Assembly: GCA_021814545.1 (NCBI GenBank)
Contig: JAKAID010000001.1
Location: 41,590-105,589, forward strand
Length of the DNA: 64,000 nucleotides
Direction: 5' to 3'
From: a bacterium
GTDB lineage: Bacteria; Patescibacteriota; Minisyncoccia; UBA6257; GWB1-50-10
The notes below the pieces were generated by a model, which saw nothing but the letters and a program-made list of their open reading frames with translations, was not told the DNA's origin and did not search any database. Position numbers and translations under genes: made by a program. The number at the start of each line of letters is the position of its first letter. The stretch's first letter is position 1. Below, piece by piece: positions 1-64,000 of the stretch.

Positions 1-37
1 TAGTGTTTGTATTCGGTTTTGCTCGTTCCCATAACCC

Positions 38-334
38 ATGAAGGAGAGCCACGTGGCCAATACCCAGGTCGCGAAGTCCAGAATTTCCGAGTATCACAAA
101 TGGTACGTCGAGCCCTTCGACGCGCACACGAACGAAGTTGTTGCGCGCATGCTCGGCCGCGAGGAATGTGCGATGTCGTTCCGCGACGTCGACGGCGTTT
201 CCCGCGATGTCTGGAAGGTGGTTCCAGAGGAGCTCGTGAAGCTCAATCGAAGCTCTCGCCAGCTCGGGCTGAAGTTCGCGACGTTCATGTCCTACATGGA
301 TGGTCCGCTTCACCCCGTCACCCGGAGGCGTTAG
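38..334 (+). CDS. hypothetical protein (98 aa)
   Basis: Complete ORF preceded by an in-frame stop; AAGGAGAG RBS-like motif at 41-48 (alternative GTG start at 53); followed by a rho-independent terminator at 346-380. Confidence 0.4.
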   Translation: MKESHVANTQVAKSRISEYHKWYVEPFDAHTNEVVARMLGREECAMSFRDVDGVSRDVWKVVPEELVKLNRSSRQLGLKFATFMSYMDGPLHPVTRRR

Positions 335-345
335 CCTCCATCTTT

Positions 346-380
346 TGCCCCCGCGCTCATGCGGGGGTTTCGTTTTCTTC
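346..380 (+). terminator. rho-independent terminator
   Basis: Hairpin cccccgcgctcatgcggggg followed by tttcgttttcttc. Confidence 0.6.
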
Positions 381-421
381 TCGTTGCGGGCGGGTAGGAA
401 GACGGGTACACTACAGGTGAT

Positions 422-2128
422 ATGGCGAAGGAAGTCGACCTCATTAAGCAAAAACTACCCGTACTTGAGATGGTGCGTTCGTATGTGACGCTCACCCCCG
501 CGGGGAGGAGCTTTAAGGGGTTGTGTCCATTTCACCAGGAGAAGACGCCCTCGTTTATCGTGTCGCCGGACCGTGGAAGCTGGCACTGTTTTGGTTGCGG
601 GGAGGGCGGGGATATTTTCACGTTCGTGATGAAGTATGAGAACATGGAGTTCCCTGAGGCGCTAAGGTTCCTTGCCGAAAAGGCGGGGGTTCAGATACGC
701 GCGCTGAACCCGCAACATCAGCGGGAGTTCGGCGTGCTCTACGACATTAACGAGGCGGCGAAGGATTTCTATGCGGCGGCACTCGCGAAGCACGCACCCG
801 CGGTTGAATATGTGCGCTCGCGCGGGCTTGCCGATGCGACCGTAAAAGAATTCGCGCTTGGGTTCTCGCCGGGCGGCGAGGCGCTCACCCTCCACCTTAT
901 TAAGCAGGGCTTTGATGTGAACGATGCGGTGCGCGCGGGCCTTATTTATAAGACGGCGCGCAATCTCTACCGCGACCGATTTGAGGGGCGCATTATGTTC
1001 CCCATTTTCAACCAGGTGGGGAAGGTAGTCGCGTTCACCGGTCGCATTTTTGCTGCGCCAGGAGTGACGCCTCCGGACGATGCGCCAAAGTATGTGAACA
1101 GCCCCGAAACGCCGGTGTTCAACAAGTCGCGTGTGCTCTACGGATTGCACGCCTCGAAGCTCAACATCGCGCATGAGAAAACGGTCGTGGTCGTGGAGGG
1201 CCAGATGGATTTTTTGATGGCATATCAGAGCGGCGTGAAGAATGCGGTCGCGGTTTCCGGTACCGGATTCACCGAGCACCATTTGGAAAAATTGCGCCGC
1301 GTGGCGGATACGGTCGTTGCGAGTTTTGATAACGACGATGCGGGGCGGAAGGCGATGGAGCGGATGCTCGACATGTTGAACCGCTACGATTTCCATACGA
1401 AGGTCGTGAGCTTCGGGGAGTTCAAAGACCCTGCGGAGGCGCTCCAGCATGACCCTGATTATCTGCGGCGAGTTCTCGCCGAAGCGAAGCCGGCGTTCGC
1501 GTTTTTGTTCGATAAATATTTCAGTGCTGAAAAGGTGCGTTCTGATGTGGCGCTCAAAAAGCGCGTGGTGGTGCACCTCCTCACGCTCCTCAGCCACCTC
1601 AAGAGTCCGGTAGAGCGTGGAGAGTGGCTGCGTGCGCTCTCGGCCGCTTCCGGTGTGTCAGAGGCAGCGCTTCAGGAGCAGCTTGAGGCGCTCGTGGTAC
1701 CGCAGGAGAAAAAAGAGGAGGCGGAGCATGGGCCGGGCCCATTCGAGGAGAGCAGAGTGAGCCGTATCGCGAAACGGCTTCTTTCCGTCGCCTTTACAAA
1801 CGATGAACTTAAAGGTATTATTTTGAGCAATAAAGAATATATGCCTCGCGGGTTCGTGGATATCCTCGAACACCCCGAGGCGGAATCCGCAGGGATGCTC
1901 CAAATGCAATCTACCTATTTATTTGGGACCGCGGATATAAAAGAGGTGCGCGAAGAATGCGCGGAACTTCTCAAGCAACTCCAGCTTGAATATTTCAAGC
2001 GCGCGCAGGAAGGCGCCCGGGGCGAGATAAAAGAAGCGGAGCAGGCGGATGATGAGGAGAAACTTCGTGCGGCGATCGCGAAGTTCCAAGAATTTTCAAA
2101 AAAGATAAACGAACTCAAACTTCAATGA
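422..2128 (+). CDS. dnaG: DNA primase DnaG
   Basis: CHC2 zinc finger [30 protein letters not shown]; Toprim region [11 protein letters not shown] and DNDDAG. Confidence 0.9.
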
Positions 2129-3303
2129 AGAAAAAGAACCAGGCGAAGAAGGCGGCAAAGCCGAAGGCGGGCGCGGCTAACGCAAAGAAAATAAAGAAGG
2201 TACGGAAGCTTATCGAGGTGCCGGAAGAGTACCGCGAGCGGCTTGAGGAGCTTGTGAAGCGCGGTCGCGCGCGCGGTTTTGTGAACGATGCGGAAATTTT
2301 GAACTACTTCCCCGACATCGAGAAGAACCTCTCATTCCTTGAAGAGGTGTATGGCCGTTTGGAACAGGAGGGCATCAAGGTGCACGAAACGACCGCGCTT
2401 ATTAAGACCGTCGATACGGAGCGCGAGGAGGTTTCGGCAAAAGAATTGCAGGACGCTACGCGCATTGAGCACGACCTTCCCGATGCGGTGCAGATGTACC
2501 TGAAAGAAATCGGCAGGACGCCGCTTTTGACTTCAAAGGAAGAGAAGGAGCTTGCGCGCCGCATTGAGGCGGGCGATGAGATAGCACGCCAGAAGCTTAT
2601 CCAGGCGAACCTTCGCCTTGTGGTTTCTATCGCAAAACGGTATGTGAACCGCAGTCCGCACCTTTCCATCCTTGACCTTATTCAGGAGGGGAACATCGGC
2701 CTCTCGCGTGCGGTCGACAAATTCGACTATCGCCGCGGGTTCAAATTTTCGACGTACGCGACCTGGTGGATACGCCAGGCAGTGACCCGTGCGCTCGCGG
2801 ACTATTCGCGCACCATTCGCATTCCGGTCCACATGGTGGAGACGATTACCAAGTACACGCAGACGAAGCGCCGCCTGATGCAGGAGCTTGGGCGTGAACC
2901 ACTGCCCGAGGAGATAGCGACCGAAATGAACCTCGATGTCGAGAAGGTGCATTATATCCAGAAGATATCGCAGGAAGTCATTTCGCTTGAGACACCCATC
3001 GGCGATGATGACGAAGATTCGACGCTTTCCGATTTCATTAAAGACGAGACGAGCATGAGCCCGGACCAGCTCGCGAACGCGGCGCTGCTCCGCGACCAGA
3101 TACGCGAAGTGCTGACGGACCTTACCGAGCGCGAGCGGAAAATTCTCTCGATGCGCTTCGGACTCGAAGACAACATCCCCCACACGCTTGAGGAGGTGGG
3201 TAAGGTGTTTGGCGTTACGCGTGAACGCATCCGCCAGATCGAAGCGAAGGCACTCGATAAGATACGCAACCATAAAGACATCAAAAAGCTCGAGGGGTAT
3301 TAA
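2125..3303 (+). CDS. rpoD: RNA polymerase sigma-70 factor RpoD
   Basis: Region 2 [29 protein letters not shown]; region 4 [22 protein letters not shown]; 4-nt overlap with dnaG stop. Confidence 0.9.
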
Positions 3304-3383
3304 GCGGTTGACGCGGATGGAGATAAAAAGTATGGTAGGGCAAGTTCCCTGCCATATTTTTTATCCAAGAAAGGAAGGAATCC

Positions 3384-3746
3384 ATGCGTTCCCTCTGGGG
3401 CAGATGGGCTGAACTCGAGAGCAGGGCGGTCGCGGCAGAAAAAGAGCAGATGGGGCTTGTTGTCGAGTTCATCGAGAAGCATCGGAAGCAGTTTCCCACC
3501 GTCGTGGTGACATGGGAGATAGAATCGGGCGGCATCAAGGCCGAACCCATGCTCATCCTCGCACGCCTCTCGAAGAATATCGGTTTTACTGACCGCGCAT
3601 TCTTCCGCATCGTGAGGCCGGCTATCGCGAAGGCGCCCGCGCATGCGGTGAAGCTCGACAACCGCGAGGTGCGCGCGCTCATGCGCAACACCGATTTCGT
3701 GTCGGAGGTCGCGAGCCTCCAGGGCAGACTTCCCCTCACCGGATAA
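3384..3746 (+). CDS. hypothetical protein (120 aa)
   Basis: ORF downstream of rpoD followed by a strong terminator. Confidence 0.4.
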   Translation: MRSLWGRWAELESRAVAAEKEQMGLVVEFIEKHRKQFPTVVVTWEIESGGIKAEPMLILARLSKNIGFTDRAFFRIVRPAIAKAPAHAVKLDNREVRALMRNTDFVSEVASLQGRLPLTG

Positions 3747-3762
3747 CCCGTTCGTTCAATAA

Positions 3763-3790
3763 CCGCCGTATACCCCGGCGGTTTTTTTCT
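3763..3790 (+). terminator. rho-independent terminator
   Basis: ccgccgtataccccggcgg followed by T7. Confidence 0.75.
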
Positions 3791-3816
3791 GGAAAAAAGG
3801 CAGCGGGTGCGCTACA

Positions 3817-5601
3817 ATGCACAATACTATGGTTCGCGTGACCACGAACGAAATGCGCGAGAAGTTCCTTGCCTTTTTCAGGTCAAAAGGACATACGATA
3901 ATCCCGTCCGCTTCTCTTATTCCCGAAAATGACCCAACGGTGCTTTTCACGACCGCGGGCATGCACCCCCTGGTTCCGTATCTCCTTGGCGAAACACACC
4001 CGGGCGGCAAGCGCTTGGCGGACGTGCAAAAGTGCATCCGCACGGGCGATATTGACGAGGTGGGAGACGCAACACACCTCACTTTTTTTGAAATGCTTGG
4101 CAACTGGTCGCTCGGCGACTATTTCAAAAAAGAGGCTATCGAGTGGAGCTATGAATTTCTGACCTCGCCCGAGTGGCTGAACCTCGATAAGAACCGCCTC
4201 GCGGTATCGGTGTTCGCAGGCGACAGCGATGCGCCTTTTGATGATGAGGCGTTCGCGATATGGAGGCGGCTTGGTATTCCAGAACCGCGCATCGCAAAAC
4301 TGCCGAAAAAAAATAACTGGTGGGGGCCGGCAGGTGAGACGGGGCCGTGCGGTCCGGACACGGAGATTTTCTATTGGACAGGGGACCCGAATCAGGTGCC
4401 CACGGGCTTTAACGACGACCACCCGCTCTGGGTGGAGATTTGGAACAATGTTTTTATGCAGTACTTCAAGGATAAGGAGGGTAAGTTCACTCCCTTGAAG
4501 CAGAAAAATGTGGATACGGGGATGGGCCTTGAGCGCGTGACGGCGATTTTGAATAACACCGAGGTGTATTCGATTGATGTGTTCCAGCCCATCATTGCAC
4601 TCATCGAGAAGTTGTCAGGAAAGAAGTATGGCGAGAGCGATGAAGTAACGCGGGCGATGCGCATTATTGCCGACCACATTCGCGCGGCGACGTTTATCAT
4701 CGGCGACCCGCGCGGCATCGTGCCCTCAAATGTTGGTCAGGGGTATGTATTGCGCCGGCTCATCCGTCGTGCGGTGCGCTACGGCAAGCAGCTTGGCATT
4801 GCTGACTATTTCGCGGCACGCGTTGCTGAACAGGTTGTTGCGCAGTTCAAGACAGCGTATCCCGAGCTTGTGGCGAACCAGGGAAAAATAACGAGCGAGC
4901 TTGCGAATGAGGAAAAGAAGTTCAGCGTAGCGCTTGAGAAGGGCCTGCGTGAATTTTCAAAGCTGAAACAGATAGATGGCAAGGTTGCATTTGACCTCTA
5001 CCAGTCGTACGGCTTTCCCATCGAGCTCACGGTTGAGCTTGCACGCGAGCACGGCTTTTCGGTTGATATGAAGATGTTCGAAGAGGAGTTCAAAAAGCAT
5101 CAGGAACTCTCGCGCACGGCGTCCGCGGGCACTTTCAAAGGCGGCCTCGCGGATAATTCCGAGGTGGTGGTGAAATATCATACCGCCACACACCTGCTCC
5201 ATGAGGCGCTTCGTGAAGTGCTTGGAACTCATGTAGAACAAAAAGGGAGTAATATCACTGCCGAGCGCATGCGGTTCGATTTTTCGCACCCTGCGAAGCT
5301 CACATCCGACGAGGTAAAACGGGTTGAGGAAAAGGTGAATGAGGTTATCAAGCGCGACCTGCCTGCGCATTTTGAAATGCTTACGGTAGAAGAGGCAAAG
5401 GCGCGGGGCGCTATCGGGCTCTTTGAAGACAAGTACGCAAAACTCGGTAACAAGGTAAAAGTATATTTTATCGGCGACTATTCAAAAGAAATTTGCGGAG
5501 GGCCCCATGTGGGACATACGGGCGCTATTGGCACATTCAAAATTCAAAAAGAGGAGGCGGTTTCCGCAGGTGTGCGCAGGATTCGCGCAGTTATTTCATA
5601 A
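3817..5601 (+). CDS. alaS: alanyl-tRNA synthetase, compact form (594 aa) lacking the long C-terminal domain
   Basis: N-terminal class II catalytic core FLAFFRSKGHTIIPSASLIPENDPTVLFTTAGM; editing-domain HxxxH motif HTATHLLHEAL. Confidence 0.85.
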   Translation: MHNTMVRVTTNEMREKFLAFFRSKGHTIIPSASLIPENDPTVLFTTAGMHPLVPYLLGETHPGGKRLADVQKCIRTGDIDEVGDATHLTFFEMLGNWSLGDYFKKEAIEWSYEFLTSPEWLNLDKNRLAVSVFAGDSDAPFDDEAFAIWRRLGIPEPRIAKLPKKNNWWGPAGETGPCGPDTEIFYWTGDPNQVPTGFNDDHPLWVEIWNNVFMQYFKDKEGKFTPLKQKNVDTGMGLERVTAILNNTEVYSIDVFQPIIALIEKLSGKKYGESDEVTRAMRIIADHIRAATFIIGDPRGIVPSNVGQGYVLRRLIRRAVRYGKQLGIADYFAARVAEQVVAQFKTAYPELVANQGKITSELANEEKKFSVALEKGLREFSKLKQIDGKVAFDLYQSYGFPIELTVELAREHGFSVDMKMFEEEFKKHQELSRTASAGTFKGGLADNSEVVVKYHTATHLLHEALREVLGTHVEQKGSNITAERMRFDFSHPAKLTSDEVKRVEEKVNEVIKRDLPAHFEMLTVEEAKARGAIGLFEDKYAKLGNKVKVYFIGDYSKEICGGPHVGHTGAIGTFKIQKEEAVSAGVRRIRAVIS

Positions 5602-5633
5602 GTGAATAGCTCGGTTAAGGTATAATAAATTAA

Positions 5634-7361
5634 ATGGCTGACGAGCGTCGCGATATCGTATATTTTGGCCGTACCAATTTCCGCAATCAGGACCGGCTTT
5701 TTGGTATTCGCCGCCGTGATAGGAGGCAGCACATGTACGTGATAGGGCAGACCGGCACCGGCAAGTCCAACATGATACACAACATGATCATGCAGGACAT
5801 CGCGAACGGCGAGGGGGTATGCCTCGTGGACCCGCACGGCGAGAACGTGGAGGGTATTTTGCAAAAAATCCCCGAGGAGCGTCTGAACGACGTTGTCTAT
5901 TTCAATCCCGCCGATACGGAGTTCAATATCGGTTTCAACGTACTCGAAATTCCCGACCCGAAGTACAAGCACCTTGTCGCTTCGGGCCTTATGGGTATTT
6001 TTACAAAGATTTGGTCGGGGGTGTGGTCGGCGCGCATGGAGTACATCATGAACAATGCGATTTTGGCGCTCCTCGAAACCCCCGGCACCACACTCCTTGG
6101 CATCACCCGCCTTCTTGTCGACAAGGAGTACCGCAGGGAGATAGTGGCGAATATTAAAGACCCGGTCGTGAAGGCATTTTGGGTGAACGAGTACGAGGAG
6201 TGGAAGGAGCAGTTCAGGAATGAGGCTATCGCGCCCATCCAGAACAAGGTGGGCCAGTTCCTTTCGACACCGCTCGTACGCAATATCGTGGGTCAGTCGA
6301 AGAGCACCATTGATATCGCGGAAATCATGAACTCGGGGAAGATATTCCTGGTGAACGTGTCAAAGGGGCGCATTGGTGAAGACAACTCGGCGCTCCTTGG
6401 CGCCATGCTTATCACGAAAATCCAGCTTGCGGCGATGGAGCGCGTGCGCATCCCCGAAGAAGAGCGCATCGATTTCTATCTGTATGTCGACGAGTTCCAG
6501 AATTTTGCCACGGATTCGTTCGCGAATATTCTTTCCGAAGCGCGCAAATACTATTTGAACCTTATTCTCGCGCATCAGTACATTGGCCAGCTTGTGACGG
6601 ACGCCTCGACCAAGGTGCGCGATGCCGTATTCGGCAACGTAGGTACCATGGTAACGTTCCGCGTAGGCGCGACAGACGCCGCATTCTTGGAAAAAGAATT
6701 CGAACCAGAATTTGGCATTCAGGACATGGTGAATTTGCCGAACTATCACATTTATCTGAAGCTCCTCGTGGGTGGCGTGCGCAGCAGACCGTTCTCAGCG
6801 ACGACCCTGCCGCCGCTTGAACTTGCAGCGTCGGGCGATATCGCCGCGCGCGTTATCCAAAATTCCCGAAAGCGCTATGCACTGCCGAGCAGCGTGGTTG
6901 AGGAAGATATACAGAACTGGAGTAGTGCGGGGGCGAAACCAGAGAATGAGGCAGATTGTATGAATTGCGGAAAGCATGTGAAGCTTCCTTTTACGCCATC
7001 GCCTGGGCGGCCGGTATATTGCCCCGATTGTTATGCGAAAGTGAAGTCGGGCGAGATAAAGTCGGCGCGGGTGACCGAGCGTGAACGCAAGGGAGGGGAA
7101 GCCGAATATCTTGGGTCCGAACAGCCCATACAGCGGCCCGAACGTCCGCAGGGTGCACGCCAGGGTCCTGCGCGCCCCGCAAGGAAAGCAACTATCGTCC
7201 GCGAGGGTCATACCGCAAAAGAGGCGGAACGTCCCGCGATAAGTTTGCGCGAATTGAAGCCCGTAGTGCCAAAAGAAGAGAAGCCGCGCACGCAAGGGGC
7301 GCAAAACTTGAGCGAACTTCGAAGGTCGCTTGAAGAGGCGATAGGGAAATTGAAGAAATAA
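5634..7361 (+). CDS. VirD4/TraD/TraG-like type IV coupling-protein family P-loop ATPase with a C-terminal zinc ribbon and basic tail
   Basis: Walker A GQTGTGKSN; Walker B YLYVDEFQNF; C-terminal CMNCGKHV...YCPDCYAK followed by a K/R/E-rich tail. Confidence 0.5.
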   Translation: MADERRDIVYFGRTNFRNQDRLFGIRRRDRRQHMYVIGQTGTGKSNMIHNMIMQDIANGEGVCLVDPHGENVEGILQKIPEERLNDVVYFNPADTEFNIGFNVLEIPDPKYKHLVASGLMGIFTKIWSGVWSARMEYIMNNAILALLETPGTTLLGITRLLVDKEYRREIVANIKDPVVKAFWVNEYEEWKEQFRNEAIAPIQNKVGQFLSTPLVRNIVGQSKSTIDIAEIMNSGKIFLVNVSKGRIGEDNSALLGAMLITKIQLAAMERVRIPEEERIDFYLYVDEFQNFATDSFANILSEARKYYLNLILAHQYIGQLVTDASTKVRDAVFGNVGTMVTFRVGATDAAFLEKEFEPEFGIQDMVNLPNYHIYLKLLVGGVRSRPFSATTLPPLELAASGDIAARVIQNSRKRYALPSSVVEEDIQNWSSAGAKPENEADCMNCGKHVKLPFTPSPGRPVYCPDCYAKVKSGEIKSARVTERERKGGEAEYLGSEQPIQRPERPQGARQGPARPARKATIVREGHTAKEAERPAISLRELKPVVPKEEKPRTQGAQNLSELRRSLEEAIGKLKK

Positions 7362-7363
7362 AA

Positions 7364-7390
7364 AATCCCCCGAGCGGGGGATTTTTTATT
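7364..7390. terminator. bidirectional rho-independent terminator
   Basis: aaaaatcccccgagcgggggattttttatt between the convergent ATPase gene and efp. Confidence 0.75.
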
Positions 7391-7970
7391 AGCTCTTATC
7401 GACGCGCTCGACGTATTCGCCGGTCGTCGTGTTTACTTTGACAACATCTCCTTCGTTGATGAAGAGGGGAACATTCACATTTGCGCCCGACTCAAGCACT
7501 ACTGATTTCGTGCCGCCCTGCGCCGTGTTGCCCTTTATTGCGGGAGGAGCTTCTACAACTTTAAGGTCCATTTTTACGGGAAGTTCGATGTTCACGAACT
7601 TGTCGCCGTACTTGTATGATTTCACTTCCGTGCTCGGTTTCAGGAACTTCGCGGCATCGCCGAGGAGGTCGGTAGTAAGGGAGAAGCGGTTTTTCGGGTT
7701 TCCTTTTTCGTTAAACCAGTACTGGCCTTTGGTTTCATAGATGAATATCACCGGAAGCATATCAATTTCCGCCTCGCGGAAGTCTTCATTCTGGTGCGCG
7801 GCATATTCGAGCACTTTGCCCGTTAAAAGATTCTTAATTTTTAACTGTGCGACCGGCTTCCTCTGCTGCATGCGGATGAAGGCATATTCTTTCACCTCAT
7901 ACGGGTCTGGGTCGTCGTTCTTGGTGAATATGGTACCGATCTTCAATTCGTTATATGCGAGTTGTGCCAT
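7389..7970 (-). CDS. efp: elongation factor P
   Basis: 193 aa; C-terminal KFVNIELPVKMDLKVVEAPP...VPLFINEGDVVKVNTTTGEYVERV characteristic of EF-P. Confidence 0.9.
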   Translation of the reverse strand: MAQLAYNELKIGTIFTKNDDPDPYEVKEYAFIRMQQRKPVAQLKIKNLLTGKVLEYAAHQNEDFREAEIDMLPVIFIYETKGQYWFNEKGNPKNRFSLTTDLLGDAAKFLKPSTEVKSYKYGDKFVNIELPVKMDLKVVEAPPAIKGNTAQGGTKSVVLESGANVNVPLFINEGDVVKVNTTTGEYVERVDKS

Positions 7971-8011
7971 AGCAGGGGTTATTATACGGAAAATTTGAAA
8001 AAAGGCAACCG

Positions 8012-9211
8012 ATGCAATATGATTTCCCGTATCCTATGTCAAGGATGGCGATGAGAACAAAGGGGAGGGTATTCGTGGGGATGTCCGGCGGAGTGGATAG
8101 CTCCGTTGCGGCGTTTCTGTTGAGGCGCGCGGGGTATGACGTTACGGGTGTCTTTATCAAGTGCTACAACATCGACGGGTGTGCGGAGCGTGATGCAGAG
8201 GATGCGCGCCGGGTCGCGGGGCAGCTTGAGATTCCTTTCTATGTGTTCGATCTCGAGAAGGAGTATAAAAAGAAAGTGGTGCAATACATGATAGACGGAT
8301 ACAAGGCGGGCATTACGCCGAATCCGGACGTGATGTGCAACAAAGAGATAAAGTTCGGACTGTTTCTGAAACGCGCCTTGTCGCTTGGGGCTGACTATGT
8401 GGCAACGGGGCACTACGTGAAACTTATTAATTCGCTTCGCGCCCCCTCGGAGAGTGTCTCCGGGGCGACGCCCAAGTCTTACTCTCCTCGCGGGCGCGAA
8501 GCTTCTTCCCTTTCTCTCGCGATAGCAGAGGACAAGAATAAAGACCAGTCATACTTTTTGTGGACGCTTACGCAGAACGAGCTGCGGCACTGCCTCTTTC
8601 CGCTCGGAGAACTCACAAAACCGGAGGTGCGCGCCATTGCGAAGAAGGCAGGACTTGTGACCGCAGAAAAGAAAGATTCGCAGGGCATCTGCTTTTTAGG
8701 AATGGTGGATCTCAAAAGTTTTTTAAAAAAATACATCAAGACAAAGAAGGGAGAGGTGCTTTCGACCGAGGGCGAGGGTATCGGCGAGCATGATGGCGCG
8801 CAGTTCTACACGATAGGGCAGAGGCACGGGTTCCGATTAACGGCGCCCGTTAGAAAGGGCGCGCACGAAACGCAGCCGCACTATGTGGTGGGGAAGGACG
8901 TAAGACATAACACCATCACCGTTGCGGAAGGGAGCGCACATAACGCGCTCTTCAGAAAAACGCTTTTGCTCGCGAACGTGAATATCGTCACCCCAGTAAA
9001 GCAAACGGAGAAGGTCTTGGCACGCGTGCGCTATCGGCAGCCACTTTCGCCCGCAACGCTTGCTAAAAAAGGCGCGGGCGCAAAAACGCGCTATGTGCTT
9101 ACGTTTGCGAAGTCCCAAAAGTTCGTTGCGGAGGGGCAATCAGCTGTTTTCTACAAAAAGGGAGGGGGGCTGGTCGGGGGAGGTATTATCGTGTATAATG
9201 GTTTGGCATGA
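8012..9211 (+). CDS. mnmA: tRNA-specific 2-thiouridylase MnmA carrying a 23-codon in-frame insertion of a palindromic repeat (8434-8502)
   Basis: PP-loop VGMSGGVDSSVAA; GHY...NKDQSYFLW region; an extra ~23 aa (SLRAPSESVSGATPKSYSPRGRE) where E. coli MnmA has ~18 aa. Confidence 0.85.
   Translation: MQYDFPYPMSRMAMRTKGRVFVGMSGGVDSSVAAFLLRRAGYDVTGVFIKCYNIDGCAERDAEDARRVAGQLEIPFYVFDLEKEYKKKVVQYMIDGYKAGITPNPDVMCNKEIKFGLFLKRALSLGADYVATGHYVKLINSLRAPSESVSGATPKSYSPRGREASSLSLAIAEDKNKDQSYFLWTLTQNELRHCLFPLGELTKPEVRAIAKKAGLVTAEKKDSQGICFLGMVDLKSFLKKYIKTKKGEVLSTEGEGIGEHDGAQFYTIGQRHGFRLTAPVRKGAHETQPHYVVGKDVRHNTITVAEGSAHNALFRKTLLLANVNIVTPVKQTEKVLARVRYRQPLSPATLAKKGAGAKTRYVLTFAKSQKFVAEGQSAVFYKKGGGLVGGGIIVYNGLA
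8434..8502. repeat. family B palindromic element, copy B1, in frame within mnmA
   Basis: Outer inverted repeat gcttcgcgccc/gggcgcgaagc; inner stem ggagagt/actctcc; 29-nt core gtgtctccggggcgacgcccaagtcttac (8454-8482) identical to 18236-18264; 69 nt = 23 codons. Confidence 0.7.
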
Positions 9212-9768
9212 AAAAGATATTCGGAGTTATTGCCGTAATAGCTTTGTTTTTTGCGGTTTTCCCGTTCGCACGCGCGGAGTCGAAGGTGCCTGTTAAGGCG
9301 TCCGCAACCTCGAGTCAGCCCACGAAGTGGGATATTTTGAATTTGATGCAGCACGGCGCGCTCCAAGCGACCTCGTCCTATGAAGCGACGTTCACCGATG
9401 ATGAAATAAACGAATTTTTGAACCAGGAGCTTGCTCAGCACAAAATGACATGGTTCGTTGACCGTGCGGCGGTACAGTTCCACGCGGATTCGGCGGATAT
9501 CACGCTTCACGTATTGCGCCCCTTTGCGGGAGACTTAGCGGTGAACGTGGTGCCGCAGGTCGCGGATGGTGAGGCAAGCATGGTAATCAATTCATCGTGG
9601 TACGGGTATCTCCCGTGGCCCTCGTCATTCTTCGAGCGCGTAGGCGATTTCATTTTGAAAAAAAAGACGATAGACGATTGGTTTTCGATCGAGAATGGGA
9701 AGTGGGACGCGATAACGCTGAGCGATGGCTCGGTTACCGTGAAAGTAAGTGGAACGGGCGAGAAATAA
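9208..9768 (+). CDS. secreted hypothetical protein (signal peptide)
   Basis: N-terminal MKKIFGVIAVIALFFAVFPFARA; ATGA overlap with the mnmA stop; immediately upstream of comEC. Confidence 0.45.
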   Translation: MKKIFGVIAVIALFFAVFPFARAESKVPVKASATSSQPTKWDILNLMQHGALQATSSYEATFTDDEINEFLNQELAQHKMTWFVDRAAVQFHADSADITLHVLRPFAGDLAVNVVPQVADGEASMVINSSWYGYLPWPSSFFERVGDFILKKKTIDDWFSIENGKWDAITLSDGSVTVKVSGTGEK

Positions 9769-9771
9769 ATA

Positions 9772-11250
9772 GTGTGCGCTGAAATGCTGCCGTACGAATA
9801 CTTCTTCTACGGCGGCATCTTTTTTCTCTCGGGCGTGCTTGCGGCAAGTGCCGGCGTGGCGCCCCTTTTTGTTACCATAGGAACGCTTTTTACGTCTGCC
9901 GTGCTTTTTTTGGCGCACTTTTACGGCGTGCATCCTCGCGCTCGGCTTTTTGCGGCGTTAATCCTGCTCGTGGTGGCGGGCTCTTTTTATTATCGCGCGC
10001 ACGATGTGCGTTTTCGTGCGGAACGGATTCCTTTCGGACAGAAATTAGCGTTTACGGGCACGGTTGCGAGCGACCCCGTCGCGAGCAATGGCGAGCAACA
10101 GATGAAACTTTCCGTGACCTCGCCCTTCCGCGCGAGCATACTTCTCATCGCACGGGGTTACCCGCGGCTTGCGTACGGGGATGCAGTGCGCGGTGTGGGC
10201 GCGGTGCAGTCCGTAGGCACCACGAGTTATGCGCGGTATCTCGAGAAGGAGCTTGTGCGTGGCACGATGCGATATCCGAGTATTGCACCGATTGGAGAGC
10301 GGAGGGGCTCGCGCGTCGTTGCGGCACTTTATGCAATAAAGCATAGAATCATGGCAGCGTTCTCAAATGCGCTCCCGCCCGACGAAGCGGTGTTTTTAAG
10401 CGGGCTTACCATCGGTGCGCGCGGCGCATTTCCCGACGAGCTCAAAGATGCAATGAAACGCTCGGGTACCACGCACCTTGTGGCGCTCTCGGGCTATAAC
10501 ATCACCATTCTTGTTGCGGTCGTCTCGTGCATGCTCCTCTCCTTCCTTTCGCGAAGAGCGGCGTTTTTTGTGACCGTTCCCATTATTATCGCCTTCGTTA
10601 CGATGACGGGAGCCGAGGCCTCAGTGGTCCGTGCGGGCGTGATAGGGGTCCTGGCGCTCCTTGCACGCGAGGTGGGGAGGGCACACGATATGCGCAACGT
10701 TATTCTTGCGGCGGGCATTGTGATGGTGCTCGCGAATCCCAAAGTGCTCGCATTCGATATCGGCTTCCAGCTTTCTTTTCTTGCACTTCTCGGGCTTGTG
10801 TATGTAGGCCCCGCGCTTATGAATCTTTTTCATATCGAGGAAGGAGGCAAGGGGCCCCTCTCATGGAAAGAGGGGCTTATTACCGCGCTTGCGGCGCAGC
10901 TCGCGACTTTGCCGCTTCTTGTCGGGAGCTTCGGTGTATTTTCTCCCGTATCGCTCATTTCGAATATCGCCATTCTCGAATTCATCCCGCCCACGATGGG
11001 GCTTGGGTTTTCCGTCGCGCTCGCTTCGCTCGTGTCAGGGACCGTTTCGCTTTTCCTCGGGCTTCTTGCGCACGTGTTTCTGAGGCTCGAATTGTGGCTC
11101 ATCTACTTTTTTGCTCGCATTAGTTTTCCGCTGCATTTCAAGATGAGCGTGGTGCTTGGTGCCGTGTACTACCTCGCGCTCGGCGTTTTTGTGTGGCGGT
11201 ATACTAAGAACCATGGTGGAAGCGCTCTTCGCACTCGTCACGCGAAATAA
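9772..11250 (+). CDS. comEC: DNA internalization competence protein ComEC/Rec2, membrane competence domain only
   Basis: Multi-TM protein; ComEC motif GTTHLVALSGYNITILVAVV. Confidence 0.75.
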   Translation: MCAEMLPYEYFFYGGIFFLSGVLAASAGVAPLFVTIGTLFTSAVLFLAHFYGVHPRARLFAALILLVVAGSFYYRAHDVRFRAERIPFGQKLAFTGTVASDPVASNGEQQMKLSVTSPFRASILLIARGYPRLAYGDAVRGVGAVQSVGTTSYARYLEKELVRGTMRYPSIAPIGERRGSRVVAALYAIKHRIMAAFSNALPPDEAVFLSGLTIGARGAFPDELKDAMKRSGTTHLVALSGYNITILVAVVSCMLLSFLSRRAAFFVTVPIIIAFVTMTGAEASVVRAGVIGVLALLAREVGRAHDMRNVILAAGIVMVLANPKVLAFDIGFQLSFLALLGLVYVGPALMNLFHIEEGGKGPLSWKEGLITALAAQLATLPLLVGSFGVFSPVSLISNIAILEFIPPTMGLGFSVALASLVSGTVSLFLGLLAHVFLRLELWLIYFFARISFPLHFKMSVVLGAVYYLALGVFVWRYTKNHGGSALRTRHAK

Positions 11251-12094
11251 AAAGACGTTCATCATATTCGCAGGCGCCTTCATGGTGCTCGATGCTATGC
11301 TTTTTGGCTCTATCGCGCGTGCAGCGTACGCGCGCGATTCGCTCACGCTCAATTTTTTGAACGTGGGGCAGGGAGATGCGGAGCTTGTTGGGCTGCCGGG
11401 CGGCGCCACGCTTCTCATCGACGGCGGGCCGGCGCGCGGTAACGTGCTTCACGCGCTCGCGGAAGTGCTTCCCGTGACGCAACGCACTATCGACCTTGTG
11501 GCGCTCACGCATGCGCAAGCGGATCATTTTGCGGGGCTTATCGAGGTGCTTTCGCGGTATCGCGTGGGAGCGTTCCTGTGGACGGGGCGTGCGGGGACGG
11601 GAGTGGCGTATGAGGCGCTTATGCACGCGCTTCAGGAACACCACGTGCTGCTCGTCGTGCTTCGGCGGGGCGACGTTGTACGGAGTGGGAAAGGAATTGT
11701 TCGCGTGGTTTCTCCTGACGCGGCGCTTGCGGCGAGCAGAGACCTTAACGATACTTCACTTGTGCTTCAAGCGGAGTTTGCGAGCACTACCACGCTTTTT
11801 ACGGGCGATATCGGAAAAAGCGCAGAACGGAGTATCGCAAACGCACTTCGGGCGCCTGTCAGTATCTTAAAAGTGCCGCACCACGGCTCGAAGGGTTCGG
11901 TATCTGCGGCATTCACGGACGTGCTGCGGCCCGCGCTTGCGGTAGTTGAGGTGGGGAAGAATTCCTACGGACACCCTTCGCCCGAGGCGCTTGCCGACCT
12001 TGCGCGGGTTGGCGCGCGCGTATTCCGCACAGACGAGGATGGCACCATCACCGTGCGCATCGACGAGGCGGGGCGCGCGCATATTACAAAATAA
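11213..12094 (+). CDS. metallo-beta-lactamase fold protein, ComEC C-terminal domain-like, in +1 frame overlapping comEC 3' end
   Basis: LNVGQGDAELVGLPGGATLLIDGG and THAQADHFAGL MBL motifs; N-terminal TM segment; ORF track frame starts at 11156. Confidence 0.6.
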   Translation: MVEALFALVTRNKKTFIIFAGAFMVLDAMLFGSIARAAYARDSLTLNFLNVGQGDAELVGLPGGATLLIDGGPARGNVLHALAEVLPVTQRTIDLVALTHAQADHFAGLIEVLSRYRVGAFLWTGRAGTGVAYEALMHALQEHHVLLVVLRRGDVVRSGKGIVRVVSPDAALAASRDLNDTSLVLQAEFASTTTLFTGDIGKSAERSIANALRAPVSILKVPHHGSKGSVSAAFTDVLRPALAVVEVGKNSYGHPSPEALADLARVGARVFRTDEDGTITVRIDEAGRAHITK

Positions 12095-12140
12095 CGAACC
12101 CTTGGAAGCCAGAGGAAATGTGTGATATCATTTTTTTGCT

Positions 12141-13538
12141 ATGAGAACACTTACGCGGGATATCGGGGCGCACGAGGGGAAGGAGGTGACCCTAATGGGT
12201 TGGGTGGATGTGCGGCGCGACCACGGGAAGCTCATTTTTATCGATATCCGCGACTGGACCGGTTTGGCCCAGGTCGTGTTCATTCCGAAGAATAAAGAAC
12301 TCCACGAGAAGGCGAGCGAGCTTCGCTCCGAATGGGTCATCAAGCTTACCGGCACGGTGCAGCGTCGCCCCAAGGGACTTGAGAACCCGAAGATGGCGAG
12401 CGGCTCCTATGAGGTAACCGCAACCGGGCTTGAGGTGTCCGCGAAGGCCGTGACGCCGCCGCTTGATGTGAGCTCGAATGGGCTCGATATCAGCGAAGAG
12501 GTGCGCATGAAGTACCGCTATCTTGACCTCCGGCGTCCGCGCATGCAGAAGAACCTCCGCAACCGCGCAAGGGTGTTCCGGTTCATTCGCAACCATCTCG
12601 CGAGCAAGAATTTCGTCGAGATAGAGACCCCCATTCTTTCGAAATCGACACCGGAAGGTGCCCGCGACTTTTTAGTACCTTCGCGCATCCACGAGGGCAA
12701 GTTCTACGCCTTGCCGCAGTCGCCCCAGCAGTACAAGCAGCTTTTTATGGTTGCGGGGATGGATCGCTATTATCAGTTCGCGCGGTGCTTGCGCGATGAG
12801 GATTCGCGCGGTGATCGCCAGCCGGAATTTACGCAGCTCGATATGGAGATGAGCTTCGTGACTCGTGAGGATGTGATGGCGGTGAACGAGGAGCTTCTTA
12901 TAACGACAGTGAGGGAAATGTATCCGGAGAAGAAAATTCAGGAGATACCGTTCCCGCGCATTACCTATAAGGAGGCAATGGAAAAGTATGGCACGGACAG
13001 GCCTGACATTCGCAAGGACAAGAACGACCCGAACCTGCTCGCGTTCTGCTGGGTCATCGATTTCCCGTTTTTCGAAAAGACCGAGGAAGGCGGATGGACC
13101 TTCACTCACAACCCGTTCTCGGCACCGAAGCCGGAACACATGGAAGACCTTTTGGCGCAGCGCAACATTGCGAATATTTTGACGACGCAGTACGATATTG
13201 CGCTGAACGGTTTCGAAGTGGGCGGTGGGAGCATCCGTAACCATACCTCGGCGGGATTAAAGGCGGTCTTCAATATTATGGGGTTCGAAGATGAGCGCAT
13301 TATGCGCAATTTCGGACACATGCTCGAGGCGTTCGATTTCGGCGCGCCCCCGCATGGCGGTATCGCGTGGGGTATCGACCGCTTCATGATGCTTATGGAG
13401 GGCGAGGCGAACATTCGCGAGGTCATTGCCTTTCCGAAGACGGGCGACGGAAGCGACCTTATGATGGATGGCCCCTCAGAAGTATCGCCGGAGCAGCTGC
13501 GTGACCTGCATATCAAAATCGTAGAAAAGAAAAAATAA
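12141..13538 (+). CDS. aspS: aspartyl-tRNA synthetase, compact type without the GAD insertion
   Basis: N-terminal OB fold GWVDVRRDHGKLIFIDIRD; CLRDEDSRGDRQPEFTQLDMEMSF matches the AspRS motif 2 region; 465 aa. Confidence 0.8.
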   Translation: MRTLTRDIGAHEGKEVTLMGWVDVRRDHGKLIFIDIRDWTGLAQVVFIPKNKELHEKASELRSEWVIKLTGTVQRRPKGLENPKMASGSYEVTATGLEVSAKAVTPPLDVSSNGLDISEEVRMKYRYLDLRRPRMQKNLRNRARVFRFIRNHLASKNFVEIETPILSKSTPEGARDFLVPSRIHEGKFYALPQSPQQYKQLFMVAGMDRYYQFARCLRDEDSRGDRQPEFTQLDMEMSFVTREDVMAVNEELLITTVREMYPEKKIQEIPFPRITYKEAMEKYGTDRPDIRKDKNDPNLLAFCWVIDFPFFEKTEEGGWTFTHNPFSAPKPEHMEDLLAQRNIANILTTQYDIALNGFEVGGGSIRNHTSAGLKAVFNIMGFEDERIMRNFGHMLEAFDFGAPPHGGIAWGIDRFMMLMEGEANIREVIAFPKTGDGSDLMMDGPSEVSPEQLRDLHIKIVEKKK

Positions 13539-13540
13539 CT

Positions 13541-14146
13541 ATGGCACATCAAAAAGAACAGCGGACATTTGCGCTCATCAAGCCCGATGGCGTACAGAGG
13601 AGCCTTATCGGGGAAATTATCAGCCGTTTCGAGCGGACAGGTTTGAAGTTCGTTGCGTTTAAGTTTTTGGTACCGACGCGCGAGCAGTGCTTCGCGCATT
13701 ATGCGAAGGACGACGCGTGGTGTGTAAAAGTGGGCGAGCGCACCATCACAGGGAAGAAAGAGAAGGGGTTACCCGTTGAAAAATCCGCGCTTGAATACGG
13801 CAGGGACATTCTGGAGGGCAATGTGAGGTTTCTCACATCCGGCCCCGTGCTCGCGATGTGTCTTGAGGGCAATCAGGCGGTGGGTATCGTGAAGAAGTTG
13901 GTGGGAGGCACCGAGCCGCTCACATCCGACGTTGGCACCATCCGCGCAGACCTCACCATCGATTCATATGAGATCGCGAACGCCGATGACCGCTGTGTAC
14001 GCAACTTAATCCACTGCTCGGACGAGCCGAAGGAAGCGGAACGGGAATTGAAGATATGGTTTAAGGATGGGGAGCTTATTTCGTACCACCACATCAACGA
14101 GGTAACGCTCTACGATGTGGACCTCGGCCACATTCTTGGGAAGTAA
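13541..14146 (+). CDS. ndk: nucleoside diphosphate kinase (with internal insertion, 201 aa)
   Basis: TFALIKPDGVQRSLIGEIISRFERTGLK; NLIHCSD matches the NIIHGSD active-site region. Confidence 0.75.
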   Translation: MAHQKEQRTFALIKPDGVQRSLIGEIISRFERTGLKFVAFKFLVPTREQCFAHYAKDDAWCVKVGERTITGKKEKGLPVEKSALEYGRDILEGNVRFLTSGPVLAMCLEGNQAVGIVKKLVGGTEPLTSDVGTIRADLTIDSYEIANADDRCVRNLIHCSDEPKEAERELKIWFKDGELISYHHINEVTLYDVDLGHILGK

Positions 14147-14152
14147 CAAAGA

Positions 14153-14180
14153 AAACCCGCATTATATGCGGTTTTCTTTA
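14153..14180 (+). terminator. rho-independent terminator
   Basis: aaaacccgcattatatgcggttttcttt. Confidence 0.7.
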
Positions 14181-14502
14181 TGAGTATTATCCACTGTTTT
14201 GTTGTGCCGCGAATGCTATACTGTAATTGAATCCTGCTCTTAGATTTCGGCTCAAATGAATTCTACAGGGATTCCACATTGCGCAGTACCGCTGGTTCGT
14301 CCGGGGTTCCTGCGCAGAGGAAACCCACTTAGCTTCAAGCCGGAGAATTCACCAGAGCGGGATTCGTTTTTATTTACGAGCGCTGGCGTGAAGGGGAATG
14401 TTGTGGTTAAATCTAAGGCGGAGACGGGCTGTACGCGCTCCGCGCGTCATCCCATCGCTCGGACAAAATGAATACGAAGCGCATTCATTTTGCTCCTTCG
14501 CT

Positions 14503-14573
14503 CGGGCTGTAGTATACCGGTAGTACGCATGCATGGGGTGCATGTAGACCGGGTTCGATTCCCGGCAGCCCGA
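14503..14573 (+). tRNA. tRNA-Pro (anticodon GGG)
   Basis: Manual cloverleaf: acceptor CGGGCTG/CAGCCCG; D stem GTAT/GTAC; anticodon stem CATGC/GCATG with loop AUGGGGU (G37); T arm CCGGG-TTCGATT-CCCGG; discriminator A; no encoded CCA. Confidence 0.85.
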
Positions 14574-14589
14574 CAAAGAGTTAAGACGA

Positions 14590-14678
14590 CCGCAACAAAA
14601 AGACCTTCTTCAACCCGCTCACGCCCCGTAGGCGGGGCTGCGCTTCCGTTTAGGTTTCAGAAAATCTTTTTGTTGCGG
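14590..14678. repeat. family A palindromic element, copy A1
   Basis: Outer inverted repeat gcaacaaaaaga/tctttttgttgc; 5' box CAACCCGCTCACGCC; hairpin ccccgtaggcgggg; 3' box CTGCGCTTCCGTTTAGGTTTC. Confidence 0.65.
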
Positions 14679-14774
14679 ATACCGGTGGAAAGATTTTACG
14701 ATTTGCATTCGCGGGTATTTTTGTTAGCGTTATTGTAGAACTTGAACACATTATCGAGAAAGGAGGTCGGAGCG

Positions 14775-15401
14775 ATGAGGTATGTTACGGGAATTCCCGG
14801 ACAATTCGTGCTGTTTCCCAAGGAACCTGTCAGTTGTTCGCCCGAGCAGTTCTTCTCCGTGCTCCCCAAGCTTGGCGAAGAGCGCTTTGCGGTGACTGTG
14901 TGGTGCGAATCAGAGGCAGAGATAGAGGATTTCTTTTTCCGCGCCCTCATTTTCGGCGCGCGCATCCTCTCGCTCTACTTCGGCAGGAACCTTGCGCGCG
15001 CATTCGTGAAGTCTGGCGGGACGGGCAGATGCATGGCGTGCGGGAAGCCCTCGCGGCATTTCCGCGAATGCAGCTGCGGCACGTTCGAGTGGTGCGCCGC
15101 GTGCGAGGAAGCGGGCGTGCTGGTGTTCTGGAAGCGACTCGGCGACAAGGCGTCGCTTTCCGCGATTTACTGGGACCACGCGGACCACATGTGCGACCCC
15201 GAGTGTTGCGCGCGCGGTCATACGCTACCGCACGCTACCCGCACCGAGCTTGAGGCAATGGTGCCGAGGATCGAGACAGCCATCACCGACCTCGACGAAA
15301 AGAGCGTTGGAGGTTTCTCGGTTGCGGTGCGTGCGCGGACGCCCGGGGAGCGCGCGGAAGACCTCGCATGTCTTCTCGAAACGCATCACGTCACCGGATG
15401 A
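14775..15401 (+). CDS. cysteine-rich hypothetical protein
   Basis: AAGGAGG RBS before the ATG at 14775 (track ORF starts at 14742); many CxxC/CxC motifs (CMACGKPSRHFRECSCGTFEWCAACEE...CDPECCARGH). Confidence 0.5.
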   Translation: MRYVTGIPGQFVLFPKEPVSCSPEQFFSVLPKLGEERFAVTVWCESEAEIEDFFFRALIFGARILSLYFGRNLARAFVKSGGTGRCMACGKPSRHFRECSCGTFEWCAACEEAGVLVFWKRLGDKASLSAIYWDHADHMCDPECCARGHTLPHATRTELEAMVPRIETAITDLDEKSVGGFSVAVRARTPGERAEDLACLLETHHVTG

Positions 15402-15413
15402 ATTAAATGATAG

Positions 15414-15439
15414 CCGCCCCGTTTCCCACGGGGCTTTTT
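15414..15439 (+). terminator. rho-independent terminator
   Basis: gccccgtttcccacggggc followed by ttttt. Confidence 0.7.
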
Positions 15440-15542
15440 CTTGAGTTTGATTTTTTTTCTGATTTAGGAATAGTATGGCGATAGTATTCGGCACGGATAA
15501 AATCGTTCGTGGCGAACTTTCCAACTGAATAAGGAGGAGCAC

Positions 15543-16376
15543 ATGGCAAGGAAAACGTTCCGTGAAATGCTCGAGGATCGGTGGGGCAGGGAAAACTTCG
15601 TCTGCGTGGGGCTCGACCCGGTGTACGAAAAGCTTCCGAAGGCGGTGTGCGACCCCGGCAACATGGCGACCTCGATCATGAACTTCAACGCGCGCATCGT
15701 GGATGCCACGAAGGACCTTGTGTGCGCCTATAAGCCAAACAGCGCATTCTACGAGGCGCTCGGCAAGCTGGGCATGTACGCGCTCCGCGAGACCGTGGCG
15801 CACATCCGCGAAGCGGCGCCGGACGTGCCCGTCATCCTCGATGCGAAGCGCGGGGATATCGGCAACACGAACGAGGGGTATGTGCGTGCCGCGTTCGACT
15901 ACTTCGAGGCGGATGCCATTACCGTGAACCCCTACCTTGGCGCCGAGGCGCTCCAACCTTTTCTCGACAAGCGGGAGAAGGGTATCTTCGTGCTCTGCCG
16001 CACTTCGAACCCCGGTGCGGGCGAGCTCCAGGACCTGCAGATCGCCGAGGACCCGCTCTACCTCCACGTTGCGCGCCATGTGGCGCGGAAGTGGAACAAG
16101 TGGGGGAATTGCGCGCTCGTTGTGGGGGCGACCTGCCCGGACGAGCTCGCTGAGGTGCGGCGCGAGGTGGGTGACTTGCCCATTCTCATTCCCGGTATCG
16201 GAGCGCAAGGCGGGGAGCTTGAGAAGACGGTCCGCGCCGGTCGGGATTCGCGCCGCCGTGGGATGCTCGTGAACTCCTCGCGCGGCGTGCTCTATGCCTC
16301 GCGCGGCGAGGATTACGCCGCCGCCGCACGCCACGAGGTGGAGAAGCTTCGGAGCGCGGTGAACGCGTGCCGATAG
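15543..16376 (+). CDS. pyrF: orotidine 5'-phosphate decarboxylase (type 2)
   Basis: AAGGAGG RBS; DAKRGDIGNT active-site motif; VCVGLDP N-terminal motif. Confidence 0.85.
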   Translation: MARKTFREMLEDRWGRENFVCVGLDPVYEKLPKAVCDPGNMATSIMNFNARIVDATKDLVCAYKPNSAFYEALGKLGMYALRETVAHIREAAPDVPVILDAKRGDIGNTNEGYVRAAFDYFEADAITVNPYLGAEALQPFLDKREKGIFVLCRTSNPGAGELQDLQIAEDPLYLHVARHVARKWNKWGNCALVVGATCPDELAEVRREVGDLPILIPGIGAQGGELEKTVRAGRDSRRRGMLVNSSRGVLYASRGEDYAAAARHEVEKLRSAVNACR

Positions 16377-16390
16377 CTCGTGCGTATTAC

Positions 16391-16430
16391 AAAACCGCCT
16401 GTCCGGTTAGGGACAGGCGGTTTTTCTTTT
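16391..16430. terminator. bidirectional rho-independent terminator
   Basis: aaaaccgcctgtccggttagggacaggcggtttttctttt between convergent pyrF and rpmB. Confidence 0.75.
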
Positions 16431-16433
16431 GGG

Positions 16434-16622
16434 CTATTTCGCTCGGCTCAAGGTCTTCAAACACTTTACGCAGACATACGAGCGCTTGCCGGGAACCAAA
16501 AGGTTGGTCCATTGGAGATTCGCACGCTTTTTAGTCCACGTCGTGGGGTTGTGCTTACCGCGAAGGAGTTTTCGCGTGCCACCCATCTTTGCGCTTTTTT
16601 CACATCGCTCGCATTTCCTCAT
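16434..16622 (-). CDS. rpmB: 50S ribosomal protein L28
   Basis: 62 aa; CxxC N-terminus; KKRANLQW resembling KRRFNPNLQ and basic composition typical of L28. Confidence 0.55.
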   Translation of the reverse strand: MRKCERCEKSAKMGGTRKLLRGKHNPTTWTKKRANLQWTNLLVPGKRSYVCVKCLKTLSRAK

Positions 16623-16672
16623 AGTGAGAAGATTGTATCATTTTCCCCCGTATTGTAAAGGGGGGTTCATTC

Positions 16673-16769
16673 GCAGCCGCAAAACGAATTTCCCCTCAAC
16701 CCGCTCACGCTCCGTTAAAACGGAGCTTCGCTTCAGTTTGGGTTTCGGGGAAATTGTTTTGCTGGCTGC
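16673..16769. repeat. family A palindromic element, copy A2
   Basis: Outer inverted repeat gcagccgcaaaacgaatttcccc/ggggaaattgttttgctggctgc; 5' box CAACCCGCTCACGCT; hairpin ctccgttaaaacggag; 3' box CTTCGCTTCAGTTTGGGTTTC. Confidence 0.65.
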
Positions 16770-16800
16770 TCAATATCAGCGTTTAGGATAAACAGTGGAG

Positions 16801-17436
16801 TTAGCCGATGACCGTTTCCTTGTACGTTTTCTTGGAGAAATCGAATTCGTAGAAGATAAGCGCATCGCCACTGCCCACCTGGAGGATGAGCGTGTTGCGG
16901 TCTGTGCCGGGGGCGAAGTTTACACGGCCGGTGACCGAGCTCTTCGGCGGCATCGATTGGAAAAGGCCGTCCACACTCGCCGGAGGCACGTTGTCGCCCG
17001 TGAGGTTCACAATAGCGAAGAGCTGGCTCATATCAATGGCGGTATAGGAGCTTGCATTCGAGGTAAAGGCCTTTACCGCTACCTGGATTGTGCCGTCATC
17101 AAGTTTTGTGACGCTCTCCACCTCAATGGTGGTCGTCGCCTGCGGGGCGAGCTTGGGGCTTGAGCGCGCATCAAAAATGATGGCGGTTGGAATGGTGATG
17201 CCCGCAGAAGCAGTAGACGTGGCAGCGGGTGCGGCGCTTGGGGTTTCCGTCGCCGCGGGCGGCGTGGTTACGGCGGGGGCCGTGTTCTTTTGCAGCTGGA
17301 GCGAGAGTTCAAGGTTCTTTACCTCAGTCGAAAGCGAGGAGATTTTGTCGAACATGAGATAGAACCCGAACATAGTGCCCAAGACCACAATCAGAAGACC
17401 GATATAGACGAGCTTGTCATTTTCCATATAGTTCAA
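16801..17436 (-). CDS. membrane-anchored hypothetical protein with Thr/Pro/Ala-rich linker
   Basis: N-terminal TM LVYIGLLIVVLGTMFGFYLMF followed by a low-complexity linker and a beta-rich domain. Confidence 0.5.
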   Translation of the reverse strand: MNYMENDKLVYIGLLIVVLGTMFGFYLMFDKISSLSTEVKNLELSLQLQKNTAPAVTTPPAATETPSAAPAATSTASAGITIPTAIIFDARSSPKLAPQATTTIEVESVTKLDDGTIQVAVKAFTSNASSYTAIDMSQLFAIVNLTGDNVPPASVDGLFQSMPPKSSVTGRVNFAPGTDRNTLILQVGSGDALIFYEFDFSKKTYKETVIG

Positions 17437-17499
17437 TTATACCTTGTGCGAAGGTGAGGACGTGGGGACAACAGAGTGCTATAGTGGTAGACGAACGAA

Positions 17500-18120
17500 A
17501 TGGATATTACGCTTTTTATTTTTCAGCTCATCGTGCTTGTGTTCTCGGTCGTGGTACATGAGATATCGCATGGGTTTGTGGCGGAGCAATTGGGCGACCC
17601 GACCGCGCGGCGCGCAGGAAGGCTTACGCTGAATCCCGTGAATCACATCGACCCCGTAGGCTCGGTCATTTTGCCACTGCTTATGGCGATTGCGGGCGGT
17701 GTGGTGTTCGGGTGGGCAAAGCCGGTACCGGTCAATCCGCGTTACTTTAAAAACCCCGAGCGGGATTATGCGCTCGTTTCGGCGGCGGGACCCATAAGCA
17801 ATCTTACGCTCGCTGCCGCGTTCGCAATATTATTCCGCGCATTGCCCTTTGTTGTAGCGGGGGAGGCAGCCTCCGCATTGCAGAATTTTTTCAGCATCAT
17901 CGTCATTACGAACGTCTCGCTCGCGATCTTTAACCTTGTGCCCATTCCTCCGCTTGATGGCTCGGGGGTGCTCTTGGCGCTCCTGCCGCGCTCGGCAATG
18001 GGCGCGCGCATATTCCTTGAGCGGTACGGATTTATTATTTTCCTCGTGTTTGTCTTTTTCGGGCTCTCGTTCATTGGGCCCATCATAGAATTCGTCGCAC
18101 GAACGATGCTCGGAATGTAG
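17500..18120 (+). CDS. site-2 protease family (peptidase M50) zinc metalloprotease
   Basis: HEISHGFVAE HExxH motif inside a TM helix; multi-pass membrane protein. Confidence 0.75.
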   Translation: MDITLFIFQLIVLVFSVVVHEISHGFVAEQLGDPTARRAGRLTLNPVNHIDPVGSVILPLLMAIAGGVVFGWAKPVPVNPRYFKNPERDYALVSAAGPISNLTLAAAFAILFRALPFVVAGEAASALQNFFSIIVITNVSLAIFNLVPIPPLDGSGVLLALLPRSAMGARIFLERYGFIIFLVFVFFGLSFIGPIIEFVARTMLGM

Positions 18121-18156
18121 AGATTTTTTAAGTTTTTGTGCATTCAAAAATTGAAC

Positions 18157-18328
18157 GCAAACAAGAAGACCCCCTCGGAACCCGCTCACGCCATGCAGTC
18201 CCCGAAGCGCTCGCCCGACACTCTTGAGCTCGAGGGTGTCTCCGGGGCGACGCCCAAGTCTTACCCTCTCGCCAAGAGTGTCGGGGCTCGCTATGCGACT
18301 GTAGGTTTCGATAAGCCTTCTTATTTGC
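18157..18328. repeat. family A palindromic element, copy A3, containing nested family B copy B2
   Basis: Outer inverted repeat gcaaacaagaagacc/ccttcttatttgc; 5' box GAACCCGCTCACGCC; 3' box CTATGCGACTGTAGGTTTC; central hairpin replaced by the B element. Confidence 0.65.
18212..18287. repeat. family B palindromic element, copy B2 (nested in A3)
   Basis: Outer inverted repeat cgcccgacactcttg/caagagtgtcggggc; inner stem gagggt/accctc; identical 29-nt core at 18236-18264. Confidence 0.7.
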
Positions 18329-18395
18329 TCCTTGCCTCGAGGATACGGGGTTGACGTTTTTCTGTGTTGCCCCTATACTAATCCCTGTTTAACCG

Positions 18396-18809
18396 ATGCC
18401 GACCATTCGACAACTCATCAAGAACGGGCGCAAGACCAAAAAGGGCAAGGACAAGACTCCTGGCCTCGGTTATTATTTCAACTATTTACAGAATCGCCGC
18501 GTGAACTCGGCGTCGCCTTTCAAGCGCGGCGTGTGTCTCAAGGTGTTCACTACGACTCCAAAGAAGCCGAACTCGGCACTTCGCAAGGTGGCGCGTGTGC
18601 GTTTGACGAACGGCATGGAAGTCACCGCGTACATTCCGGGCGAGGGTCACAACCTCCAGGAACACTCGGTGGTGGTCATCCGCGGCGGCCGCGTGAAAGA
18701 CCTTCCCGGTGTCCGTTACCACATTGTGCGCGGGGTGCTCGATACGGCGGGTGTAGACCGCAATCAGCAGAGGTCCAAGTACGGTGCGAAGAAAAAGAAG
18801 AAGAGCTAA
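18396..18809 (+). CDS. rpsL: 30S ribosomal protein S12 (with ~13-aa insertion [13 protein letters not shown])
   Basis: [22 protein letters not shown]...[32 protein letters not shown]. Confidence 0.95.
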
Positions 18810-18812
18810 TCC

Positions 18813-19292
18813 ATGAGAAAACGCGGATATTACAAAAAGAGAGAGTTCGTTCCCGACACGAAGTACAACCGCACCGACATCGGCCGCTTCATCAATTACA
18901 TGATGGAAGATGGCAGGAAGGCGGCGGCAGAGCGCGTAGTGTATTCGGCACTTGAGTTCATCAAGAAGACCACGAAGGAGGACCCCATCAAGGTGTTCGA
19001 GAAGGCGATGGAGAACGCGAACCCGATGCTTGAAGTTGTTTCGAAGCGTATCGGTGGCGCGAACTACCAGATACCGCGCGAAGTGAGGCCGGAACGTCAG
19101 TTCTTCCTTGCGACCCACTGGATAATTACCGCAGCCCGCGGTAAGAAGGGCAAGCCGATGGGCGAGCGCCTCGCCGAGGAGTTTATCCTGGCGGCAAAGA
19201 ACGAAGGCAGCGCCATCAAGAAGAAGCAGGATACACATCGCATGGCGGAAGCCAACAGGGCATTTGCATCGCTCATACGAACGTCCTCGTAG
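18813..19292 (+). CDS. rpsG: 30S ribosomal protein S7
   Basis: 159 aa; str-operon position after rpsL; S7-like sequence. Confidence 0.9.
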   Translation: MRKRGYYKKREFVPDTKYNRTDIGRFINYMMEDGRKAAAERVVYSALEFIKKTTKEDPIKVFEKAMENANPMLEVVSKRIGGANYQIPREVRPERQFFLATHWIITAARGKKGKPMGERLAEEFILAAKNEGSAIKKKQDTHRMAEANRAFASLIRTSS

Positions 19293-19358
19293 AGTCGAAG
19301 CGGGTCGGCTCTCGAGGGAGAGCCGATTTTTTAAAAATACATTATTATTAATCAACGT

Positions 19359-21473
19359 ATGGCCAGGGAATATCCAATTGAAAAAGTTCGTGACATCGGT
19401 ATTATTGCGCACATCGACGCGGGAAAGACCACCGTATCGGAGCGCGTGCTTTTCTATACTGGCGTTTCGCATAAGATAGGCGAGGTGCATGAGGGCGAGA
19501 CCGTCATGGACTGGATGGACCAGGAGCGCGAGCGCGGTATTACGATTACCGCTGCGGCGACGACATGTTTCTGGACCCCGACCTATGTGCCGGCGGCAGA
19601 CAAGAAGGCATTCGAGCACCGCATCAACCTCATTGATACTCCGGGGCACATCGACTTCACCGTCGAGGTGAAGCGTTCACTTCGCGTGCTCGATGGCGCG
19701 GTCGTTGTATTCGACGGCGTGTCAGGCGTAGAGCCTCAGTCGGAAACGAACTGGCGTTATGCGGACGATTTTAACGTTCCTCGCCTCTGCTTTATCAATA
19801 AGTTGGACCGTATGGGCGCGAGCTTCGAGAACAGCTATAACTCTATTCTTGAGCGTCTCACTCCGAACGCGATTCCCGTGCAGTGGCCGATCGGTGCGGA
19901 AGAGCACTTCACTGGCATCGTCGACCTCTTGCAGAAGAAGGCATACGCATTCTCGGGCGAGAAGGGCGAGAAAATCGCCGAGATAGAAATCCCGGCGGAT
20001 TTGAAAGCGCTCGTAGACGAAAAGCATCACGTGCTCGTCGAGAAAATCTCCGAGACTGACGATGAGCTTCTTGCGAAGTACTTGGACGGCAAGATGCCGA
20101 CGCTTCCTGAATTGAAAAAAGCGCTTCGTGCGGCAACGTTGAAGGTGAAAATCGTGCCGGTGCTCTGCGGCTCGGCTTTGAAGAACAAGGGCGTGCAGCT
20201 CATGCTCGATGCGGTCATCGATTATTTGCCTTCGCCTATCGACCTTCCGCCGGTGAAAGGTATGAACCCCGTGACCCAGCAGGAGGAGGAGCGCCATCCG
20301 AAAGACGACGAGCCGCTCGCGGCACTCGCATTCAAGATCGCGACCGATCCTTTCGTAGGTTCGCTCACCTTTTTCCGCGTCTATTCGGGTACCTTGAAGC
20401 GCGGCAGCTATGTATTGAATTCGACGAAGGGCAAACAGGAGCGTATCGGCCGTATCGTGCGTATGCACGCGAACCATCGCGAAGAGGTGGAAGAAATTTA
20501 TGCGGGTGACCTTGGCGCCATTGTCGGTTTGAAAGACACGACGACCGCCGACAGCTTGGTGGACCCGGAGCATCCGCTCGTACTCGAGAGCATCACGTTC
20601 CCCGAGCCGGTTATTTCAATGCGTATTGAACCGAAGACGAAGGCTGACCAGGAAAAAATGGGCATCGCCTTGCACAAGCTCGCGGAGGAGGACCCCACCT
20701 TCAAGGTTGAGGGCGATGCAGAGACTGGCGAGACCATTATTTCTGGCATGGGCGAGCTCCAGCTCGAAGTGCTCGTGGAGCGCATGAAGCGCGAATTCAA
20801 AGTGGAGGCTAATGTGGGCCGCCCGCAGGTTGCGTACAAGGAAACCATCCGCGGCAAGGGTGACGCGGAAGGCAAGTATATTCGCCAGTCCGGCGGCAAG
20901 GGCCAGTACGGCCACGCGAAATTGAAGATAGAGCCGCTCGAGCGCGGCAAGGGCTTCGAGTTCGTCGATGAGATTAAGGGAGGCTCGGTGCCGAAAGAAT
21001 TTATTAAGCCTATCGAGAAGGGTGTGGAAGAGGCGGCAGCACGCGGCGTGGTCGCGGGCTATCCGGTCGTGGACCTCAGGGTTACACTCTACGACGGTTC
21101 GTTCCACGAAGTCGACTCGTCAGAGTTCGCCTTCAAGATCGCCGGTTCGATGGCGTTCCAGGAGGCGGTGCGGCAGGCGAAGCCGGTTGTCTTGGAACCT
21201 GTTATGAAGGTGCAGGTCATCGCGCCCGCGAACTTTTTGGGTGATATCACGGGCGACCTAAGCTCACGCCGCGCGAAAATCTCGGCGATGGGCGAGCGGG
21301 GGAACCTCCGCGTCATCGATGCGACGGTACCGCTTGCGGAAATGTTCGGCTATGTAACGAACCTCCGCTCGGCGACTCAGGGTCGCGGCAGTTTCAACAT
21401 GGAGTTCTCGCATTACGAAGAAGTGCCCAACAACGTGGCACAGACTATTATCGAGGGAAAGCAGAAGAAATAA
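19359..21473 (+). CDS. fusA: elongation factor G
   Basis: 704 aa; G domain [21 protein letters not shown]. Confidence 0.95.
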
Positions 21474-21503
21474 AGACCTCGCTCGGTGAATATAGTAGCA
21501 GGC

Positions 21504-21542
21504 AAATCCCGCCCCCTCGATCAAGGGGCGGGATTTGTTGAT
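21504..21542 (+). terminator. rho-independent terminator after fusA
   Basis: aaatcccgccccctcgatcaaggggcgggatttgttg. Confidence 0.7.
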
Positions 21543-21662
21543 TGTGTATAATAAAAGACGCACGCTAACTCTTGACATTTTTTGCTGCATACGCGAGAAT
21601 TAGCCTTGCTTTTAAAGAAACCTAACAGGTCGAAAAAATAAAACAAAAAGCAATACACACAC

Positions 21663-22862
21663 ATGGCAGAGAAAGAGAAATTCGTCCGTAATAAGCCTCA
21701 CGTGAACGTGGGTACGATCGGACACGTTGACCACGGAAAGACCACTCTTACCGCGGCAATGACGCACGTCCTTTTCATGAAGGGTCTTGCGAAGAAGGAG
21801 GAAGGGGTCGACAACATTGATAACGCACCGGAAGAGAAGGCGCGCGGTATTACTATTGCGCTCCATCACTCTGAGTACGAGTCGGAGAAGCGCCACTACG
21901 CGCACATCGATGCTCCGGGTCACGCGGATTACATCAAGAACATGATTACGGGTGCCGCTCAAATGGACGGCGCTATCCTCGTGGTTGCGGCAACGGATGG
22001 TCCGATGCCTCAGACGCGCGAGCACATCCTTTTGGCATACCAGGTCGGCGTGCCGAAGATTGTGGTCTTCTTGAACAAGTGCGATATGGTGGATGATCCG
22101 GATCTTATCGACCTCGTTGAGTCCGAGGTTCGCGAGCTCCTCAAAAAGTACAACTACGATGGCGACAACACGCCCATCATTCGCGGTTCAGCACTCAAAG
22201 CGCTCGAGGCGAAAACGGCCGATGACCCGGCGACGAAGCCGATCATGGATCTCGTCAAGGCACTTGATGAGTACATTCCCGACCCGCAGCGCCAGACCGA
22301 CAAACCGTTCCTTATGCCTATCGAGGATATCTTCTCGATCGAAGGCCGCGGCACCGTGGTTACCGGCAAGGCAGAGCGCGGCATTTTAAAGGTGAACGAG
22401 GAAATTGAAATCATTGGTTTGAAGCCGACGCAGAAGACGGTCGTGACCGGCATCGAAATGTTCCAGAAATTGCTCGATGAGGCGCAGGCCGGCGACAACG
22501 TGGGTATTCTTCTCCGTGGCTTGAAGAAGGAGGACGTGGAACGTGGCCAGGTTATTGCTAAGCCGGGTTCCGTTACTCCGCACACCGAGTTCGAGGCGGA
22601 GGTGTACGTGCTTTCCAAAGAGGAGGGCGGCCGCCACACTCCGTTCTTTAAGGGGTATAAGCCGCAGTTCTACATCCGCACGACTGATGTGACGGGTGAG
22701 GTGATACTTCCTGCAGGTGTTGAAATGGTTATGCCGGGCGATACGGTGAGCATCTCGGTGAAGCTCATTGCGCCGGTTGCACTCGAAGAGAAGCAGCGCT
22801 TCGCTATCCGCGAAGGTGGCAAGACCGTCGGCGCAGGTGCGGTAACGAAGATCATCAAGTAA
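21663..22862 (+). CDS. tuf: elongation factor Tu
   Basis: [22 protein letters not shown] motifs; 399 aa. Confidence 0.95.
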
Positions 22863-22865
22863 GGT

Positions 22866-23213
22866 TTGTTCCTGACGCCTATGGCAAAACGAGAAGAGCA
22901 ACTTCAAAAAGAAAAACTGCGCCTTCGCATCAAGTCTTATGATGCGAAGCTCATCGATAATTCGGTGAAGCAGATCGTCGAGGCGATCAAGCGGCAGGGT
23001 GGGGACGTAGTGGGCCCCATCCCGCTGCCGACCGAGTTCAAAAAGTACTCGGTAAATCGTTCGACCTTCGTGCACAAGAAGTCCGTTGACCAGTTCGAGC
23101 TTCGCGTGCATAAACGGCTCGTGGATATCATGAATCCTCAGCAGAAGATCATTGAGTCGCTCACTGATCTCAATTTGCCGGCGGGTGTCGATGTAGAAAT
23201 AAAGATGGGCTAA
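22866..23213 (+). CDS. rpsJ: 30S ribosomal protein S10
   Basis: RLRIKSYDAKLIDNSVKQIVE S10 signature; true start probably the internal Met near 22881. Confidence 0.9.
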   Translation: MFLTPMAKREEQLQKEKLRLRIKSYDAKLIDNSVKQIVEAIKRQGGDVVGPIPLPTEFKKYSVNRSTFVHKKSVDQFELRVHKRLVDIMNPQQKIIESLTDLNLPAGVDVEIKMG

Positions 23214-23330
23214 TCGCCCCGTGTGTATTGACTTTTTGACCGCTTGTACATTAAGATAGTTGAGGTTTAGCCAGATTTCATCTATTGAAAACGACAAGGC
23301 AAACCCTTGTTGTTTTCATAACTACGCCCT

Positions 23331-23762
23331 ATGGAAAAGGTTATCGCGAAAAAAATGAGAATGTCCCAGATATGGAAGAACGGTGTTGCCGTTCCTGTCA
23401 CCCCGCTTCTTTGTGAAAAGGGCGATGTTGACGCATTCCTCTCCGCTCTCAAGGAGGGGGAGATGGTGGCCGTTTCGGGCATCAGCCGTGGTAAGGGTTT
23501 CCAGGGCACAGTGAAGAGGCACGGTTTCCATGGCGGCCCGAGCTCGCACGGTCAGAAGGACCGTTTGCGCGCACCTGGTTCTTTGGGTCCCACGGCGCCC
23601 CAGCGCGTGCTTCCTGGCCGCAAAATGGCGGGGCACACAGGCAATGTGCGCGTGACCGTGAAGAATCTCATGGTCGCCGAAGTGAAACCGGCAGAAAAAA
23701 TGGTATTCGTGCGCGGTGCCGTTCCTGGCAATCGCAATGGCGCGATCGAGATAAGAAAATAA
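23331..23762 (+). CDS. rplC: 50S ribosomal protein L3 (reduced, 143 aa)
   Basis: KGKGFQGTVKRHGFHGGP...KMAGHTGNVRVTVKNL; roughly 65 aa of the usual middle region is absent. Confidence 0.85.
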   Translation: MEKVIAKKMRMSQIWKNGVAVPVTPLLCEKGDVDAFLSALKEGEMVAVSGISRGKGFQGTVKRHGFHGGPSSHGQKDRLRAPGSLGPTAPQRVLPGRKMAGHTGNVRVTVKNLMVAEVKPAEKMVFVRGAVPGNRNGAIEIRK

Positions 23763-23770
23763 ATTTCACC

Positions 23771-24394
23771 ATGACCACGGAACTCTACAACCAGGAGCAT
23801 AAGAAAGTCGGCACCGTTACGATGCCGGACGCGTTCTTTAATGCGGCATGGAATGCAGACTTGGTCCACCAGGTGGTCACGGCGTATGTGTCGAACCAGA
23901 GAAAGCCTTTGGCGCATACGAAGGGGCGCAGCGAGGTAAGTGGTGGTGGCAAGAAACCGTGGGCGCAGAAGCACACAGGCCGCGCAAGACACGGGTCTAT
24001 CCGTTCTCCGATCTGGAAGGGTGGTGGCGTGGCGCATGGTCCGGTTGCGGAGCGCAATTACACGAAGAAGATAAACAAGAAGATGAAGCGCGGCGCACTC
24101 GCATCCGTTCTTTCAAAGAAGATCGGCGAGCACCAAGTTTTCGTTATTGACTCGCTCGATTTCAAGGACCGCAAGACGAAACAGGTCGCAACGATGCTCG
24201 GACATTTCTTCGACAAGAAGCCAAACGTGCTGTTCGTGTCGGGCAAGGGCAACACCTCGCTTTTTGTGTCCGCGCGCAACATTCCGAACGTGGAGATAGT
24301 CCATGTAAACGAGCTTACTGTGGTGAACGGTCTTCGTCATAAGCACATTATTTTTGAAAAGGGCGCAGTAGAAGAGCTTGCCGCTGCAAAATAA
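23771..24394 (+). CDS. rplD: 50S ribosomal protein L4
   Basis: Order in the S10 operon; 207 aa basic protein. Confidence 0.85.
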   Translation: MTTELYNQEHKKVGTVTMPDAFFNAAWNADLVHQVVTAYVSNQRKPLAHTKGRSEVSGGGKKPWAQKHTGRARHGSIRSPIWKGGGVAHGPVAERNYTKKINKKMKRGALASVLSKKIGEHQVFVIDSLDFKDRKTKQVATMLGHFFDKKPNVLFVSGKGNTSLFVSARNIPNVEIVHVNELTVVNGLRHKHIIFEKGAVEELAAAK

Positions 24395-24399
24395 TCACC

Positions 24400-24771
24400 A
24401 TGAGCGTACTCGATGTATTAAAAAAGAAGGACGAGGGGAAGAAGGCAGCCCCGGCCGCGAAAGAGGCAGCAGCAACGCCGGCGCCTGTGCACGCGTCCGT
24501 GGTTCGCAACGTTATCAAGACTCCGCACGCAAGCGAGAAGGCGTATGGATTGCACGCGCAGAACCAGTACGTGTTCATCGTTGACCCTTCCGCGAATAAG
24601 ACGCTCGTGAAGGAAGAGGTACAGCGCCATTACCATGTAAAGGTGACGGATGTGAACATCGTGGTCCACAAAGGAAAGGTGAAAAACTTCCGCGGTCGGC
24701 CGACGAAGGCTTCCATTTCCAAAAAAGCTATTGTGACCCTCAAGGAGGGCGACAAGATAGAGATCGTATAA
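24400..24771 (+). CDS. rplW: 50S ribosomal protein L23
   Basis: Operon position; YVFIVDPSANKTLVKEEVQRHYHVKV L23-like. Confidence 0.85.
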   Translation: MSVLDVLKKKDEGKKAAPAAKEAAATPAPVHASVVRNVIKTPHASEKAYGLHAQNQYVFIVDPSANKTLVKEEVQRHYHVKVTDVNIVVHKGKVKNFRGRPTKASISKKAIVTLKEGDKIEIV

Positions 24772-24775
24772 ATTT

Positions 24776-25603
24776 ATGAAACAGTACAAACCGACAACGC
24801 AGTCGCGCAGGCACATGAGCGTAGTGGAGTACCGCAAGCTTTTGACACCCGGCGTCACGCGCTTGAAGTCTCTTACGAGCGGTCGCGGCAATTTTGCCGG
24901 ACGCAACTCGCAGGGTCGCATTACCATGCGCCATCAGGGCGGCGGTAATAAGAAAATCTACCGCGATGTCGATTTTGTGCAGAAAAAGTTTGGTGTGCCG
25001 GGCCGCGTGGAATCTATCGAGTATGACCCATATCGTACGGCATTCATCGCGCGCGTTTCCTATAAAGATGGCGACCGCCGCTATGTGTTGGCGCCGAAAG
25101 ATATGAAGGTGGGCGATGTCATCATCTCGTCCGAAGATTCGCTCTTCACACCGGGCAACCGCACGTCATTGAAGCGCATTCCGGTGGGTACCTTCGTGCA
25201 CAACGTTGAGATAACGCCGGGGAAGGGCGGACAGTTGGCGCGCTCCGCAGGTGCATCGGTCCAGGTGCTCGCGAATGAGGATGGTTACACGCATTTGAAG
25301 ATGCCGTCGGGCGAGGTTCGTAAAGTATTGTGGGATTGCTACGCGACCATCGGTCAGGTTTCGAACATCGAACATAACCTTGTGGTGAGCGGCAAGGCAG
25401 GCCGTTCCCGTTGGCTCGGTATTCGTCCGACTGTGCGCGGCAAGGTGATGAACCCGCGCGACCATCCGTACGGTGGTGGTGAGGGCCGCACGCAGCGTGG
25501 CACGAGGCGCCCGAAGACAAAGTGGGGCAAGATTACGGGAGGCCGCAAGACCCGCAACAAGAAGAAGTGGTCGAGTACGCTTATCGTTTCGCGCCGCAAG
25601 TAA
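24776..25603 (+). CDS. rplB: 50S ribosomal protein L2
   Basis: 275 aa; GRNSQGRITMRHQGGG L2 signature. Confidence 0.95.
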   Translation: MKQYKPTTQSRRHMSVVEYRKLLTPGVTRLKSLTSGRGNFAGRNSQGRITMRHQGGGNKKIYRDVDFVQKKFGVPGRVESIEYDPYRTAFIARVSYKDGDRRYVLAPKDMKVGDVIISSEDSLFTPGNRTSLKRIPVGTFVHNVEITPGKGGQLARSAGASVQVLANEDGYTHLKMPSGEVRKVLWDCYATIGQVSNIEHNLVVSGKAGRSRWLGIRPTVRGKVMNPRDHPYGGGEGRTQRGTRRPKTKWGKITGGRKTRNKKKWSSTLIVSRRK

Positions 25604-25661
25604 GACTTGTCTAAACGTCAGATTATCAGTATACTAATCACCGCTTTATCGAATTAATTTT

Positions 25662-25976
25662 ATGAGCCGTTCAATACGAAAAGGTCCTTGGGTGGATCCG
25701 AACTTAATAAAGAAAGTATCCCGCATGAAGCAGGGCGACCACACCGTCATAAAGACGTGGTCTCGTGATTCAGAGATCGCGCCGGAGATGGTGGGCTTTA
25801 CGTTCGGCATTCACAATGGCAAGGACTTTATCGAGGTAACGGTGGGCGAAGACATGATCGGACACCGGTTCGGCGAGTTCTCTCCGACCCGTAAGTTCAT
25901 CAAACACGGCGGCAAGATGCAGCGCGAGCTTGAGAAGCCCGCGGCCCCCGCAGCAGCACCGGCAGCAAAGAAATAA
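25662..25976 (+). CDS. rpsS: 30S ribosomal protein S19
   Basis: SRSIRKGPWVD...FGIHNGKDFIEVTVGEDMIGHRFGEF. Confidence 0.95.
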   Translation: MSRSIRKGPWVDPNLIKKVSRMKQGDHTVIKTWSRDSEIAPEMVGFTFGIHNGKDFIEVTVGEDMIGHRFGEFSPTRKFIKHGGKMQRELEKPAAPAAAPAAKK

Positions 25977-25985
25977 TACGAACCC

Positions 25986-26501
25986 ATGCAAACCGTTTCT
26001 GCACAACTTAAGTATCTCCGCGGCTCGCATAGAAAAGTGCGCTTGTTCGCGAGCGTGATAAAAGGTCTTTCTGCGAACGAGGCAGAGGCGCAGCTTTTGA
26101 TTTCGGCGAGCCGCTCGCGCGACGCGCTCATCCGTTTGCTCCGCAGCGCGGTAGCGAACGCGACGCACAATGCGAAGCTCGACCCGAAGACACTTTTTGT
26201 AAAAGAAGTGCGCGTGGACGGCGGTCCCATGCAGAAGCGTTGGACTCCGCGTGCTCGCGGCAGCGCCAGCAAGATAGAAAAGAAGACGAGCCATGTTACC
26301 ATCGTGCTCGGTGTTCGTGAATCGAAACCCATGAAGTATACCATCGTTCCGGCGAAGAAGACCGAAGCGAAGGAAGCGAAAAAGAAAACGACCGAAGATG
26401 CAAAGGTGAAACACGCGCACGAGGAGAAGGCGGGCGCGGAAAAGCCGAAAGAGAAGCGCTCCGGCGCGGGTCCGAAGATGTTCCAGAGAAAATCTATCTA
26501 A
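25986..26501 (+). CDS. rplV: 50S ribosomal protein L22 (with Lys/Glu-rich C-terminal extension)
   Basis: SAQLKYLRGSHRKVRLFASVIKGLSANEAEAQL L22-like. Confidence 0.9.
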   Translation: MQTVSAQLKYLRGSHRKVRLFASVIKGLSANEAEAQLLISASRSRDALIRLLRSAVANATHNAKLDPKTLFVKEVRVDGGPMQKRWTPRARGSASKIEKKTSHVTIVLGVRESKPMKYTIVPAKKTEAKEAKKKTTEDAKVKHAHEEKAGAEKPKEKRSGAGPKMFQRKSI

Positions 26502-26506
26502 ATTTT

Positions 26507-27184
26507 ATGGCACAGAAGATTAAACCGACAACGCTCCGCCTCGGCATCACCATTCCTTGGTCCAGCCGCTGGTTTTTAACCAAGAAATCGAAGTATTTTT
26601 TGGAAGAGGACCACATGATACGCGAGTTCGTCCGCGAGAAGATAAAAGAAGCAGGCATTGCCGGTCTTTTCATTGAACGCACGAGCGATGTGGTACGCGT
26701 GAATATCCGCGCTTCAAAGCCCGGTCTTATCATCGGCCGTGGCGGGAAGGGTATCGAGGAACTCCGCGAGCAATTGCTCCGCAAGATGAAGAAGCTCCGC
26801 GTGGCGAACAAGGTTCCCACGAGTGTTAATTTGAATCTTAATGTTGAAGAGTTGAAGCGTACGGAAATTTCTGCGGCGGTCGTTGGCCAGCAGATCGCTT
26901 CTGATATCGAGAAGCGTCAGCCGTATCGCAAGGTGATGAAGCGCGCGGTGGAGAGCGCAATGCAAAATCGCGACGTGAAGGGAGTGAAGGTAAAACTTTC
27001 CGGCCGTTTGAATGGCGCAGAGATATCGCGCACCGATTGGCTCGCGAAGGGCCGTATGCCGCTCCAGACGCTTCGTGCGAACATCGATTACGCAGAAACA
27101 ACTTCGTTCAACAGTTACGGAACGGTGGGCGTGAAAGTATGGATATACAAGGGCGAGGTTTTTGATAAAGAAGAAGGTAAATAA
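26507..27184 (+). CDS. rpsC: 30S ribosomal protein S3
   Basis: GQKIKPTTLRLGIT...KH domain; 225 aa. Confidence 0.95.
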   Translation: MAQKIKPTTLRLGITIPWSSRWFLTKKSKYFLEEDHMIREFVREKIKEAGIAGLFIERTSDVVRVNIRASKPGLIIGRGGKGIEELREQLLRKMKKLRVANKVPTSVNLNLNVEELKRTEISAAVVGQQIASDIEKRQPYRKVMKRAVESAMQNRDVKGVKVKLSGRLNGAEISRTDWLAKGRMPLQTLRANIDYAETTSFNSYGTVGVKVWIYKGEVFDKEEGK

Positions 27185-27189
27185 GCGCC

Positions 27190-27600
27190 ATGTTACAGCC
27201 GAAGAAACAAAAACACAGAAAACAGCAGAAGGGACGCTCGCGCGGGCGCCTCGTTGAAACGCGCGGTACGAAAGTTTCGTACGGCACGTACGGGCTCCAG
27301 GCCCTTGAGGCGGTATGGATGACCGCGAACCAGATCGAGGCAGGCAGAAAGACCATTGCGCACAGCATGAACCGCGAGGGCAGGCTTTGGATACGCATTT
27401 TCCCGGACAAGCCGGTCACGAAACTTCCCCCTGAGGTGACTCTCGGTGGTGGTAAGGGTGAGGTGGACCGCTATGTGTTTCCAGTGAAACCCGGCCGCGT
27501 GTTGTACGAGATCGATGGCGTGAGCCCCGAGGTCGCGAAGCGCGCGCTCACTATGGCGGGGCACAAGATGCCGGTGAAGACGAAGATTATTACCCGATAA
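27190..27600 (+). CDS. rplP: 50S ribosomal protein L16
   Basis: MLQPKKQKHRKQQKGR N-terminus; 136 aa. Confidence 0.95.
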   Translation: MLQPKKQKHRKQQKGRSRGRLVETRGTKVSYGTYGLQALEAVWMTANQIEAGRKTIAHSMNREGRLWIRIFPDKPVTKLPPEVTLGGGKGEVDRYVFPVKPGRVLYEIDGVSPEVAKRALTMAGHKMPVKTKIITR

Positions 27601-27601
27601 T

Positions 27602-27817
27602 ATGAAGAAAGGAGACTTGCTTACTATCAAAAAGAAACCGGTAGTGGAGATCGAGAAAGAGCTCCGCGAGCTTCGTGCGAAACTCGTGAGCTTGAAGTTC
27701 GACCTCGCTGCAGGCAAGGTGAAGAACATCCAGGAAGTGCACACTGTAAAGAAAAGCATCGCGCAGTTGCTTACCGTGCTTACGGAAAGGTCAAAAGAAG
27801 TCGCGGCCAGTAAATAA
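27602..27817 (+). CDS. rpmC: 50S ribosomal protein L29
   Basis: 71 aa coiled-coil protein at the conserved position after rplP. Confidence 0.85.
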
Positions 27818-27824
27818 TGTTGAT

Positions 27825-28052
27825 ATGAAGAAATTACAAGGAATAGTCGTGTCGGACAAGATGCAGAAGACCCGCGTTGTTGCGGTCGATCGCCAGAAGA
27901 AGCACCCCCGCTACGAGAAATATTACACCGTCACCGAGCGCTTCAAGGCGCATGACGAGAAGAACGAGTACAAGACGGGTGATACGGTGGTGATACAGGA
28001 ATCCCGTCCCATGTCTCGTGATAAGCGCTGGACAATTGTCGCAAAAGCGTAG
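27825..28052 (+). CDS. rpsQ: 30S ribosomal protein S17
   Basis: [31 protein letters not shown]17-like. Confidence 0.9.
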
Positions 28053-28085
28053 ATACTGGGAAAACGCAAAATTTAACCGAACCGA

Positions 28086-28451
28086 ATGATCCAAGAGCGT
28101 TCCATATTAAAGGTGGCCGATAACAGCGGAGCAAAGACCGTGCGCTGTTTCCGCGTGCTTGGCGGCAGCCGCAAGCGCTACGCGACTGTAGGCCAGATCA
28201 TTGTTGCTTCGGTGCAGGTGGCGGAGCCGAGGAAACAGGTGAAGAAGAAAGACGTGGTGCGCGCGCTTGTCGTACGTTCCCGTAACCCCATTCGCCGCGC
28301 CGATGGCTCTTACATCCGTTTTGATGATAATGCGGTGGTGTTGATCGATAAGGGAGAGCCGAAAGGCACCCGTATCTTCGGTCCTATCCCGCGCGAAATT
28401 AAAGAAAAGGGATACGACACTATAGCGTCCCTCGCAGAAGAACTCGTCTAA
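28086..28451 (+). CDS. rplN: 50S ribosomal protein L14
   Basis: [28 protein letters not shown]14 signature. Confidence 0.95.
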
Positions 28452-28469
28452 TCCACCAAGCCTTACCCC

Positions 28470-28775
28470 ATGAACATCAAGAAAGGAGATACAGTAAAAA
28501 TACTCATCGGAAAGGACAGTGGGAAGACCGGGAAGGTCTCGCGCGCTATTCCGAAAACGAACAAGGTGTTCGTGGAGGGTTTGAATTTGTATAAAAAGCA
28601 TGTGCGCGCAAAGCGTCAGGGGGAGAAGGGCGAAGTGATCTCACTTGCGCGCCCCATGAGCGCCTCGAACGTGGCCATTGTGTGTAGCCACTGCAACAAA
28701 CAGACGCGCATCGGTGCGCGCCGCGAAGGAGACAAAAAAGTCCGCATTTGTGCGAAGTGTGAGGCCGCTATTTAA
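28470..28775 (+). CDS. rplX: 50S ribosomal protein L24
   Basis: MNIKKGDTVKILIGKDSGKTGKV KOW motif. Confidence 0.9.
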   Translation: MNIKKGDTVKILIGKDSGKTGKVSRAIPKTNKVFVEGLNLYKKHVRAKRQGEKGEVISLARPMSASNVAIVCSHCNKQTRIGARREGDKKVRICAKCEAAI

Positions 28776-28780
28776 GTAAT

Positions 28781-29293
28781 ATGAAAAAAGAGACTAAGAA
28801 AATTTCATACGAGCGCAAAGACCTTTTGAAGGTCGTGGTGAACTGCGGCATTGGAAAACTTCGCGGCCAATCACAATTTGATGAGAAGGTGCTCCCCGAG
28901 ATAGAGAAGGAGCTTGCGGCCATCACCGGCCAGAAGCCGGCAGAGCGCGCGGCGACTAAATCCATTTCTACGTTCAAGATACGCGAGGGCGAGGTGGTTG
29001 GTTTGCAGGTCACGCTTCGCAAGCAGCGCATGATGGATTTCCTTGCGAAAGTGGTGAGTATTGTGCTCCCGCGCGTGAAGGACTTCCGCGGCTTAGAGCT
29101 TTCGAATGTTGACCATGACGGTAACCTGAACTTCGGGTTCCGTGAGCAAACCGTGTTCCCCGAAATAAACCCGGAGCGCTCGCGCGTTTCGTTCGGCGTG
29201 CAGGTAACGGTCGTTCCGCGCAATAAAGATCGCGAGGCGGCGATTGCGTTATATCGGTCGCTTGGGGTACCATTGAAACACTCTGAAAAGTAA
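28781..29293 (+). CDS. rplE: 50S ribosomal protein L5
   Basis: 170 aa; operon position. Confidence 0.9.
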
Positions 29294-29295
29294 TT

Positions 29296-29481
29296 ATGGC
29301 GAAAACATCTGTCATCGCGCGGTCAAAGAAGAAGCCGAAGTATTCAACCCGCATCGTGAGGCGTTGTTTCCGCTGCGGCAGGAAGCGCGGCTATATGAAC
29401 GATTTCAATCTCTGCAGGATCTGCTTTAGAGAGCTTGCGAGCCGCGGAGAAATTCCGGGAGTTAAGAAATCATCCTGGTAA
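29296..29481 (+). CDS. rpsN: 30S ribosomal protein S14 (zinc-binding type Z)
   Basis: 61 aa; [23 protein letters not shown]. Confidence 0.9.
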
Positions 29482-29491
29482 TCCAAGTGTT

Positions 29492-29863
29492 ATGTATATC
29501 GATTTATTGAACAAAATAAAGAACGCGGAGGCTGCCGAAAAGTATTTCTTGAAGACGAAATACTCGAAGATGGACAATGCGGTCGTAGAGATACTTGCGC
29601 GCTACGGATTCGTGAAGAGCTTCGAAGTGAAGGGCAAGTCCTACAAGAAGGTCATCGAGCTTGAACTTGATATGAAACGTCCTATTCGTGGCGTGAAGTT
29701 CTTGAGCAAGCCCTCGCTTCGCAAGTACGCAGGCTATGAGGAGTTCAGGCGTGTAAAGAGCGGCCACGGACTTCTTGTGGTGACGACCTCAAAGGGCGTG
29801 ATGTCCGGCGATGAGGCGAAGAAAGAAAAGGTTGGGGGTCAACTCCTTTTCCAGGTCTGGTAA
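29492..29863 (+). CDS. rpsH: 30S ribosomal protein S8
   Basis: Start taken at the Met of MYIDLLNKIKNAE after the S14 stop (track ORF begins 29435 overlapping S14). Confidence 0.85.
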   Translation: MYIDLLNKIKNAEAAEKYFLKTKYSKMDNAVVEILARYGFVKSFEVKGKSYKKVIELELDMKRPIRGVKFLSKPSLRKYAGYEEFRRVKSGHGLLVVTTSKGVMSGDEAKKEKVGGQLLFQVW

Positions 29864-29879
29864 GCATTTATTCAACTAT

Positions 29880-30434
29880 ATGTCGAAAGTAGGAAAAAAA
29901 CCGATACTTATCCCGAGCGGCATCACCGTAGAGGTTGATACGCACAACGTGACGGTGAAGGACGCGAAGCGTCAGCTTGCGATACCGCGTTTGCGCGGCA
30001 TCGAAGTCGCGGTGAAGGGAAGCGAGGTGGTGCTTGAGGCGGAGGCGACCTCGAAGCAGGTCCGTAGCAATTGGGGCACGCTTCGTTCGCTCATCCAGAA
30101 CGCTATCGTCGGTCTTACCAAAGGCTACGAGAAAACGCTTTTGCTTGAGGGCGTCGGTTACAAAATCGCAAAGGAAGGGAACAATCTTTCCTTGAGCCTT
30201 GGTTTTTCTCATCCGGTGAAGTTTGCCGCGCCCGAGCACATCGTGTTCGAGGTAGAGAAGAACACTATTTTGAAAATTAAGGGATTCGACAAGGGACTCG
30301 TCGGGCAGGTAGCGGCCGAAATCCGCTCCCTCAAGAAGCCGGAGCCGTACAAGGGCAAGGGCTTCCGTTATTCCGATGAGGTCATCCAGCGCAAGGCCGG
30401 CAAGAAAGCAGCAACGGGCGCAGGAGCAGCATAA
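29880..30434 (+). CDS. rplF: 50S ribosomal protein L6
   Basis: [20 protein letters not shown]6 N-terminus (track ORF begins 29811). Confidence 0.9.
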
Positions 30435-30439
30435 ACGAC

Positions 30440-30802
30440 TTGGAACCTATGAACACGCGAAAGAAATTAATGCAGGTACGCGGAAGGAGGGCGGCGCGCG
30501 TGCGCGCAACGGTGCGCGGCACGGCGGCGAGGCCTCGGCTTTCGGTATTCCGCAGCAATCGTTTTATGCTTGCGCAGCTTATCGATGACGTGGCAGGAAA
30601 GACGCTCGCTTCAGCAAATTCGAAGCAATTGAAGAAGAAGGATACGAAGACCGCAGGTGCGGCGTATGTGGGAAAGACCATCGCGGAGCGCGCGAAAGCT
30701 GCAGGTGTTACTGTAGTGGTGTTTGACCGCGGTTCCTACCGTTACCACGGCCGCGTAAGGGCGCTTGTCGAGGCGGCGCGCGAGGCAGGATTGAAGATAT
30801 AG
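30440..30802 (+). CDS. rplR: 50S ribosomal protein L18
   Basis: [21 protein letters not shown]18 signature. Confidence 0.9.
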
Positions 30803-30806
30803 ACCT

Positions 30807-31343
30807 ATGTTTAACCCAACTAACAAACCAGCAGGAGCACCGCATGCTCATGGAGCACATGGCGCGCCTCGCGGCCCGCGCAGGCCGTTCGTAAAGCGAG
30901 TAAGCGAGTTTAAGGAGCGTGTCATTGAAGTGCGTCGCGTGACGCGTGTCGTCGCGGGTGGTAAGCGTTTCAGCTTCCGTGCGACGGTCATTGTGGGCGA
31001 CATGAAGGGTCGCGTCGGCATCGGCGTGGCGAAAGGATTGGACTTTTCGGCAGCGGTGCAGAAGGCGCAGCGCCAGGCGGAGAGGAATGTTATCCGCGTC
31101 GAACTGAAAGACGGACGTACGGTGCCGTTCGAAGTTGAAGCGAAGTTCGATGCCGCGCGTGTGCGCATCAAGCCGGCGAAAAAGGGCCATGGTCTTATCG
31201 CAGGGGGTTCGCTCCGCACGGTGCTTGAACTTGTGGGTGTGAAAGATGTTTCCGCGAAGATACTTGGCCGCACGAAGAATAAGATCGCGAATGCGTGCGC
31301 GGGCATCGAAGCATTGAAGATGATCGGCGTAGCAAAGAAATAG
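30807..31343 (+). CDS. rpsE: 30S ribosomal protein S5
   Basis: VIEVRRVTRVVAGGKRFSFRATVIVGD S5 signature. Confidence 0.95.
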   Translation: MFNPTNKPAGAPHAHGAHGAPRGPRRPFVKRVSEFKERVIEVRRVTRVVAGGKRFSFRATVIVGDMKGRVGIGVAKGLDFSAAVQKAQRQAERNVIRVELKDGRTVPFEVEAKFDAARVRIKPAKKGHGLIAGGSLRTVLELVGVKDVSAKILGRTKNKIANACAGIEALKMIGVAKK

Positions 31344-31350
31344 AGAATAT

Positions 31351-31773
31351 ATGTTGCTCAACGAATTACAACCGAAGCATGCGATACGAAGGAAGCAGAA
31401 ACGCGTAGGCCGCGGAGGCAAGCGCGGAACGACTGCGGGACGCGGCCAGAAGGGTCAGCGTGCGCGTTCTGGTCACAGGATACGCCCGGCGGAGCGCGAT
31501 CTTTTGATTCGCATTCCGAAGCTGCGCGGTGTAAAGAACTTGCGCAAGAGCCCCGAGGCGGTGGTATTGAATGTCGGTGAGCTCTCGCGCGTTTTCCCTG
31601 CAGGCATTATTGATAAGAAGGTGCTCATGGAGCTCGGCATTATCCGTTCGGCAGCTGTGCGGGTGAAGATACTCGGTGCCGGCGAGACGAAGAAGGCATT
31701 CACTGTATCGGGTGTTGAACTTTCTGCCGAGGCGCGCAAGAAGATAGAGGCCGCCGGCGGTTCGATCAAATAA
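31351..31773 (+). CDS. rplO: 50S ribosomal protein L15 (directly follows S5; no L30 gene)
   Basis: MLLNELQPKHAIRRKQKRVGRGGKRGTTAGRGQKGQ. Confidence 0.9.
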   Translation: MLLNELQPKHAIRRKQKRVGRGGKRGTTAGRGQKGQRARSGHRIRPAERDLLIRIPKLRGVKNLRKSPEAVVLNVGELSRVFPAGIIDKKVLMELGIIRSAAVRVKILGAGETKKAFTVSGVELSAEARKKIEAAGGSIK

Positions 31774-31775
31774 CC

Positions 31776-33047
31776 ATGAACAAACTGCTCCTTATTTTTA
31801 AATCACCGGACCTTCGCAAAAAGGTTCTTATGGTGCTGGTTTGGCTTTTCGTGTTCCGTTTGTTCGCCGCCATCCCCATTCCCGGAATCGATGCATCGAA
31901 GCTTCAGCAGTTCCTGCAGTCGAACCAGCTGTTCGGCTTTTTGAACATTTTTTCGGGAGGCGGTCTTTCGCGCCTTTCCATTATGATGCTTGGCGTCGGT
32001 CCTTACATTACCGCCACTATCATCATGCAGCTCCTTACCATCATCTTTCCGAGCCTTAAGAAGGCATACTATGAAGAGGGTGCGGCGGGGCGCGCGAAGT
32101 TCAATCGTATTTCCCGTCTTATCGCGGTGCCGCTCGCCGCGCTTCAGGGCTATGGTTTTTTGAACCTCCTTGCGTCGCAGAACGTTATCGCGCATCTGCC
32201 GTTCTTCAGCCTCATTACGAATGTATTCATTATTACGGCGGGCGCCTTGTTCCTTATGTGGATAGGCGAAATCATTTCAGAGTATAAGATAGGCAACGGC
32301 GTATCGCTCATCATCTTTGCGGGTATCGTGAGTGCATTGCCGCAATCCATTGTGAGCGCGTTCGTTAACTACACGCCCGCCGTGCTTCCCACCTACATCG
32401 TGTTCACACTGCTCAGTATTCTCGTTATCGCGGCAGTCGTGTACGTGAACGAGGGTGAGCGGAAAATTCCCATTTCGTACGCGAAACAGGTGCGCGGCAC
32501 GAAGATGTACGGCGGCGCTTCGACCTATCTGCCGCTTAAGGTGAACCAGGCGGGTGTTATCCCCATCATTTTCGCCATTTCTATCTTGCTTTTCCCGCAG
32601 TTCATTGCGCAGGCTATTTCGGTCGTTTCACCGAGCGTTTCGCTCGCCATGAACGATTGGGTGACGAAGGTGTTCAACAATCAGCTTATCTACAGTATCA
32701 TTTATTTCTTCCTCGTTGTGGTCTTTACGTACTTCTACACTGCGGTGACCTTTGATCCGAAGGAAATCTCGAAGAATCTCCAGCAGAGCGGCGGCTTTAT
32801 TCCGGGCATTCGTCCTGGTCAGGCGACCGCGGATGTTATCGCAAAGACAGTGAACCGCACGACGCTTTTGGGCGCCATCTTCCTTGGATTCATCGCTATC
32901 CTGCCGAACATTACCCAGTATGTTACCGGTGTACAGGCGCTTCGCGTGGGTGGCACGGCGCTGCTCATCGTAGTCGCGGTAGCGCTTGAATCGATGAAGC
33001 AGATAGAATCGCAGCTCACGGTGCGCGAATACGAGAGCGCATACTAA
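31776..33047 (+). CDS. secY: preprotein translocase subunit SecY
   Basis: 423 aa; 10 TM helices; operon position. Confidence 0.95.
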   Translation: MNKLLLIFKSPDLRKKVLMVLVWLFVFRLFAAIPIPGIDASKLQQFLQSNQLFGFLNIFSGGGLSRLSIMMLGVGPYITATIIMQLLTIIFPSLKKAYYEEGAAGRAKFNRISRLIAVPLAALQGYGFLNLLASQNVIAHLPFFSLITNVFIITAGALFLMWIGEIISEYKIGNGVSLIIFAGIVSALPQSIVSAFVNYTPAVLPTYIVFTLLSILVIAAVVYVNEGERKIPISYAKQVRGTKMYGGASTYLPLKVNQAGVIPIIFAISILLFPQFIAQAISVVSPSVSLAMNDWVTKVFNNQLIYSIIYFFLVVVFTYFYTAVTFDPKEISKNLQQSGGFIPGIRPGQATADVIAKTVNRTTLLGAIFLGFIAILPNITQYVTGVQALRVGGTALLIVVAVALESMKQIESQLTVREYESAY

Positions 33048-33062
33048 GATTACGTATATCGT

Positions 33063-33092
33063 GCAAAATCCCGCCTTGGTGGCGGGATTTTT
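33063..33092 (+). terminator. rho-independent terminator after secY
   Basis: aaaatcccgccttggtggcgggatttttgc. Confidence 0.75.
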
Positions 33093-33114
33093 GCTATTGG
33101 CGTACAATTAGTGT

Positions 33115-33798
33115 ATGGCTAACGCGGTCATAATCTATGGGCCTCCAGGCTCAGGAAAGGGCACACAGGCCGAGCTTCTGGAGAGAAAATATGGCTACAT
33201 TCACTTCGATACCGGGCGTTTTATCGAAGGTCTTTTGAGGTCTCCGCAGGCGGAAACAGACCCCGTGCTCATGCGCGAGAAAAAGCTTTTCGATTCGGGT
33301 ATTCTCTGCACACCGTCATGGGTACTCTCGATAACGAAAGATGAAGCGACGCGTATTGCACGCTCAGGTTTCAGCATCGTATTCAGCGGTTCGCCGCGCA
33401 CGATGTACGAAGCGTTCGGCGATGAAAAGACCGGCGGCCTTCTTGCAACGCTCGTTGATATGTATAGGAAGGAGAATGTTTCCGTGGTGCAACTTGAGGT
33501 GCGCGACGAAACATCCATGAAGCGCAACAGCGGCAGGCTTGTGTGTTCGGTCTGCGGGCTGCCGAAGCTTGAGAGTGTGGCGCTGCCACATTGCCCTTTG
33601 TGTGCGGCTCCTATGCGCACGCGTTCGCTCGACAACCCCGAGGTCATCAAGGTTCGCCTGAAGGAGTATCGCGAACGAACCTATCCTATCGTAGAGGGGA
33701 TGAGAAAGGAGAATTTCAATATTATCACCGTTGATGGCGAGCCCCTGCCGTACAAAGTTTTTGAGAGTGTCACTAAAGGACTCAAGCTTACCAAATAA
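33115..33798 (+). CDS. adk: adenylate kinase (zinc lid type)
   Basis: IIYGPPGSGKGTQAE; lid CSVCG...CPLCAAP. Confidence 0.85.
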   Translation: MANAVIIYGPPGSGKGTQAELLERKYGYIHFDTGRFIEGLLRSPQAETDPVLMREKKLFDSGILCTPSWVLSITKDEATRIARSGFSIVFSGSPRTMYEAFGDEKTGGLLATLVDMYRKENVSVVQLEVRDETSMKRNSGRLVCSVCGLPKLESVALPHCPLCAAPMRTRSLDNPEVIKVRLKEYRERTYPIVEGMRKENFNIITVDGEPLPYKVFESVTKGLKLTK

Positions 33799-33800
33799 TT

Positions 33801-34562
33801 ATGGTGCGTTTAAAGGATACCAATGACATAAAACTCATGCGTGTTTCGGGCACTATTCTTGCTCGGACGCTCCGCGCGCTTGCCGCAATGGCGCAGGAGG
33901 GCGTAACGCTTTCTGCGCTCGATGCGCGCGCAAAGAAAATGATACGGGAGGCGGGGGCCGAGCCGACATTCTTGGGCTACACGCCCGAGGGCGCAGGAAA
34001 GGCATATCCTGCCGCTATTTGTGCTTCGGTTAACGAAACCATCGTGCATGGCATTCCAGGCAAGTACGCGCTGAAGGACGGCGATATTCTTTCAATAGAC
34101 CTCGGGGTGACCTATGAGGGGCGCATTACGGATGCGGCAGTCACAGTCGGCATCGGAAAGATTTCGGAGGAAGCCAAGGTGCTTATCTCCGTAACGAGGC
34201 GTGCGCTCGATGCGGCCATCAAGGAGTGCGTCTCCGGGAAGCACCTGGGCGACATCGGCTTTGCCGTCGAATCAGTCGCAAAAAAGGCGAAGCTCCATGT
34301 CATTCACGGCCTTACGGGTCACGGAGTCGGTTTCGAGCTTCATGAGGACCCGAGCGTGTATAATTATGGCACGCGTGGGGAGGGGATGAAGCTTGTGCCG
34401 GGATTGGTGCTCGCAATCGAGCCAATGTTCTCGACGGGGTCCGCATACGCTACCGTGAAGCGTGATGATAGTTTTGTGACCAAGGACGGGAGCTTGAGCG
34501 CGCATTTCGAGCACTCCGTGCTCATCACAGAATCGGGGCCCGAGGTTCTCACGAAAGAATAG
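33801..34562 (+). CDS. map: methionine aminopeptidase type I
   Basis: 253 aa; pita-bread fold residues HGIPG and D/H/E metal ligands. Confidence 0.85.
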   Translation: MVRLKDTNDIKLMRVSGTILARTLRALAAMAQEGVTLSALDARAKKMIREAGAEPTFLGYTPEGAGKAYPAAICASVNETIVHGIPGKYALKDGDILSIDLGVTYEGRITDAAVTVGIGKISEEAKVLISVTRRALDAAIKECVSGKHLGDIGFAVESVAKKAKLHVIHGLTGHGVGFELHEDPSVYNYGTRGEGMKLVPGLVLAIEPMFSTGSAYATVKRDDSFVTKDGSLSAHFEHSVLITESGPEVLTKE

Positions 34563-34566
34563 TCAT

Positions 34567-37065
34567 ATGGCATCATTTTTTGCGAAATTATTTCCGAATA
34601 AAACATTGAGGCGTCTTGAGGGCGCAGTAGCACAGGTGAGCGCGCTTGAAGACGAGGCGAAGGGGCTTACTGATACCGAATTGCGCGAGCATTCCAACGA
34701 ACTGAAGGCTGCGGTGAGGGGTGCCGAGAACCCTGAGGCGGCGCTTGATAGTTCGCTCGCCCGCGCCTTTTCTTACGTGCGTGAGGCAAGCCGCAGGAAG
34801 CTCGGCCAGCGCCATTACGATGTGCAGCTCATCGGCGGCATGGTGCTCCATGAAGGCAAGATCGCGGAGATGTTAACGGGTGAGGGGAAGACGCTCACCG
34901 CGACTTCAGCCGTGTATTTGAACGCGCTCCTCGGAAAGGGAGTGCATGTGGTTACCGTGAACGACTATCTCGCGCGCCGCGATGCGGTGTGGATGGGCCA
35001 GGTGTATAACGCGCTTGGACTTTCCGTTTCCTGTATCATTCACGATGCCGCGTATGAGTATGATCCCTCCTACGAATCAACCGAGCTCGACAGAGAGCGT
35101 GATGCGGTAGGGAGCTTCCACGTAGTGGAAAAATTCCTCCGCCCCATCACGCGCACACAGGCGTATGCGTGCGATATTACCTATGGCACGAACCATGAGT
35201 TCGGATTTGATTTTCTTCGCGACAATCTTGCGTTGCGGCTTTCGGAGTGCGTGCAACGAGGCCATTACTTTGCCATTATTGACGAGGTGGACAGTATTCT
35301 TATCGACGAGGCGCGCACGCCGCTCATTATCGCGGCGCCCGATACCGAGTCGAGCGAGTACTATAAGACGTTCGCGCACATCGCCGAGCGGCTTCAGCCC
35401 GAAGAGGACTATACCGTGGATGAAAAGTTACGGGTGGTTTCTGTTACTGATGCCGGCATTGAGAAGGTGGAGAAGGCGCTCAATATCGCGAATCTTTTCG
35501 CGCCCGAAAATGCGCGCCTTGTGCACTTCCTCCACGAGAGCGTGAAGGCGAAGGCGCTGTTCCATAAGGACAAGGAATATCTCGTGAAGAATGGAGAAAT
35601 TTATATCGTTGATGAATTCACTGGCCGCGTGCTTATGGGCCGCCGCTATTCGGGCGGACTCCACCAGGCCATCGAGGCGAAGGAGCACGTGCACGTGCAG
35701 CAGGAGAACCGCACCTACGCGCAGGTGACTATTCAGAATTATTTCAGGCTGTATAAGAAAATCGCAGGCATGACCGGCACCGCACAGACGTCCGCGGAAG
35801 AATTCCATAAGGTGTATAACCTTGATGTGGTGAGCATTCCGCCGAATAGACCCATGGTGAGGAGGGACATGCCCGACTTCATCTACAAAACGAAGGAAGC
35901 GAAATACCGTGCCATTGCGGAGGATGTGAAGGAGCGTCACGCGAAGGGGCAGCCGGTACTCATCGGCACCACATCCATCGCGAATAACGAAATCGTGTCG
36001 CAATACTTATCGAACGCACACATTCCGCACGAGGTATTGAACGCAAAGAACAATGACCGCGAGGGCGCCATTATCGCGCAGGCGGGAAGGTCTGGTGCGG
36101 TCACCGTTGCGACGAACATGGCGGGTAGGGGTGTCGATATCATTTTAGGCGGCAATCCAAAGAACGAGGAAGACGCGGCGAAGGTGCTCGCTGCAGGGGG
36201 CCTCCATGTCGTGGGGAGCGAGCGGCACGAGGCGCGCCGCATCGATAATCAGCTTCGCGGCAGGGCGGGCAGGCAGGGCGACATCGGCTCCTCGCGTTTC
36301 TTCCTTTCGCTCGAAGATGACCTCATGCGTATCTTCGGCGGCGATAAGATAAAAAGCCTCATGCAGGCGATGAAGTTCCCCGAGGACATCCCAATAGAAT
36401 CCGCGATGGTTTCACGTTCCGTGAATCAGGCGCAGCAAAAAGTGGAGGGTAACAACTTTGATATCAGAAAGCACTTGCTCGAGTATGATGACGTGCTCAA
36501 TAAGCAGCGTACTGCGCTCTACACAAAGCGCACTGGATATTTGAAGGCGGGCGAGCAGGGTGAGATACTCCCGCGCGTGCGCGAGGTTCTTACGCATTTC
36601 GTAGAACTTATGGAACGCGAAGCGGAGGCTCAGGAATACTCCGAAGAACGCGCGAAGATGACAAGGGAAGCGCGCGAGAAACTTGCGGTGATACCGGCGG
36701 AAGTCGATGCGGCGCATTCGGTCATTTTGGCACAGCACGTGGTGCGCATCTTGGATACACTTTGGGTGGACCACCTCGAATATCTTGATTCCCTTCGCGA
36801 GTCGGTGAATATCCGCGCGTATGGGCAGCATGACCCGCTCGTTGAATACCGCAGGGAAGCGCATGCGCTTTTCCAGCGCTTGCTTGTGAACTTCGAGCAG
36901 TACGTCTTCAATTCGATATTTCCTATGTTTGAGCTCGATGTTTCAAAGCTCGCGCCCCAGGCGCCCAAGTCCGCGACGAAGCCCGCGAATATCCCCAAGC
37001 TTGGCCGCAACGACCCCTGCTATTGCGGCAGCGGGAAGAAGTATAAGAACTGCCACGGGAAATAA
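34567..37065 (+). CDS. secA: preprotein translocase ATPase SecA (with C-terminal zinc-binding CYCGSGKKYKNCHGK)
   Basis: 832 aa; DEAD-like motifs; C-terminal Zn finger. Confidence 0.95.
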   Translation: MASFFAKLFPNKTLRRLEGAVAQVSALEDEAKGLTDTELREHSNELKAAVRGAENPEAALDSSLARAFSYVREASRRKLGQRHYDVQLIGGMVLHEGKIAEMLTGEGKTLTATSAVYLNALLGKGVHVVTVNDYLARRDAVWMGQVYNALGLSVSCIIHDAAYEYDPSYESTELDRERDAVGSFHVVEKFLRPITRTQAYACDITYGTNHEFGFDFLRDNLALRLSECVQRGHYFAIIDEVDSILIDEARTPLIIAAPDTESSEYYKTFAHIAERLQPEEDYTVDEKLRVVSVTDAGIEKVEKALNIANLFAPENARLVHFLHESVKAKALFHKDKEYLVKNGEIYIVDEFTGRVLMGRRYSGGLHQAIEAKEHVHVQQENRTYAQVTIQNYFRLYKKIAGMTGTAQTSAEEFHKVYNLDVVSIPPNRPMVRRDMPDFIYKTKEAKYRAIAEDVKERHAKGQPVLIGTTSIANNEIVSQYLSNAHIPHEVLNAKNNDREGAIIAQAGRSGAVTVATNMAGRGVDIILGGNPKNEEDAAKVLAAGGLHVVGSERHEARRIDNQLRGRAGRQGDIGSSRFFLSLEDDLMRIFGGDKIKSLMQAMKFPEDIPIESAMVSRSVNQAQQKVEGNNFDIRKHLLEYDDVLNKQRTALYTKRTGYLKAGEQGEILPRVREVLTHFVELMEREAEAQEYSEERAKMTREAREKLAVIPAEVDAAHSVILAQHVVRILDTLWVDHLEYLDSLRESVNIRAYGQHDPLVEYRREAHALFQRLLVNFEQYVFNSIFPMFELDVSKLAPQAPKSATKPANIPKLGRNDPCYCGSGKKYKNCHGK

Positions 37066-37086
37066 ACGCACGTAAAGAAAAACCCC

Positions 37087-37112
37087 GCATTGCGCGGGGC
37101 TGTTCGTACGAT
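37087..37112. terminator. bidirectional terminator hairpin
   Basis: aaaaaccccgcattgcgcggggctgtt; stronger T-run on the minus strand (for the gene at 37121-37459). Confidence 0.6.
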
Positions 37113-37120
37113 GTGTTGCA

Positions 37121-37459
37121 TCAGTGTCCGGCTGTTCCCGGACAGGTGACTATGTGTCCTTCGGAGCGGCCGTGAGCACAGGAGAGGTCGCCGGGGCAGT
37201 AGACCTGATGGGCGGAACTGTTGCCGTGAGAGCACAACACGCCCGGCAGCGAAGCCTCTCTCTCCTTGCTGCGGATCTGCCACACGGTGCCGCCGCCCTT
37301 GCCGCCGATGCAGGCGACTTGGCCGTAGAGCGCGGAGAGGCTCTGTGAAACGCCGCTTGTATCGAAGCGAATGCGTCTCGCAATCTCGGTTGTAGTCGCT
37401 CTTCCACCGAGGTCCTCGAGTGCCTTCAGTATGATGCGCTGTCGTCTCTTGATTCCCAT
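37121..37459 (-). CDS. small winged-helix/HTH domain protein with Cys/His-rich C-terminal tail
   Basis: N-terminal RQRIILKALEDLGGRATTTEIARRI HTH-like; C-terminal CSHGNSSAHQVYCPGDLSCAHGRSEGHIVTCPG; AAAGGAAC RBS. Confidence 0.5.
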   Translation of the reverse strand: MGIKRRQRIILKALEDLGGRATTTEIARRIRFDTSGVSQSLSALYGQVACIGGKGGGTVWQIRSKEREASLPGVLCSHGNSSAHQVYCPGDLSCAHGRSEGHIVTCPGTAGH

Positions 37460-37564
37460 GTCCGTTCCTTTCGGTTTCGGGGTATACAGAGGGGCTAAGT
37501 TGCTTGATTCAGCCTATAATAAACGGATTAGTTTTGTCTATCGGAGAGGTGGTATACTTATCGA

Positions 37565-37909
37565 ATGACAGGAAAATTTGAAATATATGCTACGACGCCC
37601 GACAAGGCGAAAAAGCTCGCGGAAGAATTGAAGAATCGGGGTGTTGAGAATGTCGAGGTAAAGAGCGAGCTTGAGGCATGGGCAAAGGAGCAGGAGCATA
37701 AGGTAGAGGAGGGCGGAGGAACGCCGGAGCTTCGCATCGCGTTCGAAATTGACCGCGCAAGATTGTATGCGGCGGCCGATCGTTATGATGAGGCGCTTGA
37801 AACGCTCGAGTGGGCGCGCTACGCCGCCCTACAGGAGGGGAGGCTCGAGCTTGCGGCGATGGTAGACGAGGAAATCAATTCGATAATCGGGCTCACGCCC
37901 ACTGAGTAA
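37565..37909 (+). CDS. hypothetical protein (114 aa)
   Basis: 6-nt gap to the downstream deaminase gene; probable operon. Confidence 0.45.
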   Translation: MTGKFEIYATTPDKAKKLAEELKNRGVENVEVKSELEAWAKEQEHKVEEGGGTPELRIAFEIDRARLYAAADRYDEALETLEWARYAALQEGRLELAAMVDEEINSIIGLTPTE

Positions 37910-37915
37910 TTTTTC

Positions 37916-38407
37916 GTGAAGCAGCTTCAGGGGCGGGAAGAAAAAGAGGCGGTACGATGGATGAATGAGGCCGCACGCATTGCGCGCAGCGCGCTTTGTC
38001 TTCGCTCAAAATGCGGCACGGTTATCGTAAACGGTGGGGAGGTAATAGGGGTCGGGTACAACGCTCCGCCGCTTGATGACCTTGCTCACCGGAGCTGCCT
38101 TGAGGAACCGGTTTTTGCGCGCAAACAAAAATATGACAGGACGTGCTGCATGCACGCTGAGTGGCGCGCTATTACCGACGCGCTGAAACGGAGCGGCGCA
38201 AAAATTGCCGGCGCAAAATTATATTTCATCCGTATTAATGACGAAGGGAATATACAGCGATCGGGGGAGCCGTATTGCACGGTATGCAGCAGGCTCGCAC
38301 TCGATGCAGGCATCGGACACTTCTTGCTCTGGCACGAAGACGGCATTGCCGAATACGAGACGGGCGAATATCACGCGCTCTCGCGCACGCATTTAAACGA
38401 GACTTAG
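37916..38407 (+). CDS. cytidine/deoxycytidylate deaminase family protein (dCMP deaminase/ComEB-like)
   Basis: Zinc-binding motifs CMHAEWRAI (HAE) and PYCTVCSRL (PCxxC). Confidence 0.65.
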   Translation: MKQLQGREEKEAVRWMNEAARIARSALCLRSKCGTVIVNGGEVIGVGYNAPPLDDLAHRSCLEEPVFARKQKYDRTCCMHAEWRAITDALKRSGAKIAGAKLYFIRINDEGNIQRSGEPYCTVCSRLALDAGIGHFLLWHEDGIAEYETGEYHALSRTHLNET

Positions 38408-39207
38408 GCGTGCGCTTTAAGATAGCCGACTTTCGTGAGCCAGTCGGCATTTTCCCACTCCCAGAGTTTTTTAGCCCCAAGGAATGCCTCGAAATCGTGT
38501 TCCCAATGAGGGAATTCTTTGAGTTCTACATGGCCCTGCATTGCGCTCCAGTCATGTTGGCATGAGCGCTGGGCGGGATTGCCCCAGTCCGTTTTTATCT
38601 GGCGTTTGCCGCCCTTGCTGCGCAGGCGCGCGCCGCAGTAGAGGCAGGATTGGTTTTGGTCGATGCGGAGTATCCAACGCGTTTCAAGTCCCTTCATCTC
38701 ATCTTTCATCGCGGCGAGGTAGGCAGCGGTCTGAAGGTTATAGTCGCGGTAGATTGATTGGGAGGTTTTGATGTCCAGGATGCCGAGCTTGCCGCCAATC
38801 ATTGCGATCGCATCGAGCGTGCCTGCGTAACGGTGCTCATGGTTCGCGAGGCGGCGCTCTACGAACTCCGGGTCAACGTGAATTTTATTTTGTTTGATGA
38901 AGTCTTTGAACGCCCACACTGATGCCTCTATCTGCGGTGGAACGGGAGCGGCACGATTTAAAAAAATATTTTCAACCGCCTCATGCACCATCGTGCCCTC
39001 GGTCGCGGATTGTTGTTTCATGCGTTCGCCCTCGGCGAAGCTCGACATCTTGCCGTAGAACCGATAAAGGGCCGGCTTTGCCTTTATTTCCAAAATACGC
39101 GTGACGCGCGGATACCAGGCGCCGTCCACCTCGTAGCCGCAGCTCTCCATAAAATCTTCTTTTGTTTTAAATTCGTCCATATAAAAGGAGTTAGGTGCGT
39201 TTATCAT
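38404..39207 (-). CDS. PD-(D/E)xK nuclease superfamily protein, RecB/Cas4-like, with four Cys
   Basis: GTLDAIAM...ILDIKTS (D...D-x-K) and QTAAYLAAM (QxxxY) motifs; Cys at the N-terminus (ESCGY) plus CLYC...RSC at the C-terminus. Confidence 0.55.
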   Translation of the reverse strand: MINAPNSFYMDEFKTKEDFMESCGYEVDGAWYPRVTRILEIKAKPALYRFYGKMSSFAEGERMKQQSATEGTMVHEAVENIFLNRAAPVPPQIEASVWAFKDFIKQNKIHVDPEFVERRLANHEHRYAGTLDAIAMIGGKLGILDIKTSQSIYRDYNLQTAAYLAAMKDEMKGLETRWILRIDQNQSCLYCGARLRSKGGKRQIKTDWGNPAQRSCQHDWSAMQGHVELKEFPHWEHDFEAFLGAKKLWEWENADWLTKVGYLKAHA

Positions 39208-39316
39208 ACCAGGGAGCGAGCCCAGACGGCAGATTGACCAAAGTTAGGGGGAGTGGTCAAAAACGATGCCGCGCGGGGCATATGCAGTGCAGGCAAAGCA
39301 AAAATAATTTTGTTCA

Positions 39317-39350
39317 CAAAAAAATATCGCACCTTCTTGCGCGATATTTT
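39317..39350. terminator. perfect 11-bp hairpin flanked by A/T runs (bidirectional terminator-like)
   Basis: aaaaaaatatcgcaccttcttgcgcgatattttt. Confidence 0.4.
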
Positions 39351-39544
39351 TGCGCGGGAGAAATATTTTGAGTGTTTAATAGGAATTTTCGCGAGCGTCA
39401 ACATCTATGAGTGCGCGAGAGGGAGGGGCAGGTTTCACGGGTTCTTTAAGGATTGTATATGTCGCACAATATATCTTTTGCGACAGTGCAATATGACTGC
39501 GTATCGCACAACGGCTCTCCGGGACGCTTACGAAAAATTGGTTG

Positions 39545-39943
39545 CTAAAGGTAGTTCACGAGCCAGCGGATTCCCTGCGCAATGAGTTCAAATAATTTTT
39601 GCGCAAGTGCTGCCACCCCATCGATAAACCCCGGCGCGTTCGCAAGGTTCACGTTCTCGTTGTACCACTGCACAATTCTCTGCACTACGTCGCTTACTGA
39701 GGTATAGCTTACGGAATGCGATCGCAAAAAATCGTTCATGTAGGGGCCGCTCGTTATGAGCTCATATTTAGGCAGTTTTTCCTGGAGCTTATTGCTTATA
39801 TCGGTGAGGAATGCCCAAGCGTCGTTCAATGGCCCGGGAATCGCGCTATACGCGCCATTTGAGGGGTTTTGGGCATATACCATACTCGCGCTTATTGTGG
39901 CGCCTATAATTGCGCTTATTGCGAATAAACGCACCCTTTTCAT
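39545..39943 (-). CDS. secreted hypothetical protein
   Basis: Signal peptide MKRVRLFAISAIIGATISASMVYAQ (track ORF extends to 40033). Confidence 0.5.
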   Translation of the reverse strand: MKRVRLFAISAIIGATISASMVYAQNPSNGAYSAIPGPLNDAWAFLTDISNKLQEKLPKYELITSGPYMNDFLRSHSVSYTSVSDVVQRIVQWYNENVNLANAPGFIDGVAALAQKLFELIAQGIRWLVNYL

Positions 39944-39959
39944 GCCTCTATTATACCAC

Positions 39960-41300
39960 TTATGAAGCTTTGCAGCCCGCATCGCGCATTTTGGGCACAT
40001 TATAAAGACTCGGAAGATAATATGCAGGGTCAATCGAAACGCCGACCGGTACCGTCCCCGCAGCGGGCGGCACTGCCTTGTATTGGACGCTCGGCGCCCA
40101 GAAGACGCTCAAGTGCAAATGCGGCCCGTAGGCATAACCAGTGTTGCCGAGATACCCTATTACGTCGCCGCGCTTAACAGTATCCCCTTCTTTCACTGCA
40201 ATTTTTGAAAGGTGCGCGTAGAGCGTCGTGAGGTTGTTGCTGTGCTGTATCAAAATGTGTTTGCCGTACTGGTAACGATTCCAGCGCGAGGTGCCCCGGT
40301 CATTGTTCCCGGTCTTTACCACTTTGCCATCATCGGCCGCAAGGACTGGCGTACCGATAGGTCCGCCGAAGTCTACGCCATTGTGGGATTTTGTGCGGTA
40401 GGCACGCGCAGCGAATCTGGTCGGGCCATAGCACTGCGTGATGTAGATATCGTCTACTGGGAACGAGAGTACGCCCGGACGCTTCAGTGGCAACAGGGTC
40501 GGGTCGAACGACTCGCGCAGCTTGTGCTCGATTTCTTCGATGACTGAGCTTATTTCCGCCTGTTTTTTATCAAGCTCGTCAAGTTGCTGCTGATAGTACT
40601 GCTCAACGTTCTTCGTCTGTTCAAGCAGACGCTGCTTTTCCGCTTTTTGTTCCTGCGTTATCTGCTGGAGATTCAGAAGGTCGCTCTTTTGAATTTCCTT
40701 TTTTGTCTTTGTTTTTTTATTCTGGTCTATCTTGTCCGTATAGTCTCCTTGCAGTTGCTGCAGGCTCACGATATTTTCGTTGAGCGATTTATTGAGCGTG
40801 GCGATGCTCTCGATGGCAGAAACGCTGTCGCTTAGCGACTCGCTGCGGAGAATGCGCTCAAAGAGCGTTTCGTTCTCGCGCTCCTGCAATTCGATGAATA
40901 GCTTTCCTATCGATTCTTTTTGGACCGCGATAGAGTTACGGATGTTGTCTATCTCATTGCTCAGTGAATCTATTTCGTAGTTCAGTTTTTCAATGTTCAC
41001 CGTATTCGATTTAATCGAAAGGTTCAGCTGATTGATATTGAGGTTGTATGTCTGTATCTCTTTGCTGATGCTGTCTTTCGAGCGCCCTACATCCTCAAGC
41101 GCCTTTTCAATGGGCGCGCGCTGCTCCTGAAGTTTTTGGAGCTCCACGCTTTTTTCCTCGATGTGTTTTTGGAGGTCGCTCATCGGTGTGCCCTGCACCG
41201 CCTGTGCAAGGAGCGCATTTTGCTGTGCGTGCACCGTCGCATCTCCGAAGAGCGCGACAAGAACGGCACACAGTATGACGAGTGCGGTAGTGCGGCGCAT
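39960..41300 (-). CDS. peptidase M23 family murein endopeptidase with N-terminal coiled coil (EnvC-like)
   Basis: Signal peptide; long coiled-coil region; M23 catalytic HxxxD/HxH region GVDFGGPIGTPV...GPHLHLSVFW. Confidence 0.75.
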   Translation of the reverse strand: MRRTTALVILCAVLVALFGDATVHAQQNALLAQAVQGTPMSDLQKHIEEKSVELQKLQEQRAPIEKALEDVGRSKDSISKEIQTYNLNINQLNLSIKSNTVNIEKLNYEIDSLSNEIDNIRNSIAVQKESIGKLFIELQERENETLFERILRSESLSDSVSAIESIATLNKSLNENIVSLQQLQGDYTDKIDQNKKTKTKKEIQKSDLLNLQQITQEQKAEKQRLLEQTKNVEQYYQQQLDELDKKQAEISSVIEEIEHKLRESFDPTLLPLKRPGVLSFPVDDIYITQCYGPTRFAARAYRTKSHNGVDFGGPIGTPVLAADDGKVVKTGNNDRGTSRWNRYQYGKHILIQHSNNLTTLYAHLSKIAVKEGDTVKRGDVIGYLGNTGYAYGPHLHLSVFWAPSVQYKAVPPAAGTVPVGVSIDPAYYLPSLYNVPKMRDAGCKAS

Positions 41301-41302
41301 GG

Positions 41303-42736
41303 TTATAATTCCGTTCTCAATTTTCCTATCGCTTCGCCGATGCGCGTGTCCGATTCCCGCTTTCCCAGCACGCGGAGCAGTTCAACGGGACCCGGCGACG
41401 CTTCCTGTCCAGAAAGAGCAACACGAAGCGGCCAGAGAACGTCGCCTCTCCCCTCTTCGTTCGCGTATTGCATAAGCGCCGCCTCCGTTCCTTCCGATGG
41501 GAAGGCGGAACCTTTGTCGCCCGCAAGGAGCGCACGCGCGTGTTCGAGACGCTCTGCGGTTTTTTCCGATGTTGCCTGTTTCCAGACGAGCATTGAGGGT
41601 TTGTAGTCCGCAAGCTCGAATATGAAGCCAACTTCTTTTCTGAAGTCCGCAAGATTTTTCATGCGGTCCTTTACGAGCGCGATGGCGCGCGTGAGCCTTT
41701 CTCTGTCCCCTGCCCAATGCTCAGGAACGAAAGACGCGAGGTGTTCCGCGAGCGCCTTCTCATCCATTGCACGAATGTGCATGGAGTTCATCCAATCCAG
41801 TTTTTCTGGGTTGTAGATAGCGCCCGCTTTTTGCACGCGTTTTATCGAGAATGCCTCTACCATTTCGGGCACGGTGAGCACCTCGCGGTTATCGGTCGGG
41901 TGCCACCCCAAAAGCACAAGGAAATTGAGGAGCGCGCTCGGTAGGTAGCCCTGACTGCGGTAGTCATTTATGGAATTCGTGAGGAAGCGCTTCGAGAGTT
42001 TCTTTTTATCCGGACCAAGGATGAGCGGCAGGTGCGCATAACGCGGCGTGGGAAGACCGAGTGCTTCCTGGAGCATCATTTGTTTTGGCGTATTCGAGAG
42101 GTGTTCCTCGCCGCGAATGACGTGGGTAATGCCCATGTCCGCATCGTCCACGACCGATGCAAAGTTATACAGCGGTTCGCGCATGCCTTTTGCGATGATG
42201 ATGTCGCCGAAGAGTCCCGTGTTGAACTCCACCTTGCCTCGTATCATATCGGTGAACGCGACTGTTTTCTCCGCCATTTTGAAGCGGACGACTCCGGGGT
42301 TCGCGCGGAGTTTTTCTGCTGCCGCTGCGGGTGAGAGCGCGCGGCACTTGCCGCTATACTTGGGAACGAGGCCCTGCGAGAGTTGTGCCTCGTATTCTGC
42401 CTCGAGTTCTTCCGTAGAGCAGAAACAAAAATAAACACGTTTCTCCTCAAAGAGTTTCTTTAACGTGCGTTCATAGATATCGAGCCGTTCGCTCTGGCGT
42501 ACGATAGGCTCGTCGCTTGCGAGCCCGAGCCACTCGAGGTTTTTTAACACATCTTCCTCGAAGCGCTTCTCCGAGCGCTGCTTGTCGGTATCTTCGATGC
42601 GGACAATGAATTTTCCTCCCTCGTGACGGGCAAAAAGCCAGTTAAAAAGGGCCGTTCGTACCCCGCCAATATGCAAAAAACCGGTTGGCGAGGGCGCAAA
42701 ACGTACTCTGACCTCCATGGCCAAAGTATACCCCAA
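41303..42736 (-). CDS. gltX: glutamyl-tRNA synthetase
   Basis: HIGH motif PSPTGFLHIGG; KLSKR; 477 aa. Confidence 0.85.
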   Translation of the reverse strand: MGYTLAMEVRVRFAPSPTGFLHIGGVRTALFNWLFARHEGGKFIVRIEDTDKQRSEKRFEEDVLKNLEWLGLASDEPIVRQSERLDIYERTLKKLFEEKRVYFCFCSTEELEAEYEAQLSQGLVPKYSGKCRALSPAAAAEKLRANPGVVRFKMAEKTVAFTDMIRGKVEFNTGLFGDIIIAKGMREPLYNFASVVDDADMGITHVIRGEEHLSNTPKQMMLQEALGLPTPRYAHLPLILGPDKKKLSKRFLTNSINDYRSQGYLPSALLNFLVLLGWHPTDNREVLTVPEMVEAFSIKRVQKAGAIYNPEKLDWMNSMHIRAMDEKALAEHLASFVPEHWAGDRERLTRAIALVKDRMKNLADFRKEVGFIFELADYKPSMLVWKQATSEKTAERLEHARALLAGDKGSAFPSEGTEAALMQYANEEGRGDVLWPLRVALSGQEASPGPVELLRVLGKRESDTRIGEAIGKLRTEL

Positions 42737-42752
42737 AATGCAGGATTAGTCA

Positions 42753-43877
42753 CTATTTTACCGCACTTAAAATCTCGAGCGCGATGTCTTTCGCTGCATT
42801 TGGTTTAAAGAATGCTTGTGCTGCCGCGCGTACCTTTTCGCGGGCAACGCTATCTTTCATCATTGTCGCAATAAGCGAAAGTACGAGATGTGGCGTGAAG
42901 TTCGTCTCCTCTACCACCTGCGCCGCGCCTGTTGCGGCATATGCATACGCGTTCGCTCTTTGGTGGTCCTGTGCGGCATCGCTCAAAGGAATAAGGATGG
43001 CCGGCTTCCCTGCGGCCGCTATTTCGAAAATGGCGCCCGAGCCTGCGCGTGAGATGATAACGTCCGCTGCGTCAAAGAGCGCCTTCATCTGGTCGGCGGA
43101 GAGGTACCCGTACGCGCGGTACTGTTCACGGAGCTTCTCATCAAGTCCGCTCGTGCCGGTGTGCGCGAGCACCTGCGCGTTCGGGAGATTCTCCATGCCG
43201 GTTTGGTGTGCAATCTGGAGCGCAGGAAGGAATTGGTCGAGATTATCAATAATGAATGCGTTTATGCGGGTCGAGCCCTGCGAACCGCCGAGCACGAGCA
43301 CGAGCGGTTTTTCGGGGTCGAACTGGAACGCTTGCTTTGTAAGTTTTTGGTCGCTGCCGCGTGCGGAGAATATCGAACGCACTGGGTTGCCCACCACCCT
43401 CGTTTTTCCTTTCGGGAAATATTGCTCCGCATCTTTGAACGCGAGGAGTATTTTCGCTGCGGATTTTGCGGCAATCGTATTGGTGAGCCCGGGCACCGCA
43501 TCAGATTCGTGTATAACGACCGGAATGCCGTACCACTTCGCCGCGATAACGACCGGAAGCGCGCCGGGGCCGCCTTTCGAGAAGATAACATTCGGCATTT
43601 CCGAATACAGTTTTATGAGCGCCTCAAGCACGCTCCAGCCGAATTTGGGAATGTCGATGAGGTTTTGGAATGAGGCGTAGCGGCGCAGCTTGCTTGAAGT
43701 GATGGGGTATATCGTGATGGCGCGACGTTCAAACTCATTCATGAGCGCGTGTTCCGGACCGAAGTAAGAAAGGCGCATGTCGGGACCCGCAGTTTCGCGG
43801 AGTGCGTCAGCGACCGCAAGAAGCGGATACAAGTGTCCGCCCGTCCCCCCGCCTGCAAGTGCAATACGAATATCCAT
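42753..43877 (-). CDS. murG: undecaprenyldiphospho-muramoylpentapeptide beta-N-acetylglucosaminyltransferase MurG
   Basis: N-terminus GGGTGGHLYPLLAVA; GT28 architecture; dcw cluster context. Confidence 0.85.
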   Translation of the reverse strand: MDIRIALAGGGTGGHLYPLLAVADALRETAGPDMRLSYFGPEHALMNEFERRAITIYPITSSKLRRYASFQNLIDIPKFGWSVLEALIKLYSEMPNVIFSKGGPGALPVVIAAKWYGIPVVIHESDAVPGLTNTIAAKSAAKILLAFKDAEQYFPKGKTRVVGNPVRSIFSARGSDQKLTKQAFQFDPEKPLVLVLGGSQGSTRINAFIIDNLDQFLPALQIAHQTGMENLPNAQVLAHTGTSGLDEKLREQYRAYGYLSADQMKALFDAADVIISRAGSGAIFEIAAAGKPAILIPLSDAAQDHQRANAYAYAATGAAQVVEETNFTPHLVLSLIATMMKDSVAREKVRAAAQAFFKPNAAKDIALEILSAVK

Positions 43878-45007
43878 TATGCGCGTCTATATTTTGATAT
43901 GTTAGCAATGATGCCGCACATGGTCAAAAACACCGCAATGGAGGTGCCGCCGTAACTCACGAATGGCAGCGGTACGCCGGTCATCGGAATAACGCCCGAG
44001 ATAGCACCAATGTTCACGAATGCTTGGAGCCCGAAAAGCGATATGAAACTTGTCGCGAGGTAGCGCCCGAAATTGTCCGGTGATTTTCTCGCTATCTTTA
44101 GTCCGCGCCAGAGGAACGCAAGGAAGAATACGAGGAACGTAATGGCGCCCACGAAACCAAGTTCGCTCGCGATGACCGCAAAGACGGAATCTCCCATCGG
44201 TTCCGGAAGATAGAATTTTGCGGTTGAATTGCCGAAGCCTGCCCCGAAGAGGCCGCCGGAGCCTATCGCGATCTGCGACTGGTTAATGTGATATCCCTTA
44301 CCTGAGGGGTCCGTACTTGCGTTCAAAAAAGTATTTACGCGGTCGATGCGGTACGAAGACGAAGCGAACGGGTTGAAAATGAAAAGTATGACGAGGCCGA
44401 GACACGCAGCAAGAATGAGTGCCGCAACGAACCGTATGTTCGCGCCGGACGTGAAGTACACCAGGAGCGAGGTAAGAAAAATAAGGCCGGCGGTAGAGGT
44501 CGCGGGTTGCATCAGGAGCAGGAGCACCACAAGCCCCACCAGTATCGTGAAGGGCGCCAACCCTCCCCAAAAACTTTTCCCGCGCTGTTGCCCTTTCGCT
44601 ATCCATGCGGAGAGGTATATGAAAAACGCGAGTTTCATGAATTCGCCCGGCTGGAACGAGAATGAGCCGAGGTTTACCCAGCGGTCGGCACCTTTTGCGT
44701 GCTGCACGAGCGGCGTGAATACAAGGAGCAGTGCGATGATGCCCAGCACGAGGATGAGCGGCGCCCACTTCTCCCAGTTGCGGTAATACACGAAGTAACC
44801 GATGAAAAAGCCGATGATTCCCGGCAGGATGCCGTTCAGAAGCTGGTGCTTCAGATAATACATGCTGTCATTGAAGCGCGTTTTAGAAAGCTCGGAGGAT
44901 GCGCTCGTGAGCATCACAAGGCCGAACACGAGGAGTGCCACCAAAAAACCGATGAAGACCATGTCGGCGGCCGCACTGCGGGGTGTTACGCGTTTTAAAA
45001 ATCCCAT
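43877..45007 (-). CDS. ftsW: SEDS family cell-division protein FtsW
   Basis: Polytopic membrane protein; IGSGGLFGAGFGNS...DSVFAVIASELGFVGA; adjacent to murG. Confidence 0.8.
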   Translation of the reverse strand: MGFLKRVTPRSAAADMVFIGFLVALLVFGLVMLTSASSELSKTRFNDSMYYLKHQLLNGILPGIIGFFIGYFVYYRNWEKWAPLILVLGIIALLLVFTPLVQHAKGADRWVNLGSFSFQPGEFMKLAFFIYLSAWIAKGQQRGKSFWGGLAPFTILVGLVVLLLLMQPATSTAGLIFLTSLLVYFTSGANIRFVAALILAACLGLVILFIFNPFASSSYRIDRVNTFLNASTDPSGKGYHINQSQIAIGSGGLFGAGFGNSTAKFYLPEPMGDSVFAVIASELGFVGAITFLVFFLAFLWRGLKIARKSPDNFGRYLATSFISLFGLQAFVNIGAISGVIPMTGVPLPFVSYGGTSIAVFLTMCGIIANISKYRRA

Positions 45008-45008
45008 A

Positions 45009-46508
45009 TTACTTCGCTCGTGTGATAATGGTTCCCTGGAGCGCTTTTGCGAATATGTTATTTTTCAGCACATGCGCGCCGTTCACGAACACATGGACGG
45101 GGCGGAAGTTCTCATGGACCGCGATGTCCGCAAAATACCCTTCCTTTATCTTTCCGCGCTTTGCGATGCCGTATTTTTTCGCGGGGAGCGCGGTCGCCTT
45201 CTCTACCGCGCGCTCCATAGTGATGGTCGTTGAGGCAGACGCGAGCTTCAGCAAGGCCGGATAGGTGTCGGTGCTCGGCGAATATTTGAATTCGCGCTTG
45301 CCGAAACTTGCACTGTTCGTCGCGATGAGCGAATTGGGGTGCGCGATGAATGTACTGAGTACTTTTTCGTCTACCACCTTTGCGGAGATAGTGGCGCGAA
45401 GCCCCGTAATGTCCATAATTTTCAAAAACGCTGCCTCGTAAGTGAGGCCGGCGCGCGTGCCGAATTCGCGAACGGAGCGCCCCTCGAGAAATTTGAGTGA
45501 TGCGTGCGGGATATGCGCCACGATACAATCACGGGGCGCGGTCGCCCTGAGGTGCGCCACGAGCCGTTCGCGCGCGTGCGGCGCTTTCATGTTCGCATGC
45601 ATCGCCGCAAGGTCATTTTCGCGGAACCATTCAGGAAGCAATTCATAGACGAGCATTGTTGTCGTGAGGAACGGGTTCACATCGAAATGCACATGAAGCT
45701 TTGCAGATGCCTTTTCTATGATGCCCGCCGCTTCTTCGTAGAGCGTGCGGTGCGCCTTGAGTGGCTGGAGGTGCAGTATTTCCACGTTCGCATGCGTTTC
45801 GGTCGCGAGCATCATCGCTTCGTCCACCGCCGCGAGGAGCTCGCTGCCGGTGTTGCGCAGGTGCATCGCGAAAATGCCGCGCTGTGCCGCGACCGTGTGC
45901 GCAAGCGCGCGGAGCTCGTGGAAAGGCGTACGCGATGCGTGCGTGTATTCAAGTCCGGTCGAGAGGCCGAGTGCGCCTTCCTTGAGCGAGCGCGTTACTA
46001 TCGCGTCCATGCTTTGGAGCTCGGACTCGGAGAGGTCGCGGAACGCGTCGCGGGTGAATACCCGGCGAAGCGTGGTGTGGCCTATGAGTGTGCCGAAATT
46101 AATGCCAAGGCCGCGCCTCTTCATCATTGCGAGAAATTCTTTTACGCTCGTCCAGTTCACATTCGTATGGAGCTCGCTCCCCCATTCGCGCACAGCGCGG
46201 AGCGACCCGTCAAGGAGCGGCGCCAGCGATACCCCGCAATTTCCGCCTATCGCGGTCGTGATGCCCTGACGGATAAAATCTTCCTGGTAGGGTTCGTAAA
46301 AAAGCGAAAGATAATGATCGGCGTGAGTGTTTATATCAATGAAGCCCGGGGTTACTATGGCGCCCGTTGCGTCGATGACCTCGTCCGCGTGCGCACGCGA
46401 GAGCGTACCGCATTTTGCGATGCGATTTCCTCGTATCAAAATGTCCTTTTTTGCGGGAACGTTTCCCGTTCCGTCGTAAACGAGACCGTTCTTAATAAGC
46501 GTGGTCAT
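45009..46508 (-). CDS. amidohydrolase family protein (D-aminoacylase/N-acyl-D-amino-acid deacylase-like) at the position normally held by murD
   Basis: Metal-binding PGFIDINTHADHY; 499 aa. Confidence 0.6.
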   Translation of the reverse strand: MTTLIKNGLVYDGTGNVPAKKDILIRGNRIAKCGTLSRAHADEVIDATGAIVTPGFIDINTHADHYLSLFYEPYQEDFIRQGITTAIGGNCGVSLAPLLDGSLRAVREWGSELHTNVNWTSVKEFLAMMKRRGLGINFGTLIGHTTLRRVFTRDAFRDLSESELQSMDAIVTRSLKEGALGLSTGLEYTHASRTPFHELRALAHTVAAQRGIFAMHLRNTGSELLAAVDEAMMLATETHANVEILHLQPLKAHRTLYEEAAGIIEKASAKLHVHFDVNPFLTTTMLVYELLPEWFRENDLAAMHANMKAPHARERLVAHLRATAPRDCIVAHIPHASLKFLEGRSVREFGTRAGLTYEAAFLKIMDITGLRATISAKVVDEKVLSTFIAHPNSLIATNSASFGKREFKYSPSTDTYPALLKLASASTTITMERAVEKATALPAKKYGIAKRGKIKEGYFADIAVHENFRPVHVFVNGAHVLKNNIFAKALQGTIITRAK

Positions 46509-46548
46509 TTCCTCTTTTTATTTTAGCACGTTGCGTGCTTCGGGGTAC

Positions 46549-47595
46549 CTATAGAAAGCGCGAGAGGAAGAAGAGCGCGAGGCCGAGGGTCGTCGTTACG
46601 ATGGTCACTATCCAGAAGCGCATCGTTATCTGGCTTTCGGGCCAACCGAGCGCCTCAAAGTGGTGATGGATGGGCGTCGAGAGGAACACCTTTCGTTTGA
46701 AGAACTTTTTACTCGCCATCTGGATGATGACCGTGATGGATTCGAATATCATGATGGATGCAAAGAATGGAAGGAAGAGCGCGGTGTTCGTGAGCATTAC
46801 CATCACGCCGAGCGTGATGCCGAGCGACATTGAACCCGTATCCCCCATGAAAAATTTGGCGGGGTAAATATTGAACCAAAGGAACGCAAGGAGTGCACCC
46901 AAAATGACCGTGTTCATCGCGGCGAGGTCAAAGCGGTGCGTGGCGAACGAAATTATCGCAAGCGCGCCGAATGCAAAAAAGAGCGTGCCTGCCGCAAGGC
47001 CGTCCAAGCCGTCCGTTTCGTTCGTGGAGAATGCGGTCGCGATAAGAATGAACATGAAGAACGGAATGTAGGTCCACCCCATCGACACATTCCCGTAGAA
47101 CGGAACGTAGAGCACGTCCCAGCCAAGGCGGTAGTAGAACCACCAGGCGCCTACGGCGGAAAGAAGCGTATAAAGGCCGAGTTTTTGTTTGATGCTCAAC
47201 CCCCCGCCGTGCGGCCCCTTCCCCATGATGCCGAAGATGTCGTCCATAAGGCCCACGATGGCCGCAAAAAAGAGCGAGGCGAGCGGGAGGTAGGTTTCTG
47301 CGCGGCTCACGAAATTAAAATAATTCGCGAACCCATCGAACATTTTCTGAAGTATAAAAAAGATGAGCGCGAGGCCTACCACCGTTCCCCAGATGATGAT
47401 GCCGCCCATGGTCGGTGTATCCGCCTTTTTCTTATGGAATTGGTAAAAAACCGGCGCGCTTGTTTCATCGCGAATATTCGTTTTTTTCACATTGAAAAAA
47501 CGCAGCAAGCGCACTATGAACGGCGTGGCGATGAGCGCTACAACGAAGGCGAGCGCGAAAAGGATGAGAATGCGAATGGCTTCGAATTGTATCAT
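46549..47595 (-). CDS. mraY: phospho-N-acetylmuramoyl-pentapeptide transferase MraY
   Basis: NETDGLDGLAAG signature; polytopic membrane protein. Confidence 0.9.
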   Translation of the reverse strand: MIQFEAIRILILFALAFVVALIATPFIVRLLRFFNVKKTNIRDETSAPVFYQFHKKKADTPTMGGIIIWGTVVGLALIFFILQKMFDGFANYFNFVSRAETYLPLASLFFAAIVGLMDDIFGIMGKGPHGGGLSIKQKLGLYTLLSAVGAWWFYYRLGWDVLYVPFYGNVSMGWTYIPFFMFILIATAFSTNETDGLDGLAAGTLFFAFGALAIISFATHRFDLAAMNTVILGALLAFLWFNIYPAKFFMGDTGSMSLGITLGVMVMLTNTALFLPFFASIMIFESITVIIQMASKKFFKRKVFLSTPIHHHFEALGWPESQITMRFWIVTIVTTTLGLALFFLSRFL

Positions 47596-47601
47596 GGGTT
47601 A

Positions 47602-48540
47602 TTAGTTGAACACGTACGCATCGCGGACCCAGTTCAAGAGCTTCGTGATGATTTCCTGGCGATTATTGCTCCCGAGCATGATGAACGCAAGGCGTTCGTT
47701 GCCGAAATTGAAGAACGCGAGCAGATTTTGCCGCGCCTCGGGCGAGGTGCCTGTTTTGCCGCCAAGAAACCGCGAGTCGGTCACGAAACTGTCTATATTA
47801 TACACCGTCCGGCTGTGTGAGTCGTTCACCGGCTGTACGAGATAGCTTTGCAGGCGGGTCCACTCGATGATGTCAGGGTGGTGCACTACGAGATATTTCG
47901 CGAGCTTCACGAGGTCGTTCGCGGTCGAACGGTTGTTGCCCGAAAGGCCCGACGCATCTTCCATCGTGGTCTGGGTCATGCCGATAAGTTCCAGTTTCTT
48001 TTTGAGGAGCTTTTGGAATTCGGCGCGGCCGCCCGCGTATTCTTCGAACGCCGTTGCGGCGCGATTCGAAGAAGTGAGGAGCATTATTTTCGTGAGATCC
48101 TCCGCGGAATACACCTCTCCGCTCTTTAAGTCACCCGCAAGCCCCTCGGTTTGCAGCGCAACTTCGGTGATGGGAATGTGTTTTGAAAAGCCGATGTCTT
48201 CGGCGACCACGGTTGCGGTAACAAGCTTAGAAATGGACGCGATGGGCCACTGTTTGTACGTTTGATAATTAAAAAACGGAAATTGCGAATCGAGCGATTG
48301 TATCATTACCGCTTCTGCGTCCACCTGGGGGTCGAGCACCTCCCATTTCCTTTGCGGATAGCGGTGAAGGCTCTGCTGTTGCGCGATCGAAGAAACGGCG
48401 CCCGACTCCGTTGAAACTACGGTCGCAATATCAGCCGTACGGTTCGCGGCAGAAGGGCTCGAATGGTTATAGGCAAGGGTGATGGCGACCGAGCTTACGA
48501 TAAGGAAGGCAAGGATAAAGGTTTGAACGCGGATGGTCAT
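47602..48540 (-). CDS. D-alanyl-D-alanine carboxypeptidase (serine peptidase S11)
   Basis: SISK (SxxK), SSN and KTG motifs; signal/TM N-terminus. Confidence 0.7.
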   Translation of the reverse strand: MTIRVQTFILAFLIVSSVAITLAYNHSSPSAANRTADIATVVSTESGAVSSIAQQQSLHRYPQRKWEVLDPQVDAEAVMIQSLDSQFPFFNYQTYKQWPIASISKLVTATVVAEDIGFSKHIPITEVALQTEGLAGDLKSGEVYSAEDLTKIMLLTSSNRAATAFEEYAGGRAEFQKLLKKKLELIGMTQTTMEDASGLSGNNRSTANDLVKLAKYLVVHHPDIIEWTRLQSYLVQPVNDSHSRTVYNIDSFVTDSRFLGGKTGTSPEARQNLLAFFNFGNERLAFIMLGSNNRQEIITKLLNWVRDAYVFN

Positions 48541-48544
48541 GGGT

Positions 48545-49156
48545 TTAGGCGAGGTCAGGCTCTGCGGGCGGGACGGGCACCGTGGGTGCGGGCGCGGGGG
48601 CCTGGAGCTGTTCTTCGAACTGGCGCAATTTTTCCCGGTACGTTTCGTATTCAGGAAGGTCTTTTAACGATGCAAGCCCCATATGCTTCAAAAATTGTTC
48701 GGTCACCCGATAGCGGAAGGACATGCCCTTTTCATCGCAGCGCTCCACAAGGCCGCGCATTACGAGTGCGCGGAGAGTGAAGCTTCCGTTCACGCCGCGT
48801 ACGTAGTCTACTGTGGCGCGCGGCACGGGCCCGAGGTACGCAATGAGCGAGAGCGTTTCGAGCGCCGCGGGAGTAAGCGCTTCCCGGAATTCATCTTTTA
48901 CTATTGCTTCGCCTATCGCATGGTGTTCTGCTTTTGTGACGAGCTGGACCCTTTCTTCCTTACGGAGGAGCATGAGGCCGCGTGCGGGGTTTCCCGCGAG
49001 TTCCGTTTCCCATGTGGTAAGCGCCGTTGCGCACGCCTCGGGGGTCGTGCCGAGGAGTGATGCCATTTTTTTGAGCCCGAGCGGCTCGCCAAAATAGAAG
49101 AGTAGGGCTTCGATGCGTGCAGTAAGGTTCGGTTGGAGATTTGTTTCGTCGCTCAT
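48545..49156 (-). CDS. scpB: segregation and condensation protein B
   Basis: RIEALLFYFGEPLGLKKMASLLG winged-helix ScpB signature. Confidence 0.75.
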   Translation of the reverse strand: MSDETNLQPNLTARIEALLFYFGEPLGLKKMASLLGTTPEACATALTTWETELAGNPARGLMLLRKEERVQLVTKAEHHAIGEAIVKDEFREALTPAALETLSLIAYLGPVPRATVDYVRGVNGSFTLRALVMRGLVERCDEKGMSFRYRVTEQFLKHMGLASLKDLPEYETYREKLRQFEEQLQAPAPAPTVPVPPAEPDLA

Positions 49157-49935
49157 GGCTTCGGTTCTTGGTTATTGTATTCGGCACCTTCCGATTTCGC
49201 AATCGTTATTTCACCAAAATGCCCCGACTGCTCCACGTCCGCAAGCTGCTGGCGGATAAGGTGGAGCACGGCAAGAAAGAGCACCACTATTTCCCCCCTG
49301 CTTCCCTTGCCGCCATGGAGGTTCGAGAAGGTCGTCGGTGCGCCCGTGATGAGGCGCGAGGCTATCTCTTGTATCTTCGCGCGGAGATTCACTATCTGAT
49401 TTTTCACTGTCGCCTTCGGTTTGAAGAGCTGCTCCAAGGTACCCACAAGCTTCATTGCGGATGCGTGGAGTGCCGCCGCACCTACTGCGGAGGGCGGATA
49501 AAAGAGCGGTTCGTGCGTGCCCATAAATTCGCGGGCAAACATCTGCGGCGTCTCGCTCCACTTTGCCTTCACATGTTCCTGTGTTTTCTTGAGCTCCTGG
49601 TAGAGCTTCAGGCGATGCTCAAGGTCGCGTATCTCCCCTTCTTCTTCAGGGCTTAGGGTAAGCGACGGAAGAAGCGATTTCGATTTGATAAGGAGGAGGC
49701 GCGAGGCGACCACAAGGAAATCCGCGAGGAGCTCGGGCGGCGCGTTGTAGAGCGGCATATCCTCAGCTGCACCCTCTTCGAGCGCGAGCTTGAATTGGTC
49801 GAGATAGGAGAGGAAATCGTTCGTAACCTCGGCGATGCTCACGCGCGAAACTTCGAGCCGCTTCTCTTCGATGAGCGAGAGGAGTTTGTCGAGCGGCCCC
49901 TTGAAGTATTCGAAATTAAGTTCGTATGCGGGCAT
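49153..49935 (-). CDS. scpA: segregation and condensation protein A
   Basis: LNFEYFKGPLDKLLSLIEEKRLEVSRVSIAEVTNDFLSYL (track ORF extends to 49995). Confidence 0.75.
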   Translation of the reverse strand: MPAYELNFEYFKGPLDKLLSLIEEKRLEVSRVSIAEVTNDFLSYLDQFKLALEEGAAEDMPLYNAPPELLADFLVVASRLLLIKSKSLLPSLTLSPEEEGEIRDLEHRLKLYQELKKTQEHVKAKWSETPQMFAREFMGTHEPLFYPPSAVGAAALHASAMKLVGTLEQLFKPKATVKNQIVNLRAKIQEIASRLITGAPTTFSNLHGGKGSRGEIVVLFLAVLHLIRQQLADVEQSGHFGEITIAKSEGAEYNNQEPKP

Positions 49936-50000
49936 AGAAAAAGCGCGCAATGCGTATGTGATTATTATTGTACGCACCGCGCGCCTAAACCGCAATTCGC

Positions 50001-50996
50001 CTACCCGTGGCGGATAACCATCACGTCACCGTCTTTCACTGCATAATCCTTCCCTTCGAGGCGGAGCTTCCCCTTTTGTTTTGCCTGGCTCCAGCCGCCC
50101 GCCGCAACGAGGTCATCGTATCCCACCACTTCAGCGCGGATGAACGATTTTTCAAAATCAGTGTGGATAGTGCCCGCCGCCTGTGGCGCCTTCCATCCGC
50201 GTTCGATGGTCCACGCGCGCGTTTCGTCCTCGCCGGTCGTAAAGAAGCTCGCAAGGCCGAGTATTTCGTATGCTTTCTTGATGAGCTCGTCGATATTTCC
50301 CGCTTCCGCGAGGTTCATTACCACGTAACCCCCCTTCATTTCGGCTATCTTCTCCTTGAGCGCCTCTGACACGTCTTCGGGTGCGCCGTTCAAAAGGAAT
50401 ATTTGTTCTTTTGCGGTCAAAAGATTCAGTTCGCGCACGATGGATTCGTTTTTGTGGGCACGCGCACCTACTCCCTTCTCAAGCTCTTCTTTAATTGCCT
50501 TCAATATGCCCGCATCGTGCATGGCGGCCTTGTCGCCGGAACGCGCCTCCTTCTCCGCCTTGTCGAGCCGCTTCGTTACCGTTTCAAGGTCTTTGAAGAC
50601 AAGCTCGGCATTAATGATATCGAGGTCGCGCACGGGGTCCGCGGAGCCTTCCACGTGGATAATGTCGCCGCTCGTAAAACAGCGAAGCACCTGTACAATG
50701 GCCTTGCATTCGCGGATGTGCGAAAGGAACTGGTTGCCGAGGCCCTCGCCCTCGTGTGCGCCCTTCACAAGGCCCGCGATGTCGTAGAACTCAACGACCG
50801 CAGGAACGGTTTTTTTTGATTTCGAAAGCTTGGTAAGTACCGCGAGGCGTTCATCAGGAACGGGAACGATACCGACATTGGGGTCGATGGTTGCGAAGGG
50901 GTAGTTTGCTATCAAAATCTCCTGTTTTGTGAGGAGCTTGAAAAGCGTTGATTTACCGACGTTCGGAAGGCCCACGATGCCGATAGAAAGTTTCAT
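50001..50996 (-). CDS. ychF: ribosome-binding ATPase YchF
   Basis: GIVGLPNVGKSTLF...ATIDPNVG; C-terminal TGS-like region. Confidence 0.85.
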   Translation of the reverse strand: MKLSIGIVGLPNVGKSTLFKLLTKQEILIANYPFATIDPNVGIVPVPDERLAVLTKLSKSKKTVPAVVEFYDIAGLVKGAHEGEGLGNQFLSHIRECKAIVQVLRCFTSGDIIHVEGSADPVRDLDIINAELVFKDLETVTKRLDKAEKEARSGDKAAMHDAGILKAIKEELEKGVGARAHKNESIVRELNLLTAKEQIFLLNGAPEDVSEALKEKIAEMKGGYVVMNLAEAGNIDELIKKAYEILGLASFFTTGEDETRAWTIERGWKAPQAAGTIHTDFEKSFIRAEVVGYDDLVAAGGWSQAKQKGKLRLEGKDYAVKDGDVMVIRHG

Positions 50997-51030
50997 AAAT
51001 GTGTAGCTGAATACTACTTAACTTTTCCTA

Positions 51031-51354
51031 TCAGAGCAATTGGCGCACCTCGGCGATGACTTCTTTGGGTATGGGGTCGCGCGCGGGGCTTTTGCCCGGG
51101 TAGCGCCACGCGGTTATCACTTTTATCTTCCCCTTATCAAGTTTGTACATCACCCACATTTCGTGCTGGCCCTTCACGCCCGTTGGCTGCATCGCGGCGA
51201 TGGTGTGTTCGGCAACGCCTTCCTCCACGCGCGCGGGCGAGCGAATGATGCGGCGAATGCGCCCCTCGCCTATTCCATAGTGGAGCATTTTCCCCCACAC
51301 ATGGCTTGTCCAGGCGTAGGTCGCGTCGTTTTTCGGGGGTTTGAGTCCGGGCAT
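51031..51354 (-). CDS. hypothetical protein (107 aa)
   Basis: ORF between ychF and the PEBP gene; no recognisable motif. Confidence 0.4.
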   Translation of the reverse strand: MPGLKPPKNDATYAWTSHVWGKMLHYGIGEGRIRRIIRSPARVEEGVAEHTIAAMQPTGVKGQHEMWVMYKLDKGKIKVITAWRYPGKSPARDPIPKEVIAEVRQLL

Positions 51355-51357
51355 CAG

Positions 51358-51924
51358 TTACCTTCCGTAGAGTCCCATAATGCTCGCATGCGCCACAATG
51401 TGCTGTTCCATCGCGCGGAGCAATTCTTCTTTTGTCGCGCCTACCGGCAAATCAAGTTTCGCGTCGAGCGCGTAGAGCGTGAACACATAGCGGTGTGCGG
51501 GCTTCCCTACGGGCGGGCAAGGGCCGCCATATTTCGGCTTGCCCCAGCTGTTCGCCCCCTGCATCGCCTCTCCTGGCACGTTGTCTTCCGAAATATATTG
51601 CGTGTCGGGCGCGATGTTCCACATAAGCCAATGGTCGAAGGGTACGCCGCGCGAGGCATCGGGGTCGTCCATGATAAGCGCGAGGCTTGCCGTGTTCGCC
51701 GGTACATTCCGAACCTCAAGCAGCGGGCTTACATCCTCGCCATCACAGGTGTATTTCGAAGGGATTTTGTCCCCCTCCTTGAACGCTGAAGTTTTTAGTC
51801 TGAATGGTTCCATGAAGGTTTGGCTCGGCTGTGCGGGCTCTTTTATCGTGGTCGCGGGGCGCCAAAAAATGAAGATGGCAAGAATGATGAGCGCAATTCC
51901 GAGTACGGTCGCCGCACGCTTCAT
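51358..51924 (-). CDS. YbhB/YbcL (PEBP/Raf kinase inhibitor-like) family protein with N-terminal membrane anchor
   Basis: DDPDA...FDHWLMWNIAP...GPCPPVGKPAHRYVFTLYALD (track ORF extends to 52086). Confidence 0.7.
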   Translation of the reverse strand: MKRAATVLGIALIILAIFIFWRPATTIKEPAQPSQTFMEPFRLKTSAFKEGDKIPSKYTCDGEDVSPLLEVRNVPANTASLALIMDDPDASRGVPFDHWLMWNIAPDTQYISEDNVPGEAMQGANSWGKPKYGGPCPPVGKPAHRYVFTLYALDAKLDLPVGATKEELLRAMEQHIVAHASIMGLYGR

Positions 51925-52118
51925 TTTCTCTATAATAGCATATAGATACCACCTCCTATTGAATCCTTGCCCACCAAGTTTTAAAATTTTCGGCTCCGAC
52001 ACGGCGAAAAATTTCTCTCCAGAGTGCCGCTCTGCCTCGCAATTTTTCACCGCATCTCGCTCGAAAATTTTAAGACTTTTAGGCAAAACTCAATAGGAGG
52101 TGGTATAATTTTTCTCAT

Positions 52119-53222
52119 ATGTCGCGTGCGCTCTACCGCAAATATCGCCCCTCGATCTTCGAGGACCTGCTCGGACAGGAGCTCACCGCACGCATTTTAC
52201 GCGAGGCGGCGCGTCAGGATAAACTTGCGCACGCGTATTTGTTCGCGGGGCCGCGGGGTACCGGGAAAACGACGACCGCGCGCCTCATCGCGAAAATTGC
52301 GAATTGCGAAACGCGTGTTGCGGACAAGAAATTTTCCATAAAGGGAGAGCCGTGCAACAAGTGCCGGGCGTGCACGGAAATCGATGAGGGGCGCAACCTC
52401 GATGTCATTGAAATAGATGCGGCGTCCACCCGCGGCATCGACGACATTCGCGACCTCAAGGAGAACGTGCGCGTGGCGCCCGCCTCTGGCCGCTACAAAG
52501 TGTTTATTATCGACGAGGCGCACCAGCTCACGAAAGACGCGTGGAACGCGCTTTTGAAAACGCTCGAGGAGCCCCCCGCGTACGTCATTTTGATATTAGC
52601 AACAACGGAATCAGACAAGGTGCCGGCGACTATCGTTTCGCGTACCCAGCAGTTCCACTTCAAGCACGTACCGCTCGAAACGCTCGTGGGCAAGCTTTCG
52701 ATGATAGCGAAGCAGGAACATATCGATGTGGCGCCCGATGCATTAGAGCTCGTCGCCTCCTCCGCCGAGGGCAGCTTCCGCGATGCGGAGTCGCTCCTGG
52801 GCCAGCTCGTCACCTTCGGGGGCGGGAAAATTACTTTGAAAGATGTGGAGCAGATGGTCGGGAAGGTGGGCTTCGACAAACTCGATGCATTCGCGGGAAT
52901 GCTTTTAGAAAATAACGTGGCGCAGGCGCTCGAGGCGCTCACCTCTATTTACGATGGCGGATACAACGTGGTGCAGTTCACAAAAGACCTCATCCACTAC
53001 CTACGCCGCGCGGCGGTGCTCTGCTATAACCCTGAAATGAAAGCGTTCTTTAGGCGTGAACTTATGGCTGACCACGTGGAGAAGCTCGAGGGGCATGCGA
53101 AGAAGTTCCAGGATAAGCACATCGCGCTTTTGAAATCGCTTATCGCTGCCCATGGCCAGATGCGCTACAGCCAGTTTCCTATTATTCCGTTAGAAGTGGC
53201 TATCATCGAAGGTTTGAAATAG
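52119..53222 (+). CDS. dnaX: DNA polymerase III subunit gamma/tau, short form
   Basis: YRKYRPSIFEDLLGQE; GPRGTGKTTTARL; zinc module CETRVADKKFSIKGEPCNKCRAC. Confidence 0.85.
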   Translation: MSRALYRKYRPSIFEDLLGQELTARILREAARQDKLAHAYLFAGPRGTGKTTTARLIAKIANCETRVADKKFSIKGEPCNKCRACTEIDEGRNLDVIEIDAASTRGIDDIRDLKENVRVAPASGRYKVFIIDEAHQLTKDAWNALLKTLEEPPAYVILILATTESDKVPATIVSRTQQFHFKHVPLETLVGKLSMIAKQEHIDVAPDALELVASSAEGSFRDAESLLGQLVTFGGGKITLKDVEQMVGKVGFDKLDAFAGMLLENNVAQALEALTSIYDGGYNVVQFTKDLIHYLRRAAVLCYNPEMKAFFRRELMADHVEKLEGHAKKFQDKHIALLKSLIAAHGQMRYSQFPIIPLEVAIIEGLK

Positions 53223-53243
53223 GTCGCGTGGTAGAATAAAAGC

Positions 53244-53726
53244 ATGGATAAAAAGAACATTTGGGTTCTTGCGGGGGGCGCGGTCGTGCTCCTCGCGCTT
53301 GGGTTTTTTGTCGGCAAGTCGTTCGGCGGACCTTCGGCCGAATATGCAGCACCGGCCACCTCGACCGAGCAGGTTTCTGGTGGGCCTGCCGCTCCTGCGG
53401 CTCCTGTGCCCTCTGCGCCCGCGCCAAAGCCTTCGGGCACTGGCACCACACTCTCACGCGATGCGGCGTATAAGTACTATTCAGGGAAGCAGCTCTACAC
53501 GAAGCTCCTTGATTGCGTGGGGTACCCCATGAACTTCATTTTCAAGGTGGGTACGAAGTTCATGGTGGAGAATGGCTCCACGCTTCCCGCGGCATTCACG
53601 GTGCGCGACCAGTCGTTCATCATTCCTGGGAAAGGATTCGTGGTCATCACCGCAACCCAGTCAGGCGTGTATGATGCGATGTGCAACGGTGCTATTTCGT
53701 TGAAACTCCAGGTGAGCCCGCAATAG
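53244..53726 (+). CDS. membrane-anchored hypothetical protein with Pro/Ala-rich linker
   Basis: TM IWVLAGGAVVLLALGFFVG followed by a PAAPAAPVPSAPAPKP linker. Confidence 0.45.
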   Translation: MDKKNIWVLAGGAVVLLALGFFVGKSFGGPSAEYAAPATSTEQVSGGPAAPAAPVPSAPAPKPSGTGTTLSRDAAYKYYSGKQLYTKLLDCVGYPMNFIFKVGTKFMVENGSTLPAAFTVRDQSFIIPGKGFVVITATQSGVYDAMCNGAISLKLQVSPQ

Positions 53727-53744
53727 GCTCCAAGAAAAACAGAG

Positions 53745-53778
53745 AAAATAAAAAGCCCCGAATCTCGGGGCTTTGCAG
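53745..53778. terminator. bidirectional rho-independent terminator
   Basis: aaaaagccccgaatctcggggctttgcagtt between convergent genes. Confidence 0.7.
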
Positions 53779-54363
53779 TTACTCATCGACCTTCGGGAAC
53801 CTCTTTTCCCACTCGCCGGGCTTGTAGGTCCTCGCGGTCACGTTGAAGGCGGCGGCCATGAAATTGCCGTGCGCGCTGAAGACGAGCTCTCGCTTGTATT
53901 TCACGTTCACCCAGCAGGAGCCGTTCGAGGCGACGGTCTGCGTGGCGCCGAAGGTGGCGAAGAAGTGCTTGTCCCGAAAGCGCATGACGAGGTGCGTGCT
54001 CATGGGGCCGCTTTCCTTCTGGACTATCTCGCCGCCCCTGTCGACGAACACCATTACGGCATTCGCGAGGGCGTTGAGATGCTCCCTCCTCTTCTTCGCC
54101 TTCAGCGCTGCAGGCAGACCCTTCCGCGCTTCCTCCACGGCCGCGTCGCACGCCTTCTTGAACTCGGCTTGCGCGGTCTTCTTGTTCGGCATCCCGAGCG
54201 TGAAGTTTAGGTGAGCTTCGCGCACTTCCGCGGTCGGCACCGGAATCTCTACCTGGCGCTTGTTCTCGATCACTACGTCCTTCTCGAGCGATATCTGAAA
54301 TTCGCCCACATACAGCGACAGTCCTTGCAGAGACATCCGTTTTCCTCCCCTGTAATTAGCCAA
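53779..54363 (-). CDS. hypothetical protein (about 185 aa; probable start at internal Met MSLQGL near 54336)
   Basis: ORF adjacent to the tRNA-Gln region; no recognisable motif. Confidence 0.4.
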   Translation of the reverse strand: MANYRGGKRMSLQGLSLYVGEFQISLEKDVVIENKRQVEIPVPTAEVREAHLNFTLGMPNKKTAQAEFKKACDAAVEEARKGLPAALKAKKRREHLNALANAVMVFVDRGGEIVQKESGPMSTHLVMRFRDKHFFATFGATQTVASNGSCWVNVKYKRELVFSAHGNFMAAAFNVTARTYKPGEWEKRFPKVDE

Positions 54364-54428
54364 CGTACTGCTCGAAAGCTAACAGGAAGAGCGGTGGAGG
54401 TCAACAAGAAGTTTGATAATATTATTTC

Positions 54429-54794
54429 ATGGCCAACAAAAGCATCGAGCGCCACGATTGGCGCGCGCAGACGTTATCGCGGATCCGCGTTCTCATCAAA
54501 CAAGCCGACCCGGTGATGACCGAAGAGGTGAGGTGGAAAAAACCTTCGAATCCCGCCGGAATTCCCGTCTGGTCTCACGAGGGGATGGTGTGCACGGGAG
54601 AAACATATAAGAACCATCTGCGGCCCACCTTCGCGAAAGGAACCGCCCTCAAAAAATCAACAACTCTTTTTAATGCATTCCGCGCCATCATCATCCACGA
54701 AGGTGACAAAATTGATGGGACAGCTTTCAAGAAGCTCATCCGTGCGGCGGTAGCGCTCAACCGCGCGAGTAAACAAAAACTGAAATCTCGATAG
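54429..54794 (+). CDS. small hypothetical protein, possibly DUF1801/YdhG-like
   Basis: 121 aa; weak resemblance to YdhG-family proteins. Confidence 0.35.
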   Translation: MANKSIERHDWRAQTLSRIRVLIKQADPVMTEEVRWKKPSNPAGIPVWSHEGMVCTGETYKNHLRPTFAKGTALKKSTTLFNAFRAIIIHEGDKIDGTAFKKLIRAAVALNRASKQKLKSR

Positions 54795-54840
54795 GTGCGG
54801 TAGTGCGTCGTGCGCCAAACAAAACGCCCATATTTGTTGG

Positions 54841-54862
54841 CTGGGGGACAGGGTAATCGAAC
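54841..54862 (-). repeat. degenerate duplicate of the tRNA-Gln 3' end plus 3' flank (att-like direct repeat)
   Basis: atatttgttggctgggggacagggtaatcgaac (54832-54862) versus atatttgctgggggacagggattcgaac (55008-55036). Confidence 0.5.
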
Positions 54863-55016
54863 AAATTAACTCGCTCAAAGCGGTTAATTTCACGAACCCA
54901 GCGGTTCGTGTGCTCCGCAACGGTGAAACTCCCGTTTCCCCGACCCCCTTCCCGTTCGAATCCCTGTAAGCAAATACAAAATCAGCATACCACGACGGTA
55001 TGCAATTTTATATTTG

Positions 55017-55087
55017 CTGGGGGACAGGGATTCGAACCCCGATTCACGGCTTCAAAGGCCGCTGTCCTACCATTAGACGATCCCCCA
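55017..55087 (-). tRNA. tRNA-Gln (anticodon UUG)
   Basis: Reverse complement TGGGGGATCGTCTAATGGTAGGACAGCGGCCTTTGAAGCCGTGAATCGGGGTTCGAATCCCTGTCCCCCAG; anticodon loop CUUUGAA; 3-bp D stem as in bacterial tRNA-Gln. Confidence 0.85.
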
Positions 55088-55108
55088 AGTGCTTATAGTT
55101 TATGCAAT

Positions 55109-56182
55109 TCACTCCAATTTTTCCAGTCGGACGCCGATGAGGCGGATTGCCTTCCGTTTCGGATTTTCGCGCGCATCGAAGAATGGCATCAGGAGTTTTA
55201 ACGCTTCGAACTGAAGTGTTGGGAGTGCGGTACTTGGTTCGCCAAGCGTTGCGGCGCGGCTCTTTGTTGTGAAGTCAGAGAAGCGCACGGTTATCGCGAT
55301 GGTGCGGAAGGTTTTGAAGCCGTGTTTTACGAACCGTCTGTGAACTTTGGCACATAGGGCGTTGAGTCTCTCAAACACAAAGCTCGCATCGCGCGAATCT
55401 TTTTCGAATGTTTCCTGCTCGCCGAGCGACTTCGCTTCCCACTCCTCAACAAGGGGCGTTTCGTCCTTCCCGCGGAGGCGCGAGTAGAGCGCGCTGCCCC
55501 ACTTGCCCATAAGCTCCGAGAGCTCATCGCGCGAGAAGCGCTTCATTTCCTTAATAGTGTGAATGCCCAACTTATTGAATTTCTGTTCGGTTTTCGGGCC
55601 CACGCCGGGAATTGTGCGGATGGAGAGCGGCTCAAGGAAGCTTTCTGCATCTTCCTCACGCACCACGGTAAGGCCATCGGGTTTTTGCCTGTCGGAGGCG
55701 ATTTTTGCAATGAGTTTGTTCGGCCCCAGCCCCGCCGAGGCTGTGAGGCGTTCTTTCTTTTGAATCTCTTTTTTTATCTTTTTGCAGAGCGCGATAGCTT
55801 TGGCATAAGAGCCCGTGAAGGAAAGGTCGATATATGCCTCGTCGACACTCGCCTCCTCGACGTGCTCTGCGTGCGCGTGGAGAATTGCCATAATGCGGCG
55901 CGAGACCTCGCCATACTTGCGCATACTCCCAATCATAAAAACAACCGGAGGCAGGCCCTTTTGTTTCGCCTCTTCCGAGAGGCGCCAGGCAGTTGAGACG
56001 GGGAGCGCAGAGCGAATGCCATAGGCGCGCGCCTTATAGTTCGCGGTCGAGACGACTCCTCTACCCTTGCCCTCTTTGGGGTCGGCACCCACCACAAGCG
56101 GCAGACCGCGCACGCGTGGGTTGTCGCGCTCTTCTATCGCCGCGAAGAAGGCATCCATATCTATGTGCGCGATGATACGCAT
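55109..56182 (-). CDS. dinB: DNA polymerase IV (Y-family)
   Basis: MRIIAHIDMDAFFAAIEERDNP...LPLVVG; HhH region (track ORF extends to 56221). Confidence 0.85.
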   Translation of the reverse strand: MRIIAHIDMDAFFAAIEERDNPRVRGLPLVVGADPKEGKGRGVVSTANYKARAYGIRSALPVSTAWRLSEEAKQKGLPPVVFMIGSMRKYGEVSRRIMAILHAHAEHVEEASVDEAYIDLSFTGSYAKAIALCKKIKKEIQKKERLTASAGLGPNKLIAKIASDRQKPDGLTVVREEDAESFLEPLSIRTIPGVGPKTEQKFNKLGIHTIKEMKRFSRDELSELMGKWGSALYSRLRGKDETPLVEEWEAKSLGEQETFEKDSRDASFVFERLNALCAKVHRRFVKHGFKTFRTIAITVRFSDFTTKSRAATLGEPSTALPTLQFEALKLLMPFFDARENPKRKAIRLIGVRLEKLE

Positions 56183-56238
56183 GTTCCTATGAGTAGAATA
56201 TACCCCAAAACAAAAGCCCATGCGCGAAGCATGGGGTA

Positions 56239-56793
56239 TTACGGAGAAGGCAGGAGCCTCGGAAGCAGGAGCGTGCAGAGCAGGCTGAATGCGGCGTCCG
56301 CGCTCGTGTATGTCGTATCAAGCACGATGTCGAAGTGCCGGTCGTCGAGGTAGTCCTCAATGCCGTAGAGGACGCGGTAACGCACCCTCTCCTGCCCCGT
56401 GCGGAGGCTCGAGAGCATAAGCATCTCTTCGAGCGGCTTCCCGCTGTTTTCGGGGCGCAGGAGTTGCCGCCGCGCTCCTTCCTCAGGGGAAACCGCGACT
56501 TTCACGTTTACCGTGCGGAAGTTGCACCGCAGGAACGGCGCGATGCGCCCTTCGGCAACGAGGCAGTCGCGCGCGCACATCTCGAGCTCCATGTGTGTAT
56601 CGACGCTCTTTTCGAGTTCGGGGTCTTCTTTCAGCTGTGCGTAAAATGCTTCTATCGACATACCGCGCGCTACGGCCATCTTGCGGAACATACCACCCGC
56701 GTAGAGATGGCCGTAGTTCAGCACCGCCGCGAGGCGTTTACAAAGCGTCGTTTTTCCGGAGCCTGCATTACCGCTTACGCGAACGACCGCCAT
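56239..56793 (-). CDS. cmk: cytidylate kinase, archaeal/short type
   Basis: GGAGG RBS before the ATG at 56793; P-loop GNAGSGKTT; C-terminal YGIEDYLDDRHFDIVLDTT; the track's longer ORF to 57261 is a spurious 5' extension. Confidence 0.55.
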   Translation of the reverse strand: MAVVRVSGNAGSGKTTLCKRLAAVLNYGHLYAGGMFRKMAVARGMSIEAFYAQLKEDPELEKSVDTHMELEMCARDCLVAEGRIAPFLRCNFRTVNVKVAVSPEEGARRQLLRPENSGKPLEEMLMLSSLRTGQERVRYRVLYGIEDYLDDRHFDIVLDTTYTSADAAFSLLCTLLLPRLLPSP

Positions 56794-56923
56794 CTCCCCT
56801 CCTTCCTTTCGTGAAATTACTGTGCTTACTATACACCAATTTTTGCGTGCGGCGAGAATTGACTTTGCATGAAAAACGTGCGATGCTATGGTCAGTTCGT
56901 TAACCCCTCTTGAGGAGGAACGC

Positions 56924-57526
56924 ATGAGTAGCATCTCGAAATATGCCGCGATGACTCTGCCCCGCATGCAGCAGGTGTGGGACAAGCTCGGCGGCGACGA
57001 AGGCGTGAAGAAGTTCCTTGCCGGCGAGACGAATGTGGTTTCGATGGAGGACCACTTCCCGCCGTGGAACGTGGTCATGCTCGGCACGCACAAGAGCGCG
57101 AGCGAGTTGAAGCTCGCCCTGCTCGAGTCCGGGTGTGATGCGAGTGACGCCGAGGCACTGCTCGACCACCCCGACTTCGTCTTCTCGGCTGCGCCCGCGC
57201 GGATGTATCTTGCGCGCGCGTCGGTCGGGTCGCTCGGATTCCGCGACGGTGCGACGTACAAGGAGATTTGCGACCGCGCCAGCCTCTTCGGTCTCCGGCT
57301 TTGCCCCGCCGAGGTCGGTCCCGCACTCCGGCTCCACTACGTGGAGCAGCCCGAGGGCGAGTGGCTCGACATCGCGATGGAGCCGCTGAAGGACAAGGAA
57401 GGGTTCTTCCACGTCTTCGCAGTCATGAAGCACAGCGGCATGATGCGGCTTCAGGCGCACAACGGCGCTCCGGACCACCGCTGCGGCCCCACGATGTGCT
57501 TCGTGTTCTACAAGGGAATGGTGTAA
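56924..57526 (+). CDS. hypothetical protein (200 aa)
   Basis: GAGGAGG RBS 6 nt before the ATG at 56924; followed by a terminator. Confidence 0.5.
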   Translation: MSSISKYAAMTLPRMQQVWDKLGGDEGVKKFLAGETNVVSMEDHFPPWNVVMLGTHKSASELKLALLESGCDASDAEALLDHPDFVFSAAPARMYLARASVGSLGFRDGATYKEICDRASLFGLRLCPAEVGPALRLHYVEQPEGEWLDIAMEPLKDKEGFFHVFAVMKHSGMMRLQAHNGAPDHRCGPTMCFVFYKGMV

Positions 57527-57534
57527 GGGTATAA

Positions 57535-57563
57535 GGCCCCGCTATGCAATGCGGGGCTTTTTG
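57535..57563 (+). terminator. rho-independent terminator
   Basis: ggccccgctatgcaatgcggggctttttg. Confidence 0.75.
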
Positions 57564-57611
57564 TATAATAAGAGTATAAAGGTCGTTCAACGGACAATTA
57601 TCCAAAGAACA

Positions 57612-57788
57612 ATGGCCAAGGCAAAAGCAAAGAAAAAGCACGCCGCGCCAAAAAAGAGCGCGGAGCCTAAGCTTCAGAGCACGGCAACGTTTGAATCAAC
57701 GAACTGCGCGTGTGCGGACGGCATTTGCGAATGCGAAACGTGCGTGTGCAAATGCGTGAATGGCAAGTGCGAATGCGTGTGCGGTTAA
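57612..57788 (+). CDS. metallothionein-like small Cys-rich protein (58 aa)
   Basis: Lys/Ala-rich N-terminus followed by CACADGICECETCVCKCVNGKCECVCG; terminator immediately downstream. Confidence 0.5.
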   Translation: MAKAKAKKKHAAPKKSAEPKLQSTATFESTNCACADGICECETCVCKCVNGKCECVCG

Positions 57789-57790
57789 CA

Positions 57791-57820
57791 CAAAACCGCC
57801 CCTCATGGGCGGTTTTTTAT
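57791..57820. terminator. rho-independent terminator (bidirectional)
   Basis: aaaaccgcccctcatgggcggttttttatt. Confidence 0.75.
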
Positions 57821-57826
57821 TTCGCG

Positions 57827-57976
57827 CTATTTGTGCGCGTGATGCGAAAACGATTTCGCCAAATAGTATGGCCAGATAAAGATGGCAAGTACGCTCGTCC
57901 AAAAATCGAGGCGAAGGTAGCCGATCGTGAAAAGCCAGCCGATGAACCAGATTGACCCCATAATGTCGTTGTTCAT
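57827..57976 (-). CDS. possible small hydrophobic membrane protein (49 aa, unlisted ORF)
   Basis: Minus-strand ATG near 57976 encoding MNNDIMGSIWFIGWLFTIGYLRLDFWTSVLAIFIWPYYLAKSFSHHAHK; coordinates approximate to +/-1. Confidence 0.3.
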   Translation of the reverse strand: MNNDIMGSIWFIGWLFTIGYLRLDFWTSVLAIFIWPYYLAKSFSHHAHK

Positions 57977-58080
57977 AATCCAGGTAAATTCCCCCGACCT
58001 TTGTTCAATTTATTATAACAAAATACACCCGCCAGTTGTGCTTGGAATCGGGTGTATTTCGCAATTATCCTACAGAATCG

Positions 58081-58635
58081 TTACTGAGCTGAGATGGCCG
58101 ACCTGTATGCGCTGTTCGCTGCTTCGACCGCAGACCGATACGCATCATTCGCCGCCTTTACTGCCGCGCGGTATGCGTCGTTCGCTGCGCCTCGCTCCGT
58201 GCCCGAGTTGTCGGTTTTTGCCTTTTCAAGCGCTGCCCCATGGGCCGTTTTTGCTGCCGCGATGGCTGCGCTGCGAGTCCCTCGTGCGCTATCTATCGCC
58301 GCCTTTCTCGTTGCCTGCGCCTGCTCTCGCTTCTGCTTCGCAGCATCCCAAGTCGCTTTGCGTGCGGCCTGTGCGTCCCCTACCGCAGCCTTATAGGCCG
58401 CATTTGCCGTGGACACCGCCTGCTTGAATGCATCTTGTGCTGCTTTTACTGCTGCATCGCGGGTCTCGCGTGCCGCTTCAACCGCCGCCTTCCTATCAGA
58501 TTGAGCCTTTTGAATGGCTTCCTGATATGCGGTCGGTGTCGCGGGGGCTGACGTTGCCGTGCTCGTTGTTTGCGCGAATGCAACGGACGAGCCGATGAGC
58601 GATACTGCCGCCATGCCGATTAATATTTTTTTCAT
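58081..58635 (-). CDS. secreted alanine-rich repeat protein
   Basis: Signal peptide MKKILIGMAAVSLIGSSVAFA followed by repetitive AAxxAxxAY helical repeats. Confidence 0.55.
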   Translation of the reverse strand: MKKILIGMAAVSLIGSSVAFAQTTSTATSAPATPTAYQEAIQKAQSDRKAAVEAARETRDAAVKAAQDAFKQAVSTANAAYKAAVGDAQAARKATWDAAKQKREQAQATRKAAIDSARGTRSAAIAAAKTAHGAALEKAKTDNSGTERGAANDAYRAAVKAANDAYRSAVEAANSAYRSAISAQ

Positions 58636-58716
58636 GAAATGAAATATTAGATTATTCGACCTTTCCCCAACTATAAGTTGATACGCGAGAAGCGCCCCTT
58701 TTATTTCAGCGGAACC

Positions 58717-59183
58717 TTACACGATCTGATAATACACCTCACGGAGCCCCTTGATATCGAGCGTGAGCCAGCGCGCCCAGGTGATTTTTACTTTGAACAT
58801 CGAAAAATTGACGCCGAGCATATTGAAGAAGGGGCCATAGAACAGGGCCTGCAGCATCGCGTCTTTTGTGAGATTGTTCACGAATTCGTTCTGTTTCTCC
58901 TGGCCGCTTATCATTTCCGCCGTGCCCTCCATTTGCATGGTCGATGGGCCAAGCTCAGTACCGATGACAATGGAGACGTTCGGGTTCTTTGCGATGTTCC
59001 CGACCTTGCGGGTGTCCGCGCGGGTTACGAAGCAGAGGTTGAAGTTCTCATCGATAAAGTAGAGAAGGAGCGCTGACTCCGGTTTCCCCTCCGGCGAAAC
59101 GGTTGAAATGACCGCGAGCTTGTGCTTTTGAGGAATTTGAATGCCTCCTCCCTTACTTCCGCACTCGCCATTTCTGTTTTCAT
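58717..59183 (-). pseudogene. pyridoxamine 5'-phosphate oxidase-like (FMN-binding split barrel) gene with a 1-nt frameshift near 59124
   Basis: Frame A reads MKTEMASAEVREEAFKFLKS then stops; frame C continues HKLAVISTVSPEGKPESALLLYFIDENFNLCFVTRADTRKVGNIAKNPNVSIVIG...; length 467 nt (not a multiple of 3). Confidence 0.55.
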
Positions 59184-59283
59184 GGCCTTATTTTATCATA
59201 TTGGACCTCACGCGGTTCCTTGACAGAGAGTTCTATTTGTTTTGTTACTTGACATCAATGACCTATTGTGCTACACTTTTTTC

Positions 59284-59553
59284 ATGAACTTCGACAGAAT
59301 GCCGCGCAAGCCGCTTAGCAAGGAAGAGCTCGCTGCGTCGCGAGAAACCGACATGCGCGCTGCCTCGTACGAGGCGCAAAAAGAGCAGGAAGAGAAGAAG
59401 GAAGTAATGGAAAAGCGCGAGCGGGAGCCCGAGGTCGAATTCACGGCCAAGGACATCGAGGAAGCGGAAACGCCCGCAAGAGGCACCGCGCCCACAAAGA
59501 AGCCTTCGTGGAAACACGAAGAGAAGGAGTTTAGCCCGGAAGAGCTTCAGTAG
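59284..59553 (+). CDS. small acidic hypothetical protein
   Basis: MNFDRMPRKPLSKEEL...; Glu/Lys-rich (track ORF begins 59242). Confidence 0.4.
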   Translation: MNFDRMPRKPLSKEELAASRETDMRAASYEAQKEQEEKKEVMEKREREPEVEFTAKDIEEAETPARGTAPTKKPSWKHEEKEFSPEELQ

Positions 59554-59557
59554 CACA

Positions 59558-59590
59558 TGCGCCTGTCCCAAAAGGGACAGGCGTTTTTCA
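59558..59590 (+). terminator. rho-independent terminator
   Basis: gcgcctgtcccaaaagggacaggcgtttttca. Confidence 0.75.
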
Positions 59591-59620
59591 TTCCTGAAAT
59601 GCTACAGTAAAAGAAGGCAT

Positions 59621-62149
59621 ATGGAGTATAATTTTGCGGCAGTTTCCGTTGCAGAACTTTTTAACATTTTAGGTACCCGGCCGGAGGGGCTTCATGAGCG
59701 CGCGGTAGAGCGGCGGCTTCGCAAATACGGGAAAAACGAGCTCGCCGTAGGGCGCGAGGCACATGTGCTCATCGATCTCCTCACCCGCCTCGCCAGCCCC
59801 CTCATTATTCTCCTCATTGTTATTGCGCTTTTCGCGTATTTTTTTGGCGATAGAGTGAGCGCTCTTGTGGTGAGTGCCATGATAGTCATGAGTGTGGGGC
59901 TTTCGTTTTTTCAGGAGCGGCGCGCGAAGCGAGCGGCGCGGCAATTAGGAGAGATCGTGCAGACCATGTGCATGGTTATGCGCGACGGCGTGCGGAAAGA
60001 GGTTCCCTTACGCGATATCGTACCCGGCGATGTGGTGGTGCTCTCCGCGGGCGACGTGTTGCCCGGCGATGTGCGCATTATCGAGAGCAAGAATTTATTC
60101 GTGAATCAGTCGGTGCTTACCGGCGAATCCTTCCCTGCCGAGAAACATACAGCTCCTGTTCCGCATAGCGAAGCGCTCACTCCGCATACGCCGGACATGG
60201 CATTCATGGGAACTTCGGTTATGAGCGGCGAAGGGTTGGGTGTTGTTGTGGCAACGGGGCGGTACACCGAATTTGGCCTTATTGCACAAAAACTTGCCGA
60301 GGAGAAGGCGGTGACCGCGTTCGACCGTCAGATAAACGAGTTCGTGCGCGCCATGATAGTCATGATAATCGCGGTGGCTGTCGCGATAATAGGCATTCGC
60401 TTGTTGAAGCACGAGGACCTCGTGGAGTCGCTTTTCTTTGCGCTCGCGCTCGCCGTACAGATAACGCCGGAAACCCTTCCGGTTATCATCACGCTGAACC
60501 TTTCTCGCGGCGCGCTCGCCATGGCGAAGAAAAAAGTGGTGGTAAAACGCCTGAATGCCATCCAAAATTTAGGTGCAATGGATGTGCTTTGTACCGATAA
60601 AACGGGTACGCTCACCATGAATGAGGTTATTTTGGAGCGCCACGTGGACGTGAGCGGCAAGGACGACGAAAGCGTGTTCATATACGGATATATCAATAGC
60701 TACTATCAGACCGGCATACGGAATCTTTTGAATGGCGCCATCTTGAAGCATAAACGTGAGGATTTGCACGCCTACACGAAGGTTGATGAGGTCCCCTTTG
60801 ATTTCGAACGGAAGATAAACTCGGTCGCAGTGAAGCGCGACAATGACCTTGTCTTCATCGCGGTCGGCGCGCCGGAAGAAATTATGAAGCGGTGCGTGAA
60901 TTATTACGAGCATGGCGGCGCGCACCCGTTCGACGGCGCTGCCGCCGCACGGATGGTGCGCGTACACAGCGCCTTGAGCGGCGAAGGGTTTCGCGTGCTC
61001 GCGGTCGCCTATCGCCACATCGAAGAGAAAAAAGCGTACGGCGTAGCGGATGAATCATCACTCACGCTCAAGGGTTTCATGGCGTTCCTTGACCCGCCGA
61101 AACCAACCGCGCGCGAAGCGGTGCGTGCGATAGAGAATGCGGGAGTAACGTTCAAGGTTATTACCGGCGACAATGAGCTTGTTACGAAAAAAATATGCAT
61201 CGACCTTGGTATTCCTGCCGATGTCATGCTCGAAGGAAGTCAACTCGAAACTATGAACGATGCGGAGCTTGCGCGGCATGTCGAGCATACGAGCATTTTT
61301 GCGCGGGTTACTCCGAAGCAGAAAGAGCGCATCGTACGTGCGCTTATCGCCCGCGGGCATACCGTGGGGTATTTGGGCGACGGTATTAACGATGCGCTCT
61401 CGCTTCGCGCTGCCGACGTCGGCATTTCGGTCAATAATGCGGTCGACGTTGCGAAAGAGTCCGCGGGTATCGTGCTGCTCGAGAAAGACCTCGATGTACT
61501 TATGGACGGCGTGCGTGAAGGGCGGAAGGTGTACGGCAATTTCGTGAAGTATATCCGCATGACGAGCATGGTGAACGTGGGGTATATGCTCACCACGTTA
61601 TTTTCGAGCGTGTTCCTCCCCTTTCTGCCGATGGCGCCCGTGCAGATGCTTCTCAATAACTACCTCTACGAAATTGGGCAAACGGGTATTCCCGGCGATA
61701 ACGTGGATAAGGAGTACATCGCGCGCCCGAAAACATGGCACATTCGCTCCATACTGCTCTTCATGGTGACCTTGGGGCCACTCGCATCATTCTTCGACCT
61801 CATAATGTTCTGCGCGCTTTGGTGGGTGCTTGGCGCAGGAATGAACGAGCAGCTGTTCCAGACGGGCTGGTTCCTTGAAGCAACGCTTGCGCAGATGCTT
61901 CTCATTTTTGTGATACGCACGCGGAAGCTCCCCTTTGTCGAGAGTAGGCCGAGCAAACTCCTTTTCGGTCTTTCGTTTGTCATCCTTATTTTTGTGTTCG
62001 CGCTTCCCTTTACGCCACTCGCGGCATCATTCCGCCTTGTGCCTATGTCGCTTCTGTACTATCCGCTTGCCGTAGGCGTTGTGGGCGCGTATCTTGCGAC
62101 CGTCTGGTACGCGAAGAATTGGTTTATTCAGCGCATTACGGGAAGCTAA
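59621..62149 (+). CDS. mgtA: magnesium-translocating P-type ATPase
   Basis: DKTGTLT phosphorylation site; GDGINDALSL; 842 aa; MgtA-like N-terminus. Confidence 0.85.
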   Translation: MEYNFAAVSVAELFNILGTRPEGLHERAVERRLRKYGKNELAVGREAHVLIDLLTRLASPLIILLIVIALFAYFFGDRVSALVVSAMIVMSVGLSFFQERRAKRAARQLGEIVQTMCMVMRDGVRKEVPLRDIVPGDVVVLSAGDVLPGDVRIIESKNLFVNQSVLTGESFPAEKHTAPVPHSEALTPHTPDMAFMGTSVMSGEGLGVVVATGRYTEFGLIAQKLAEEKAVTAFDRQINEFVRAMIVMIIAVAVAIIGIRLLKHEDLVESLFFALALAVQITPETLPVIITLNLSRGALAMAKKKVVVKRLNAIQNLGAMDVLCTDKTGTLTMNEVILERHVDVSGKDDESVFIYGYINSYYQTGIRNLLNGAILKHKREDLHAYTKVDEVPFDFERKINSVAVKRDNDLVFIAVGAPEEIMKRCVNYYEHGGAHPFDGAAAARMVRVHSALSGEGFRVLAVAYRHIEEKKAYGVADESSLTLKGFMAFLDPPKPTAREAVRAIENAGVTFKVITGDNELVTKKICIDLGIPADVMLEGSQLETMNDAELARHVEHTSIFARVTPKQKERIVRALIARGHTVGYLGDGINDALSLRAADVGISVNNAVDVAKESAGIVLLEKDLDVLMDGVREGRKVYGNFVKYIRMTSMVNVGYMLTTLFSSVFLPFLPMAPVQMLLNNYLYEIGQTGIPGDNVDKEYIARPKTWHIRSILLFMVTLGPLASFFDLIMFCALWWVLGAGMNEQLFQTGWFLEATLAQMLLIFVIRTRKLPFVESRPSKLLFGLSFVILIFVFALPFTPLAASFRLVPMSLLYYPLAVGVVGAYLATVWYAKNWFIQRITGS

Positions 62150-63091
62150 CTATTGCCACGGGAATGAGCGGCCGAAATGCCCCCAGGCTGCGGTGTTCGC
62201 CCATTTGATGCTTCCAAGATCGAGGAATGCGTAGATACCCCGCGTTGAGAGGTCGTATTTTCCCACAAGAGATTCTTCTTTGCCATCGATATGTGCGACC
62301 GCCATCACCGGGTCTCGTTTGCCTATTGCGTATGCGAGCGACACTTTCACTTCATTTGCTTTGCGTGATTTGAGAAGGTCAACCGCGAGTTTGCGCGCCG
62401 CATACGCGCCGCTGCGGTCAACTTTCGTGTAGTCTTTGCCCGAGAAGGAGCCGCCGCCTATGCCCACCTGTGGCCCGTAGTTGTCGATGACTATCTTCCT
62501 GCCTGAAAGGCCGGTATCCGAGTCAAAACCACCGAGCGTCCATTCGCCTGCCGGGTTGATACTATATTCGTCCGCGTGAACATTTTTTCGGACCAGTCGC
62601 TCCAGATCGGCAGTTTTTGCGTTCTGAAAACTTGCGACGACCGCGCGCACCGTATCACCCTCGAGCGTAACTTGCGTTTTCCCGTCATAGGGGTATACCG
62701 CAAAAATAGTTTTGCAGAGGTCGCGCGCGAGCACGTACTCCTTCGGAAGGAATTCCGGCGTTTCGCGCGTGGCATAGCCCACCATAATGCCCTGGTCGCC
62801 TGCGCCTCCCGTATCCACGCCGCGCGCGATGAACGGACTCTGCTTCTCTACGTACGAACGGACCTGGAAATCACGCCCTACGATGTCCTGCACCACTTTT
62901 TGGATATCAACTTGCGCCTTGCTTGTTACCTCGCCCGAAATGAATATCCTGCGATGGCCGCCCATCACTTCTATCGCTACCCTGCTCCCCTTATCTTTGC
63001 GCATGAACGCATCGAGGACCGAATCTGCGAGGAAATCGCATATCTTGTCCGGATGTTTCGGCGAAACGAACTCGCATGTTCTTGTGTTCAT
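62150..63091 (-). CDS. metK: S-adenosylmethionine synthetase (compact, 313 aa)
   Basis: HPDKICDFLADSVLDA; GAGDQGIMVGYA; GGGSFSGKDYTKVDRSGAYAAR; the track's longer ORF to 63778 is a spurious extension through the riboswitch. Confidence 0.85.
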   Translation of the reverse strand: MNTRTCEFVSPKHPDKICDFLADSVLDAFMRKDKGSRVAIEVMGGHRRIFISGEVTSKAQVDIQKVVQDIVGRDFQVRSYVEKQSPFIARGVDTGGAGDQGIMVGYATRETPEFLPKEYVLARDLCKTIFAVYPYDGKTQVTLEGDTVRAVVASFQNAKTADLERLVRKNVHADEYSINPAGEWTLGGFDSDTGLSGRKIVIDNYGPQVGIGGGSFSGKDYTKVDRSGAYAARKLAVDLLKSRKANEVKVSLAYAIGKRDPVMAVAHIDGKEESLVGKYDLSTRGIYAFLDLGSIKWANTAAWGHFGRSFPWQ

Positions 63092-63109
63092 AGGTGTTTT
63101 ATTGCAATC

Positions 63110-63265
63110 GAATATAAAAAGAAATTCCTCTCTGAAATGAGAGGAAGCTGTGTGTCGACCTTTATCTTCCCCTGTTCCAGGGTTGGATGGAGCACCTTCT
63201 TTGAGTTCCCAAAGGGTTGCTGGGTGGATCACGGAGCCAATTCTCTCCCCACCGCTCTTCATAAG
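63110..63265 (-). ncRNA. SAM-I (S-box) riboswitch with terminator expression platform, in the metK leader
   Basis: RNA sense CUUAUGAAGAGCGGUGGGGAGAGAAUUGGCUCCGUGAUCCACCCAGCAACC...GGUGCUCCAUCCAACCCUGGAACAGGGGAAGAUAAAG; P1 CUUAU/AUAAG; terminator GCUUCCUCUCAUUUCAGAGAGGAAUUUCUUUUU. Confidence 0.75.
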
Positions 63266-63282
63266 TATTCGATTGTACGAGC

Positions 63283-63311
63283 AGTATATCACACGAAGTT
63301 TCGTGATACAA
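63283..63311 (-). promoter_or_regulatory. putative sigma-70 promoter for the metK leader
   Basis: Minus strand TTGTAT, 17-nt spacer, TATACT, about 10 nt upstream of the riboswitch P1. Confidence 0.4.
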
Positions 63312-63319
63312 TCATTTCC

Positions 63320-64000
63320 ATGAAACGTGTTGTGGTGGTTGGGGGCGGTTCCGGTACGTTTAATGTGCTCAAGGGCTTGAAGCATTATCCTGTCGCCATT
63401 ACTGCGATAGTCACGGCATTCGACAGCGGCGGGAGTTCCGGACTCCTCCGAGACGAGTTCGGCACGCTGCCGCCGGGCGACGTGCGCCGGTGTCTTGTCG
63501 CGCTCGCACCCGAGGGCGAAGATACTACGCTCCGCGACCTTTTCTCGTTCCGTTTCAAAAAAGACAGTTCGCTTCAGGGGCATAATTTTGGCAATTTGTT
63601 TCTCCAGGCGCTTATTGAAACCTCTGGTGGCGAACTTGAGGCGATACGCCGCGCCGCGCGGCTTCTCAATATCAAGGGCGCGGTGCTTCCCGTCTCGACC
63701 GACCGCGCGCACCTCTGCGCGGAACTTGAAGATGGCGCCGTTATCAAGGGCGAGACGAATATCGATATTCCGAAGCATGACGGCGCATTGAAGATAACGC
63801 GCGTATTCCTTGAACCCGCCGCATCGCTTTGCGACGATGCACGGCGCGTGTTGCAGGAAGCGGACCTCATTATTTTCGGACCCGGCGACCTCTACTCCTC
63901 CATTATTCCGAACACACTGGTACGTGGGTTTGGCGAAGCAGTGAAGAAAAGTCGCGCAAAAACGTGTTTTGTAATGAACGCGATGACCAAGTGGGGCGAA
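63320..64000 (+). CDS. yvcK: YvcK/UPF0052 (CofD-like, gluconeogenesis factor) family protein, 3' end beyond window
   Basis: MKRVVVVGGGSGTFNVLKGLKHYPVAITAIVTAFDSGGSSGLLRDEFGTLPPGDVRRCLVAL; open to the window end; not in the ORF track. Confidence 0.75.
   Translation, partial: MKRVVVVGGGSGTFNVLKGLKHYPVAITAIVTAFDSGGSSGLLRDEFGTLPPGDVRRCLVALAPEGEDTTLRDLFSFRFKKDSSLQGHNFGNLFLQALIETSGGELEAIRRAARLLNIKGAVLPVSTDRAHLCAELEDGAVIKGETNIDIPKHDGALKITRVFLEPAASLCDDARRVLQEADLIIFGPGDLYSSIIPNTLVRGFGEAVKKSRAKTCFVMNAMTKWGE

Follow-up and report, generated by a model that had tools for sequence, protein, structure and literature searches.

A widely spread hairpin-shaped repeat in Patescibacteria genomes

Introduction

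The Patescibacteria (CPR) account for a large share of bacterial diversity and have tiny genomes; little has been described of their mobile elements or their non-coding RNAs. An earlier note on 64,000 nucleotides of DNA from one of these bacteria (the window) had drawn attention to three palindromic elements, here termed family A, and proposed that they represent a mobile or structured repeat family. The question raised by this locus is whether the three elements are copies of a genuine repeat and, if so, whether they are best explained as mobile DNA, as an RNA with a function of its own or as hairpins that serve the host at each site.

Results and Discussion

Three copies of family A in the window

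Reading of the sequence placed three elements of 89-172 bp where the earlier note had seen them. Copy 1 (14590-14678, minus strand) has a core at 14612-14658 that includes a variable central hairpin (14623-14638) and is enclosed by the arms of the outer stem, P1 (14590-14611 and 14659-14678); our covariance model R1 detects it on the minus strand with 90.2 bits (E=4e-24). Copy 2 (16673-16769, minus strand; core 16698-16746, central hairpin 16711-16725) scores 87.1 bits with the same model (E=3e-23). These two are intact insertions. Copy 3 (18157-18328, minus strand), which was delimited by sequence reading and is not scored as a full copy by the model, is a decayed copy with a nested module of a second family (family B) in place of its central hairpin, and does not make a third complete copy. 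A search of the whole 64 kb with the covariance model, filters off, found no fourth copy.

The 13-nt 5' box, AACCCGCTCACGC, occurs exactly three times in the window (14612, 16698 and 18179, all on the plus strand) and was matched 0 times in 100 shuffles (0 expected). It is unbroken even in copy 3 (18179-18191). The 3' box described previously, GTTTRGGTTTC, is intact in copies 1 and 2 and degenerate in copy 3, where the plus strand reads GACTGTAGGTTTC at this position; the box of copy 3 other than AACCCGCTCACGC is CTATGCGACTGTAGGTTTC against a consensus of CTGCGCTTCCGTTTRGGTTTC. When folded, each element forms a single long hairpin whose z-scores range from -5.8 to -8.1 (plus and minus strand, respectively: -5.8 and -7.2 for copy 1, -8.1 and -7.8 for copy 2, -6.2 and -7.6 for copy 3, in which the minus-strand P1 contains four G·U pairs), and neither the outer arms nor the central hairpins have the same sequence from copy to copy, as had been noted. 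The genomic positions were also correctly described: copy 1 follows tRNA-Pro (14503-14574), copy 2 has the stop codon of a membrane-protein gene (16801) on one side and the rpmB promoter (16632-16659) on the other, being located 14 nt upstream of this promoter, and copy 3 is located 23 nt upstream of the rpsL promoter.

Structure, covariation and strand

Family A elements are approximately 90-115 bp long, contain no ORF and are built around an almost invariant core of about 50 nt. On the sense strand, which corresponds to the minus strand of the window, the long P1 stem of variable sequence encloses a core with an invariant 2x2 GA/GA internal loop followed by a 5-bp helix (AACCY/GGGUU), an 8-nt bulge (AAACGGAA) and a short conserved helix that contains both a G·A mismatch and a bulged G; the apical hairpin beyond it, P3, is variable. 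The outer arms agree only in a loose consensus, GCRAAYAGC...AAAG...TTTTCTTC, and P3 "alleles" are common to elements with different arms. In some genomes the core and P1 were observed in either orientation relative to an outer shell.

The compensatory stems proposed in the earlier note are borne out by strong covariation in the alignment of copies, where 92% of cells are paired compared with 80% in shuffles, 26 of 38 stem pairs show double changes, and sliding the structures by 1-3 columns reduces pairing to 42-53%. The earlier note needs the correction that the strand which folds best is the minus strand of the window. When P1 is read on the sense strand, 44 G·U events are counted and 15 A·C events (de-duplicated by arm cluster; p=2e-4), an asymmetry that identifies the minus strand of the window as the folding strand. 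In addition, pair 40-90 is only ever C-G or U-G, and tandem G·A pairs are present on one strand only. Compensating stems alone are no proof of an RNA, since the same pattern could arise from single-stranded DNA that folds, or from quasi-palindromes corrected by template switching.

Distribution in Patescibacteria

A pattern scan revealed 35 further stem-bearing copies in nine Patescibacteria MAGs, with up to 14 per MAG, the hosts being Wolfe-, Jorgensen- and Saccharibacteria and members of other lineages; 11 pattern matches in other phyla lack the stems and were not counted as copies. In a second scan, for which the query consisted of one box only and the other box was not required, 88 groundwater metagenome stretches matched, and the non-required box was exact in 80 of 90 metagenome matches. 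The core is near-invariant even between distant lineages, and this extends to about 15 positions required by neither search pattern; within one MAG (H32-bin045_1) the copies are almost identical to one another. Copies are also locally clustered: the window has three within 3.7 kb, L042 has two within 2.7 kb and L177/L243 has two within 1.5 kb. The common strand of the three window copies, on which the earlier note had remarked, is real within the window but probably a matter of chance, as copies in opposite orientations are found on single contigs (MFKM01000028, MFKM01000033 and L177/L243).

These data dispose of the simplest alternative, namely that the elements are chance palindromes or ordinary terminators with shared short boxes. 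They are indeed intergenic hairpins, and a scan lists sub-hairpins inside them, but three exact 13-mers against none expected, more than 120 related copies with the same 50-nt core in other genomes and strong covariation refute this explanation, the probability of which is negligible.

Against Rfam, cmscan at the gathering threshold recovered only two tRNAs and a SAM riboswitch in the whole window, and at E<=10 between 14200 and 18700 a single match touched an element. This permuted-tmRNA match at 14549-14640, spanning the 3' end of tRNA-Pro and the start of copy 1, was judged spurious (E=0.96; its 18.4 bits fall short of the gathering score of 47). By eye and by Rfam, hammerhead, twister, pistol and hatchet ribozymes, k-turns, attC sites and r-protein leaders do not fit. 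Among viral contigs (IMG/VR) no true copies were found: a 15-mer returned 120 loci, all of which proved to be chance matches where examined, and the two-box pattern gave a single match, again due to chance. As far as these scans show, family A is not phage-borne. Literature searches by organism combined with MITE, REP and palindromic terms, and by the box sequences, yielded no description of family A, a real and so far undescribed repeat of hairpin shape that is widespread among Patescibacteria (CPR).

Insertion sites and gene context

A canonical family A copy is absent at all three window sites in five relatives (L170-L173 and L175). The site of copy 1 is empty in L172, that of copy 2 in L170 and L172, and that of copy 3 in L171 and L172, where spacers of 54-61 nt are present. 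The copies in the window thus represent insertions, which together with the many further copies supports the earlier proposal of a mobile or structured repeat. We infer the precise ends of the element, and the insertion event itself, from filled and empty sites that are less than near-identical in sequence; no direct repeat indicative of a target-site duplication was seen beside P1 in the copies inspected. Intergenic orthologous copies were sought among L040, L210, L234, L248, L184 and L227, whose flanks proved to be unrelated.

Family A elements are located mainly in the short spacer that leads from the end of one gene to the promoter of the next, and occasionally in frame within genes. Orientation relative to the two flanking genes is mixed (12 same/same, 12 opposite/opposite, 6 convergent and 3 divergent); with the opposite orientations on single contigs, this led us to reject a replication- or gene-strand bias. 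This random orientation and the Rfam result uphold the view of the earlier note that the elements are not cis-regulatory leaders. An intrinsic terminator has a G+C-rich stem with a T-run directly after it; the complete family A hairpins lack a T-run after P1 and were not predicted to be terminators, and genes in the region have terminators of their own (15416-15434 and 16391-16424). Small sub-hairpins inside the elements are called in a promoter/terminator scan.

In-frame copies are present in ligA (L009 and five metagenome loci) and in a glycosyltransferase (GT2) gene (six loci). Homologs without the insert align across these sites, and the host ORF remains open with the element in place; the ligA and GT2 inserts contain no stop codons, and P3 differs by 9 nt among GT2 alleles. 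The GT2 gene lacks the element in L264, L267 and L268, and a short form with the right arm only is found in L265 and L266, where the rest of the right arm is also present without the element. The GT2 junctions lie in A/G-rich microhomology. We considered whether P1 at GT2 might be an inverted duplication of the target, an idea that was dropped because the insert-free alleles (L265-L268) also show GAAAAA. As these alleles carry GAAAAA, the short ones also the rest of the right arm, and the inner arm CTTTT(T)CCCTC is common to the GT2 and ligA copies, the GT2 junctions are ambiguous.

Among five GT2 orthologs, third codon positions are invariant at 24 of 26 sites (92%) within the element and at 55 of 185 (30%) in the flanks (p about 1e-9), and over all sites the invariant positions amount to 95% of the element compared with 56% of the surrounding codons. 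To judge from these alignments, this conservation points to selection in place or homogenisation, rather than to a neutral selfish insertion.

Such constraint might reflect a structured RNA that is present in many copies and has its own function, for example as a new self-cleaving ribozyme, a protein-binding or sponge RNA or a processing signal; it would be transcribed from the sense strand, and its spread through genomes would be secondary. Nucleotide-level constraint within the GT2 and mnmA coding regions (for the latter see below), the near-invariant core in distant lineages, the strong covariation, and the tolerance of G·U on one strand together with tandem G·A pairs are all in keeping with such an RNA. 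On the other hand, the copies are oriented at random with respect to genes, no promoter belonging to the element was recognised, the sense strand of the strongly conserved GT2 copy runs antisense to the mRNA, and Rfam offers no match even at E<=10. Copies decay and are missing from close relatives, and in-frame, stop-free inserts with a 9-nt difference in P3 suggest translation through the element rather than excision. We regard this explanation as unlikely.

Family B and nested elements

The module nested in copy 3 occupies 18200-18291, with a core at 18238-18264 and arms at 18211-18225 and 18274-18287. Its invariant 27-nt core, GTCTCCGGGGCGACGCCCAAGTCTTAC, has exactly two matches in the window (0 expected), so that the earlier identification of a family-B element hosted by copy 3 is correct. 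The second copy (8434-8502, core 8456-8482) lies in frame in an mnmA-like gene (8012/8051-9211). The mnmA ortholog of L170 possesses the identical 27-nt core with different compensating stems, the flanking gene being 67-80% identical, and that of L171 is approximately 24-25 amino acids shorter at the family-B position in the alignment. The family-B core in mnmA behaves in the same way as family A in GT2, being conserved beyond the surrounding gene. The nesting, which had been likened to that of MITE/REP-like elements, recurs in L199, L206/L254 and L246; it is the apical hairpin of family A that accommodates the other hairpin modules.

Relationship to known mobile elements

The earlier statement that the window contains no transposase gene holds: no Y1-transposase-like ORF was detected, and ten unassigned ORFs contain no transposase domain. 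No transposase or other candidate enzyme was detected in the window or within 4 kb of about 100 copies. Searches using phmmer with IS200 and IS608 TnpA sequences, subject to the limited sensitivity of single-sequence queries, matched none of the 1,432 flanking ORFs and nothing in a six-frame translation of the window, and no parent IS for family A was found among the flanking ORFs. All-against-all clustering of the 1,432 ORFs within 4 kb of copies identified no recurrent neighbour gene, only the housekeeping neighbourhoods of orthologous loci.

REP/REPIN sequences are short extragenic hairpin repeats mobilised by RAYT (TnpAREP) (PMC3116915, PMC8266576), and the REP/REPIN-RAYT system is defined by a conserved GTAG-type tetranucleotide 5' of the palindrome (PMC8266576). 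Family A resembles them as a short, non-coding extragenic hairpin with tens of copies per genome, a stem kept by compensating changes, nesting and clustering, and an expected recognition of one folded single strand through bulges and mismatches. In contrast, it has no conserved tetranucleotide at the foot of P1 (alignment A1), forms one composite hairpin with a 50-nt asymmetric core rather than a 20-40-nt palindrome or a two-REP doublet, is not accompanied near any copy searched by a Y1 (HUH) transposase, the gene that REP/REPIN repeats typically flank, and also occurs within genes. In the latter respect it is reminiscent of the Rickettsia palindromic elements (RPEs), which are about 100-150 bp long and are found between genes and in frame in unrelated housekeeping genes of a reduced-genome bacterium (PMC10969869). 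Both are palindromic, with in-frame genic copies (ligA and GT2 in family A) that leave the host ORF open. The lineages are unrelated and the likeness is drawn from description rather than sequence; family A is mostly intergenic, with two host genes seen, and its core, in contrast to RPEs, is far more conserved than its arms.

Correia and ERIC MITEs share with family A their size, an intergenic location near promoters, presence or absence among strains, and long inverted repeats that can fold into hairpins as RNA; inversion has been reported for Correia (PMC10969869), akin to the two orientations of core and P1 in family A. Family A is, like classical MITEs, small, non-coding and multi-copy with presence/absence variation. 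However, these have conserved terminal inverted repeats, tied to a parent IS, and a target-site duplication, whereas family A has variable arms around a conserved centre, and no duplication was seen in the copies inspected. With attC sites and IS200/IS605 ends it has in common a stem structure more conserved than its sequence, variable apical length, conserved unpaired bases and strand asymmetry. Integron attC sites carry R''/R' boxes (RYYYAAC...GTTRRRY) in a cassette array beside intI. By eye, family A has no such boxes and, unlike attC sites and IS200/IS605 ends, lacks an integron, cassette array or adjacent integrase or TnpA; its orientation along contigs is non-uniform and its context is one of housekeeping genes.

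Correia and ERIC elements have reported host roles as mRNA stabilisers or terminators and as RNase III or protein-binding sites (PMC10969869), and family A might likewise be a domesticated REP/BIME- or ERIC-like element that acts as an mRNA 3'-end stabiliser, terminator, RNase III site or nucleoid/topology site and is selected locus by locus. The position of copies between a stop codon and the next promoter, their clustering (window, L042 and L177/L243) and the strong in-place conservation at GT2 are compatible with this idea, which is nevertheless unlikely: the corresponding sites of relatives lack the element, the stem is not followed by a T-run, the genes of the region carry ordinary terminators, copies within ligA and GT2 cannot be terminators, and the invariant asymmetric core exceeds the needs of a stabilising hairpin.

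We therefore favour, with a probability of roughly 0.6, the interpretation that family A is a small non-autonomous mobile hairpin element of the MITE/REPIN/RPE type, the core of which would be recognised by a trans-acting factor. Against this reading stand the failure to find a candidate enzyme in the window or near copies, the lack of a visible target-site duplication, the variable outer arms, and the in-place conservation at GT2 and mnmA. The element would spread as a single strand, the sense strand in DNA or RNA form, that folds as an intermediate, and the conserved core with its bulge and mismatches would be the recognition module for an enzyme encoded elsewhere, as in REP/REPIN-RAYT, IS200/IS605 ends and attC. 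More tentatively, new copies may preferentially enter inverted repeats or hairpins that already exist, at their centre, which would explain both the nesting and the P1 codons at GT2 that are shared with some alleles without the element.

A bolder proposal, which we likewise consider improbable, is that the invariant core is the working part of a new nucleic-acid module read on one strand, either a catalytic or protein-recruiting RNA or the substrate of a CPR-specific single-strand enzyme, that inserts into hairpin apices and is kept by purifying selection even in essential genes, with family B and at least one more family as parallel cases. Apex insertion would explain the hairpin-in-hairpin arrangement, the flip of core and P1 relative to the outer shell, and P1 arms that are partly host codons.

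Streamlined CPR genomes thus carry proliferating structured repeats, even within ligA and a glycosyltransferase gene, and in-place conservation, strand-specific structure and modular nesting set these apart from a routine MITE. The covariance model built here could aid annotation and help to explain contig breaks in CPR MAGs, and the mechanism, whether it involves an enzyme, an RNA function or hairpin-apex targeting, is approachable in existing groundwater metagenomes and metatranscriptomes. At least one more hairpin family, distinct from families A and B, was observed in related loci.

The three elements of the repeat that we term family A

We confirmed by reading the window sequence that hairpin elements lie at 14590-14678, 16673-16769 and 18157-18328 (copies 1, 2 and 3 of family A), as the earlier note had claimed. 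The box AACCCGCTCACGC has exactly three matches in the 64 kb, all on the plus strand, and none in 100 shuffles, and every element folds into a single long hairpin with a fold z-score between -5.8 and -8.1. Copy 1 is located after tRNA-Pro. Copy 2 has the stop codon of a membrane-protein gene on one side and the promoter of rpmB (TTTACA-16-TACAAT, 16632-16659) on the other, and copy 3 is flanked by the M50 protease gene and by the promoter of rpsL (TTGACG-17-TATACT, 18351-18379). The second box, GTTTRGGTTTC, had been ascribed to all three copies; it is intact in copies 1 and 2 and degenerate in copy 3, which retains the first box. In place of its central hairpin copy 3 carries a module with the same 27-nt core as at 8456-8482, in agreement with the proposed nesting of a second hairpin module, family B. 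Copy 3 shows decay. A covariance model of family A, applied to the whole window with filters off, scored copy 1 at 90 bits and copy 2 at 87 bits and gave no other convincing match. The source genome has a G+C content of 54.6% and its neighbours in protein searches are Patescibacteria.

Consensus structure and the folding strand

Read on the minus strand of the window, the consensus comprises an outer stem (P1) of approximately 20-27 bp and variable sequence, a 2x2 internal loop (GA/GA), an AACCY/GGGUU helix, an 8-nt bulge (AAACGGAA), an inner helix (GC, a G·A mismatch, CA/UG and a bulged G) and a variable apical hairpin (P3), with an intervening sequence of 10 to 39 nt. Among 36 distinct sequences 92% of cells pair; column shuffling lowers this to 80% and sliding of the partner to 42-53%. 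Two-sided changes occur in 26 of the 38 pairs, so that the covarying arms noted previously are borne out. After related arms were collapsed to 21 clusters, P1 contained 44 G·U wobble events on the minus-strand reading versus 15 A·C (p=2e-4), an A·C on one strand being a G·U when the opposite strand is read. In addition, the variable position beside the 5-bp helix is either C or U and faces an invariant G. On account of these two features we take the minus strand of the window to be the sense strand; what folds may be either RNA or single-stranded DNA. When quasi-palindromes are corrected by template switching in the course of replication, compensating changes can arise without selection, and this caveat applies to all structural arguments for family A, but such correction would not produce the observed strand asymmetry.

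Distribution of family A

A single scan of species-representative genomes, in which both boxes were required, returned 46 loci, of which 35 have the full architecture. All 35 come from Patescibacteria MAGs: H32-bin045_1 contributes 14 copies, one Jorgensenbacteria MAG 10, two Wolfebacteria MAGs together 3, two MAGs labelled Saccharibacteria together 4 and three further MAGs together 4. The 11 matches in other phyla lack the arms and are due to chance. When metagenomes were scanned with the minus-strand box GAAACCYAAACGGAAGCGCAG as sole query, 88 stretches were identified, chiefly from groundwater. In 80 of the 90 matches the other box, which this query did not demand, is exact, and in most of the remainder it is near-exact; the search pattern alone thus does not explain the conservation of the core. 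There must be more divergent members; one (L042:2625-2747, from the loci compared) was picked up by the covariance model only, and a further locus (L190) carries a truncated copy. No true copy was found in scans of IMG/VR viral contigs. No Rfam family matches the elements, and we found no description of family A in the literature searched.

Modularity and resemblance to known repeats

P3 hairpins fall into a few recurring "alleles" (e.g. TCCCTCCGCTCGCGAGCGGAGGGA and CTCCGATGAAATCGGAG) that are paired with unrelated P1 arms, and the apex of P3 hosts extra palindromes or whole foreign modules in copy 3 of the window and at L199, L206/L254 and L246. In H32-type, Jorgensenbacteria and some other MAGs, family A is itself enclosed by an outer inverted repeat of 13-14 bp, (C)TTGAATTACGAAA, examples of which are found among L001-L045 from the H32-bin045_1, Jorgensenbacteria and H52 MAGs (L001:5200-5420 and L013:3000-3170). 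Two mutually non-complementary spacers, X and Y, part the outer repeat from P1. The block formed by the core and P1 occurs in either orientation with respect to X and Y (approximately 3:1 in the H32 type and 5:5 in Jorgensenbacteria), and the P1 wobble positions move together with the core. This flip fits a module that can enter the apex of another in both directions, or a hairpin that inverts as a whole. At L013:5029-5058 the outer repeat is present as a solo remnant.

We consider, with a probability of about 0.6, that family A is a non-autonomous mobile hairpin element, the folded single strand of which would be recognised and read by a putative trans-acting factor. Its logic recalls REP/REPIN sequences, its in-frame insertions recall RPEs and its location recalls Correia/ERIC elements. 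However, its terminal repeats lack the conservation expected of a classical MITE and no target duplication was seen; it differs from REP in the absence of GTAG, with no RAYT seen, and from attC in the absence of attC boxes. Because it departs from each of these families in defining features, we assign family A to none of them.

Orientation and neighbouring genes

It is also conceivable, albeit quite improbable, that family A represents an RNA with a function of its own. The orientation of flanking genes was compared for 40 copies: 12 cases are same/same, 12 opposite/opposite, 6 convergent and 3 divergent. Opposite orientations of the element are seen within single contigs, and hence the common strand of the three window copies, although correctly reported, is most simply due to chance (probability 0.25). 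Clustering of the 1,432 ORFs located within 4 kb of copies revealed housekeeping neighbourhoods only, and no relative of Y1 transposases was detected among these ORFs or in the window. Ten unassigned ORFs of the window showed no transposase domain, consistent with the reported absence of a transposase gene.

Orthologous sites in related genomes

Gene order is kept in five relatives (L170-L173 and L175) whose M50 proteases are 69-77% identical, and none of them has a canonical family A copy at the three window sites, which speaks for insertion and loss of the element. The spacer between the M50 protease gene and rpsL is 276 nt in the window versus 54-61 nt in L171 and L172, L170 and L172 have an essentially empty spacer upstream of rpmB, and the stretch after tRNA-Pro lacks an element in L172. 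At the rpmB site L173 contains a different palindromic element (L173:2108-2222, arms CGATTCCCATTCTTAC) that is possibly related to family A, and another hairpin insert, with arms CCCCGTTAGAGGC, is found in the rpsL promoter region of two relatives (L170:10640-10790 and L173:3570-3700).

A third hairpin repeat (CAGAAGCAGAATAATTTT...CTCAGACCAAGCCCGTCG...) is nested in or adjoins family A at L199:120-270 and in the upstream flanks of L234 and L248. The segment of the window from tRNA-Pro/ndk to rpmB (14700-16400) is a local variable region adjoining a tRNA gene: gene content varies among L170-L175, the window encoding a 208-residue Cys-rich protein and PyrF, and the relatives RDD, or PEPcase_2 and an aminotransferase, or an SBP/ion-channel gene.

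Copies within genes and constraint in place

Family A is also found inside genes. In ligA it accounts for approximately 30 extra residues just N-terminal to the KxDG motif (L009 and five metagenome loci), and in a family-2 glycosyltransferase (GT2) gene it is inserted in frame at six loci (L024, L180, L197, L204, L208 and L222), the orientation of the element being opposite in the two genes. GT2 homologs display three allelic states at one codon position: no insert (e.g. L264, L267 and L268), a filled form (KEEI-S/T-FSLNPLTP...GLRFRLGFG-EKEISSS) and a short form with the right arm only (KEEI-EKEISSS; L265 and L266). The extra DNA amounts to 66-75 nt, and P3 differs in length by 9 nt between alleles, so that the frame is kept. 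P1 consists in part of codons that are also present without the element (AAAGAAGAAAT and GAAAAAGAAATTTCTTCT), and the inner arm CTTTT(T)CCCTC is common to the GT2 and ligA copies. Most simply, the mobile unit would consist of inner P1 and the core and would have landed centrally in a pre-existing A/G-rich inverted repeat. The insert junctions fall in microhomology, however, and change between the short and filled forms may have run in either direction.

Comparison of five distinct GT2 orthologs shows invariance at 75 of 79 positions within the element (P3 excluded) and at 312 of 554 in the coding sequence on either side; for third codon positions the values are 24 of 26 and 55 of 185 respectively (p ~1e-9). 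A comparable situation is observed for the family B hairpin at 8434-8502, which lies in frame within an mnmA-like gene (8051-9211). Its 27-nt core is identical in the window and L170, in a gene that is otherwise 67-80% identical, and its stems differ with compensation; in the alignment the L171 ortholog is some 24-25 residues shorter here (29 overall), with only GTCTCTGG...CCACAC in this place. The constraint may reflect locus-by-locus selection on the sequence, or else recurrent homogenisation of one site or re-insertion into it. Constraint in place is the strongest argument that the elements exceed neutral passengers. We think it unlikely that family A is a domesticated structural element, a role that is compatible with mobility.

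Other structured elements in the window

The only Rfam families that reach the gathering threshold in the window are two tRNAs and a SAM-I riboswitch (RF00162; 63159-63267, minus strand, 54.6 bits). A conserved structured region of approximately 145 nt (about 14228-14372, plus strand) is located between ndk and tRNA-Pro and is common to the window, L170, L171 and L172; it has no match in Rfam at E<=10. A TATACT box precedes the region, a T-run ends it, and the boxes GAGGAAACCCAC and GGGATTCC within it are invariant. RNAalifold predicts 44 pairs, 8 of them with double changes among only four sequences, and the region is probably an unannotated small RNA gene.
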